Source: a virus
Taxonomy: Duplodnaviria; Heunggongvirae; Uroviricota; Caudoviricetes
IMG/VR virus record: IMGVR_UViG_2526164632_000020
Strand: one strand, 5' to 3'
DNA length: 13,180 bases
In this document: piece by piece, positions 1 to 13,180 of the stretch
How the letters are laid out: the number at the start of each line of letters is the position of its first letter
Numbering within the stretch: the stretch's first letter is position 1
Position numbers and translations under genes: made by a program
Notes under the pieces: generated by a model
Told to the model about the DNA's origin: nothing
Seen by the model: the letters and a program-made list of their open reading frames with translations, nothing else
The model's database searches: none

Positions 1-8
1 TTCAATTT
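1..8 (-). rRNA. rrsG: 5' end of 16S rRNA gene (first 8 nt only; gene continues beyond window start)
   Basis: Minus strand of 1-30 reads ...GAGCATCAAACTTTTAAATTGAA, the conserved rrn leader running into the mature 16S 5' end AAATTGAA(GAGTTTGATC). Operon name rrnG is from recalled K-12 gene order next to clpB. Confidence 0.45.
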
Positions 9-139
9 AAAAGTTTGATGCTCAAAGAATTAAACTTCGTAATGAATTACGTGTTCACTCTTGAGACTTGGTATTCATTTTTCGTCTTGCGACGTTAAGA
101 ATCCGTATCTTCGAGTGCCCACACAGATTGTCTGATAAA

Positions 140-152
140 TTGTTAAAGAGCA
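140..152 (-). promoter_or_regulatory. rrn leader boxA antitermination element (TGCTCTTTAACAA)
   Basis: Minus strand reads TGCTCTTTAACAA, an exact match to the rrn boxA consensus, in the expected place between P2 and the 16S start. Confidence 0.65.
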
Positions 153-180
153 GTGCCGCTTCGCTTTTTCTCAGCGGCGC

Positions 181-217
181 GGGGTGTGCATAATACGCTT
201 TCCCGCTACAGAGTCAA
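181..217 (-). promoter_or_regulatory. rRNA operon promoter P2
   Basis: Minus strand TTGACT (-35, plus 212-217), 16-bp spacer, TATTAT (-10, plus 190-195), then GC-rich discriminator CACACCCCGCGCC; matches recalled rrn P2 sequence. Confidence 0.7.
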
Positions 218-298
218 GCATTTATTTTTGCTTTCTCTGCCGGAATTCTCAGGAGAACCCCGCTGACCCGGCGGCGTGTTTGCCGTTGTTCCGTGTCA

Positions 299-336
299 GT
301 GGTGGCGCATTATAGGGAGTTATTCCGGCCTGACAA
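299..336 (-). promoter_or_regulatory. rRNA operon promoter P1
   Basis: Minus strand TTGTCA (-35, plus 331-336), 16-bp spacer, TATAAT (-10, plus 309-314), discriminator GCGCCACCACTG; textbook rrn P1 core. Confidence 0.75.
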
Positions 337-415
337 GCGAAAAATATAAAAACCTTATCGTTCGCTCATTTTTCAGGCAAAACATCTTAAATATAGTCTT
401 TTCCGTCTAACTTAT
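337..415 (-). promoter_or_regulatory. rrn P1 UP element and upstream activating (Fis-site) region
   Basis: A/T-rich tract (GGTTTTTATATTTTTCGC on minus) immediately upstream of the P1 -35; individual Fis sites not resolved by eye. Confidence 0.4.
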
Positions 416-447
416 AGACAAAAACGAGCCCCGAAGGGCTCGTTTTA
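416..447 (-). terminator. Rho-independent terminator downstream of clpB (hairpin usable in both directions)
   Basis: Stem ACGAGCCC / GGGCTCGT (424-431 / 436-443) with loop CGAA; on the minus strand it is followed by TTTTTG, and it sits 5 nt past the clpB stop. Confidence 0.7.
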
Positions 448-451
448 TCAT

Positions 452-3025
452 TTACTGGACGGCAACAATCCGGTCTTCATTAACTTCCAGGCGAATCACT
501 TTACCCGGAACCAATTCACCAGACAGTATTTGCTGTGCCAGCGGGTTTTCGATCTGCTGCTGGATAGCACGTTTCAAAGGACGTGCACCATAGACTGGAT
601 CGTAACCGTTCTCGCTCAGCAGTTTCAGCGCCTCGTCAGAAATGTGGATTTCATAACCACGTTCTTCCAGACGTTTGTACAGACGTTTCAACTGAATCTG
701 CGCAATCGAGGCAATGTGCTGTTCACCCAGCGGATGGAAGACCACCACTTCATCAATACGGTTAATGAATTCCGGACGGAAGTTATGGCTTACCACACCG
801 AGCACCAGCTCTTTCATGTGCGCATAATCCAGTTCACCGAAGCGTTCCTGAATCAAATCGGAACCGAGGTTAGAGGTCATAATGACAACCGTATTACGGA
901 AGTCGACCGTTCTCCCCTGCCCGTCAGTCAGACGACCATCATCCAGTACCTGCAACAGAATGTTGAAGACATCCGGATGCGCTTTTTCCACTTCATCCAG
1001 CAGGATGACGGAATACGGACGACGACGCACAGCTTCGGTCAGGTAGCCACCTTCTTCATAACCGACATATCCCGGAGGCGCACCAACCAGACGAGACACC
1101 GAGTGTTTCTCCATAAACTCGGACATATCGATACGGACCATCGCCTCGTCGCTATCAAACATAAAGTTCGCCAGCGCCTTACAAAGCTCAGTTTTCCCCA
1201 CACCCGTTGGGCCGAGGAACAGGAATGAACCAATCGGGCGATTTGGATCCGCCAACCCCGCACGGCTACGGCGAATAGCGTTAGATACCGCATCAACCGC
1301 TTCGTTCTGACCAATGACGCGATGGTGCAGTTCTTGCTCCATACGCAGCAGTTTTTCGCGCTCGCTTTCCATCATGCGAGAAACCGGAATCCCCGTCCAA
1401 CGCGCCAGCACTTCAGCAATTTCGGCGTCGGTCACTTTATTACGCAACAGACGCATAGTTTTGCCTTCGAGCTGCGTTGCGGCTTCCAGTTGCTTTTCCA
1501 GTTCCGGGATTTTGCCGTATTGCAGTTCAGACATCCGCGCCAGGTCCCCCACACGGCGAGCCTGTTCAATAGCGATTTTCGCCTGTTCCAGTTCCGCTTT
1601 AATGGTCTGCGTACCAGAAAGCGATGCCTTCTCTGCTTTCCACTCTTCTTCTAACTCGGAGTACTGACGTTCTTTGTCGCTCAGTTCTTCGTTGAGCATA
1701 TCCAGGCGTTTTTTACTGGCTTCATCAGACTCTTTCATTAACGCCTGTTGTTCCAGTTTGAGCTGGATGATACGACGATCGAGTCGGTCGAGTTCTTCTG
1801 GTTTTGAGTCAATCTGCATACGAATGCTGGATGCTGCTTCATCGATCAGGTCGATGGCTTTATCCGGCAGCTGACGGTCAGCAATGTAGCGATGAGACAA
1901 CGTCGCCGCTGCAACAATTGCCGGGTCAGTAATTTGCACATGGTGGTGCAATTCGTAACGTTCTTTCAGGCCACGCAGAATCGCAATGGTATCTTCAACA
2001 GAAGGCTCGGCAACAAACACTTTCTGGAAACGACGTTCCAGCGCAGCATCTTTTTCGATGTACTGGCGATATTCGTCAAGCGTCGTGGCACCTACGCAGT
2101 GCAATTCACCACGCGCCAGCGCCGGTTTCAGCATGTTTCCGGCGTCCATTGCGCCATCGGCTTTACCCGCGCCGACCATGGTATGTAATTCGTCGATAAA
2201 CAGGATGACGTTGCCTTCCTGTTTGGCAAGATCGTTAAGCACGCCTTTTAAACGTTCTTCAAACTCACCGCGATATTTCGCCCCAGCCACCAGCGCGCCC
2301 ATATCCAGCGCCAGTACGCGGCGGCCTTTCAATCCTTCCGGCACTTCGCCGTTGATAATACGCTGCGCCAGACCTTCAACGATGGCAGTTTTACCGACGC
2401 CGGGTTCACCAATCAGTACCGGGTTATTTTTAGTACGACGTTGCAGCACCTGAATGGTACGGCGAATTTCTTCATCACGACCAATCACCGGATCGAGTTT
2501 GCCCTGTTCGGCTCGTTCGGTAAGGTCGATGGTATATTTTTTCAAAGCCTGACGTTGGTCTTCAGCACCTTGATCGTTCACGCTTTCACCTCCACGCATT
2601 TGTTCAATCGCTTGAGTAATGTTGGCGGTGGTCGCCCCTGCTGCTTTCAGGATGTCGGCCAGCGTGCCGCGAGACTCAAGTGCCGCCAGAACGAACAGTT
2701 CTGACGAGATAAAGTTATCACCACGTTTTTGCGCCAGCTTGTCGCAAAGATTAAGAACGCGCACCAGATCCTGTGATGGCTGGACATCACCACCAGTACC
2801 TTCAACCTGCGGTAAACGATTTAATGCCTGATTGATATCTGTGCGCAACTGGCCAGCATTTATGCCAGCGGATGTTAATAAAGGACTAACCGAACCCCCT
2901 TCCTGATTCAGCAGGGCGCTCATTAAATGAAGTGGTTCGATAAATTGGTTGTCGTGCCCGAGTGCAAGTGATTGGGCATCGGCAAGAGCAAGCTGGAATT
3001 TATTAGTAAGACGATCCAGACGCAT
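452..3025 (-). CDS. clpB: ClpB disaggregase (Hsp100, AAA+ chaperone), 857 aa
   Basis: ORF with two Walker A motifs ([16 protein letters not shown]) and a coiled-coil middle domain; starts [11 protein letters not shown] at ATG 3025 with SD GGGAGGAG upstream. The ORF-track start at 3037 is an upstream in-frame extension. Confidence 0.97.
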
Positions 3026-3057
3026 AACTCCTCCCATAACGGATCAAAGTTGCTACT

Positions 3058-3095
3058 GGAGATTAAATGAGGTCATCCCTCAATTATTCAAGGTT
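3058..3095 (-). promoter_or_regulatory. sigma-32 heat-shock promoter of clpB
   Basis: Minus strand CTTGAA (plus 3087-3092), 14-nt spacer, CCTCATTTA (plus 3062-3070); close to the sigma-32 consensus CTTGAA-N13-15-CCCCATnT. Confidence 0.6.
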
Positions 3096-3154
3096 ATTGA
3101 CCAGATTAATGTGAAAAGAAAATCACGCGTACCGGATCGTCTTGATTCTTTAGG

Positions 3155-3886
3155 TTATATCAGCCAAATGAAACTTGCCATACGACCGGTGGTCTTGTCG
3201 CGACGATAAGAGAAGAAAGTCTCATTTTCCGTATATGTACAACGGTCGCCGCCGAAAATTTGCTCAACACCCACGTTCGCCAGACGCTGCCGGGCAAGCT
3301 GATAAATATCCGCCAGATACTTATCACCATGCTGAATGAAAGCTGCACTTGCTTTAGCGTCTACTGCCATAAACGCCTCGCGAACCTCCACCCCCACTTC
3401 GAACGCGCGTGGACCAATTGCCGGCCCTAACCAGGCGAGAATATTTTCCGGATTATCAGCAAAACAGGAAACCGTCTCTTCCAGCACGCCTGCGCACAGT
3501 CCACGCCAGCCAGCATGAGCGGCGGCGACTTCCGTTCCCGCTCGATTGCAAAACAGCACAGGGAGGCAGTCGGCAGTCATCACTGCGCAAACCGTGCCGG
3601 GCGTATTGCTATAAGAGGCATCTGCTCGTTTTGAGGCATAAGGTTCGCCAGTAAGCTTAAGCACATCTTTGCCGTGTACCTGCTCAAGCCAGACCGGTTT
3701 AGAAGGCAAATTGCCCGCAGCAAAAAGTCGCTTGCGATTCTCCTCAACGTGATCCGGGTTATCGCCACAATGGGCACCGAGGTTGAGCGAGTCATACGGG
3801 GGCAAGCTCACGCCGCCGATACGAGAAGAGCTACAGGCCGCAACACCTTTTGGTAGCGGCCACTGCGGGACAATCAGCTTACTCAT
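3155..3886 (-). CDS. pgeF: YfiH/PgeF family protein (DUF152; peptidoglycan editing factor / purine nucleoside phosphorylase-like)
   Basis: 243-aa ORF MSKLIVPQWPLPKGVAAC... matching recalled E. coli YfiH; start overlaps the rluD stop by 4 nt. Confidence 0.93.
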   Translation of the reverse strand: MSKLIVPQWPLPKGVAACSSSRIGGVSLPPYDSLNLGAHCGDNPDHVEENRKRLFAAGNLPSKPVWLEQVHGKDVLKLTGEPYASKRADASYSNTPGTVCAVMTADCLPVLFCNRAGTEVAAAHAGWRGLCAGVLEETVSCFADNPENILAWLGPAIGPRAFEVGVEVREAFMAVDAKASAAFIQHGDKYLADIYQLARQRLANVGVEQIFGGDRCTYTENETFFSYRRDKTTGRMASFIWLI

Positions 3887-4863
3887 AACCAGTCCACTTC
3901 ATCCTTATGCTCTTCGAAATCGGCGCGCATCACCTCAATCAGCTCCACCATATCTTGTGGAATAGGCGCATGCCATTCCATTTCGATGCCGGAGATCGGG
4001 TGATAAAGACGCAGCATGGTTGCATGAAGCGCCTGGCGGTCAAACTTACGCAGCATGGAGATAAATGCTTCCGAAGCACCTTTTGGCGGACGCGGACGGC
4101 CACCATAAACCGGATCGCCCACCAGCGGATGAGTGATATGGGCCATATGCACGCGGATCTGGTGCGTACGTCCAGTTTCCAGACGCAACCGCAGACGCGT
4201 GTGCACACGGAAGTGTTCCATGATGCGATAGTGAGTCACCGCCGGTTTGCCCATCGGATGCACCGCCATGTGAGTACGTTTGGTCGGGTGGCGGCTGATG
4301 GGTTCATCTACTGTACCGCCAGCGGTCATATGACCAATCGCCACCGCTTCATACTCACGAGTAATTTCACGCCGTTGCAAAGATTCGACTAAACGCGTCT
4401 GAGCCGGAACGGTTTTTGCCACAACCATCAGGCCAGTGGTGTCTTTATCCAGACGATGGACGATGCCCGCACGTGGTACATCGGCAATGGGCGGATAGTA
4501 ATGAAGCAACGCATTCAGTACCGTGCCATCCGGGTTACCCGCGCCAGGATGTACCACCAGGTCGCGCGGTTTATTAATGACGATGATATCTTCATCTTCA
4601 TAGACGATATCCAGCGGGATATCCTGCGGTTCAAAACGCGCTTCTTCTTCAATCTCAGCGTTGATGGCAACCTGCTCGCCACCCAATACTTTTTCTTTCG
4701 GCTTATCACAAACTTTGCCGTTTACCAGCACGCGCTGGTCGAGGATCCATTCTTTTATTCGCGAACGTGAATAATCCGGGAACATTTCGGCCAAAGCCTG
4801 ATCTAAGCGTTGACCGAGTTGGTTTTCGGACACCGTTGCAGTGAGCTGTACTCGTTGTGCCAT
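3883..4863 (-). CDS. rluD: 23S rRNA pseudouridine synthase RluD
   Basis: 326-aa ORF with N-terminal S4-like domain and RluA-family catalytic motif HRLDKDTTG; conserved position upstream of yfiH. Confidence 0.95.
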   Translation of the reverse strand: MAQRVQLTATVSENQLGQRLDQALAEMFPDYSRSRIKEWILDQRVLVNGKVCDKPKEKVLGGEQVAINAEIEEEARFEPQDIPLDIVYEDEDIIVINKPRDLVVHPGAGNPDGTVLNALLHYYPPIADVPRAGIVHRLDKDTTGLMVVAKTVPAQTRLVESLQRREITREYEAVAIGHMTAGGTVDEPISRHPTKRTHMAVHPMGKPAVTHYRIMEHFRVHTRLRLRLETGRTHQIRVHMAHITHPLVGDPVYGGRPRPPKGASEAFISMLRKFDRQALHATMLRLYHPISGIEMEWHAPIPQDMVELIEVMRADFEEHKDEVDWL

Positions 4864-4997
4864 ATATACTGCTTCTTCGTTTATCGTTGGGGTTTTACGG
4901 CTTTGCCGTTTAATATAGTGTGCTATTGTAGCTGGTCTTAACCGGGAGCAGGAACAGAGAATCTCCCGTATTACATTTTGAGGAAAGTCAAAACGTC

Positions 4998-5735
4998 ATG
5001 ACGCGCATGAAATATCTGGTGGCAGCCGCCACACTAAGCCTGTTTTTGGCGGGTTGCTCGGGGTCAAAGGAAGAAGTACCTGATAATCCGCCAAATGAAA
5101 TTTACGCGACTGCACAACAAAAGCTGCAGGACGGTAACTGGAGACAGGCAATAACGCAACTGGAAGCGTTAGATAATCGCTATCCGTTTGGTCCGTATTC
5201 GCAGCAGGTGCAGCTGGATCTCATCTACGCCTACTATAAAAACGCCGATTTGCCGTTAGCGCAGGCTGCCATCGATCGTTTTATTCGCCTTAACCCGACC
5301 CATCCGAATATCGATTATGTCATGTACATGCGTGGCCTGACCAATATGGCGCTGGATGACAGTGCGCTGCAAGGGTTCTTTGGCGTTGACCGTAGCGATC
5401 GCGATCCTCAACATGCACGAGCTGCGTTTAGTGACTTTTCCAAACTGGTGCGCGGCTATCCAAACAGTCAGTACACCACCGATGCCACCAAACGTCTGGT
5501 ATTCCTGAAAGATCGTCTGGCGAAATATGAATACTCCGTGGCCGAGTACTATACAGAACGTGGCGCATGGGTTGCCGTCGTTAACCGCGTAGAAGGAATG
5601 TTGCGCGACTACCCGGATACCCAGGCTACGCGTGATGCGCTGCCGCTGATGGAAAATGCATACCGTCAGATGCAGATGAATGCGCAAGCTGAAAAAGTAG
5701 CGAAAATCATCGCCGCAAACAGCAGCAATACATAA
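4998..5735 (+). CDS. bamD: Outer membrane protein assembly factor BamD (YfiO), lipoprotein
   Basis: 245-aa ORF; signal peptide with lipobox LAGC (Cys20); TPR-like sequence; SD GAGGAAA upstream of ATG 4998. Confidence 0.95.
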
Positions 5736-5742
5736 CAGAAAC

Positions 5743-5773
5743 CTGAAATACAAAACGGCAGCCCTTGAGCTGC
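5743..5773 (+). terminator. Rho-independent terminator after bamD
   Basis: Stem ACGGCAGC / GCTGCCGT (5745-5752 / 5759-5766) followed by a run of seven T. Confidence 0.7.
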
Positions 5774-5950
5774 CGTTTTTTTATTCTGTTAGTTGTGAAA
5801 CTGAAGCGATTTAGTCACTATCGATCTCATCAAATATGGCTCGCTTTGAGATATTCCTCAAGTAAAAAACACCTCTTCCTGCGATTTCTCACAAAAAAGA
5901 TTCGTTGACAAAAAGTGACAAAATTATGAGATTCCCATCACACATTTTGA

Positions 5951-6346
<396 letters not shown>

Positions 6347-6369
6347 TCCTTTATATTGAGTGTATCGCC

Positions 6370-6393
6370 AACGCGCCTTCGGGCGCGTTTTTT
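6370..6393 (+). terminator. Rho-independent terminator of raiA
   Basis: Stem AACGCGCC / GGCGCGTT with loop TTCG followed by TTTTTT; 23 nt after the raiA stop. Confidence 0.75.
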
Positions 6394-6470
6394 GTAAAGC
6401 TAACAAATTGTTTCTATTAGCTTATTTCTTATAAACATCCACAAACTGTCCACATCAGTAATGATATACA

Positions 6471-6491
6471 AGCCCGCAAAAAATGCGGGCT
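6471..6491 (-). terminator. Hairpin 5 nt downstream of the methyltransferase stop (probable terminator between convergent raiA and prophage genes)
   Basis: Stem AGCCCGCA / TGCGGGCT with A5/T5 loop; on the minus strand followed by TGTATATCATT (weak U tract). Confidence 0.45.
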
Positions 6492-6496
6492 TTGTC

Positions 6497-7303
6497 TTAT
6501 GTAGCCGAAATGGTTGTGGTAATAGTCCCCCGAAGCCGCTGCGCTGCTACCTCAAAATAATGATCACTGGTTTCTATACCAATAAATTTTCGCCCTGCTT
6601 TCAGTGCAGCCACACCCGTTGTCCCTGACCCCATAAAAGGATCAAGGACTGTTCCGCCACTATTCACAGTCCTGACCAGTTCCGCCATTAGTTCTTCTGG
6701 TTTTCCGGTCGGGTGCATTTTCTTTGACGGGATAACCGGGTACGTCATGCAACCGTCGAACGGCCCCGAAGGCGATTTATCTAAATGGCCTTTGCTGCCC
6801 CAGACGATGTATTCGCACTGATGCCTGAAATACCCCGTATGGGGTGTTCGTGACCCCCTCCCCTTGTTCCACGCAATGATGCCGCGCCATGTAAAGCCGC
6901 TGGCCTGAAACGCATCGGTTAAAGCTGGTAGTTGTCGCCAGTCAGTAAATACCAGGGCATAACCGCCCGGCCTGACTGCGCGGTGTGCCTGTGCCATCCA
7001 TAATTGTGTCCAGTAAGCCCACGAACGGGCGTCCATGTTTTCACCCGCGAACCCATCAAAGCGGTGAAGGTTCTCGCCGTTCAGATATTTTGCATGGCTG
7101 CCTTGGTTGGTGCGTCCGGCCTTGTGTGTCGCACCCGAACTGTAAGGCGGGTCAGTGATTAAGGCATCAATGCTTTCTGGCTCAATCAGCGGCAATATTT
7201 CCAGCGCATTCCCACGACAGAGCGTGGCATTGTCAGTCTGATAAACCTTAGTGTGTTCCGGTGTATGTGCTGGTTGGTGCTGGATTGCGATCCCCACGGT
7301 CAT
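6497..7303 (-). CDS. Prophage DNA methyltransferase, beta-class N6-adenine/N4-cytosine family (DPPY motif IV before FxGSGTT motif I)
   Basis: 268-aa ORF with DPPY (catalytic motif) near the N-terminus and DPFMGSGTTGVAA (AdoMet motif) near the C-terminus. Start ATG 7303 lies only 2 nt after SD AGGAG; in-frame GTG 7297 has better spacing. Target specificity unknown. Confidence 0.85.
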   Translation of the reverse strand: MTVGIAIQHQPAHTPEHTKVYQTDNATLCRGNALEILPLIEPESIDALITDPPYSSGATHKAGRTNQGSHAKYLNGENLHRFDGFAGENMDARSWAYWTQLWMAQAHRAVRPGGYALVFTDWRQLPALTDAFQASGFTWRGIIAWNKGRGSRTPHTGYFRHQCEYIVWGSKGHLDKSPSGPFDGCMTYPVIPSKKMHPTGKPEELMAELVRTVNSGGTVLDPFMGSGTTGVAALKAGRKFIGIETSDHYFEVAAQRLRGTITTTISAT

Positions 7304-7445
7304 AACTCCTCATGTGTGTGGGGTGCTCGATGGCTCTCGTTATCTGGTTAAGTGTTTTGCAGCGCGGACATTTTATTTCAATGTAGTGAAATGAGGCGCG
7401 GGCAAGTAGTTTGTTGCAATTTTTGCATCGTACATTTTGCGTCAT
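7248..7445 (-). CDS. com: Com-like zinc-finger translational regulator (Mu Com family)
   Basis: 65-aa ORF MTQNVRCKNCNKLLARASFHYIEIKCPRCK...EHPT, matching the recalled Mu Com pattern (RCKNCNKLL...IEIRCPRCK...EHPT). SD AAGAGGTG 7 nt upstream of ATG 7445; 3' end overlaps the methyltransferase start by 56 nt. Confidence 0.75.
   Translation of the reverse strand: MTQNVRCKNCNKLLARASFHYIEIKCPRCKTLNQITRAIEHPTHMRSYDRGDRNPAPTSTYTGTH
7292..7323 (-). promoter_or_regulatory. mRNA stem-loop sequestering the methyltransferase SD and start codon (mom-like translation inhibition structure)
   Basis: On the minus-strand transcript CCCCAC (plus 7318-7323) pairs with GTGGGG (plus 7292-7297); the 20-nt loop holds SD AGGAG and ATG 7303, and the alternative GTG start is in the 3' arm. 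Confidence 0.45.
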
Positions 7446-7489
7446 TTGCGGCACCTCTTGTGTGGTTACTGCTGCCGATATGATAACAA

Positions 7490-7527
7490 ATCGATCGTTT
7501 TTATCGATCGGATTTATTGCATCGATC
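7490..7527 (-). promoter_or_regulatory. Cluster of three ATCGATC(G) repeats (three GATC Dam sites) upstream of the com promoter region
   Basis: ATCGATCG at 7490-7497 and 7503-7510, ATCGATC at 7521-7527, lying 45-82 nt upstream of the com ATG; resembles the Dam/OxyR-controlled region upstream of the Mu mom promoter. Confidence 0.4.
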
Positions 7528-7574
7528 TGTTATGCCTATTACTTATGAGTGGTGTTACCCTCATTTGTGAGGGT

Positions 7575-7612
7575 GACAAAAAGAAAACCCGCAGTTTTTA
7601 CGCTGCGGGTTT
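7575..7612 (-). terminator. Rho-independent terminator of the zinc-ribbon/TM2 gene
   Basis: Stem AAACCCGCAG / CTGCGGGTTT with 8-nt loop; on the minus strand followed by TCTTTTTGTC; 26 nt past the stop at 7638. Confidence 0.65.
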
Positions 7613-7637
7613 GTCATTCTGATTCGCCCACTAGGCA

Positions 7638-7934
7638 TTAGCCATATTTGCGGGCAAAGTCTTCATCAGAGGTGCATAGATAGATAAAAAACTCAATAAA
7701 TGCCACGATTGCCGGAATGAATGTCCAGCAAAAAATAAGGTAAAGGAATCCTTGCCCCACTTTACCTAAATAAAATTTGTGTGCACCAAGACCACCTAAA
7801 AAGAAAGCCAGTAGTGCGGCTGTCATTCTGCTTTTTGAACTTGCTGTTCTTTGAGGTGCTCCACAATTGGGGCAGGATGTGGCATCTTTATGTATTTCCT
7901 TGCCGCATCCGCGACAAAATACCATTTCACTCAT
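7638..7934 (-). CDS. Small membrane protein with N-terminal zinc-ribbon (CxxC...CxxC) and TM2-like domain; prophage cargo of unknown function
   Basis: 98-aa ORF MSEMVFCRGCGKEIHKDATSCPNCGAPQ followed by two hydrophobic helices with a TM2-type motif (LGGLGAHKFYLGKVGQG); SD-like AAAGGAA upstream. Confidence 0.7.
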   Translation of the reverse strand: MSEMVFCRGCGKEIHKDATSCPNCGAPQRTASSKSRMTAALLAFFLGGLGAHKFYLGKVGQGFLYLIFCWTFIPAIVAFIEFFIYLCTSDEDFARKYG

Positions 7935-8069
7935 AAAGAGTTCCTTTCAAATTTAAATAAGCGTTAAACCCACCACTCTTACTGGTGGGCCTCAATTTAA
8001 ATTTGGGTGCCACTTCGACCATACCCTGGCAACCGATTGACGGGGGATTGCTCCCCCGTCGCGGTTTCC

Positions 8070-8210
8070 TTACTGCTTACACTGTAAGAACGCCGCAAAC
8101 TCCGCTCCCCAGAAGCTCATCCGTATTTCGCACAGCGAACCATGCAGCATCCAGATGATGAGGATTGCCGTCACGCAGAACGTGATGGCCGTAAGCGATT
8201 TTTGCGACAT
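8070..8210 (-). CDS. hok: Hok/Gef-family type I toxin (46 aa), below the ORF-track length cut-off
   Basis: Hand translation of the minus strand from ATG 8210: MSQKSLTAITFCVTAILIIWMLHGSLCEIRMSFWGAEFAAFLQCKQ*. Single TM helix followed by the Hok signature SLCEIR...AAFL.C; SD AAGGAG 8 nt upstream. Confidence 0.6.
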   Translation of the reverse strand: MSQKSLTAITFCVTAILIIWMLHGSLCEIRMSFWGAEFAAFLQCKQ

Positions 8211-8340
8211 AGCACTTGCTCCTTTTCCGGAGAGGCGCTAACCTTTCACTTGTCAAGGTAATGCGGTTAGGGCCTCGGTTAAACAGAAATGTTTTCCGGG
8301 GCCTTTCCACATCCGGCCTTCGGGTATTCCCTCCGACCAT
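8077..8340 (-). CDS. mok: mok-like overlapping reading frame (modulator of killing) required for hok translation
   Basis: Open frame starting upstream of hok, overlapping nearly all of it in another frame and ending 7 nt before the hok stop, as in hok/mok loci. True start uncertain: ATG 8340 or GTG 8310 (GAAGG 7 nt upstream). Confidence 0.35.
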   Translation of the reverse strand: MVGGNTRRPDVERPRKTFLFNRGPNRITLTSERLAPLRKRSKCYVAKIAYGHHVLRDGNPHHLDAAWFAVRNTDELLGSGVCGVLTV

Positions 8341-8380
8341 CAGCCGAAAGGCACCCGCGCGTAATCTATCGCTTTTTTGT
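8290..8380 (+). ncRNA. sok: Predicted Sok-like antisense RNA (position approximate)
   Basis: Expected by analogy with hok/sok: a short antisense transcript covering the mok translation-initiation region. A plus-strand T6 run at 8373-8378 could be its terminator tail; no convincing promoter found by eye. Confidence 0.15.
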
Positions 8381-8400
8381 TACTCCGGCAATTCTGCCTG

Positions 8401-8661
8401 TTAATTCTGAGATAAAGGCAAGCTCATCTGATTGTTTCCCCTGTGTGAAGCTGGCAGCTCATGCCACGGGATACCTTCTGAAGAGTGAACGCCGGAGGCA
8501 TGTTTCGATGTGAATTTATGGAAAGCTTCCAGTGTTGAGAAGCATACGCCGCATTCCAGATTGTTACACTGGTAATACTTTTGCCGCACGGTGTTTGAAT
8601 CATTTTCCGGACGACTGGTGCGGATACGGGCAGATGCGCCACAAAGCGGACAACGGAACAT
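8401..8661 (-). CDS. ogr: Ogr/Delta-family zinc-finger late-gene transcription activator (P2-like)
   Basis: 86-aa ORF MFRCPLCGASARIRTSR...YYQCNNLECGVCF with the four-Cys Ogr zinc finger (P2 Ogr begins MFHCPLCQHAAHARTSR...YHQCQNVNCSATF); C-terminus diverges; SD AGGGAGG upstream. Confidence 0.8.
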   Translation of the reverse strand: MFRCPLCGASARIRTSRPENDSNTVRQKYYQCNNLECGVCFSTLEAFHKFTSKHASGVHSSEGIPWHELPASHRGNNQMSLPLSQN

Positions 8662-8676
8662 AGCGACCTCCCTTAA

Positions 8677-10729
<2,053 letters not shown>

Positions 10730-10734
10730 TTATC
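10730..10734. repeat. Target-site duplication TTATC (right copy)
   Basis: TTATC immediately outside the right inverted repeat. Confidence 0.7.
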
Positions 10735-11771
10735 AATGGTGTGCTCGGCTTTTGCAATGATCCAGTCCTGATTATCAATCTCGCTTTTAAATCCTGTTAC
10801 CGTGCCATGCATTTCGGGGTAGAGTTCTGCACGTCCACGCGCCAGCGTGATGGAGAATGATGCGGCTCCGCGTTGTAGTTGCTGCCACTTTGCCGCCGCT
10901 GCGCGTCTTGCTGCCTGCTCGTTCTGATAAGTCTTGCGTAACACAAACACATTGCCATCCGCGCCTTCCATATAGTCACCTTCACGGCTGCTGCTTTTCT
11001 CCTTTTTGGGTTTTGGCGGTTTACGGCGTTTCACGCTGACTTTTTTCTTTTTCCCGTAATTAAGATCAAGCCAGTAGGCGCGTACCCCCGTATACGCCTC
11101 GCGGTCAGCAATACGGAACTGATGGCGATCGCCGCTGCTGTGTGTAATGGCGAACGAGGGCAACGGCTGGCCCTGTGCGTTCACGCCACCACCTGGCATG
11201 ATGAATAACAGATTACCGCTTTTTACCGTGGTGATTGCGCCCAGCATTTCCGCCATGCGCGTAAGGAAGGACATGTCGCTTTCTTCGGTCTGGTCGGCGT
11301 GGTCGATTTCGATATCCATCAGCATTTCGCTGATTTGCGGTTTCAGACCATACCGATGAGCGATGGCGGATACCACACGCTCAACGGTCACATCATGCCA
11401 GGACACCTCACGTTTAACGTTAAATTCATCCCGAAAATCTGCGCTTCTGGCTGAAACAGTCAGCCTGTCCGGCGGTCCTTCGTGAGCGATTTCATCAACA
11501 ATGTAAGTGCCTTTTTCTGTCAGCGGTTCTCCCTTCCAGCCAATGAGAACCGTCAGGCGCGCGCCCCGTGGCGGTAGCTGCAACTGACCATCCGCATCAT
11601 CCAACGTGATGGTGAGCTGGTCCGCCTCAAACCCCGGTTGTCGGTCAGTGACAGGCTCATCAGGCGCTCTGCCACGCCTGACAGCGTTTTACCCTCCGCG
11701 AGAATATCAAAATCCGGCATTTTCACGGGGTCTGTGCCCTGACTGAGCAATTGCATGGTGGTGTCGGTCAT
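10730..11771 (-). pseudogene. P2-like tail protein D (late control gene D family), frameshifted near 11625-11637 and 3'-truncated by the IS insertion
   Basis: Start ATG 11771 (SD GGAGGA upstream): MTDTTMQLLSQGTDPVKMPDFDILAEGKTLSGVAERLMSLSLTDNRG, then the frame shifts by 1 nt at a GGGGTTT run into ...FEADQLTITLDDADGQLQLPPRGARL... (the 296-aa ORF). The reading frame runs into the IS right end at 10729. Confidence 0.85.
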
Positions 11772-11928
11772 CTGCTCCTCCCCTGTGCGGCATGGTCGCA
11801 TGTGCGTGCGGAGGGGGTTACTGCTTTTTGTTGTCGCCGGGTCGGGAGAACGGCGCAGGGGTGAGATTACGCGCGTGGTGGGTGATGATTGTTGCCGAAT
11901 CATTTAACGGATACAAGGGGCTGAAGCT

Positions 11929-13112
11929 ATGAGTGAAACTCGTTTTCATGGTGCCCGTGTTACGGAAATACCGACCTGGTAACAGCGATTAACGATGTTG
12001 ATTCCAGCGTTATCGGTATCGTGGCAACGGCGGATGATGCGGACGCGAAGCTGTTCCCGCTGAGCAAGCCCACACTGCTGACCCGCGTTAATGACGTGCT
12101 GGGAAAATGCGGGACAACGGGGACGCTTTATCGTGCGCTTAAGGCCATCGCAGACCAGGTGAGCACAAAGGTGATCGTCGTTCGCGTGGCTGAACACAAA
12201 GAAGAAGACGGAAAGACGCAGGATCAACTGGTTATCGGTGGTTCTGAAGATGACGGCAGCTATACGGGGATGTATGCGCTGCTTGTTGCAGAGCAGGATG
12301 AAAGCATCGGATACCGTCCGCGTATTCTGGCCGCGCCGGAGCTGGACACGGAGGCGGTGACAAAATCCCTGTGCGTGATTGCGGGTAAACTGCGCGCGTT
12401 TGTGTATGCCTCATGTCACGGCTGTAACACGATGGCTGAGGCGATTACCTACCGCCAGAAATTCAACGAACGTGAGGTGATGCTCTTATGGCCGGACTTC
12501 ATCGCCTACAACCCGAAAAGTGGCAAAAACGAAACGTTCCCCGCGCCTGCCTATGCGTGCGGCCTTCGTGCGTACATTGACCATGAGCAGGGCTGGCACA
12601 AATCGCTGTCCAACGTTCCTGTTAAAAATGTGCTGGGAATGTCCAGGCATGTGTTCTGGTCGTTGCAGGCCGAAGACAGTGATGCCAACAGCCTCAACAA
12701 CAAAGAAATCACGACCATTATTCGTCGCAACGGGTTCCGCTTCTGGGGCAACCGCACACCGGAAACGAACGCCTACATCTTTGAGGTGTATACCCGAACC
12801 GCACAGGTGCTGGCTGATTCAATTGCAGAAGCGCAGTTTGAAACCATCGACAGTCCACTGACGCCTGCGAACGTGAAGGATGTTATCAGTGCCATCAGGG
12901 CAAAACTGGATTCACTGGTTACTGCCGGGAAACTGATTGGCGCGGAGTGCTGGTATGACGTGGTGGATAACAGCACCACGGATTTACGTCAGGGACGTGT
13001 GCGTATTCGCTATAAATATACGCCCGTTCCGCCACTGGAAGACATGGAGCTTTACCAGACGTTTACTGATGAATACTTTGAACCTGCATTTGCGGTGCTG
13101 GGAGGTGCCTGA
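11929..13112 (+). CDS. P2-like tail sheath protein FI, with an N-terminal -1 frameshift near 11964-11969 (possibly a pseudogene)
   Basis: ATG 11929 with SD AAGGGG gives MSETRFHGARVTEI...* (stop 11980); the 363-aa ORF in the adjacent frame (...DADAKLFPL...GFRFWGNRT...YKYTPVPPLE...) carries the rest of the sheath. Span is 1184 nt, i.e. 1185 - 1. The intact downstream ORF begins at GTG 12021. Confidence 0.85.
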
Positions 13113-13180
13113 TGGCTGTGCCAAAACATCTTCGCTTTTTTACGCTGTTTGTGGATGGTGAAAACGAAGTGGGTAAGGTG
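13112..13180 (+). CDS. P2-like tail tube protein FII, 5' end only (runs off the window)
   Basis: ATG 13112 overlaps the FI stop (TGATG); hand translation MAVPKHLRFFTLFVDGENEVGKV resembles the recalled P2 FII N-terminus (MA.P.KL...F.NG). Only 23 codons are in the window. Confidence 0.55.
   Translation, partial: MAVPKHLRFFTLFVDGENEVGKV

Follow-up and report, generated by a model that had tools for sequence, protein, structure and literature searches.

Where the Escherichia coli chromosome gives way to phage DNA downstream of raiA, and what kind of site the phage has entered, is the question raised by this locus. The window (the whole stretch of 13,180 nucleotides that was analysed) carries clpB, yfiH, rluD, bamD and raiA, in that order, followed by phage genes on the minus strand. 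It agrees at 100% identity with the draft contig AIHC01000072.1 (assembly GCA_000250255.2) over contig positions 2210-15389. This 15.4-kb contig stops within the prophage, in the tail sheath gene, with the pheL-side end outside of it, and the window holds one prophage end only. With a probability of roughly 95%, the stretch 6369-6496 is the ogr-proximal junction of a P2-family prophage that is site-specifically integrated in the intrinsic terminator of raiA. The features that define the junction are as follows.

6005..6346, plus strand: raiA (ribosome-associated inhibitor A), the last core gene before the junction (Pfam PF02482 Ribosomal_S30AE, E = 7.5e-23; RefSeq annotation of the identical sequence).
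6370-6389, followed by the T-run: raiA intrinsic terminator hairpin (terminator scan).
6369..6395, unstranded: att core of 27 bp, CAACGCGCCTTCGGGCGCGTTTTTTGT, equal to the raiA terminator hairpin plus T-run, in the host-type copy with G at 6375 (repeat at both prophage ends; single copy in K-12; terminator scan).
6376..6395, unstranded: probable strand-exchange interval (host G kept on the raiA side, phage A kept on the pheL side; end-to-end identity stops after 6395).
6497..7303, minus strand: DNA methyltransferase (N6/N4 type), the first prophage gene, converging on raiA (Pfam PF01555, E = 2.3e-33; RefSeq WP_000215756.1).

A query of 1701 bp (window 5700-7400) was searched against 5426 complete E. 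coli genomes. The window sequence up to 6395 (query base 696) was matched in all 5426, with the match ending at that base in 5319 genomes and running on past it in 107. A three-way alignment has identity through ...GCGCGTTTTTTGT and total divergence thereafter, such that the last base common to both sequences is 6395 and the junction lies 23-49 bp 3' of the raiA stop codon. In K-12, the Phe leader and pheL-pheA are found directly 3' of the raiA terminator, on which annotation and alignment agree, and the K-12 raiA-pheL interval, used as a query, is uninterrupted in 5273 of the 5426 complete genomes and split in 153. The sequence-only reading had the core synteny ending at the raiA terminator, pheL-pheA following directly in K-12, the first phage genes converging on raiA and the right end of a prophage within about 50 bp of the raiA stop, all of which agree with these alignments. 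Its breakpoint at about 6394 is real and moves by a single base, to 6395. The description of the DNA past the junction as AT-rich prophage sequence holds for an att arm of approximately 75 bp (28% GC over the 74 bp of 6396-6469, compared with 50% for the core genes) but not for the methylase gene, which has 53% GC. This AT-rich sequence does not behave as conserved core DNA, with raiA and pheL contiguous in the 5273 genomes noted above.

The raiA terminator is itself the attachment core, and not merely a neighbor of the junction. The 27-bp core (consensus CAACGC[G/A]CCTTCGGGCGCGTTTTTTGT, window 6369-6395) is present as a direct repeat at both prophage ends in three complete genomes (FDAARGOS_1059, O111:H2 12A and ET358), with the copies 38,389 bp apart in O111:H2 12A and 35,063 bp apart in ET358, and as a single copy in the K-12 empty site. 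The raiA-side junction in the window reads ...gtgtatcgcCAACGCGCCTTCGGGCGCGTTTTTTGTaaagctaac... and the pheL-side junction in FDAARGOS_1059 reads ...ttcagtgggttttaCAACGCACCTTCGGGCGCGTTTTTTGTtgacagcg..., and the host flanks to the left and right, joined through the core, give the exact K-12 sequence. At the seventh base, the raiA-side core always has the host G and the pheL-side core always has an A (FDAARGOS_1059, O111:H2 12A, ET358 and rl0044), and strand exchange is therefore placed between 6376 and 6395. The raiA terminator, with an 8-bp stem, a TTCG loop and the T-run, folds at -14.4 kcal/mol, while the phage-type core hairpin with the A mismatch folds at -9.0 kcal/mol.

The far end of the prophage, which the sequence-only reading had correctly placed outside the window together with the integrase, is available in related genomes. 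FDAARGOS_1059 has the same prophage in its raiA-pheL interval, with int next to pheL and interrupted by IS679. ET358 and rl0044 have an intact Int of 329 amino acids adjoining pheL, and past int come genes for a C-type repressor and a Cox-family protein. The Int of ET358 shares 54% identity with P2 Int along the full length (E = 6e-136), and its best match among 50,697 deposited phage genomes is Klebsiella phage 3LV2017, at 64% identity; accordingly, no phage Int with specificity for the raiA terminator was found among the deposited phages. The identification of the inserted DNA as a P2-like prophage is borne out by its gene content. Pfam matches within the window include Ogr_Delta and Phage_GPD, and complete copies of the prophage encode the portal, terminase, scaffold, P2-family capsid, lysis, baseplate, tail fibre, sheath, tube and tape measure proteins, along with D, ogr, a replication endonuclease, cox, C and int. 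The phage genes and elements of the window, beyond the methyltransferase gene, are listed here.

7249..7446, minus strand: Com-family zinc-finger gene, overlapping the beginning of the methylase gene (annotated by RefSeq in the FDAARGOS_1059 sequence, at 99.7% identity; ORF 7248-7454).
7638-7934, minus strand: zinc-ribbon and TM2-domain protein.
8070-8210, minus strand: hok-like toxin.
8197-8356: sok-like RNA (Rfam RF01794 at 46 bits, where the gathering score is 59).
8401..8661, minus strand: ogr, the P2 late-gene activator, marking the ogr-proximal (right) end (Pfam PF04606, E = 5e-14; RefSeq annotation).
8776..10729, plus strand: IS100 in gene D, flanked by the duplicated 5-bp target TTATC, 8771-8775 and 10730-10734 (FDAARGOS_1059 alignment breaks at 8775/10730 with a 5-bp overlap).
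10730..11903, minus strand: gene D (tail protein), cut by IS100 and frameshifted (Pfam PF05954; two ORFs, 11553-11903 and 10714-11604).

That a non-phage integrative island or a satellite with a few P2 genes has inserted here is very improbable. The genes proximal to the att site (the methylase, com, TM2 and hok) are accessory and not P2 core genes, as such an element might carry, but the complete copies in FDAARGOS_1059 and ET358 hold the full P2 gene set over 35 kb between the repeats. Still less credible is that the sequence after 6395 represents variable core DNA, or a local rearrangement or deletion of pheL-pheA. Such a reading could be entertained from the window, which by itself does not reveal the other end, but 97% of the complete E. 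coli genomes join raiA directly to pheL without any of the sequence past 6395, and the location of pheL-pheA in carriers is clear, with pheL-pheA-tyrA-aroF intact and directly after the other prophage end. That an assembly error fused raiA to phage DNA in a chimeric contig, as might be suspected of a 15.4-kb draft contig in which several genes are frameshifted, is next to impossible given the identical junction in 107 complete genomes. What stands is the prophage junction, and the DNA between the core and the first phage gene can be compared with the attachment site of P2 itself, through three further features.

6396..6435, minus strand: AT-rich spacer of the P arm, with an IHF-like site, AAACAATTTGTTA, at 6401-6413 (28% GC over 6396-6469; one mismatch to WATCAANNNNTTR).
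6436..6454, minus strand: two direct Int arm-type repeats, 11 bp apart, TGTGGACA (6454-6447) and TGTGGATG (6443-6436) (P2-type arm consensus; alignment to the P2 P arm).
6470..6492, unstranded: hairpin AAGCCCGC-AAAAAAT-GCGGGCTT, terminator of the methylase gene (terminator scan; collinear with the annotated ogr terminator of P2, just outside the P arm).

In minus-strand order, the methylase terminator (6492-6470) is followed by the arm repeats (6454-6436), the AT-rich spacer with the IHF-like site (6413-6401) and the core. The stretch 6396-6496 is collinear with the annotated P2 attP, with the same order of elements at nearly equal spacing, and the A-run with which the core starts falls in the same alignment columns as in P2. 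The arm repeats align with the annotated P arm of P2, GATGTGGTCAATGTGTGGACG, and agree with the arm consensus of P2-type integrases, tgTGGaCa (PMC3448106); TCCACA-N5-TCCACA occurs once in the window, compared with an expectation of 0.05. A further pair of arm repeats, oriented like the first, overlaps the stop codon of int at the far end, at a distance of 89 bp from the core. The IHF-like site aligns column for column with CAATTTATT inside the annotated IHF site of P2 (motif CAATTTRTT). Window-wide, 10 matches to the IHF consensus were found where 11.5 are expected, so that the match at 6401-6413 taken by itself is no better than chance, and it is counted here for its position only. The order of elements matches P2 attP, which argues that 6396-6496 is the phage P arm and that the prophage end in the window, the right end as had been proposed, corresponds to P-O-B', or attR in the P2 convention.

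A 299-bp attP reconstructed from the two junctions had no match by megablast among the 50,697 phage records. With no free phage carrying the predicted attP among these records, the attP is therefore a reconstruction and not an observed sequence. The right end of the phage was matched in the same records by phage Chuche only, the nearest phage for the region from the methylase gene to ogr; the match runs from window position 6534 inward, and the att region of Chuche therefore differs.

A mechanism consistent with this arrangement would begin with a phage attP that carries a near-copy of the raiA terminator as its 27-bp core, with the hairpin stems supplying the dyad symmetry needed by core-type integrase sites. 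On one flank of the core would lie the P arm, with its two Int arm repeats and a predicted IHF-type bend site, and on the other flank a spacer of approximately 89 bp, about the length of the P2 Cox-binding region, together with a P' arm overlapping the int stop codon; the binding of IHF and Cox to these sites is predicted. The tyrosine integrase would then exchange strands within 6376-6395 and so duplicate the core. As a result, the raiA side would retain the exact host terminator, base for base through T6GT, and the pheL side would receive the phage-derived core, with one stem mismatch (A for G), directly against TTGACA.

Such an exchange would leave the host signals largely as they were. The raiA side keeps the host terminator, and integration should therefore not alter the 3' ends of the raiA mRNA and RaiZ. 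RaiZ is a small RNA processed from the 3' part of raiA and its 3'UTR and bound by ProQ (PMC5391140). An Rfam scan of 5700-8800 did not find the RaiZ family, and at the junction it returned only look-alikes of the terminator (STnc130, MicC and Trp_leader), with scores well short of the gathering thresholds. On the other side, a TTGACA hexamer, whose first base is the last of the core and which lies 55 bp 5' of the pheL ATG, is intact after integration. This hexamer is presumably the -35 element of pheA, an assignment reportedly made by Hudson and Davidson in 1984. A promoter scan of the K-12 raiA-pheL spacer did not flag the pheL promoter, because its -10 hexamer is too weak for the rule applied. 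The int gene is transcribed toward pheL, with a strong phage hairpin and the phage core hairpin between the two, and together these hairpins would limit read-through from int to pheL. We infer that raiA and the pheL-pheA operon keep their signals after integration, and an effect on the expression of raiA or pheA is not predicted from the arrangement of the two junctions.

The raiA-pheL interval is interrupted in more than one way. Among the 153 interrupted sites, 125 have the int-side junction of the P2-like myovirus described here adjoining pheL, six have a second int-side junction and approximately 22 have neither; the latter may be divergent elements, deletions or IS insertions. The second phage, present in six complete genomes (e.g., E. 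coli 1604D011; NZ_CP149553.1; locus 2920-4020), has an HK97/lambda-type head, siphovirus tail genes and its own C/cox region, along with a P2-type integrase that is 57% identical to the Int of the first phage. Its pheL-side repeat is shorter (GCACCTTCGGGCGCGTTTTTTGT) and has the same A-for-G change. It is a speculative and rather unlikely extension that the raiA/RaiZ terminator is a small integration hotspot instead of the private target of one phage. Were the stem-weakening A-for-G change of both phage-derived cores functional, lysogeny at this site could tune read-through into pheL-pheA or the ProQ-dependent biology of RaiZ, and so not be neutral.

Several observations bear on the condition of the prophage copy in the window. 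Between ogr and the att arm, an interval that in P2 holds just a terminator, four accessory genes occupy 6497-8360 on the minus strand, and the com-methylase pair has the layout of com-mom in Mu with a different enzyme. The IS100 element (IS21 family) is full-length at 1954 bp, is 99.6-99.9% identical to annotated copies from Yersinia pestis and E. coli plasmids and cuts gene D 72 nt before its stop codon; in a search with the whole phage part, no complete E. coli genome had IS100 at this position in gene D. Within IS100, istA and istB are each present as two ORFs, which may be real decay or homopolymer errors of the draft. A split of gene D is also annotated in O111:H2 12A and ET358. The tail sheath ORF (12021-13112) encodes 363 amino acids, compared with a gene of 1185 nt in relatives, and the contig ends just past the ORF. 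The closest complete genome is O111:H2 12A, with 99.7% identity over the phage part and IS679 in int. This IS66-family element splits int at 6520-10221 of the FDAARGOS_1059 locus and at 6884-10585 of the O111:H2 12A locus, and the prophage is therefore probably non-excisable in the lineage closest to the window. Because of IS100 and the frameshift in gene D, and of IS679 in int of the closest complete genome, the prophage of the window lineage is probably an immobile, grounded remnant, and its junction the trace left by an earlier integration.

The analysis fixes the exact boundary of a prophage carried at raiA-pheL by approximately 2-3% of complete E. coli genomes. It also provides the att core and arm layout for a P2-type integrase specificity for which neither a description nor a deposited phage genome was found, which can be used in prophage annotation and possibly as another orthogonal integrase/att pair. 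A search of mostly open-access literature located no paper on the raiA (yfiA)-pheL interval as an attachment site of P2-like phages. P2-type integrases target intergenic sites and not tRNA genes, with cores of approximately 21-27 nt deduced from the attL/attR repeats (Nilsson and Haggard-Ljungquist 2011, PMC3448106). None of the positions in Table 1 of that paper corresponds to the raiA-pheL interval (~2.73 Mb in K-12), and the terms yfiA, raiA and pheA are absent from its text.

The closest known system is P2 (NC_001895, attP core at 24356-24382), in which the annotated order of attP is terminator, Int P arm, IHF site, 27-bp core, Cox region and P' arm in the 3' end of int. The raiA-site prophage and P2 each have a core of 27 bp and the int-C-cox switch, and on the ogr side each has, directly past a terminator, two direct TGTGGnCA-type arm repeats spaced 11 bp apart. 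Between this arm and the core lies an AT-rich region, which in P2 holds the annotated IHF site and here the IHF-like match, and a second arm overlaps the 3' end of int approximately 87-89 bp from the core; the integrases are 54% identical. The two differ in target, which is locI for P2 and the raiA terminator here, and in the sequence of the core, and, unlike P2, the raiA-site prophage has four accessory genes (hok/sok-like, TM2, com and the methylase) between ogr and the P arm.

That a phage enters a dyad-symmetric terminator and restores the host signal as it integrates is textbook behavior. Phage 186, HP1 and Fels-2/SopE-phi (ssrA) likewise bring along the 3' stem-loop of a host RNA gene and regenerate it upon integration; here, the structure so restored is the terminator shared by the raiA mRNA and the 3'-derived small RNA RaiZ. 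Compared with integration at the ends of tRNA, tmRNA or sRNA genes, the site at raiA is a plain intrinsic terminator, with a 27-bp core and an integrase of the P2 type and not the 186 type. The locus is an ordinary prophage-chromosome junction of a known type of system, which leaves the concept unchanged and adds to it the exact 27-bp core, the terminator as the attachment site, the anatomy of the P arm and the frequency of the prophage in the population.

Follow-up and report, generated by a model that had tools for sequence, protein, structure and literature searches.

Transcription of mom in phage Mu is controlled through three Dam sites, which are bound by OxyR when they are unmethylated. 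At the level of translation mom is activated by the Mu Com protein, which binds a hairpin in the mom mRNA adjoining an inhibitory structure (PMC6483171; PMC3299994). The target of Com was defined by SELEX, performed with H. sputorum Com, and by footprinting as CC(N)2-3GAG within the loop of a hairpin, with the bipartite form GAG(N)2CC, while the opening of the inhibitory stem by Mu Com was described as occurring "by the unknown mode" (PMC6483171). The GATC sites upstream of the Mu mom operon are mentioned as sensitive to Dam and OxyR in citing passages of two further papers (PMC2909390, PMC10742451).

Com is also encoded next to adenine methyltransferases, which take the place of Mom in B3 (ORF47/48), FluMu (HI1522.1/HI1523), Pnm1 (nma1821) and H. 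influenzae biotype aegyptius (comHia/hia5), and the regulation of these methyltransferases by Com has already been proposed in print (PMC3299994). Two of the enzymes, Hia5 and Hin1523, were aligned with Dam and M1.DpnII, and both are nearly non-specific (PMC3299994). We found Com-type hairpins upstream of methyltransferase genes of the B3, FluMu, Pnm1 and Hia5 type. The locus described here lies in a stretch of viral DNA of 13,180 nucleotides (IMGVR_UViG_2526164632_000020), which is referred to as the window. It is like these cassettes in that a Com homologue is located directly upstream of a methyltransferase at the place of mom. It differs from them in the class of the enzyme, which is beta (PF01555) in the window and D12/alpha, Dam-like in the other cassettes (PF02086 for B3 ORF48), and in the host phage, which is P2-like in the window and Mu-like in the others.

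A second point of comparison is provided by M.EcoGII and M.EcoGI, which, like the window enzyme, are beta-class DPPY...FxGxG orphan methyltransferases on E. coli prophages; this likeness is claimed at the level of class only, and identity with either of them was rejected, as they have 349 aa versus 266-268 aa in the window. Both are non-specific adenine methyltransferases, and M.EcoGII is silent in lysogens and harmful if expressed (PMC5778455), which would be a rationale for tight gating. Com is not mentioned in that paper. Identity with M.EcoGIX was ruled out, because this enzyme is plasmid-borne and single-strand-specific (PMC7736820). The literature search returned nothing specific on Com in P2-like phages, and the ST131 and O111 methylome papers held nothing relevant on the cassette, on Com or on the P2-like context.

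The com gene and the overlapping methyltransferase gene

The com gene is located on the minus strand (7444-7248) and encodes 65 amino acids with a CxxC...CxxC zinc ribbon, followed by a stop codon. It is preceded by the SD sequence GAGGTG (7456-7451, minus strand), while in the program-made list of open reading frames its start was extended to GTG 7454. The preliminary description had recognized a Com homologue in this zinc-finger ORF and had itself named a Com family profile search as the test. This identification held, as the product matched the Pfam family PF10122 (Zn_ribbon_Com) with 44.6 bits against a cut-off of 22.9, and also PHROG 13819 ("gpCom control of modification") with an E value of 2e-17. 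The window protein is 60% identical to Mu Com over 42 residues in the zinc ribbon and keeps all four cysteines (Cys7, Cys10, Cys26 and Cys29), arranged in the CxxC-(15-16 residues)-CxxC layout. When the PDB was searched with the Com sequence, the only matches were weak ones to zinc ribbons (eS27), and none was significant. The coding sequence for the disordered tail of Com crosses the regulatory RNA and covers the methyltransferase gene over its first 50-56 nt. Among relatives the sequence and length of the tail are poorly conserved, in contrast to the RNA motif. The Com copy of the free phage Chuche is also annotated as Com family. In RefSeq the protein is named "Com family DNA-binding transcriptional regulator", which is misleading for a predicted RNA-binding translational activator.

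The downstream gene extends on the minus strand from 7297 to 6497 if it starts at a GTG codon (266 aa), or from 7303 to 6497 if it starts at an ATG codon (268 aa). Its product matches PF01555 with 116 bits, as well as PHROG 67, and the Pfam profile search gave no match to PF02086 (D12, alpha-class, Dam-like). The motif order, with DPPY at residues 51-54 and FMGSGT at about residues 222-227, near the C-terminus, is that of the beta class, and the nearest solved relatives in the PDB are of the DpnA/HpyAVI type and CcrM. The enzyme is a beta-class DNA methyltransferase, probably of the N6-adenine type. The assignment of a DPPY beta-class enzyme overlapped by the Com ORF was thus borne out, including the length of the overlap, which is 56 nt when counted between ATG 7303 and the end of com at 7248, and 50 nt when counted from the GTG.

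RNA structure around the methyltransferase start

The predicted Com site, GAGAGCCAUCGAGCACC (7338-7322, minus strand), which can be read as GAG-AG-CC-AUC-GAG-CA-CC, fully matches the published Com-binding motif and is located immediately 5' of the inhibitory hairpin, in the same position relative to the inhibitory stem as in Mu. It could form a short hairpin with the stem 7336-7333 / 7326-7323, an A.A mismatch and the loop CAUCGA, in which the closing pair C7333-G7326 is present. The base C7323 is the last one of this stem and at the same time the first one of the inhibitory stem. In the alignment, window RNA 7338-7292, which is GAGC-CAUCGA-GCAC followed by CCCCAC[...GAGGAG...]GUGGGG, corresponds to the experimentally defined Com site and inhibition structure of Mu, which is AUGC-CUGCGA-GCAU followed by UCCCAC[ GGAGAAACAUU ]GUGGGA, where the 3' arm contains the GUG annotated as the start of mom. 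Owing to the mismatch, the window Com hairpin has two contiguous pairs plus one, and it was not predicted by thermodynamic folding alone; the hairpin of H. sputorum, at +0.6 kcal/mol, is no more stable. When pairing of the Com site was forbidden in silico, the inhibitory stem stayed closed in both the window and Mu, so that such modeling is uninformative about the mechanism.

The Com site was then compared across the family. Com-type hairpins were present in 58 of 65 loci, at a density of 9.1/kb versus 0.40/kb elsewhere, and the motif was 22-fold enriched on the sense strand, downstream of the part of com coding for the zinc ribbon. All three flanking pairs could form in 66 of 98 Com hairpins versus 57 of 969 motifs outside this region (p 3e-46), with 18 stem types. 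These stems were scored by a direct count of flanking complementarity against background, because MAFFT misaligned the stems of the 13-14-nt hairpins and introduced 5' gaps. By this comparison the Com-site hairpin is a family-wide element with extensive stem covariation. The Rfam search returned no family for it, merely sub-threshold chance matches within 7150-7650.

Directly 3' of the predicted Com site lies the putative translation-inhibition structure (7323-7292, minus strand), with the stem CCCCAC (7323-7318) / GUGGGG (7297-7292) and a loop (7317-7298) which contains both the SD sequence GAGGAG (7311-7306) and ATG 7303. The preliminary description had proposed this hairpin, with a GTG codon in the stem, and it was recovered here: the inverted repeat 7292-7297 / 7318-7323 is exact over 6 bp with arms 20 nt apart, and the stem is part of the minimum free energy fold (-17.5 kcal/mol, z = -2.33; 4 of 200 shuffled sequences were as stable). 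The same fold contains an inner 5-bp helix (7314-7310 / 7305-7301), in which GGAG (7309-7306) forms a tetraloop and the ATG is paired, and the unpaired probability of GUG 7297-7295 is 0.00. The element order is the same in the window and in Mu, and com overlaps the downstream gene in both. The two stems have CCCAC/GUGGG in common, and in both of them the GUG start belongs to the 3' arm and the loop contains GGAG, so that the start codon in the stem, the SD sequence in the loop and the adjoining Com site reproduce the arrangement of Mu mom. The window stem is one G-C pair stronger than that of Mu, the hairpin alone has -13.2 kcal/mol versus -8.7 in Mu, and the loop has 20 nt versus 11 nt. A lone 6-bp repeat is unremarkable, as there are 20 inverted repeats of at least 6 nt within 441 nt; hence, the significance of the hairpin comes from its homology to the Mu structure and its conservation in relatives, and not from the fold statistics.

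The stem and the in-frame GUG of its 3' arm are kept in fifteen enterobacterial cassettes, and in an alignment of 13 cassettes 92% of the stem cells are paired. Among 49 distinct variants, 38 have C-G as the pair next to the CCCAC/GUGGG core, 10 have U-A and one has U-G (9:3:1 across the 13 cassettes), and the inner extension of the stem is A-U, G-U or G-C in some cassettes. Three of the seven pairs show no variation at all, and covariation is confined to both ends of the stem. Because the core is invariant, most of its pairs yield no evidence of covariation, and because independent events are few, the covariation support for the stem is moderate; the core bases are also coding in two frames. 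Among close relatives the stem bases are constant and the loop bases variable. In one locus (L090) a 2-nt shift turned EHPTH of Com into EPHAH, yet a 7-bp stem CCCCACG/CGUGGGG was retained. This shift and the covarying flanking pair support selection on the hairpin at the RNA level. In the predicted folds of other lineages, the Com site competes with the start-burying helix for bases: in L046 one strand serves both as the 3' arm of the Com hairpin and as the 5' arm of the inhibitory stem, and in L050 the SD sequence and the GUG are paired by the entire Com site (z = -4.83).

The location of the start codon was also reconsidered. The RefSeq start call is ATG 7303, which follows the SD core at a distance of 2 nt and takes part in a predicted helix, and an equivalent loop ATG is found in 16 of 49 distinct variants and is absent from most relatives. 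In all fifteen enterobacterial cassettes a long ORF begins at the in-frame GUG of the 3' arm and is preceded by an SD sequence at a distance of 7-10 nt, which is 8 nt for GTG 7297 of the window. On the basis of the SD spacing and conservation, the likely methyltransferase start is GTG 7297 within the stem, as in Mu mom, rather than ATG 7303. Hence, of the two starts considered in the preliminary description, the in-stem GTG, given there as the alternative, is the conserved one, while ATG 7303 is the less likely start.

Cargo genes and the upstream control region

The genes behind the stem in the fifteen enterobacterial cassettes encode Mom, a beta-class methyltransferase or a C5 methyltransferase. 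Two of these cassettes, with Mom (L084) and with a C5 methyltransferase (L091), share 97-100% identity between positions -270 and about +165, counted from the com ATG, and are unrelated thereafter. As the identity ends just past the stem, the cargo was replaced immediately 3' of it, with the switch retained. Among 66 Com-adjacent downstream genes, which are the window gene and those of 65 loci, 52 encode a DNA-modification domain (37 D12, 8 N6_N4, 4 Mom and 3 C5). By this survey, Com chiefly regulates DNA methyltransferases, and Mom is its partner in a minority of cases. The earlier view of the locus as a mom-style switch on a different enzyme is correct in that the cargo is of the beta class, but it is not new in principle, because the B3, FluMu, Pnm1 and Hia5 systems were published (PMC3299994) and because Com was most often paired with a methyltransferase in the survey. 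The novelty is limited to the beta-class cargo, the P2-like setting and a three-GATC cluster over a promoter-like site, while the mechanism is known from Mu, where the cargo is the Mom acetamido-adenine enzyme (PF25680) and the host is a transposable phage.

The three-GATC cluster (7535-7490, minus strand), a putative OxyR/Dam control site, contains GATC at 7527-7524, 7509-7506 and 7496-7493 within the inverted repeat ATAACAgATCGAT/ATCGATtTGTTAT. The cluster has its homologue in the sequence upstream of Mu Pmom, and the start-to-start spacing of its sites, 18 + 13 nt, is the same as in Mu. It also aligns with the OxyR site of the Dam/OxyR phase-variation switch agn43 (flu) of E. coli K-12, where the spacing is 19 + 13 nt within ...ATAG...CGATC.A...CGATCG.T...CGATCGAT...; this likeness is at the sequence level. 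The agn43 switch drives an autotransporter and is without a Com layer. At least two GATC sites within 160 nt were found in 58 of 62 distinct enterobacterial com upstream segments, compared with a background of 0.55. The distance from the last GATC to the com ATG is 51 nt in the window and 80 nt in Mu, so that the window cluster overlaps a promoter-like site and is not upstream of a C-activated promoter as in Mu. This sigma-70 promoter-like site (7507-7480, minus strand; TCGATA-16 nt-TATCAT, the -10 being preceded by TG) was recognized by its consensus alone and is the sole such match within 6400-8000; its -35 overlaps the second GATC, and the third GATC is in the spacer. The segment between the cluster and com, which has a 25-nt gap relative to Mu, contains no aligned counterpart of the Mu C-dependent promoter, and no Ogr-type late promoter (TGT-N12-ACA) was seen upstream of com when checked by eye.

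The presence of a rho-independent terminator (7612-7585) upstream of the promoter-like site makes the cassette look like its own transcription unit. At the other end, directly after the methyltransferase stop, there is a GC-rich stem-loop flanked by A/T runs (6492-6470, minus strand), which is bidirectional terminator-like; a terminator is listed there on the plus strand, and the element is palindromic with T-runs on both sides. This stem-loop marks the end of the cassette, near the junction of prophage and chromosome, and is followed by raiA. The host element is P2-like (D and ogr genes).

Proposed Com-gated translation and the alternatives

The Com profile match, the published RNA motif directly 5' of the hairpin and the base-for-base alignment of the hairpin with that of Mu all point to the mom-style, Com-dependent gate that had been suggested for this locus. 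We consider it likely that the cassette of this P2-like E. coli prophage is the Mu mom regulatory module joined to a beta-class methyltransferase, with translation gated by Com. The cassette would be a self-contained anti-restriction cargo at the ogr-proximal right end of the prophage, adjoining the attachment site, with com and the methyltransferase gene on one transcript. A stable hairpin would hold the methyltransferase SD sequence and GUG 7297, which would block initiation by ribosomes. Com, made from the same mRNA, would bind the CC-AUC-GAG hairpin abutting the inhibitory 5' arm through the shared C7323, and this binding would open or remodel the inhibitory stem and allow initiation, so that translation of the methyltransferase would depend on Com and the enzyme would be made only at high levels of the transcript and thus of Com. 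The probable start of transcription is the sigma-70-like promoter beneath the Mu/agn43-like three-GATC site, which would add a Dam/OxyR layer. We infer from homology that translation depends on Com, and we likewise infer that Com binds the window RNA, that the promoter is used and is controlled by OxyR/Dam, and what the activity and target of the enzyme are.

Because the com frame runs through the hairpin (7323-7292) before it ends at 7248, ribosomes on the com tail could open the stem without contact of Com with the RNA, and the methyltransferase start would then be a coupled or re-initiating one, with RNA binding by Com dispensable in this locus. The overlap of com with the downstream start in most cassettes surveyed (8-152 nt, and 50-56 nt in the window) and the weakening of the window Com hairpin by its mismatch would agree with such coupling in cis. 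However, binding of Mu Com to the hairpin of the mom mRNA and activation of translation were reported (PMC6483171; PMC3299994), the window has kept the Com-binding motif in full, and it is the RNA motif, not the Com tail, that is conserved among relatives. Moreover, the Com hairpin is still retained in cassettes of the Haemophilus type, where com stops 10-56 nt short of the downstream start. Coupling in place of Com action is therefore unlikely, although the two are compatible with each other and not exclusive.

It is quite improbable that com and the hairpin are a relic, or a hitch-hiker from a Mu-like or lambdoid prophage, which has lost its regulation, with the methyltransferase silent or started independently, for example, at ATG 7303. 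The mismatch in the Com hairpin, the in-frame loop ATG gained by the window subclade, and the deletion of the GATC cluster in three loci (L004, L089 and L090) could be read as decay, but every com variant seen is intact and keeps all zinc ligands, close relatives differ in the loop bases but not in those of the stem, and identical or near-identical sequence is present in 171 of 5426 complete E. coli genomes (about 3%) and in the free phage Chuche. The position of ATG 7303, paired in the fold and 2 nt from the SD core, also argues against its independent use. The least credible explanation, which we regard as very improbable, is that Com is a DNA-binding transcriptional regulator of the cassette and that the hairpin is incidental. 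It is suggested by the RefSeq label alone, while published experiments show specific RNA binding and translational activation by Com (PMC6483171), the RNA motif is enriched on the sense strand behind the zinc-ribbon part of com, and no repeated motif-like DNA operator was seen upstream of the promoter.

An extension of the Com-gated reading, which we regard as doubtful, is that the Dam/OxyR site, com, the Com site and the hairpin form a portable "safety-catch" module, recombined repeatedly onto at least four unrelated modification families (Mom, alpha- and beta-class amino-methyltransferases, and C5) in Mu-like, lambdoid and P2-like phages, and that the P2-type GATC/OxyR site on the promoter could lead to Dam/OxyR-dependent, phase-variable expression in lysogens. 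One recombination junction, just after the inhibitory hairpin, is demonstrated for this module.

These data do not alter what is understood from Mu about the mechanism itself, but they give a concrete regulatory logic to the methyltransferase cassette of about 3% of complete E. coli genomes, and they correct its likely start codon (GTG 7297) as well as the RefSeq name of Com. The Com hairpin together with the start-burying helix is a widespread cis-regulatory RNA without an Rfam family, and the compactness of the module, with a 65-aa protein and an RNA of about 45 nt, makes it a candidate part for synthetic translational control. If the gate is true, prophage methyltransferases could be invisible in methylome studies, because they would be transcribed but translationally locked. 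If the safety-catch and phase-variation reading is also true, the cassette would be an epigenetic switch over an epigenetic writer, with a role beyond a late lytic function.

The com and methyltransferase genes and their prophage setting

The com ORF is located on the minus strand at 7444-7248, and its product begins with MTQNVRCKNCNKLLARASFHYIEIKCPRCKTLNQITRAIEHPT. A Com family profile search, named beforehand as the test that could refute the Com-like nature of this zinc-finger ORF, gave a match to PF10122 with 44.6 bits (cut-off 22.9); the product also matched the PHROG for gpCom, and was 60% identical to Mu Com across the zinc ribbon and the AxEHPT segment that comes after it. The overlapping methyltransferase ORF (7303-6497, minus strand) matches PF01555, and has DPPY near its N-terminus and FMGSGT near its C-terminus, which is the beta-class order. 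Both assignments made in the preliminary description, a Com-like protein and a beta-class DPPY methyltransferase, are in agreement with these data. The RefSeq product name for L001 7196-7393, the annotated copy of the window com, is 'Com family DNA-binding transcriptional regulator', which is at odds with the experimental literature, where Com is an RNA-binding translational activator.

The window is E. coli chromosomal DNA, 100% identical to strain FDAARGOS_1059, where the RefSeq gene order of the region is P2-type tail genes, gpD, ogr, hok/gef, a TM2-domain gene, 'Com family' protein, DNA methyltransferase, raiA, bamD, rluD, yfiH, and clpB. This order places the cassette in the right-end cargo region of a P2-like prophage. 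Of 5426 complete E. coli genomes, 171 had a megablast match covering 80% or more of the 1.24-kb com-methyltransferase segment, and the free P2-like phage Chuche carries this segment with 94% identity, the genes being annotated there as 'gpCom control of modification' and 'DNA methyltransferase'. The hok/gef family toxin gene (8070-8210, minus strand, from the L001 annotation), flanked by ogr and the TM2 gene, is a second small cargo module of the same variable region. Inserted between hok and com is a 98-aa ORF (7638-7934, minus strand) with an N-terminal zinc-ribbon, a TM2 domain (PF05154), and its own terminator at 7612-7585; this ORF is missing in Chuche and in two other Com loci, L088 and L090. 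At the 3′ end of the methyltransferase gene (6497-6535) the last 6-11 residues vary in the alignment among prophages located at different chromosomal sites, the remainder of these proteins being 64-96% identical, and in Chuche the integrase gene follows the methyltransferase gene; hence, an attachment-site core may be located at or in this 3′ end. The RyfD (Ysr155) sRNA, matched by Rfam with 125 bits at 3006-3144 (minus strand) upstream of clpB, is ordinary chromosomal content.

The start-burying hairpin and the start codon

The previously described inverted repeat CCCCAC (7323-7318)/GUGGGG (7297-7292) is exact and is contained in the predicted minimum-free-energy fold. On their own, the repeat and the fold are weak evidence; the z value of this fold is -2.33, and the surrounding stretch commonly contains 6-nt inverted repeats. 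The regulatory module of the window is, by comparison, the Mu com-mom module. In the Mu region, GAAUGCCUGCGAGCAUCCCAC-GGAGAAACAUU-GUGGGAAAAG, the mom GUG start is annotated within GUGGG, and GGAG of the loop is annotated as the RBS. Its counterpart in the window is GAGAGCCAUCGAGCACCCCAC-ACACAUGAGGAGUUAUGACC-GUGGGGAUCG, and the two align across the entire regulatory segment. Nowacka et al. defined the Com target by SELEX, which used Com of H. sputorum, gel shift, and SHAPE; in Mu this target adjoins the translation-inhibition structure, and the mom GUG lies within the stem of the latter (PMC6483171). The predicted site at 7338-7322, GAG-AG-CC-AUC-GAG-CA-CC, is a complete match to the published target at the same position, and C7323 is shared, ending the stem of the Com hairpin and beginning the inhibitory stem, an arrangement also present in Mu. 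The predicted energy of the inhibitory hairpin is -13 kcal/mol, and no Rfam family covers this RNA element.

The preliminary description had placed the methyltransferase start at ATG 7303 in the loop, with the GTG in the stem as the alternative. From the end of the SD core GGAG (7306), the spacing is 2 nt to ATG 7303 and 8 nt to GTG 7297, compared with 7 nt in Mu. The loop ATG is paired within an inner helix of the predicted fold, is present in only 16 of the 49 distinct variants of the translation-inhibition structure obtained from 85 loci, all of the window's subclade, and is lost in two loci, L088 and L114. The spacing and conservation indicate that the start is most likely GTG 7297, as in Mu mom, which would give a protein of 266 aa and a 50-nt overlap with com; this corrects the start at ATG 7303. 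RefSeq also places the start at the loop ATG and not at the conserved GTG.

Conservation of the RNA elements and exchange of the cargo

The Com loci collected for comparison were 80 (one genome per species), 80 from viral contigs, and several E. coli/Salmonella variants. Among the genes directly downstream of com (n=66, the window and 65 genome loci) were 37 D12-class adenine methyltransferases, eight PF01555 proteins, four Mom, and three C5 cytosine methyltransferases, so Com is chiefly a methyltransferase partner. The Com-site hairpin was found in 58 of 65 non-redundant loci within the 130 nt that follow the coding part of the zinc ribbon, at a density of 9.1 per kb versus 0.40 per kb elsewhere. 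Sequences CC-N2-4-GAG had all three flanking positions complementary in 66 of 98 cases in this region versus 57 of 969 outside (Fisher p 3e-46). The 18 different stems, including AUGC/GCAU, GCAC/GUGC, ACGC/GCGU, AGGC/GCCU, GAGC/GCUC, AUAC/GUAU, and UUGC/GCAA, point to clear covariation of the protein-binding hairpin, from which the window's clade deviates slightly by a mid-stem mismatch (GAGC/GCAC). All these hairpins are marginally stable (-0.5 to -3.3 kcal/mol; +0.6 in H. sputorum).

In all 15 enterobacterial cassettes examined, the GUG of the 3′ arm of the inhibitory stem is in frame with a long ORF, with an SD core 7-10 nt upstream; these ORFs encode Mom, with 216-245 aa in the complete copies, a beta-class methyltransferase of 261-268 aa, or a C5 methyltransferase of 350 aa. 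In all 49 variants, the two bases next to the invariant CCCAC/GUGGG core can pair (C-G 38, U-A 10, U-G 1), and the loop-side pair is A-U, G-U or G-C in 20. In L090, a 2-nt shift turns the Com peptide EHPTH into EPHAH and a 7-bp stem is retained, which argues that selection acts on the RNA and not on the protein.

Two E. coli lambdoid prophage loci with common neighbors DUF6645, DUF1378, and DUF826, L084 with Mom (2501-3392) and L091 with a C5 methyltransferase (2488-3694), share 97-100% identity over a segment that begins 270 nt upstream of com and extends ~165 nt past the com ATG, and are unrelated beyond. This alignment indicates that the cargo gene was exchanged directly behind the hairpin; past the 3′ side of the GUGGGG stem, identity falls at once from ~100% to a random level. 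In more distant lineages the Com site and the start-burying helix share bases. In L046 (Pseudoalteromonas, beta-class cargo) the same bases form the 3′ arm of the Com hairpin and the 5′ arm of a 7-bp stem that ends at the AUG, and in L050 (Vreelandella) the whole Com site is predicted to pair with the SD and GUG in a 9 + 4 bp helix (z = -4.83). Such a layout should be the expected look of a protein-driven structural switch, clearer than in Mu or the window. The Com hairpin and the helix burying the SD and start are mutually exclusive in L050, L063, and L073 (Vreelandella) and in L046, L053, and L056 (Pseudoalteromonas). Methylophaga thiooxydans DMS010 has at least 12 near-identical com and D12-methyltransferase loci (L014, L021, L027-L036) on different scaffolds, many at scaffold ends. 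A transposable Mu-like phage present in multiple copies would fit this pattern, as would phage DNA that was replicating at the time of sequencing. The cassette of L004, from a 226-kb contig labeled Firmicute (Vagococcus sp. WN89Y record), has 88-92% protein identity to that of E. coli/Salmonella, and this label likely reflects assembly contamination or mislabeling.

Proposed transcriptional and translational control of the methyltransferase

Between the minus-strand terminator at 7612-7585 and com there are three minus-strand GATC sites (7527-7524, 7509-7506, and 7496-7493) with spacing of 18 + 13 nt, identical to that of the sites preceding Mu Pmom. This cluster also aligns with the OxyR site of agn43 in E. 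coli K-12, which has 19 + 13 spacing, upstream ATAG included. At least two GATC in 160 nt were found in 58 of 62 distinct enterobacterial com upstream segments (background 0.55), the sites being 18 and/or 13 apart. The sequence TCGATA-16-TATCAT with TG (7507-7480, minus strand), the sole sigma-70-like match in 6400-8000, overlaps GATC II and III, and the Mu segment bearing the C-dependent late promoter has no aligned counterpart in the window. Mu mom is under Dam and OxyR control, according to citing passages in PMC2909390 and PMC10742451. The GATC spacing and overlap, together with this control in Mu, make OxyR/Dam control of the promoter-like site plausible, while phase variation of the prophage methyltransferase, by analogy to agn43, would be speculation. 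In L004, L089, and L090 the GATC cluster is gone by deletion between ATCGAT repeats.

A Com-dependent translational gate on the methyltransferase is well supported by homology, and the mom-style mechanism proposed earlier is consistent with the Com profile match, the complete Com motif, and the inhibitory structure aligned with Mu. A single mRNA would carry both genes, the methyltransferase start would be locked in the -13 kcal/mol hairpin, and Com made from the same mRNA would bind the adjoining hairpin to unlock it. Low-level or read-through transcription would then give little enzyme, because activator and target share one transcript. The main rival is translational coupling, in which the hairpin would be unlocked by ribosomes that pass through it while translating the com tail. 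Coupling could well play a part, but it fails to account for the conserved Com motif, and for cassettes where com ends before the regulated start.

Com followed by an adenine methyltransferase in the place of mom is known from B3, FluMu, Pnm1, and the Hia5 locus, where Com-type regulation was suggested (PMC3299994). These published enzymes are alpha/D12-class (checked by domain for B3), whereas the window enzyme is beta-class. In a limited literature search, no publication was found that pairs Com with a beta-class or C5 enzyme, or that places it in P2-like or lambdoid prophages. The feature is real, its regulatory mechanism is already known from Mu, and the novelty is modest, consisting of the beta-class cargo, the P2-like host element, and the promoter-like site merged with a putative Dam/OxyR site. 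Identity of the window enzyme with M.EcoGII was not supported. M.EcoGII is a beta-class, silent, and harmful prophage methyltransferase (PMC5778455), and it illustrates why gating could matter.

Follow-up and report, generated by a model that had tools for sequence, protein, structure and literature searches.

A com-methyltransferase operon at the right end of a P2-like prophage

The stretch of DNA analysed here, referred to throughout as the window, is 13,180 nt long and corresponds to positions 2978666-2991845 of the E. coli 89-3156 chromosome. The right end of a P2-like prophage, inserted beside raiA, occupies 6497-13180 of the window. Gene D is followed on the minus strand by ogr, a hok/gef toxin gene, a TM2-domain gene, a terminator, com and a methyltransferase gene. 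The features of the operon and its upstream boundary are as follows.

7585-7612, minus strand: strong intrinsic terminator, which ends upstream ogr-hok-TM2 transcription and is kept in all P2-like relatives
7248-7445, minus strand: com, encoding a 65-aa zinc-ribbon Com homologue (PF10122, E=9.5e-12)
7292-7323, minus strand: RNA hairpin CCCCAC...GUGGGG (-18.4 kcal/mol, z=-2.2)
6497-7303, minus strand: cargo methyltransferase gene, beta-class, 268 aa (PF01555; DPPY then FMGSG)

As the terminator (7612-7585 in the direction of transcription) isolates the com-methyltransferase operon from the genes upstream, the operon needs a promoter of its own. The com gene is preceded by a Shine-Dalgarno sequence, AAGAGGTG, at 7459-7452, and its product is 49% identical to Mu Com and 59% identical to lambdoid Com. 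The 3' end of com overlaps the start of the methyltransferase gene (7303). There, the hairpin encloses both the methyltransferase Shine-Dalgarno sequence GAGGAG (7311-7306) and the AUG (7303-7301), and its 5' arm is formed by the invariant 'EHPT' codons of com. A CCCCAC/GUGGGG hairpin is also found in Mu, Mu-like, lambdoid and Citrobacter-type com cassettes, across cargo types, and by its sequence the predicted hairpin of the window corresponds to the translation-inhibiting structure of Mu mom that is relieved by Com. Separately, we note a fourth GATC, at 7289-7292 in the 3' arm of the hairpin (GTGGGGATCG), which is invariant in all P2-like copies.

The cargo enzyme is an N6/N4 amino-methyltransferase with a DPPY motif and not a Mom homologue, which corrects an earlier description. 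Its nearest solved relatives, M1.HpyAVI ('DpnA') and CcrM (E ~1e-20), are too distant for its recognition site to be inferred from them. We considered and rejected several identities for the enzyme: M.EcoGII/M.EcoGI, with 349 aa and a different prophage context; M.EcoMIV (ST131), a PF02086 (D12-class) enzyme; and membership of the Hia5/Hin1523 family, to which there is no meaningful BLASTP similarity. Methyltransferases linked to com and replacing mom have been described in Mu-like prophages (Hin1523, Nme1821, Hia5) and in phage B3 (ORF47/48); enzymes of the Hin1523/Nme1821/Hia5 type are silent in lysogens, and Com-type translational control has been proposed for them (PMC3299994). In Hin1523-type systems, as in the window, the gene that directly follows a com homologue encodes a DNA methyltransferase and not Mom. 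However, these enzymes are alpha-class, Dam-like and non-specific, and unrelated to the beta-class methyltransferase of the window, and the Haemophilus com leaders of such systems contain no GATC cluster.

The interval between ogr and com (7638-7934 and 8070-8210) contains the zinc-ribbon/TM2-domain membrane protein gene and the hok/gef toxin gene. The TM2 gene, which the 89-3156 prophage carries, is missing from phage Chuche and E. coli M6, and the interval looks like a variable cargo slot. Further along the prophage, the tail tube gene (window 11155-11666) carries a frameshift annotation; thus, the prophage may be defective.

Three GATC sites are clustered upstream of com

The initial annotation had described three ATCGATC(G) repeats packed into 38 bp, 13 and 18 bp apart and 45-82 nt upstream of the com start. 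Both the repeats, at 7490, 7503 and 7521, and their distance from the com ATG, at 7445 on the minus strand, are as it described them.

7490-7527, no strand assigned: cluster of three ATCGATC(G) repeats with three Dam GATC sites, by motif match
7524-7527, com strand: GATC site 1, at -82 from the com ATG, distal to com
7506-7509, com strand: GATC site 2, at -64 from the com ATG
7493-7496, com strand: GATC site 3, at -51 from the com ATG, proximal to com

On the plus strand, the ATCGATC copies occupy 7490-7496, 7503-7509 and 7521-7527. The first two (7490 and 7503) extend to ATCGATCG, and the third repeat reads ATCGATCT. The GATC cores start at 7493, 7506 and 7524, giving start-to-start spacings of 13 and 18 bp.

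Whether such an arrangement is improbable depends on the motif that is counted. ATCGATC occurs 7 times in the window against 2.0 expected, with at least 7 in 2 of 200 shuffles, and the expected number of triplets of this 7-mer within 31 bp is ~3e-6 for the window, in agreement with the earlier statement that the repeats are unlikely by chance. Finding three bare GATCs within 31 bp is no rare event (P ~0.21 under random placement of the window's 47 sites); what exceeds expectation is thus the repetition of the longer motif and where it lies, rather than the density of GATC. The CGATCG-N7-CGATCG arrangement was itself flagged on both strands as an intrinsic terminator or attenuator. We rejected this candidate as a by-product of two self-complementary hexamers: its T-tract is poor, and the true terminator lies 75 bp upstream.

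The cluster has the spacing of the Mu mom operator but lies closer to com

Dam/OxyR control of Mu mom is textbook knowledge, but is treated as a peculiarity of Mu. As summarized in three papers, mom is controlled by OxyR and Dam, activated by C and translationally activated by Com (PMC4461284, PMC2909390, PMC3299994); OxyR/MomR is the reader of its three GATCs (Bolker and Kahmann 1989, Hattman and Sun 1997, as cited in PMC4461284 and PMC2909390). The spacing of the GATCs in the window is identical to that in Mu, 18 and 13 bp on the com strand and in the same orientation (window 7527/7509/7496; GATCs 1160/1178/1191 in the Mu operator reference, L003). When the two operators are aligned, all three GATCs are superposed (z=5.3), and none of 500 shuffles aligns as well. 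The window also shares with Mu mom the OxyR half-site layout, the overlap of com with the cargo start and a CCCAC/GUGGG hairpin over that start.

The initial annotation had suggested a Dam/OxyR switch like that of Mu mom, and the sequence comparison supports it, through the 18/13 spacing, the z of 5.3, a 15/20 match to the OxyR consensus and a conserved GATC pair, the last two of which are described below. Its further claim that the layout is the same as in Mu is correct for the operator itself but not for its position. The proximal GATC is at -78 from the com ATG in Mu and at -51 in the window, so that the window cluster is 27 bp closer to com, which leaves no room for the Mu C-binding site and a C-dependent promoter. 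In Mu, the operator is followed by a C-activator site and an out-of-phase promoter that depends on C, an arrangement that the window does not have. The phages differ as well, Mu being transposable with Mom as cargo and the window phage being P2-like with a beta-class methyltransferase.

In its architecture, the window cluster also resembles agn43 (flu), a single OxyR site with three GATCs at 19 and 13 bp; the window is likewise single-site, at 18/13, and the agn43 core ATCGATCGTTTATATCGATCGAT is nearly identical to the window's ATCGATCGTTTTTATCGATCGGAT. The best window-agn43 alignment is out of register. According to PMC2909390, the agn43 operator abuts the core promoter and OxyR is therefore purely a repressor there. 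As the annotated leader RNA IsrC begins at GATC-I, the agn43 site starts at ~+1, whereas the window site is predicted at -57 to -21. Heritable ON/OFF states have been demonstrated for agn43, whereas the likeness of the window is one of sequence architecture. An agn43-like promoter upstream of the cluster (TAATAG-N8-GATC occurs in both) was considered and rejected, having a poor -10 and no match in the promoter scan. As a side observation, the agn43 and Mu mom operators (L007 290-365 and L003 1140-1220) align with z=14, and either aligns with the window at ~5-6, which suggests a common origin of these two classic operators.

A third point of reference is P22 gtr, where GATC pairs 13 bp apart lie inside OxyR half-sites at -110/-97 and -46/-33 (PMC2909390). 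In P22 gtr/Salmonella opvAB, which are also phage-borne, the promoter-proximal site overlaps the promoter and produces the OFF state (PMC2909390). In the gtr region, two pairs of GATCs (four sites) and three half-sites provide alternative activating (AB) and repressing (BC) positions, whereas the window has two good half-sites, a third position scoring 3/10 and no evident activating position. According to the gtr paper, it is not known even for mom whether expression varies in phase (PMC2909390).

The GATC sites fall in a predicted OxyR tetramer site

We scored the OxyR consensus ATAGnTnnnAnCTAT-N7-ATAGnTnnnAnCTAT, which is degenerate, on both strands of the window (26,288 positions). The resulting features are as follows.

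7494-7530, no strand assigned: predicted OxyR tetramer site, 37 bp, 15/20 to ATAGnTnnnAnCTAT-N7-ATAGnTnnnAnCTAT
7494-7508: proximal OxyR half-site ATCGaTaaaAaCGAT, 8/10, bracketed by the 13-bp GATC pair
7516-7530: distal OxyR half-site, 7/10, containing GATC site 1 and lying 22 bp upstream of the proximal half-site

The top scores are all on the GATC cluster, with two registers at 15/20 and a third at 14/20, and scores elsewhere in the window do not exceed 13/20. The alternative register with an equal score, 7503-7539, overlaps 7494-7530. By the same scoring, Mu mom reaches 13/20 and agn43 14/20, both of them Dam-sensitive OxyR sites proven by experiment, compared to 15/20 for the window site. 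Half-site scores of at least 7/10 occur at just 0.3% of window positions, and the GATCs of the window fall inside the OxyR contact tetranucleotides. The neighbouring half-site positions score 3/10 downstream and, by hand inspection, ~4/10 upstream. Thus, the window contains two good half-sites and one 13-bp pair, and a second, alternative OxyR position of the kind made of at least three half-sites and two GATC pairs is absent from it. With one OxyR position evident, OxyR would act purely as a repressor.

The predicted operator overlaps a predicted promoter

The promoter scan gives the following match.

7480-7507, minus strand: predicted sigma-70 promoter of the com-methyltransferase operon, 9/12 match

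It consists of a -35 TCGATA (7507-7502), a 16-nt spacer, a TG (7488-7487) and a -10 TATCAT (7485-7480), which would place the transcription start near 7473. GATC site 2 overlaps the predicted -35 and GATC site 3 lies within the spacer. Between the proximal GATC and the com ATG there is the -10-like TATCAT, a leader of ~30 nt, the Shine-Dalgarno sequence and nothing else. The match is the single sigma-70-like one in 7200-8000; as one match is not above the 1.8 +/- 1.3 found in shuffles, it remains a prediction. No sigma-70 match above the scan threshold is present in the lambdoid and Citrobacter leaders.

Natural deletion variants lend the predicted promoter some support. In these variants, 31 bp have been lost by a repeat-to-repeat deletion from the first to the third repeat, leaving one GATC in L009 (region 1350-1500) and none in L060-L062 (1400-1500). 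In these alleles TAGGCA comes to lie 16 nt from an unchanged TGtTATCAT, which creates a new promoter-like element with the same -10 and a new -35. The deletion alleles of L009 and L060-62 are candidates for 'unlocked' versions of the operon. Together with L041, the one P2-like variant with a broken GATC core, they show that the operator is dispensable. In L041 the change is in the middle GATC, which has become GAAC at ~1437-1440, -64 from the com ATG at 1501.

Taken together, the closer position of the cluster, the lack of a C-activator site and the overlap with the sole sigma-70-like promoter suggest repression by promoter occlusion, and the operator most likely overlaps the promoter. Such a layout would resemble that of agn43 and the OFF site of P22 gtr more than that of Mu.

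The placement of site 2 on the predicted -35 and of site 3 in the spacer would also suit a mechanism without OxyR, in which Dam methylation acts directly on RNA polymerase, as at IS10 pIN, or SeqA binds the hemimethylated cluster; in the SeqA version, binding after replication would tie expression to the moment at which the replication fork passes. Site 3 is separated from site 1 by 31 bp (~three helical turns) and from site 2 by 13 bp, both of them distances that SeqA can bridge. We consider such a mechanism unlikely, as it leaves unexplained the OxyR half-site pattern of the flanks (ATCGnTnnnAnCGAT), the presence in all groups of a second half-site at a distance of 22 bp, and the in-register homology to the Mu operator, at which OxyR is the established reader. 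In addition, the cluster is well upstream of the promoter in Mu-like leaders, so an effect on the -35 is not the conserved function.

A phage protein is another potential reader of the repeats. Mu mom requires the activator C (PMC4461284), and P2 Ogr, a Mu C-like activator, the prophage repressor or Cox could bind the repeats and time late expression. The operon lies just downstream of ogr, and the lambdoid and Citrobacter leaders are without a good sigma-70 promoter, hinting at a need for activation. However, the leader contains no TGT-N12-ACA dyad of the type that lies near -55 in Ogr-dependent late promoters, and the earlier suggestion of a phage-activator site finds no support in it; the sole exact match in the window is inside the com coding region, at 7353-7370. 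This is a weak test for Ogr, because the exact pattern also misses the late promoter expected upstream of the sheath gene. Likewise, a Mu C-type TTAT-N6-ATAA dyad is absent from the window, whereas the Mu-like contig L106 has one, and a P2-like phage is not known to have a C protein. As the element is shared by three unrelated phage types whose regulators differ, the evidence points to a host factor, and we regard control by a phage regulator as very improbable.

The GATC pair is retained in com cassettes with different cargo

We compared com loci from genomes (28) and from viral contigs (80). In P2-like com-methyltransferase leaders, the GATCs are at -82/-64/-51 from the com ATG in nearly all distinct variants, and the three-site spacing is thus conserved in homologous prophages, as the initial annotation had asked to see. 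Lambdoid com-mom leaders have a GATC pair at -64/-51, and Citrobacter-type leaders, in which com precedes a C5-cytosine methyltransferase, have one at -65/-52. Mu, L104 and L106 carry the 18/13 triple ~25-30 bp further from com than the P2-like leaders do, and a further Mu-like group has the 18-bp pair only. A 13-bp GATC pair upstream of com is therefore found in Mu-like, lambdoid, Citrobacter-type and P2-like loci, with three cargo genes. Among the collected loci, those from Pasteurellaceae, Marinomonas, Acinetobacter and more distant sources have no GATC cluster. The Stenotrophomonas P2-like phage Smp131 has no com leader and hence no operator.

The half-site pattern follows the same distribution. 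In all enterobacterial groups the half-site of the pair scores 6-8/10, the upstream half 4-7/10 and the downstream half poorly. From one group to another, the A/T-rich spacer within the pair is found in inverted orientation, which fits a palindromic protein site.

These comparisons bear on the possibility, raised in the initial annotation, that the repeats are the target of the methyltransferase itself; ATCGAT or CGATCG, for example, could be its recognition site and serve autoregulation or self-marking. The repeats do contain both palindromes, and the specificity of the enzyme is not transferable from its nearest solved relatives. Nevertheless, the same GATC pair stands before com whether the cargo is Mom, a C5-cytosine methyltransferase or a beta-class methyltransferase; being constant across three unrelated cargo enzymes, it travels with com and not with the enzyme. 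Divergent copies change CGATCG to CGATCA and GATCG to GATCA while keeping the GATC core, and in the window itself the third repeat is not CGATCG. The own-target idea is left without support, and we hold it to be extremely unlikely.

A last alternative is that the cluster is a non-functional relic of a Mu-derived com cassette, captured by a P2-like phage, in a lineage too young to have lost it. Within the P2-like group the data would allow this. The leader is ~98% conserved overall, and GATC columns are not significantly better kept than their neighbours (1/12 versus 6/23 variable, Fisher p=0.38); since the cluster has been deleted in some variants, it is not essential. The leader is present in 173 of 5426 complete E. 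coli genomes, those of 89-3156, MIN10 and E2855 among them, and in the most divergent of these copies the changes are beside the GATCs and in the spacers, with the three cores and their spacing kept. As conservation within the group is not significant, the weight rests on the comparison between groups. Here, alignments of P2-like, lambdoid and Citrobacter-type leaders with one another give z=1.7-2.8, yet the pair is at -64/-51 (+/-1) in all three leader types although the flanks have diverged beyond recognition. Moreover, the OxyR match of the window is better than Mu's own. We therefore find a relic highly unlikely. What disfavours all four alternatives is that the element follows com, has OxyR half-site geometry and survives where the flanks have diverged.

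A model for a putative Dam- and OxyR-sensitive control cassette

Our data make it likely that the three GATC repeats form a Dam-methylation-sensitive OxyR repressor site, predicted from sequence, on the promoter of a prophage methyltransferase operon. In this model, the operator would be the 5' end of a portable control cassette made up of operator, promoter, com and RNA hairpin, and enterobacterial phages would place the operator-com-hairpin cassette before DNA-modification genes. The operator would cover ~-57 to -21 of the predicted com-methyltransferase promoter. When the GATCs are unmethylated or hemimethylated, an OxyR tetramer could bind, with one dimer occupying the half-site that the 13-bp GATC pair brackets and a second dimer that of the third GATC, and would occlude the -35 and the spacer and so shut off transcription. 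When the sites are methylated by Dam, OxyR would be unable to bind and the operon would be transcribed. Com would then bind the mRNA and open the hairpin, freeing the buried methyltransferase ribosome-binding site and start codon. OxyR binding, its methylation sensitivity, the promoter position and Com-dependent translation are each inferred from the likeness to known operators. Counting against the OxyR reading, in a dam+ cell the GATCs should be methylated most of the time.

Dam/OxyR control at Mu mom, Com-dependent translation and methyltransferases that replace mom in Mu-like prophages have been published (PMC4461284, PMC2909390, PMC3299994). Our literature search found no account of P2-like or lambdoid prophages that describes a GATC/OxyR operator before com or places it on the com promoter, and two methylome papers (O145:H28, ST131) contain nothing on this locus. 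The comparison presents the operator as part of a mobile cassette that is common to Mu-like, lambdoid and P2-like enterobacterial phages and has no fewer than three unrelated DNA-modification enzymes under its control; in P2-like phages, this operator seems to have shifted to the promoter itself. Should this be confirmed, it would explain the silence of many prophage methyltransferases in methylome surveys, a 13-bp GATC pair at -64/-51 of com would predict Dam/OxyR-dependent methyltransferases, and phase-variable methyltransferase expression in E. coli lysogens would become a possibility.

More speculatively, competition between Dam and OxyR might set heritable ON and OFF lineages, so that the prophage methyltransferase would be phase-variable and the cassette a portable, host-read controller of interchangeable enzymes. 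The agn43-type architecture of a single site with three GATCs, together with an apparently self-sufficient sigma-70 promoter in a resident prophage, makes such competition possible; we consider this outcome doubtful. If it were true, the methyltransferase would be phase-variable in ~3% of E. coli strains, and one epigenetic mark, that of Dam, would switch a second epigenetic writer without repeat-tract slippage. Restriction evasion or the methylome state of the host would be switched along with the methyltransferase.

Other observations on com loci

Several of the collected loci deserve comment in their own right. In Citrobacter braakii (L010 1501-2707), com is followed by a C5-cytosine methyltransferase (GTPCQ), with the same GATC pair and start-codon hairpin; C5-cytosine methyltransferases are a third cargo class of the com cassette. 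In Smp131 (L120 556-1441), a com-like 'translational regulator' gene abuts the portal gene, and the next gene encodes a methyltransferase 46% identical to that of the window; the Smp131 cassette is expressed within a late operon. The contig L009 is labelled Vagococcus sp., yet an enterobacterial-type IHF-alpha gene (2581-2880) adjoins its P2-like prophage, and it is probably a contaminant or a mislabelled contig. Finally, between the terminator and the GATC operator the window contains an inverted repeat, CACCCTCA-caaa-TGAGGGT, at 7556-7577. Relatives either have a perfect 10-bp stem (GGTGCCCTCAcaaaTGAGGGCACC) in its place or have lost it via an 18-bp deletion, and the repeat may act as a second terminator hairpin or as a binding site for a protein.

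What the first reader, a model, noticed from the sequence alone, without database searches (positions are those of the whole stretch)
8070..8400. Unannotated hok/mok (sok) type I toxin-antitoxin locus inside the prophage
The ORF track has no toxin here because the gene is only 46 codons. Hand translation of the minus strand from ATG 8210 gives a single-TM peptide with the Hok signature SLCEIR...AAFLQCK. The 87-aa track ORF 8077..8340 overlaps it in another frame and ends 7 nt before the hok stop, exactly the mok arrangement. A perfect 9-bp GC stem (8039-8060) and a second hairpin with a T-rich tail (7963-7990) follow the stop, consistent with the highly structured 3' end of hok mRNAs. The antisense Sok RNA is inferred, not seen.
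Basis: partly seen in the sequence, partly recalled or inferred. Interest (0 to 1): 0.7.

Follow-up and report, generated by a model that had tools for sequence, protein, structure and literature searches.

The report
Known prophage hok/sok toxin-antitoxin locus
This is a real hok/sok-type RNA-controlled toxin-antitoxin module at the end of a P2-like prophage in the E. coli chromosome, but public annotation already labels it and a 2026 preprint has already catalogued this exact peptide and tested it for toxicity, so it is ordinary.

Summary
A 46-codon ORF (8210..8070, minus) encodes a single-TM peptide that passes the Pfam Hok/Gef threshold.

The flanks carry the anatomy of a hok mRNA:
- a 5' end (tac) that pairs with a 3' element (fbi) or, alternatively, with an upstream box (ucb); both pairings covary at the same tac positions
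- a GC stem-loop after the stop codon
- a strongly conserved antisense promoter (TTGCTC-17-TAACCT) that would give a ~55-nt Sok RNA at about 8252-8306 (+)

Three details need correcting:
- **Already annotated.** Identical DNA is labelled "Hok/Gef family protein" in RefSeq E. coli genomes. The exact peptide is entry 72_1621 of a 2026 bioRxiv Hok catalogue, where it was cloned and is not among the three non-toxic constructs.
- **The "mok" ORF is not conserved.** Most relatives close that frame or lack a start codon.

The host prophage is disrupted by an IS21-family insertion in gene D. Novelty: already known. Interest: low.

The parts
8070..8210 (-). hok toxin gene, 46 codons. N-terminal MSQKS, TM helix at about residues 6-22, periplasmic tail with Cys27 and Cys44 both hard-coded.
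   Evidence: ORF list. Pfam HOK_GEF 29.9 bits against a cut-off of 22. Identical peptide 72_1621 in the Hok catalogue, cloned as LRP137 for a toxicity assay. RefSeq CDS WP_000078916.1.
8363..8391 (-). Candidate hok promoter: -35 TTGCCG (8391-8386), 17-nt spacer, -10 TAGATT (8368-8363), 6 nt before G8356.
   Evidence: Read from the sequence. The -10 is conserved as TA(G/A/C)A(T/A)T across relatives. It scores 8 of 12, below the scan threshold, so the consensus scan did not call it. Inferred.
8342..8356 (-). Predicted 5' end of hok mRNA, the tac element GGGUGCCUUUCGGCU.
   Evidence: The Rfam RF01794 match starts at 8356. It pairs with fbi in the MFE fold of the full-length RNA and with ucb in the fold of the truncated RNA. 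It covaries with both partners.
8298..8307 (-). ucb-like box GGAAAGGCCC C: the alternative partner of tac, which pairs with the GAGGC box in the closed form.
   Evidence: Folds. tac/ucb is 94.8% paired, with two pairs changed on both sides. Cols 77-83 with 107-113 in the consensus fold.
8272..8276 (-). GAGGC, homologue of the R1 mok Shine-Dalgarno box. No canonical start codon follows it here.
   Evidence: Rfam alignment. Majority fraction 0.981 across 31 sequences. 0 of 30 have ATG, GTG or TTG 4-13 nt downstream.
8232..8276 (-). Sok-target hairpin of the open (truncated) form: GAGGC...GCCUC closing CUAACC/GGUUAG, with a variable top.
   Evidence: Fold of 8356..8036. 95.9% of cells paired, with only one-sided changes.
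8216..8244 (+). Predicted Sok promoter: -35 TTGCTC (8216-8221), 17-nt spacer, -10 TAACCT (8239-8244).
   Evidence: It parallels the R1-type TTGCGC-17-TATCCT read from L019. It is conserved in 27 of 28 relatives listed. The -10 block is the most conserved non-coding block, at 0.989. The strict consensus scan did not call it.
8252..8306 (+). Predicted Sok antisense RNA, about 55 nt: a 17-nt single-stranded 5' tail, then a hairpin and CCUUU. Both ends are inferred.
   Evidence: Fold gives -21.5 kcal/mol, z -3.8. The 5' tail region is the least conserved block, at 0.768, between a conserved promoter and hairpin. No transcript data.
8077..8340 (-). Open in this allele but not conserved. Its ATG lies 16 nt into the mRNA, inside the tac region.
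   Evidence: No Pfam or NCBIfam match.
8308..8312 (-). ATGTG: ATG 8312 opens a 19-codon uORF whose TGA stop codon lies at 8255-8253, and GTG 8310 opens the +1 frame into hok. This is the best-conserved candidate leader start in the subfamily.
   Evidence: The ATG is present at -102/-103 in 33 of 47 sequences, but its frame and stop differ between alleles.
8039..8060 (-). 9-bp GC stem-loop just after the hok stop. Likely the protective 3' stem-loop of the processed, active mRNA.
   Evidence: Sequence. Compensatory changes at cols 341-349/358-366, e.g. GC:23 CG:8 and GC:25 AU:6. The role is by analogy with the R1 Tr-hok 3' stem-loop (PMC9841398).
8005..8020 (-). fbi element GGUCGAAGUGGCACCC, complementary to the mRNA 5' end.
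   Evidence: MFE fold. Consensus fold. 97.0% paired, 5 pairs changed on both sides, covariation 0.328 against 0.177 in shuffles and at most 0.045 when slid.
7966..7990 (-). Weak terminator-like hairpin (7-bp stem, then UUU) downstream of fbi. It lies outside the conserved module.
   Evidence: Sequence. Relatives carry unrelated sequence and other terminators after fbi. The terminator scan did not call it.

Best explanation
The locus is a hok/sok-family type I toxin-antitoxin cassette. It is carried as cargo at the ogr-proximal end of a P2-like (P88/Xuanwuvirus-like) prophage inserted next to raiA in an E. coli chromosome.

Proposed mechanism, by homology with R1 hok/sok:
- A weak promoter (TTGCCG-17-TAGATT) gives a roughly 350-390-nt minus-strand mRNA that starts at G8356.
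- In the full-length RNA the 5' tac element pairs with the 3' fbi element (8020-8005). The ucb box pairs with the GAGGC box, so the RNA is translationally inert and cannot bind the antisense RNA.
- Slow 3' trimming back to the GC stem-loop (8060-8039) removes fbi. tac then pairs with ucb, and GAGGC pairs with GCCUC to present the target hairpin.
- A short, unstable plus-strand Sok RNA (about 8252-8306, from TTGCTC-17-TAACCT) pairs with that leader and has the duplex destroyed.
- When Sok is no longer made (prophage loss, transcription shut-off or induction), the 46-aa Hok peptide is translated, inserts in the inner membrane and kills or lyses the cell.

Shown here: family membership of the peptide, the alternative pairings with covariation, and conservation of the antisense promoter.

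Taken from the preprint: the identical peptide was assayed, and the text names three other constructs as the only non-toxic ones.

Inferred: transcript ends, 3' processing, Sok existence and instability, RNase III cleavage, and the biological role.
For: - Pfam HOK_GEF above threshold.
- All seven residues conserved in more than 80% of Hok peptides (M1, C-x-T, LCE, E) are present, as M1, C12, T14, L26-C27-E28 and E37.
- 67 homologues are named Hok/Gef.
- The Rfam RF01794 leader model matches 8356-8197 on the hok strand at 46.2 bits, local E 3.9e-9. An R1-type locus matches the same model in the same orientation, ending at the hok AUG, at 87.2 bits.
- The 391-nt RNA folds at -174.2 kcal/mol, z -7.0, with 5'-3' end pairing.
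- The truncated RNA switches to tac/ucb plus GAGGC/GCCUC. These are the two conformations described for R1 (PMC9841398).
- Covariation supports tac/fbi and tac/ucb at the same tac columns.
- The GC stem-loop shows compensatory changes.
- The Sok promoter hexamers and spacing are conserved.
- Peptide 72_1621 was cloned and is not among the three non-toxic constructs out of 45.
- Identical DNA is annotated in RefSeq, and related DNA is found in 1549 of 5426 complete E. coli genomes.
- The same hok type follows gene D and ogr in a Salmonella P2-like prophage.
Against: - No transcript, processing or killing data exist for this locus itself.
- The Rfam score is below the family gathering score (46.2 against 59).
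- Neither promoter passes the strict consensus scan.
- No conserved mok reading frame exists, although R1 needs mok translation for Hok synthesis. Coupling must therefore work differently, or Hok is not expressed from the native locus.
- Chromosomal hok loci of E. coli were reported unable to mediate post-segregational killing (preprint introduction).
- The covariation comes mainly from two clades (E. coli-type and Salmonella-type), so it reflects few independent events.
Confidence: 0.9

Rival explanations
1. The cassette is structurally hok/sok but functionally silent. It would be an evolutionary relic whose Hok is never made from the native locus, as reported for several chromosomal hok loci, and it sits in a prophage that is itself decaying.
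For: - No conserved mok leader frame, while R1 requires mok translation up to the hok SD.
- Chromosomal hokA/B/C loci were reported not to mediate killing.
- Gene D of the prophage is split by an IS21-family element.
- Some relatives are clearly degenerate: L012 has a stop in hok, L015 has lost the 5' end, and L107 has a diverged tac.
Against: - In the window every RNA element is intact and pairs as in active loci.
- The Sok -10 and the GAGGC box are nearly invariant across 31 sequences, which decay would not preserve.
- Compensatory changes keep tac/fbi and tac/ucb paired.
- The peptide was not among the non-toxic constructs when expressed.
- hok has its own AAGGAG Shine-Dalgarno 8 nt before the ATG.
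Confidence: 0.2
2. Same molecular device, but its role is phage-centred rather than stabilising. It would help lysis and phage release on induction, as shown for hokW-sokW of Stx prophage Sp5, or abort infection by other phages.
For: - hokW-sokW aids lysis and doubles phage release after mitomycin C (PMC8621323).
- hok genes are about four-fold enriched in prophages.
- This hok type also sits next to lom in Stx phages and in P88-like phages.
- R1 hok/sok on a high-copy plasmid protected against T4.
Against: - HokW is a different Hok subtype: 51 aa, HokD-like.
- Nothing was tested for this cluster.
- The prophage in the window probably cannot produce particles, because gene D is interrupted.
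Confidence: 0.35
3. The 46-codon ORF and the hairpins are a chance resemblance in the spacer between ogr and the TM2 gene.
For: The ORF is very short, and the Pfam score is only 8 bits above the cut-off.
Against: - 67 homologues with E down to 1e-22.
- The whole 350-nt module is conserved in E. coli, E. albertii, Salmonella, Klebsiella and Citrobacter in different genomic contexts.
- RNA covariation is present.
Confidence: 0.01

Closest known systems
hok/mok/sok of plasmid R1 (the type I toxin-antitoxin paradigm)
   Same: - Hok/Gef peptide with one TM helix and the LCE motif.
- mRNA leader alignable to the same Rfam model (RF01794).
- 5' tac element with two alternative partners (fbi at the 3' end, ucb upstream).
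- GAGGC box paired with GCCUC in the open form.
- GC stem-loop after the stop codon.
- Antisense promoter of the same layout in the same place (TTGCGC-17-TATCCT in the R1-type locus, TTGCTC-17-TAACCT here).
   Different: - The peptide is 46 aa rather than 52.
- The Rfam score is below the gathering score (46.2 against 87.2 bits for the R1 type).
- No start codon sits where the R1 mok AUG lies, and no conserved overlapping frame exists.
- The location is a prophage, not a plasmid.
Hok cluster 72 of Escalera-Maurer et al. (bioRxiv 10.1101/2025.08.07.668861), entry 72_1621
   Same: The peptide is identical residue for residue. The preprint cloned it (pAZ3::72_1621, LRP137) for arabinose-induced toxicity tests and names only three other constructs as non-toxic.
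   Different: - The CDS differs by synonymous changes, e.g. CTG CAT here against TTG CAC.
- The preprint analysed coding sequences only and explicitly left Mok, Sok and mRNA structure aside.
HokA of E. coli (NCBIfam NF007290)
   Same: It is the nearest named K-12 paralogue: SLCE...EFAAFL.CK, with both cysteines hard-coded so no TadA editing is needed.
   Different: It scores 34 bits against a cut-off of 89, so it is not a HokA equivalog. It falls in a separate 60% identity cluster (72 against 93).
hokW-sokW of Stx2 prophage Sp5/933W
   Same: A prophage-borne hok/sok with experimentally shown toxin and antitoxin activity. Curated phage records label the window's type 'MokW-like host killing'.
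   Different: HokW is 51 aa (MKQQKAM...), a HokD/RelF-like peptide. The Stx-phage copy that resembles the window (80% DNA identity, next to lom) is a different, 46-aa gene.

Membership tests
Hok/Gef toxin family (Pfam PF01848) | Profile match above the curated gathering score | tested here: met
   29.9 bits against a cut-off of 22, E 4.1e-7, residues 7-44 on profile positions 5-42 of 42.
Hok/Gef toxin family (Pfam PF01848) | Small peptide (about 45-55 aa) with one N-terminal TM helix and the residues conserved in more than 80% of Hok peptides (M1, C16, T18, L30, C31, E32, E41 of the logo) | tested here: met
   46 aa with a hydrophobic stretch at residues 6-22. M1, C12, T14, L26, C27, E28 and E37 are present by alignment with the logo description.
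Hok/Gef toxin family (Pfam PF01848) | Toxicity on expression | not testable with these tools
   Not tested here. The preprint assayed the identical peptide 72_1621 and lists only 19_179, 60_1482 and 69_1540 as non-toxic. The figure itself was not seen.
HokA equivalog (NCBIfam NF007290) / Hok family toxin subfamily (NF007279) | Score above the curated cut-off | tested here: not met
   34 bits against 89, and 21.6 bits against 73. It is therefore a Hok/Gef family member but not HokA or the R1-type subfamily.
hok/sok type I TA locus (hok mRNA family) | Leader matches the Rfam hok/sok model RF01794 at its gathering score | tested here: not met
   46.2 bits against a gathering score of 59, although local E is 3.9e-9 and the full model (1-157) is matched. 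Relatives score 33-57 bits and an R1-type control scores 87.2. The homology is clear, but this is a subfamily the model does not reach.
hok/sok type I TA locus (hok mRNA family) | 5' tac element pairing with a 3' fbi element in the full-length mRNA | tested here: met
   MFE fold. Consensus fold. 97.0% paired, 5 pairs changed on both sides, above all shuffles and slid controls.
hok/sok type I TA locus (hok mRNA family) | Alternative tac/ucb pairing and SD/dcb pairing in the 3'-truncated mRNA (coupled covariation) | tested here: met
   Predicted in the fold of 8356..8036. tac/ucb is 94.8% paired, with double changes at the same tac columns that covary with fbi. SD/dcb is 95.9% paired but has no double changes, so that helix is uninformative.
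hok/sok type I TA locus (hok mRNA family) | cis-encoded antisense Sok RNA with its own promoter opposite the leader | tested here: inconclusive
   A conserved TTGCTC-17-TAACCT promoter and a hairpin give a plausible 55-nt RNA. No expression data exist, and the strict promoter scan is negative.
hok/sok type I TA locus (hok mRNA family) | Overlapping mok leader ORF whose translation is coupled to hok | tested here: not met
   It is open in the window. However, a canonical start in that frame exists in only 20 of 49 relatives, a stop at +80 occurs in 33 of 49, and no start follows the SD homologue in 0 of 30. A possible substitute start at 8312/8310 occurs in 33 of 47, with variable frame.
P2-like (Peduoviridae) prophage cargo | Flanked by P2-type late genes | tested here: met
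   Ogr/Delta zinc finger at 8401-8661, gene D fragments and tail sheath. The same order appears in strain 89-3156. There is 94-97% DNA identity to P88-like phages.

The most novel reading that the evidence does not exclude
In this Hok subfamily (cluster 72: 46-aa peptides in P2-like and Stx prophages, IncI1 and IncF plasmids, and Salmonella and Klebsiella chromosomes) the canonical mok leader gene may have been lost. The SD-like GAGGC box and all the RNA switches are kept. If so, Hok translation would be gated either directly through hok's own AAGGAG site or through a short upstream ORF (ATG 8312) whose frame and stop drift between alleles. That would be a mok-independent variant of hok/sok control.
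Probability: 0.3. Interest if true: 0.35.

Novelty: already known. Interest (0 to 1): 0.12.

Why it matters
It matters little for discovery. The gene is annotated in RefSeq, related DNA is present in roughly 29% of complete E. coli genomes searched, and the exact peptide is already catalogued and assayed.

Three practical lessons follow.
- ORF tracks with a length floor miss type I toxins, so scans should run small-peptide profiles.
- The Rfam 'sok' model is built in hok-sense orientation and misses this subfamily at its gathering score.
- Annotating 'mok' from any overlapping ORF is unsafe, because in this subfamily the frame is not conserved.

The last point offers a small, testable question about how Hok translation is coupled when no mok is present.

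Tried and rejected
- **Rfam at gathering thresholds.** It found only RyfD in the window. The hok leader appeared only with the E-value threshold.
- **Consensus promoter and terminator scan.** It found no promoter on either strand. It called the GC stem as a plus-strand terminator only, so it did not help with transcript ends.
- **Genome-contig scan.** It returned 7 loci.
- **Viral-contig scan.** It returned 80 loci that all carry the identical peptide, so they added little diversity. Diversity came from the look-up of encoding contigs on distant cluster members instead.
- **Equating this locus with hokW-sokW.** I considered and rejected this: HokW is a 51-aa HokD-like peptide.
- **The ATG at 8340 as the mok start.** Rejected, because it lies 16 nt from the mRNA 5' end inside tac and is absent from most relatives.
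- **AUU at 8262 (10 nt after GAGG, +1 frame) as a non-canonical mok start.** It is present only in the window-type alleles, so I did not adopt it.
- **Synonymous versus non-synonymous counts in hok** (214 against 228 codon differences). These are only a rough sign of constraint, and the identical-peptide set was selected by the search, so I did not lean on them.
- **Literature search for hok in P2-like prophages.** Nothing specific turned up.

Full report
**What is in the sequence**

On the minus strand, ATG 8210 opens a 46-codon ORF that ends at 8070. It encodes MSQKSLTAITFCVTAILIIWMLHGSLCEIRMSFWGAEFAAFLQCKQ.

- The peptide has one hydrophobic stretch, residues 6-22.
- It matches Pfam PF01848 (Hok/Gef) at 29.9 bits, above the curated cut-off of 22.
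- An 87-codon ORF (8340..8077) overlaps it in the +1 frame and stops 7 nt before the hok stop.
- A perfect 9-bp GC stem with a GCAA loop lies at 8060-8039.
- A 7-bp hairpin followed by TTT lies at 7989-7966.

**Context**

The window is E. coli chromosome. It runs clpB with the RyfD sRNA upstream, then yfiH, rluD, bamD and raiA. The end of a P2-like prophage follows:

- a DNA methyltransferase with a Com-like regulator
- a zinc-ribbon/TM2 protein
- hok
- ogr (Pfam Ogr_Delta)
- gene D and tail sheath

Gene D is split by about 1.9 kb that encodes IS21-type IstA and IstB, so this prophage copy is probably defective.

The 451 bases around hok are 100% identical in many RefSeq E. coli chromosomes, where PGAP annotates 'Hok/Gef family protein' WP_000078916.1. 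Related DNA occurs in 1549 of 5426 complete genomes. P88-like phages (Xuanwuvirus) carry it at 94-97% identity, labelled 'MokW-like host killing'. Stx phages carry an 80% identical copy next to lom. In Salmonella the same hok type again follows gene D and ogr.

**The RNA anatomy**

The Rfam family called 'sok' (RF01794) matches 8356-8197 on the minus strand, the same strand as hok, at 46.2 bits. The local E-value is 3.9e-9, but the score is below the gathering score of 59. A control explains the strand. A canonical R1-type locus (L019) matches the same model on the hok-sense strand, ending at the hok AUG, at 87.2 bits. Other members of this subfamily score 33-57 bits. The model therefore describes the hok mRNA leader, and this subfamily lies just beyond its threshold.

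The 391-nt RNA from 8356 to 7966 folds at -174.2 kcal/mol (z -7.0). Its first 15 nt pair with GGUCGAAGUGGCACCC at 8020-8005.

When the RNA is cut after the GC stem-loop (8356..8036), the predicted fold changes. The 5' end now pairs with GGAAAGGCCCC (8307-8298), and GAGGC (8276-8272) pairs with GCCUC (8236-8232) to form a hairpin. These are the closed tac/fbi plus ucb/SD conformation and the open tac/ucb plus SD/dcb conformation described for R1 (PMC9841398).

**Comparative support**

I aligned 31 non-redundant relatives from E. coli, E. albertii, Salmonella, Klebsiella, Citrobacter, phages and plasmids (A2).

| Helix | Cells paired | Pairs changed on both sides | Covariation score | Shuffled mean |
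|---|---|---|---|---|
| tac/fbi | 97.0% | 5 | 0.328 | 0.177 |
| tac/ucb | 94.8% | 2 | 0.130 | 0.057 |
| GAGGC/GCCUC | 95.9% | 0 | 0.081 | 0.088 |

- RNAalifold recovers the long-range 5'-3' helix on its own.
- For tac/fbi, 0 of 500 shuffles reach the observed score, and slid controls reach at most 0.045.
- For tac/ucb, the double changes fall at the very same tac columns (33 and 34), again above all 500 shuffles. One element covarying with two exclusive partners is the signature of the hok mRNA switch.
- The GC stem-loop also shows compensatory changes.
- The GAGGC/GCCUC helix varies only on one side, so it neither adds nor subtracts evidence.

One caveat applies. Most double changes separate an E. 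coli-type clade from a Salmonella-type clade, so they reflect few independent events.

**Sok**

On the plus strand, TTGCTC (8216-8221), a 17-nt spacer and TAACCT (8239-8244) mirror the TTGCGC-17-TATCCT arrangement at the same place in the R1-type locus.

- The hexamers and spacing are kept in 27 of the 28 relatives listed. One Salmonella copy has TATCCT.
- The -10 block is the most conserved non-coding block of the module, with a majority fraction of 0.989.
- The stretch just downstream, which would be the single-stranded 5' tail of Sok, is the least conserved, at 0.768.

This pattern fits a conserved promoter and terminator that frame a fast-diverging recognition sequence.

A start near G8252 and an end after the hairpin near 8306 give a 55-nt RNA with a 17-nt free 5' tail (-21.5 kcal/mol, z -3.8). 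This is inference only. There are no expression data, and the strict promoter scan calls nothing.

**mok**

The overlapping ORF is real in this allele but does not behave like a gene.

- Among 49 distinct related sequences, the +1 frame contains a canonical start upstream of hok in only 20.
- It is closed at +80 in 33, where a synonymous TGC-to-TGT change in hok creates TGA.
- Alleles that encode the identical Hok peptide differ in where the frame opens: -169, -130, -43 or -16.
- None of the 30 sequences that carry the GAGGC box has ATG, GTG or TTG 4-13 nt after the GAGG that corresponds to the R1 mok Shine-Dalgarno. Only scattered AUU, AUC or AUA codons occur there.
- The best-conserved candidate start is ATG at -102/-103 (window 8312-8310), present in 33 of 47. 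Its ORF ends at -45, at -30, or runs into hok, depending on the allele.

R1 needs mok translation only as far as the hok Shine-Dalgarno, so the stop at +80 alone would not matter. The missing start does matter. The 87-aa product has no family match. I therefore treat 'mok' as unsupported for this subfamily, and I treat the way Hok translation is coupled as open. The authors of the recent Hok survey also state that Mok cannot be predicted reliably.

**What is already known**

The bioRxiv survey by Escalera-Maurer and colleagues (10.1101/2025.08.07.668861) lists this exact peptide as 72_1621.

- Their supplementary tables show it cloned as pAZ3::72_1621 (LRP137).
- The text says 42 of 45 tested homologues were toxic and names three others as the non-toxic ones. 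I did not see the figure.
- The same paper reports that hok genes are about four-fold enriched in prophages.
- The hokW-sokW study shows one role such a prophage cassette can play: helping lysis and phage release after induction. HokW, however, is a different 51-aa subtype.

NCBIfam places the window's peptide nearest HokA but far below the equivalog cut-off, at 34 bits against 89.

**Verdict**

It is already annotated, catalogued and assayed, so it is not novel. The residual point of interest is that no conserved mok frame exists in this subfamily even though the SD-like box and both RNA switches are retained.

Noticed in passing
window 8862-10663 (+), within gene D (fragments about 8704-8805 and 10714-11604, -): About 1.9 kb encoding IS21-family IstA (rve plus HTH; apparently split, 8862-9647 and 9442-9885) and IstB (10064-10663) interrupts the prophage late gene D. 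Other E. coli strains have the uninterrupted gene, and the window aligns to them in two pieces covering 72%.
   Followed up: partly
window 3006-3144 (-): A full-length match to Rfam RF02768 (Ysr155/RyfD sRNA), 125.3 bits, lies immediately upstream of clpB.
   Followed up: no
window 6497-7303 (-) and about 7248-7445 (-): An N6/N4 DNA methyltransferase is preceded by a small gene that RefSeq calls a 'Com family DNA-binding transcriptional regulator'. This com-plus-modification-gene pair is reminiscent of Mu com/mom, here as cargo at the prophage end next to raiA.
   Followed up: no
window 7638-7934 (-): A 98-aa protein has an N-terminal zinc ribbon and a TM2 domain (PF05154, 68.6 bits). It lies directly downstream of hok as another small membrane-protein cargo gene of unknown role.
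   Followed up: no
L100 601-741 and 1095-1235; L101, L103, L104 and L105 likewise: In several Salmonella genomes, two copies of this 46-aa hok type sit in tandem about 350-500 nt apart. One site is next to a YafO-like toxin gene.
   Followed up: no
L019 344-559 (+) (IncFII plasmid pMTY1886, R1-type hok/sok): In this R1-like variant the usual mok AUG is in frame with hok, which would give a 71-aa N-terminally extended Hok. The usual mok frame is closed by a stop just upstream and has no AUG. PGAP annotates only a truncated hok CDS (458-559).
   Followed up: partly
A2 columns 113-143 (window 8271-8245): The part of the leader that would pair with the 5' tail of Sok is hypervariable, even among loci that encode an identical Hok peptide. 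This fits selection against cross-talk between co-resident hok/sok copies; up to 7 related places per genome were seen.
   Followed up: partly
L020-L099 (IMG/VR prophage predictions): About half of the predicted prophage contigs end exactly 3 nt after the hok coding match. Automated prophage boundaries therefore often cut through the hok 3' UTR, losing fbi.
   Followed up: no
L106 981-1040 (-): In a Salmonella diarizonae chromosome, an Ibs-family type I toxin gene lies about 240 nt downstream of this hok type, so two type I toxin genes are adjacent.
   Followed up: no
L003, L004, L007 (genome contigs): Near-identical copies of this E. coli-type hok occur in assemblies labelled Planococcaceae, Vagococcus and Xanthomonas pisi. 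These are most likely contaminating enterobacterial contigs.
   Followed up: no

What the first reader, a model, noticed from the sequence alone, without database searches (positions are those of the whole stretch)
11772..11928. Tail gene D and sheath gene FI are divergent, not collinear as in P2
In P2-family phages the tail module is transcribed in one direction in the order FI-FII-E-T-U-D-ogr. Here D-ogr runs on the minus strand while FI-FII start 157 bp away on the plus strand. The simplest explanation is an inversion of the FI-to-U block relative to D-ogr, with one breakpoint in this 157-bp interval; a mosaic phage with a different native order is the alternative.
Basis: partly seen in the sequence, partly recalled or inferred. 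Interest (0 to 1): 0.5.

Follow-up and report, generated by a model that had tools for sequence, protein, structure and literature searches.

The report
Normal gene order of P88-like prophages
The back-to-back arrangement of tail gene D and sheath gene FI is real, but it is the standard, long-fixed gene order of a very common family of P2-related prophages (phage P88 and relatives), not a rearrangement in this genome.

Summary
Gene D (minus strand, ATG at 11771) and sheath gene FI (plus strand, ATG at 11929) diverge across a 157-bp spacer, and tube gene FII follows at 13112.

The arrangement is ordinary. The D–FI region is 94–98% identical to plaque-forming phages of the genus Xuanwuvirus (P88, ΦSM and others), which have the same layout. 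The junction lies colinearly in 1115 of 5426 complete E. coli genomes. It was also present in 23 of 23 P88-like loci from other Enterobacterales species.

Compared with P2, P88 is collinear throughout except that FI-FII-E-T-U is flipped in place. No inverted repeat, IS scar or invertase site marks the breakpoints.

The spacer carries a conserved TGT-N12-AGA dyad, one base from the P2 late-promoter consensus TGT-N12-ACA. Its spacing to FI resembles that of P2's pF. I infer a bidirectional Ogr-dependent late promoter, which is untested.

An IS100 sits in the 3' end of D, between D and ogr. D and FI each carry a private 1-bp deletion, so this prophage is defective as sequenced.

The parts
8401..8661 (-). 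ogr-like zinc-finger late activator gene (86 aa, CX2C-X24-CX4C)
   Evidence: Pfam Ogr_Delta E=5e-14. It is 42% identical to P2 Ogr. The same gene is annotated ogr/Delta-like in E. coli 12A.
8704..8775 (-). 3' remnant of gene D (last 23 codons plus stop), cut off from the rest of the gene by IS100
   Evidence: This stretch continues the match to P88 up to record position 34362. The main body of D resumes the match at 34366.
8776..10729 (+). IS100 (IS21 family), 1954 bp, flanked by the 5-bp target duplication TTATC (8771-8775 and 10730-10734). Its istA has a +1 A at 9585 and its istB a -1 A after 10029.
   Evidence: The element is 99.9% identical over its full length to annotated IS100 copies. 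Indels are listed and the ends were read. Pfam finds rve and IstB_IS21 domains.
10730..11771 (-). Main body of tail gene D (baseplate hub / late control D), with a private 1-bp deletion between 11631 and 11632 that shifts the frame
   Evidence: Pfam Phage_GPD E=5e-17. It is 48% identical to P2 gpD. The alignments to P88, ΦSM and E. coli 12A show the deletion only in the window.
11772..11928 (.). D|FI spacer, inferred to be a bidirectional late-promoter region
   Evidence: The spacer is 146-157 bp in the 20 diverged loci measured, in P88 and in the window, and the alignment shows conserved blocks.
11832..11849 (.). Dyad TGT-N12-AGA (TGTCGCCGGGTCGGGAGA, within TTTTTGTTGT...AGAACG), the putative Ogr-type activator site. 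Its centre at 11840.5 is 69.5 nt from the D ATG and 88.5 nt from the FI ATG.
   Evidence: In the 20 diverged relatives measured and P88 the dyad lies 68.5-73.5 nt from the D ATG and 78.5-88.5 nt from the FI ATG. TTGTTGT-N12-A[GC]A occurs only twice in the P88 genome: here and in the P|O spacer. The P2 pF site lies 82.5 nt from the FI ATG. The consensus TGT-N12-ACA is given in PMC3931495.
11887..11892 (+). Candidate -10 element for FI (GATTGT here; GATTAT in most relatives)
   Evidence: The block is conserved in the alignment. Its assignment as a -10 is inferred from position only; the generic sigma-70 scan did not call it.
11929..13112 (+). Tail sheath gene FI, with a private 1-bp deletion (A4 to A3 at 11966-11968) giving a stop after 17 codons. 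The reading frame resumes in the 12021-13112 ORF.
   Evidence: Pfam Phage_sheath_1, Phage_sheath_1C and Gp18_domIII_N. It is 46% identical to P2 FI. The deletion is seen against P88, ΦSM and 12A.
13112..13180 (+). Start of tail tube gene FII; it runs off the end of the window
   Evidence: The first 23 residues are identical to the P88 tube protein.

Best explanation
The window holds the right-hand end of a P88-like (genus Xuanwuvirus, family Peduoviridae) prophage integrated next to raiA. In this whole lineage the tail genes FI-FII-E-E'-T-U are transcribed in the opposite direction to D-ogr and to the baseplate and fibre genes. The D|FI divergence is therefore the native, fixed gene order. Relative to the P2 order it amounts to an old in-place inversion of the FI-to-U block.

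The FI promoter, with its activator site, appears to have travelled with FI. That placed an Ogr-type dyad between FI and D, which in P2 has no promoter of its own and overlaps U by one base. I infer that the roughly 150-bp spacer now works like the P2 pP/pO region. There, one central activator site serves two divergent late promoters. Here, one would drive FI to U and the other D (and, by read-through, ogr).

Shown: gene identities, the orientation, its conservation, and the conserved dyad with its spacing. Inferred: the ancient inversion, its polarity, and promoter function.

In this particular copy the module is damaged. IS100 is inserted in D, and D and FI each carry a private 1-bp deletion.
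For: Same arrangement in related phages and genomes:
- The D-FI region is 93.8-97.9% identical to P88, 500465-2, ΦSM, P884B11, PhiR44_2 and Chuche.
- The P88 and ΦSM annotations show D(-) | sheath, tube, E, E', tape measure, U (+) | invertase(-) | fibre and baseplate genes (-).
- P88 and ΦSM are viable phages (PMC5285337, PMC6456863).
- 1115 of 5426 complete E. coli genomes hold the junction in one colinear piece.
- Among 80 species-level loci, all 23 with a P88-like sheath (58-97% identity) are divergent, and all 51 P2-like loci in which D was detected are collinear.

Comparison with P2:
- All other shared genes are collinear and only FI-U is flipped. Identity inside the block is 31-46%; most flanking late genes are 26-54%, with H, I and G higher. 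D is 49% and FI 46% by BLASTP.

Promoter inference:
- The spacer is 146-157 bp, with the dyad TGT-N12-A[GC]A at 68.5-73.5 nt from the D ATG and 78.5-88.5 nt from the FI ATG in 20 diverged loci, P88 and the window.
- The P2 pF site lies 82.5 nt from the FI ATG. The single P2 pP/pO site lies 55.5 nt from each mapped start.
- Where the motif was found in P2-type loci, it lies 77.5-82.5 nt from the FI ATG.
- The extended motif occurs only in the P|O and D|FI spacers of P88.
- An Ogr-family gene is present.
Against: - No transcription data exist for this lineage in what I could search. The start sites, the -10 elements and Ogr dependence are inferred from position and conservation.
- The dyad departs from TGT-N12-ACA by one base (AGA) in most members.
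- The strict pattern used for the genome count was derived from the two sites it then recovered, so its enrichment is partly circular.
- The predicted D leader would be only about 14 nt.
- Most P2-type loci from Pantoea, Erwinia and Burkholderia did not match the simple dyad pattern, so the spacing comparison rests on a subset.
- No phylogeny was built, so the polarity (P2 order ancestral) is an inference. It rests on collinear order in all non-P88 loci, including those from Burkholderia.
Confidence: 0.85

Rival explanations
1. A recent inversion of the FI-to-U block happened in this prophage, with one breakpoint in the 157-bp spacer.
For: The order differs from P2, and the prophage is visibly damaged by IS100 and frameshifts, so rearrangement is conceivable.
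Against: The same junction occurs at 94-98% identity in isolated viable phages and in 1115 complete E. coli genomes. It also occurs in 23 of 23 P88-like loci of other species, whose spacers have diverged but keep the same architecture. There are no repeats or IS remnants at the breakpoints. The IS100 lies 1 kb away at the other end of D and has a simple 5-bp duplication, as expected for a plain insertion.
Confidence: 0.01
2. Mosaic origin: the FI-U block was imported from a different phage lineage and happened to insert in the opposite orientation, rather than being an in-place inversion.
For: Phage tail modules do recombine. E and T are the least P2-like genes (31-33% identity). Gene rearrangements between tail operons are described in other P2-like phages (Smp131, PMC3931495).
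Against: FI, FII and U are as similar to P2 (42-46%) as the flanking V, W, D and Q (44-50%). Across 23 loci D and FI identities to P88 fall together: for example 80/83, 77/76, 72/70 and 64/58%. The block has exactly the same gene content and internal order as in P2, and the same dyad-to-FI spacing.
Confidence: 0.1
3. The FI-U block is a switchable segment flipped by the adjacent Hin/Gin/Cin-type invertase, so both orientations exist.
For: In P88 the invertase gene lies directly next to U, at the far end of the block.
Against: The invertase's crossover sites (TTATCnAAnACCTCGGTTTACAGGAA) flank the tail-fibre segment only. No such site lies in the window within 3 mismatches. The only core-like match is a chance-level hit inside D. 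No inverted repeat links the two block ends. Every P88-like locus has the same orientation, including several in which the search found no invertase homologue.
Confidence: 0.01
4. The divergent junction is an assembly artefact, for example a misjoin at a repeated prophage or IS.
For: The region carries four single-base indels, in D, FI, istA and istB. These could be uncorrected read errors in repeated DNA.
Against: The junction itself matches P88, ΦSM and E. coli 12A base for base apart from point differences. The flank from raiA to D is contiguous in 12A at 99.9% identity.
Confidence: 0.01

Closest known systems
Escherichia phage P88 and other Xuanwuvirus (Peduoviridae) phages and prophages: ΦSM, P884B11, 500465-2, PhiR44_2, Chuche
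   Same: They are 94-98% identical across D, the spacer, FI and the start of FII. The divergent D|FI layout and the spacer are the same, and ogr and hok-like genes lie downstream of D.
   Different: The window copy has IS100 in the 3' end of D and private 1-bp deletions in D and FI. It also has a CT-to-TC change in the D ribosome-binding region at 11779-11780. Only one end of the prophage lies in the window.
Phage P2 F operon (pF-FI-FII-E-E'-T-U-D, then ogr)
   Same: The genes are homologous (FI 46%, D 48-50%, ogr 42%). Content and internal order of FI to U are the same. An Ogr-type activator gene lies after D, and an activator-type dyad lies about 83-88 nt upstream of FI.
   Different: In P2, D is the last gene of the F operon, overlaps U by one base and has no promoter of its own. 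Here FI-U points away from D, which must be expressed from the spacer.
P2 pP/pO divergent late promoters with one shared Ogr site
   Same: Two late genes diverge across about 150 bp with a single central TGT-N12-type dyad. In P88 the same extended motif is found in the P|O spacer and the D|FI spacer.
   Different: For pP/pO the start sites and the activator site are annotated from experiments in the P2 record. For D|FI nothing has been mapped, and the D side would have a very short leader.
IS100 (IS21 family) insertions, as in Yersinia pestis and E. coli plasmids
   Same: The element is 1954 bp, 99.6-99.9% identical, carries istA and istB, and has a 5-bp target duplication.
   Different: This copy has one-base indels in both istA and istB.

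Membership tests
Xuanwuvirus / P88-like prophage | High nucleotide identity to P88 across the tail module | tested here: met
   97.9% over 2451 bp to P88, and 93.8-97.7% to five other phages of the group. The left part (ogr, hok region, methylase) matches Chuche and P88 at about 96%.
Xuanwuvirus / P88-like prophage | Gene order ogr(-) D(-) | FI FII E E' T U (+) | invertase or fibre genes (-) | tested here: met
   The window shows ogr(-), D(-), FI(+) and the FII(+) start. The rest lies outside the window but is present in the closest genome, E. coli 12A, and in P88 and ΦSM.
Xuanwuvirus / P88-like prophage | Whole-genome similarity used for genus assignment | not testable with these tools
   Only about 6.8 kb of the prophage lies in the window.
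P2-type F operon | FI-FII-E-T-U-D transcribed in one direction from pF | tested here: not met
   D is on the opposite strand from FI. This holds in 23 of 23 P88-like loci.
P2-type F operon | Homologous FI, FII, D and ogr proteins | tested here: met
   The window's FI, D and ogr are 42-48% identical to P2 by tblastn. FII was compared only through P88 (42% to P2). Pfam finds Phage_GPD, Phage_sheath_1 and Ogr_Delta.
Ogr-dependent late promoter (P2/186/P4 type) | TGT-N12-ACA dyad about 55 nt upstream of the transcript start | tested here: inconclusive
   No exact TGT-N12-ACA lies in the spacer. TGT-N12-AGA at 11832-11849 is conserved in position across the clade, and two subgroups have ACA. Transcript starts are unknown.
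Ogr-dependent late promoter (P2/186/P4 type) | Transcription requires the Ogr-family activator | not testable with these tools
   This needs reporter or RNA experiments.
Hin/Gin/Cin invertible segment | Crossover sites in inverted orientation flanking the segment | tested here: not met
   The sites flank only the fibre segment in P88. None lies in the window or at the block ends.
Hin/Gin/Cin invertible segment | Both orientations found among closely related copies | tested here: not met
   All 23 P88-like loci and the six phages have one orientation.
IS100 insertion | Full-length element with terminal repeats, istA/istB and a short target duplication | tested here: met
   1954 bp, 99.9% identity, TTATC duplication.

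The most novel reading that the evidence does not exclude
The D|FI spacer of P88-like phages is a second bidirectional Ogr-dependent late promoter. It would have been created when an ancient inversion carried pF, with its symmetric activator site, next to the previously promoter-less gene D. A single dyad would then have been co-opted to drive both FI-U and D-ogr, with the D transcript possibly feeding back on ogr.
Probability: 0.55. Interest if true: 0.25.

Novelty: already known. Interest (0 to 1): 0.12.

Why it matters
It matters little for discovery. The arrangement is visible in published and annotated phage genomes (P88, 2017) and in about a fifth of complete E. coli genomes, although I found no paper that discusses it as an inversion.

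Its practical value is for annotation. P2 gene order should not be used as the template for Xuanwuvirus-type prophages, and a divergent D/FI pair should not be flagged as a rearrangement.

The one modestly interesting point is regulatory. A symmetric activator site may let an operon fragment be flipped and still leave both it and the stranded downstream gene expressed. This could be tested with simple reporter assays.

Tried and rejected
- An exact TGT-N12-ACA search of the window found only one chance-level hit, outside the spacer. The motif was recognised only after allowing AGA and comparing relatives.
- The generic sigma-70 and terminator scan of 11500-12200 found nothing useful in the spacer, as expected for activator-dependent promoters.
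- The inverted-repeat search across the flipped block in P88 gave only short, imperfect, chance-like pairs. None joined the two breakpoints.
- A search for the invertase crossover site or its core found none in the spacer.
- Rfam at gathering threshold on 6300-13180 gave no hits.
- Literature searches for an explicit description of this inversion (Xuanwuvirus; P2-like plus inversion or gene order; Peduoviridae synteny) found no paper that discusses it.
- My first automatic choice of D start codons overshot in several loci. It was redone with a ribosome-binding-site filter. Three loci still gave no start: L005 and L006, which are nearly identical to P88, and L020, which has Ns and a disrupted D.
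- I did not use the large protein-database searches, structure prediction or metagenome scans, because the DNA-level matches already settled the question.

Full report
**What is in the window.** Positions 1 to about 6350 carry intact ORFs whose products read as the E. coli host genes clpB, yfiH, rluD, bamD and raiA (bamD and raiA are annotated as such in matching genomes). From about 6500 onward the DNA is prophage:
- a DNA methylase (6497-7303, minus strand);
- a TM2-domain gene (7638-7934, minus);
- an Ogr/Delta zinc-finger gene (8401-8661, minus);
- an IS21-family element;
- a Phage_GPD gene (minus);
- a tail-sheath gene (plus) (Pfam).

P2 proteins place D at 11634-10729 (minus), FI at 11988-13079 (plus) and ogr at 8661-8503 (minus). 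FII starts at 13112 and is identical to the P88 tube protein for the 23 codons before the window ends.

**The observation.** D starts at the ATG whose complement ends at 11771, preceded by GGAGGAG. FI starts at 11929.

- IS100 in D. A complete 1954-bp IS100 occupies 8776-10729, flanked by the 5-bp duplication TTATC (8771-8775 and 10730-10734). It is 99.9% identical to annotated copies. It lies 67 bp before the D stop codon, so D and ogr are separated, and the last 23 codons of D (8704-8775) are detached.
- D frameshift. D has a 1-bp deletion between 11631 and 11632.
- FI frameshift. FI has lost one A of an A4 run (11966-11968), which gives a stop after 17 codons.
- Both deletions are absent from P88, ΦSM and the closest genome, E. 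coli O111:H2 strain 12A.
- The IS100 copy itself has a +1 A in istA (9585) and a -1 A in istB (after 10029).

That makes four single-base indels in 4.4 kb of repeated DNA, against none in 6 kb of host genes. They may be real decay. They may also be unpolished read errors in multi-copy sequence. I cannot tell which.

**Is the arrangement unusual?** No.
- The D-FI region matches phages P88, 500465-2, ΦSM, P884B11, PhiR44_2 and Chuche at 93.8-97.9% in one colinear piece.
- In P88 and ΦSM the annotation reads D (minus) | sheath, tube, E, E', tape measure, U (plus) | DNA invertase (minus) | invertible fibre segment | H, I, J, W, V (minus).
- P88 was induced and plaque-purified, and ΦSM is a spontaneously released temperate phage that forms lysogens (PMC5285337, PMC6456863).
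- In complete E. coli genomes, 1115 of 5426 hold the junction colinearly at 95-99% identity.
- Strain 12A has the same prophage between pheL and raiA, with FI-FII-E-E'-T-U, invertase, fibre, baseplate, lysis, head, replication and integrase genes all in the P88 order.

**Comparison with P2.** tblastn of all P2 proteins against P88 shows complete collinearity for Q, P, O, N, M, L, X, R, S, V, W, J, I, H, G, D, ogr, int, C, cox and A. The only exception is FI, FII, E, T and U, which lie in the same place but on the other strand.

Identities inside the block are FI 46%, FII 42%, E 31%, T 33% and U 46%. The other flanking late genes range from 26% (S) to 54% (J) (for example Q 47, P 44, N 41, V 47, D 50), with H and I at 61-65%. 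Only G, at 95%, stands apart as a recent exchange.

So the difference is formally an in-place inversion of exactly the FI-to-U block.

**How old and how widespread.** A scan of one genome per species returned 80 loci, which I classified by tblastn.
- All 23 loci whose sheath is 58-97% identical to P88 show ogr(-) D(-) | FI FII T U (+) | G/H/I/J (-). They come from Salmonella, Citrobacter, Edwardsiella, Enterobacter, Kosakonia, Mixta, Pantoea, Erwinia, Izhakiella, Trabulsiella, Klebsiella, Pectobacterium and Symbiopectobacterium.
- All 51 P2-like loci with a detectable D, including those from Burkholderia, are fully collinear.
- D and FI identities to P88 fall together across the clade (80/83, 77/76, 72/70, 64/58%).

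This argues for co-inheritance rather than import of a foreign block. The collinear order in every non-P88 lineage suggests that it is ancestral. No tree was built, so this polarity is an inference.

**Breakpoints.** In P88 no inverted repeat links the U/invertase boundary with the D|FI spacer. Between the invertase gene and U lies an 18-bp-stem hairpin (27555-27596), which looks like a two-way terminator for the convergent units.

The invertase's crossover sites (TTATCnAAnACCTCGGTTTACAGGAA) flank only the fibre segment. No copy exists in the window. The only core-like match is a chance-level hit inside D. The block is therefore not a switchable segment, and no scar of the event remains.

**How the spacer probably works.** P2 late promoters carry an Ogr-binding dyad, TGT-N12-ACA (PMC3931495, citing Christie and Calendar 1985 and Julien and Calendar 1995).

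The P2 record annotates one site for the divergent pP and pO promoters. By my reading the site is TGT-N12-CCA, centred at 3071.5, with mapped starts at 3016 and 3127, each 55.5 nt from the centre. It also annotates a site for pF, centred at 17569.5, with the start at 17626-17628 and the FI ATG 82.5 nt from the centre.

The window spacer contains TTTTTGTTGT-cgccgggtcggg-AGAACG, that is TGT-N12-AGA at 11832-11849. Its centre is 69.5 nt from the D ATG and 88.5 nt from the FI ATG.

Across 20 diverged loci, P88 and the window:
- the spacer is 146-157 bp;
- the dyad TGT-N12-A[GC]A lies 68.5-73.5 nt from D and 78.5-88.5 nt from FI;
- two subgroups have the exact ACA;
- the surrounding sequence is otherwise poorly conserved, apart from a GATTAT-like block where a -10 for FI would lie and a GC-rich CACGCGCGCG block on the D side.

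In P2-type loci where the simple pattern matched, it lies 77.5-82.5 nt from the FI ATG. Three further loci gave 47.5-50.5 nt, which I attribute to my script choosing an upstream in-frame ATG.

In the 35.8-kb P88 genome, TTGTTGT-N12-A[GC]A occurs exactly twice, in the P|O spacer and in the D|FI spacer. That pattern was derived from those two sites, so the count only confirms that there is no third site.

My reading is as follows. pF moved with FI in the inversion. The dyad, being symmetric, now also serves a promoter for D, which in P2 overlaps U by one base and has no promoter of its own. This is an inference. No transcript mapping was available.

**Verdict.** The interpretation as a rearrangement of this prophage is not. 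This is the ordinary gene order of a named phage genus that is common in Enterobacterales. Novelty is nil at the level of the arrangement. The bidirectional-promoter reading is a small, testable addition.

Noticed in passing
window 8776-10729 (target duplications at 8771-8775 and 10730-10734): A full-length IS100 is inserted in the 3' end of tail gene D with a TTATC duplication. The closest E. coli genome (O111:H2 strain 12A) has the same prophage at the same site without it.
   Followed up: yes
window 9585, 10029/10030, 11631/11632, 11966-11968: Four single-base indels (istA +1, istB -1, D -1, FI -1) lie within 4.4 kb of repeated DNA, three of them in A runs, while 6 kb of adjacent host genes are intact. 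They may be real pseudogenisation or unpolished errors in multi-copy sequence.
   Followed up: partly
window 11779-11780: The D ribosome-binding region reads GGGGAGGAG on the minus strand here, against GGGAGGGAG in P88, ΦSM and 12A. This dinucleotide swap is private to the window.
   Followed up: no
window ~6350-6500; L087 (E. coli 12A) 884-39057: The prophage sits between pheL and raiA. In 12A the integrase end is itself interrupted by an IS66-family element (IS679), with a second partial integrase next to pheL. The attachment site was not delimited.
   Followed up: partly
window 6497-7454 and ~8077-8340; L087 37344-39057: The prophage end carries accessory genes. In 12A these are a Com-family regulator gene overlapping a DNA methyltransferase gene, a TM2-domain gene, and a Hok/Gef toxin locus between ogr and TM2. 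No Rfam hit was found for a Sok-like RNA at gathering threshold.
   Followed up: no
L003 (P88) 27555-27596: An 18-bp-stem hairpin with T runs on both sides lies in the 35-bp gap between the convergent invertase and U genes. It is probably a two-way terminator at the far end of the flipped block.
   Followed up: partly
L003 (P88) 33155-33286; E. coli RefSeq records: A 43-codon 'hypothetical protein' is annotated inside the D|FI spacer, overlapping the FI start. In many E. coli genomes D is annotated as a shortened 'VgrG/Pvc8 family' protein plus a hypothetical protein. These look like annotation artefacts around the spacer rather than real genes.
   Followed up: no
L003 (P88) 34476-34634: P88 has an ogr homologue directly after D that is not annotated in NC_026014. 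The ΦSM record (OR565851) labels D as 'ogr' and the sheath as 'late control gene D', so its names appear shifted by one gene.
   Followed up: partly
L006 and L052 (record titled Vagococcus sp. WN89Y): A genome labelled Vagococcus (a Firmicute) carries a 97%-identical P88-like locus and also a P2-like locus. This points to contamination of that assembly with enterobacterial DNA.
   Followed up: no
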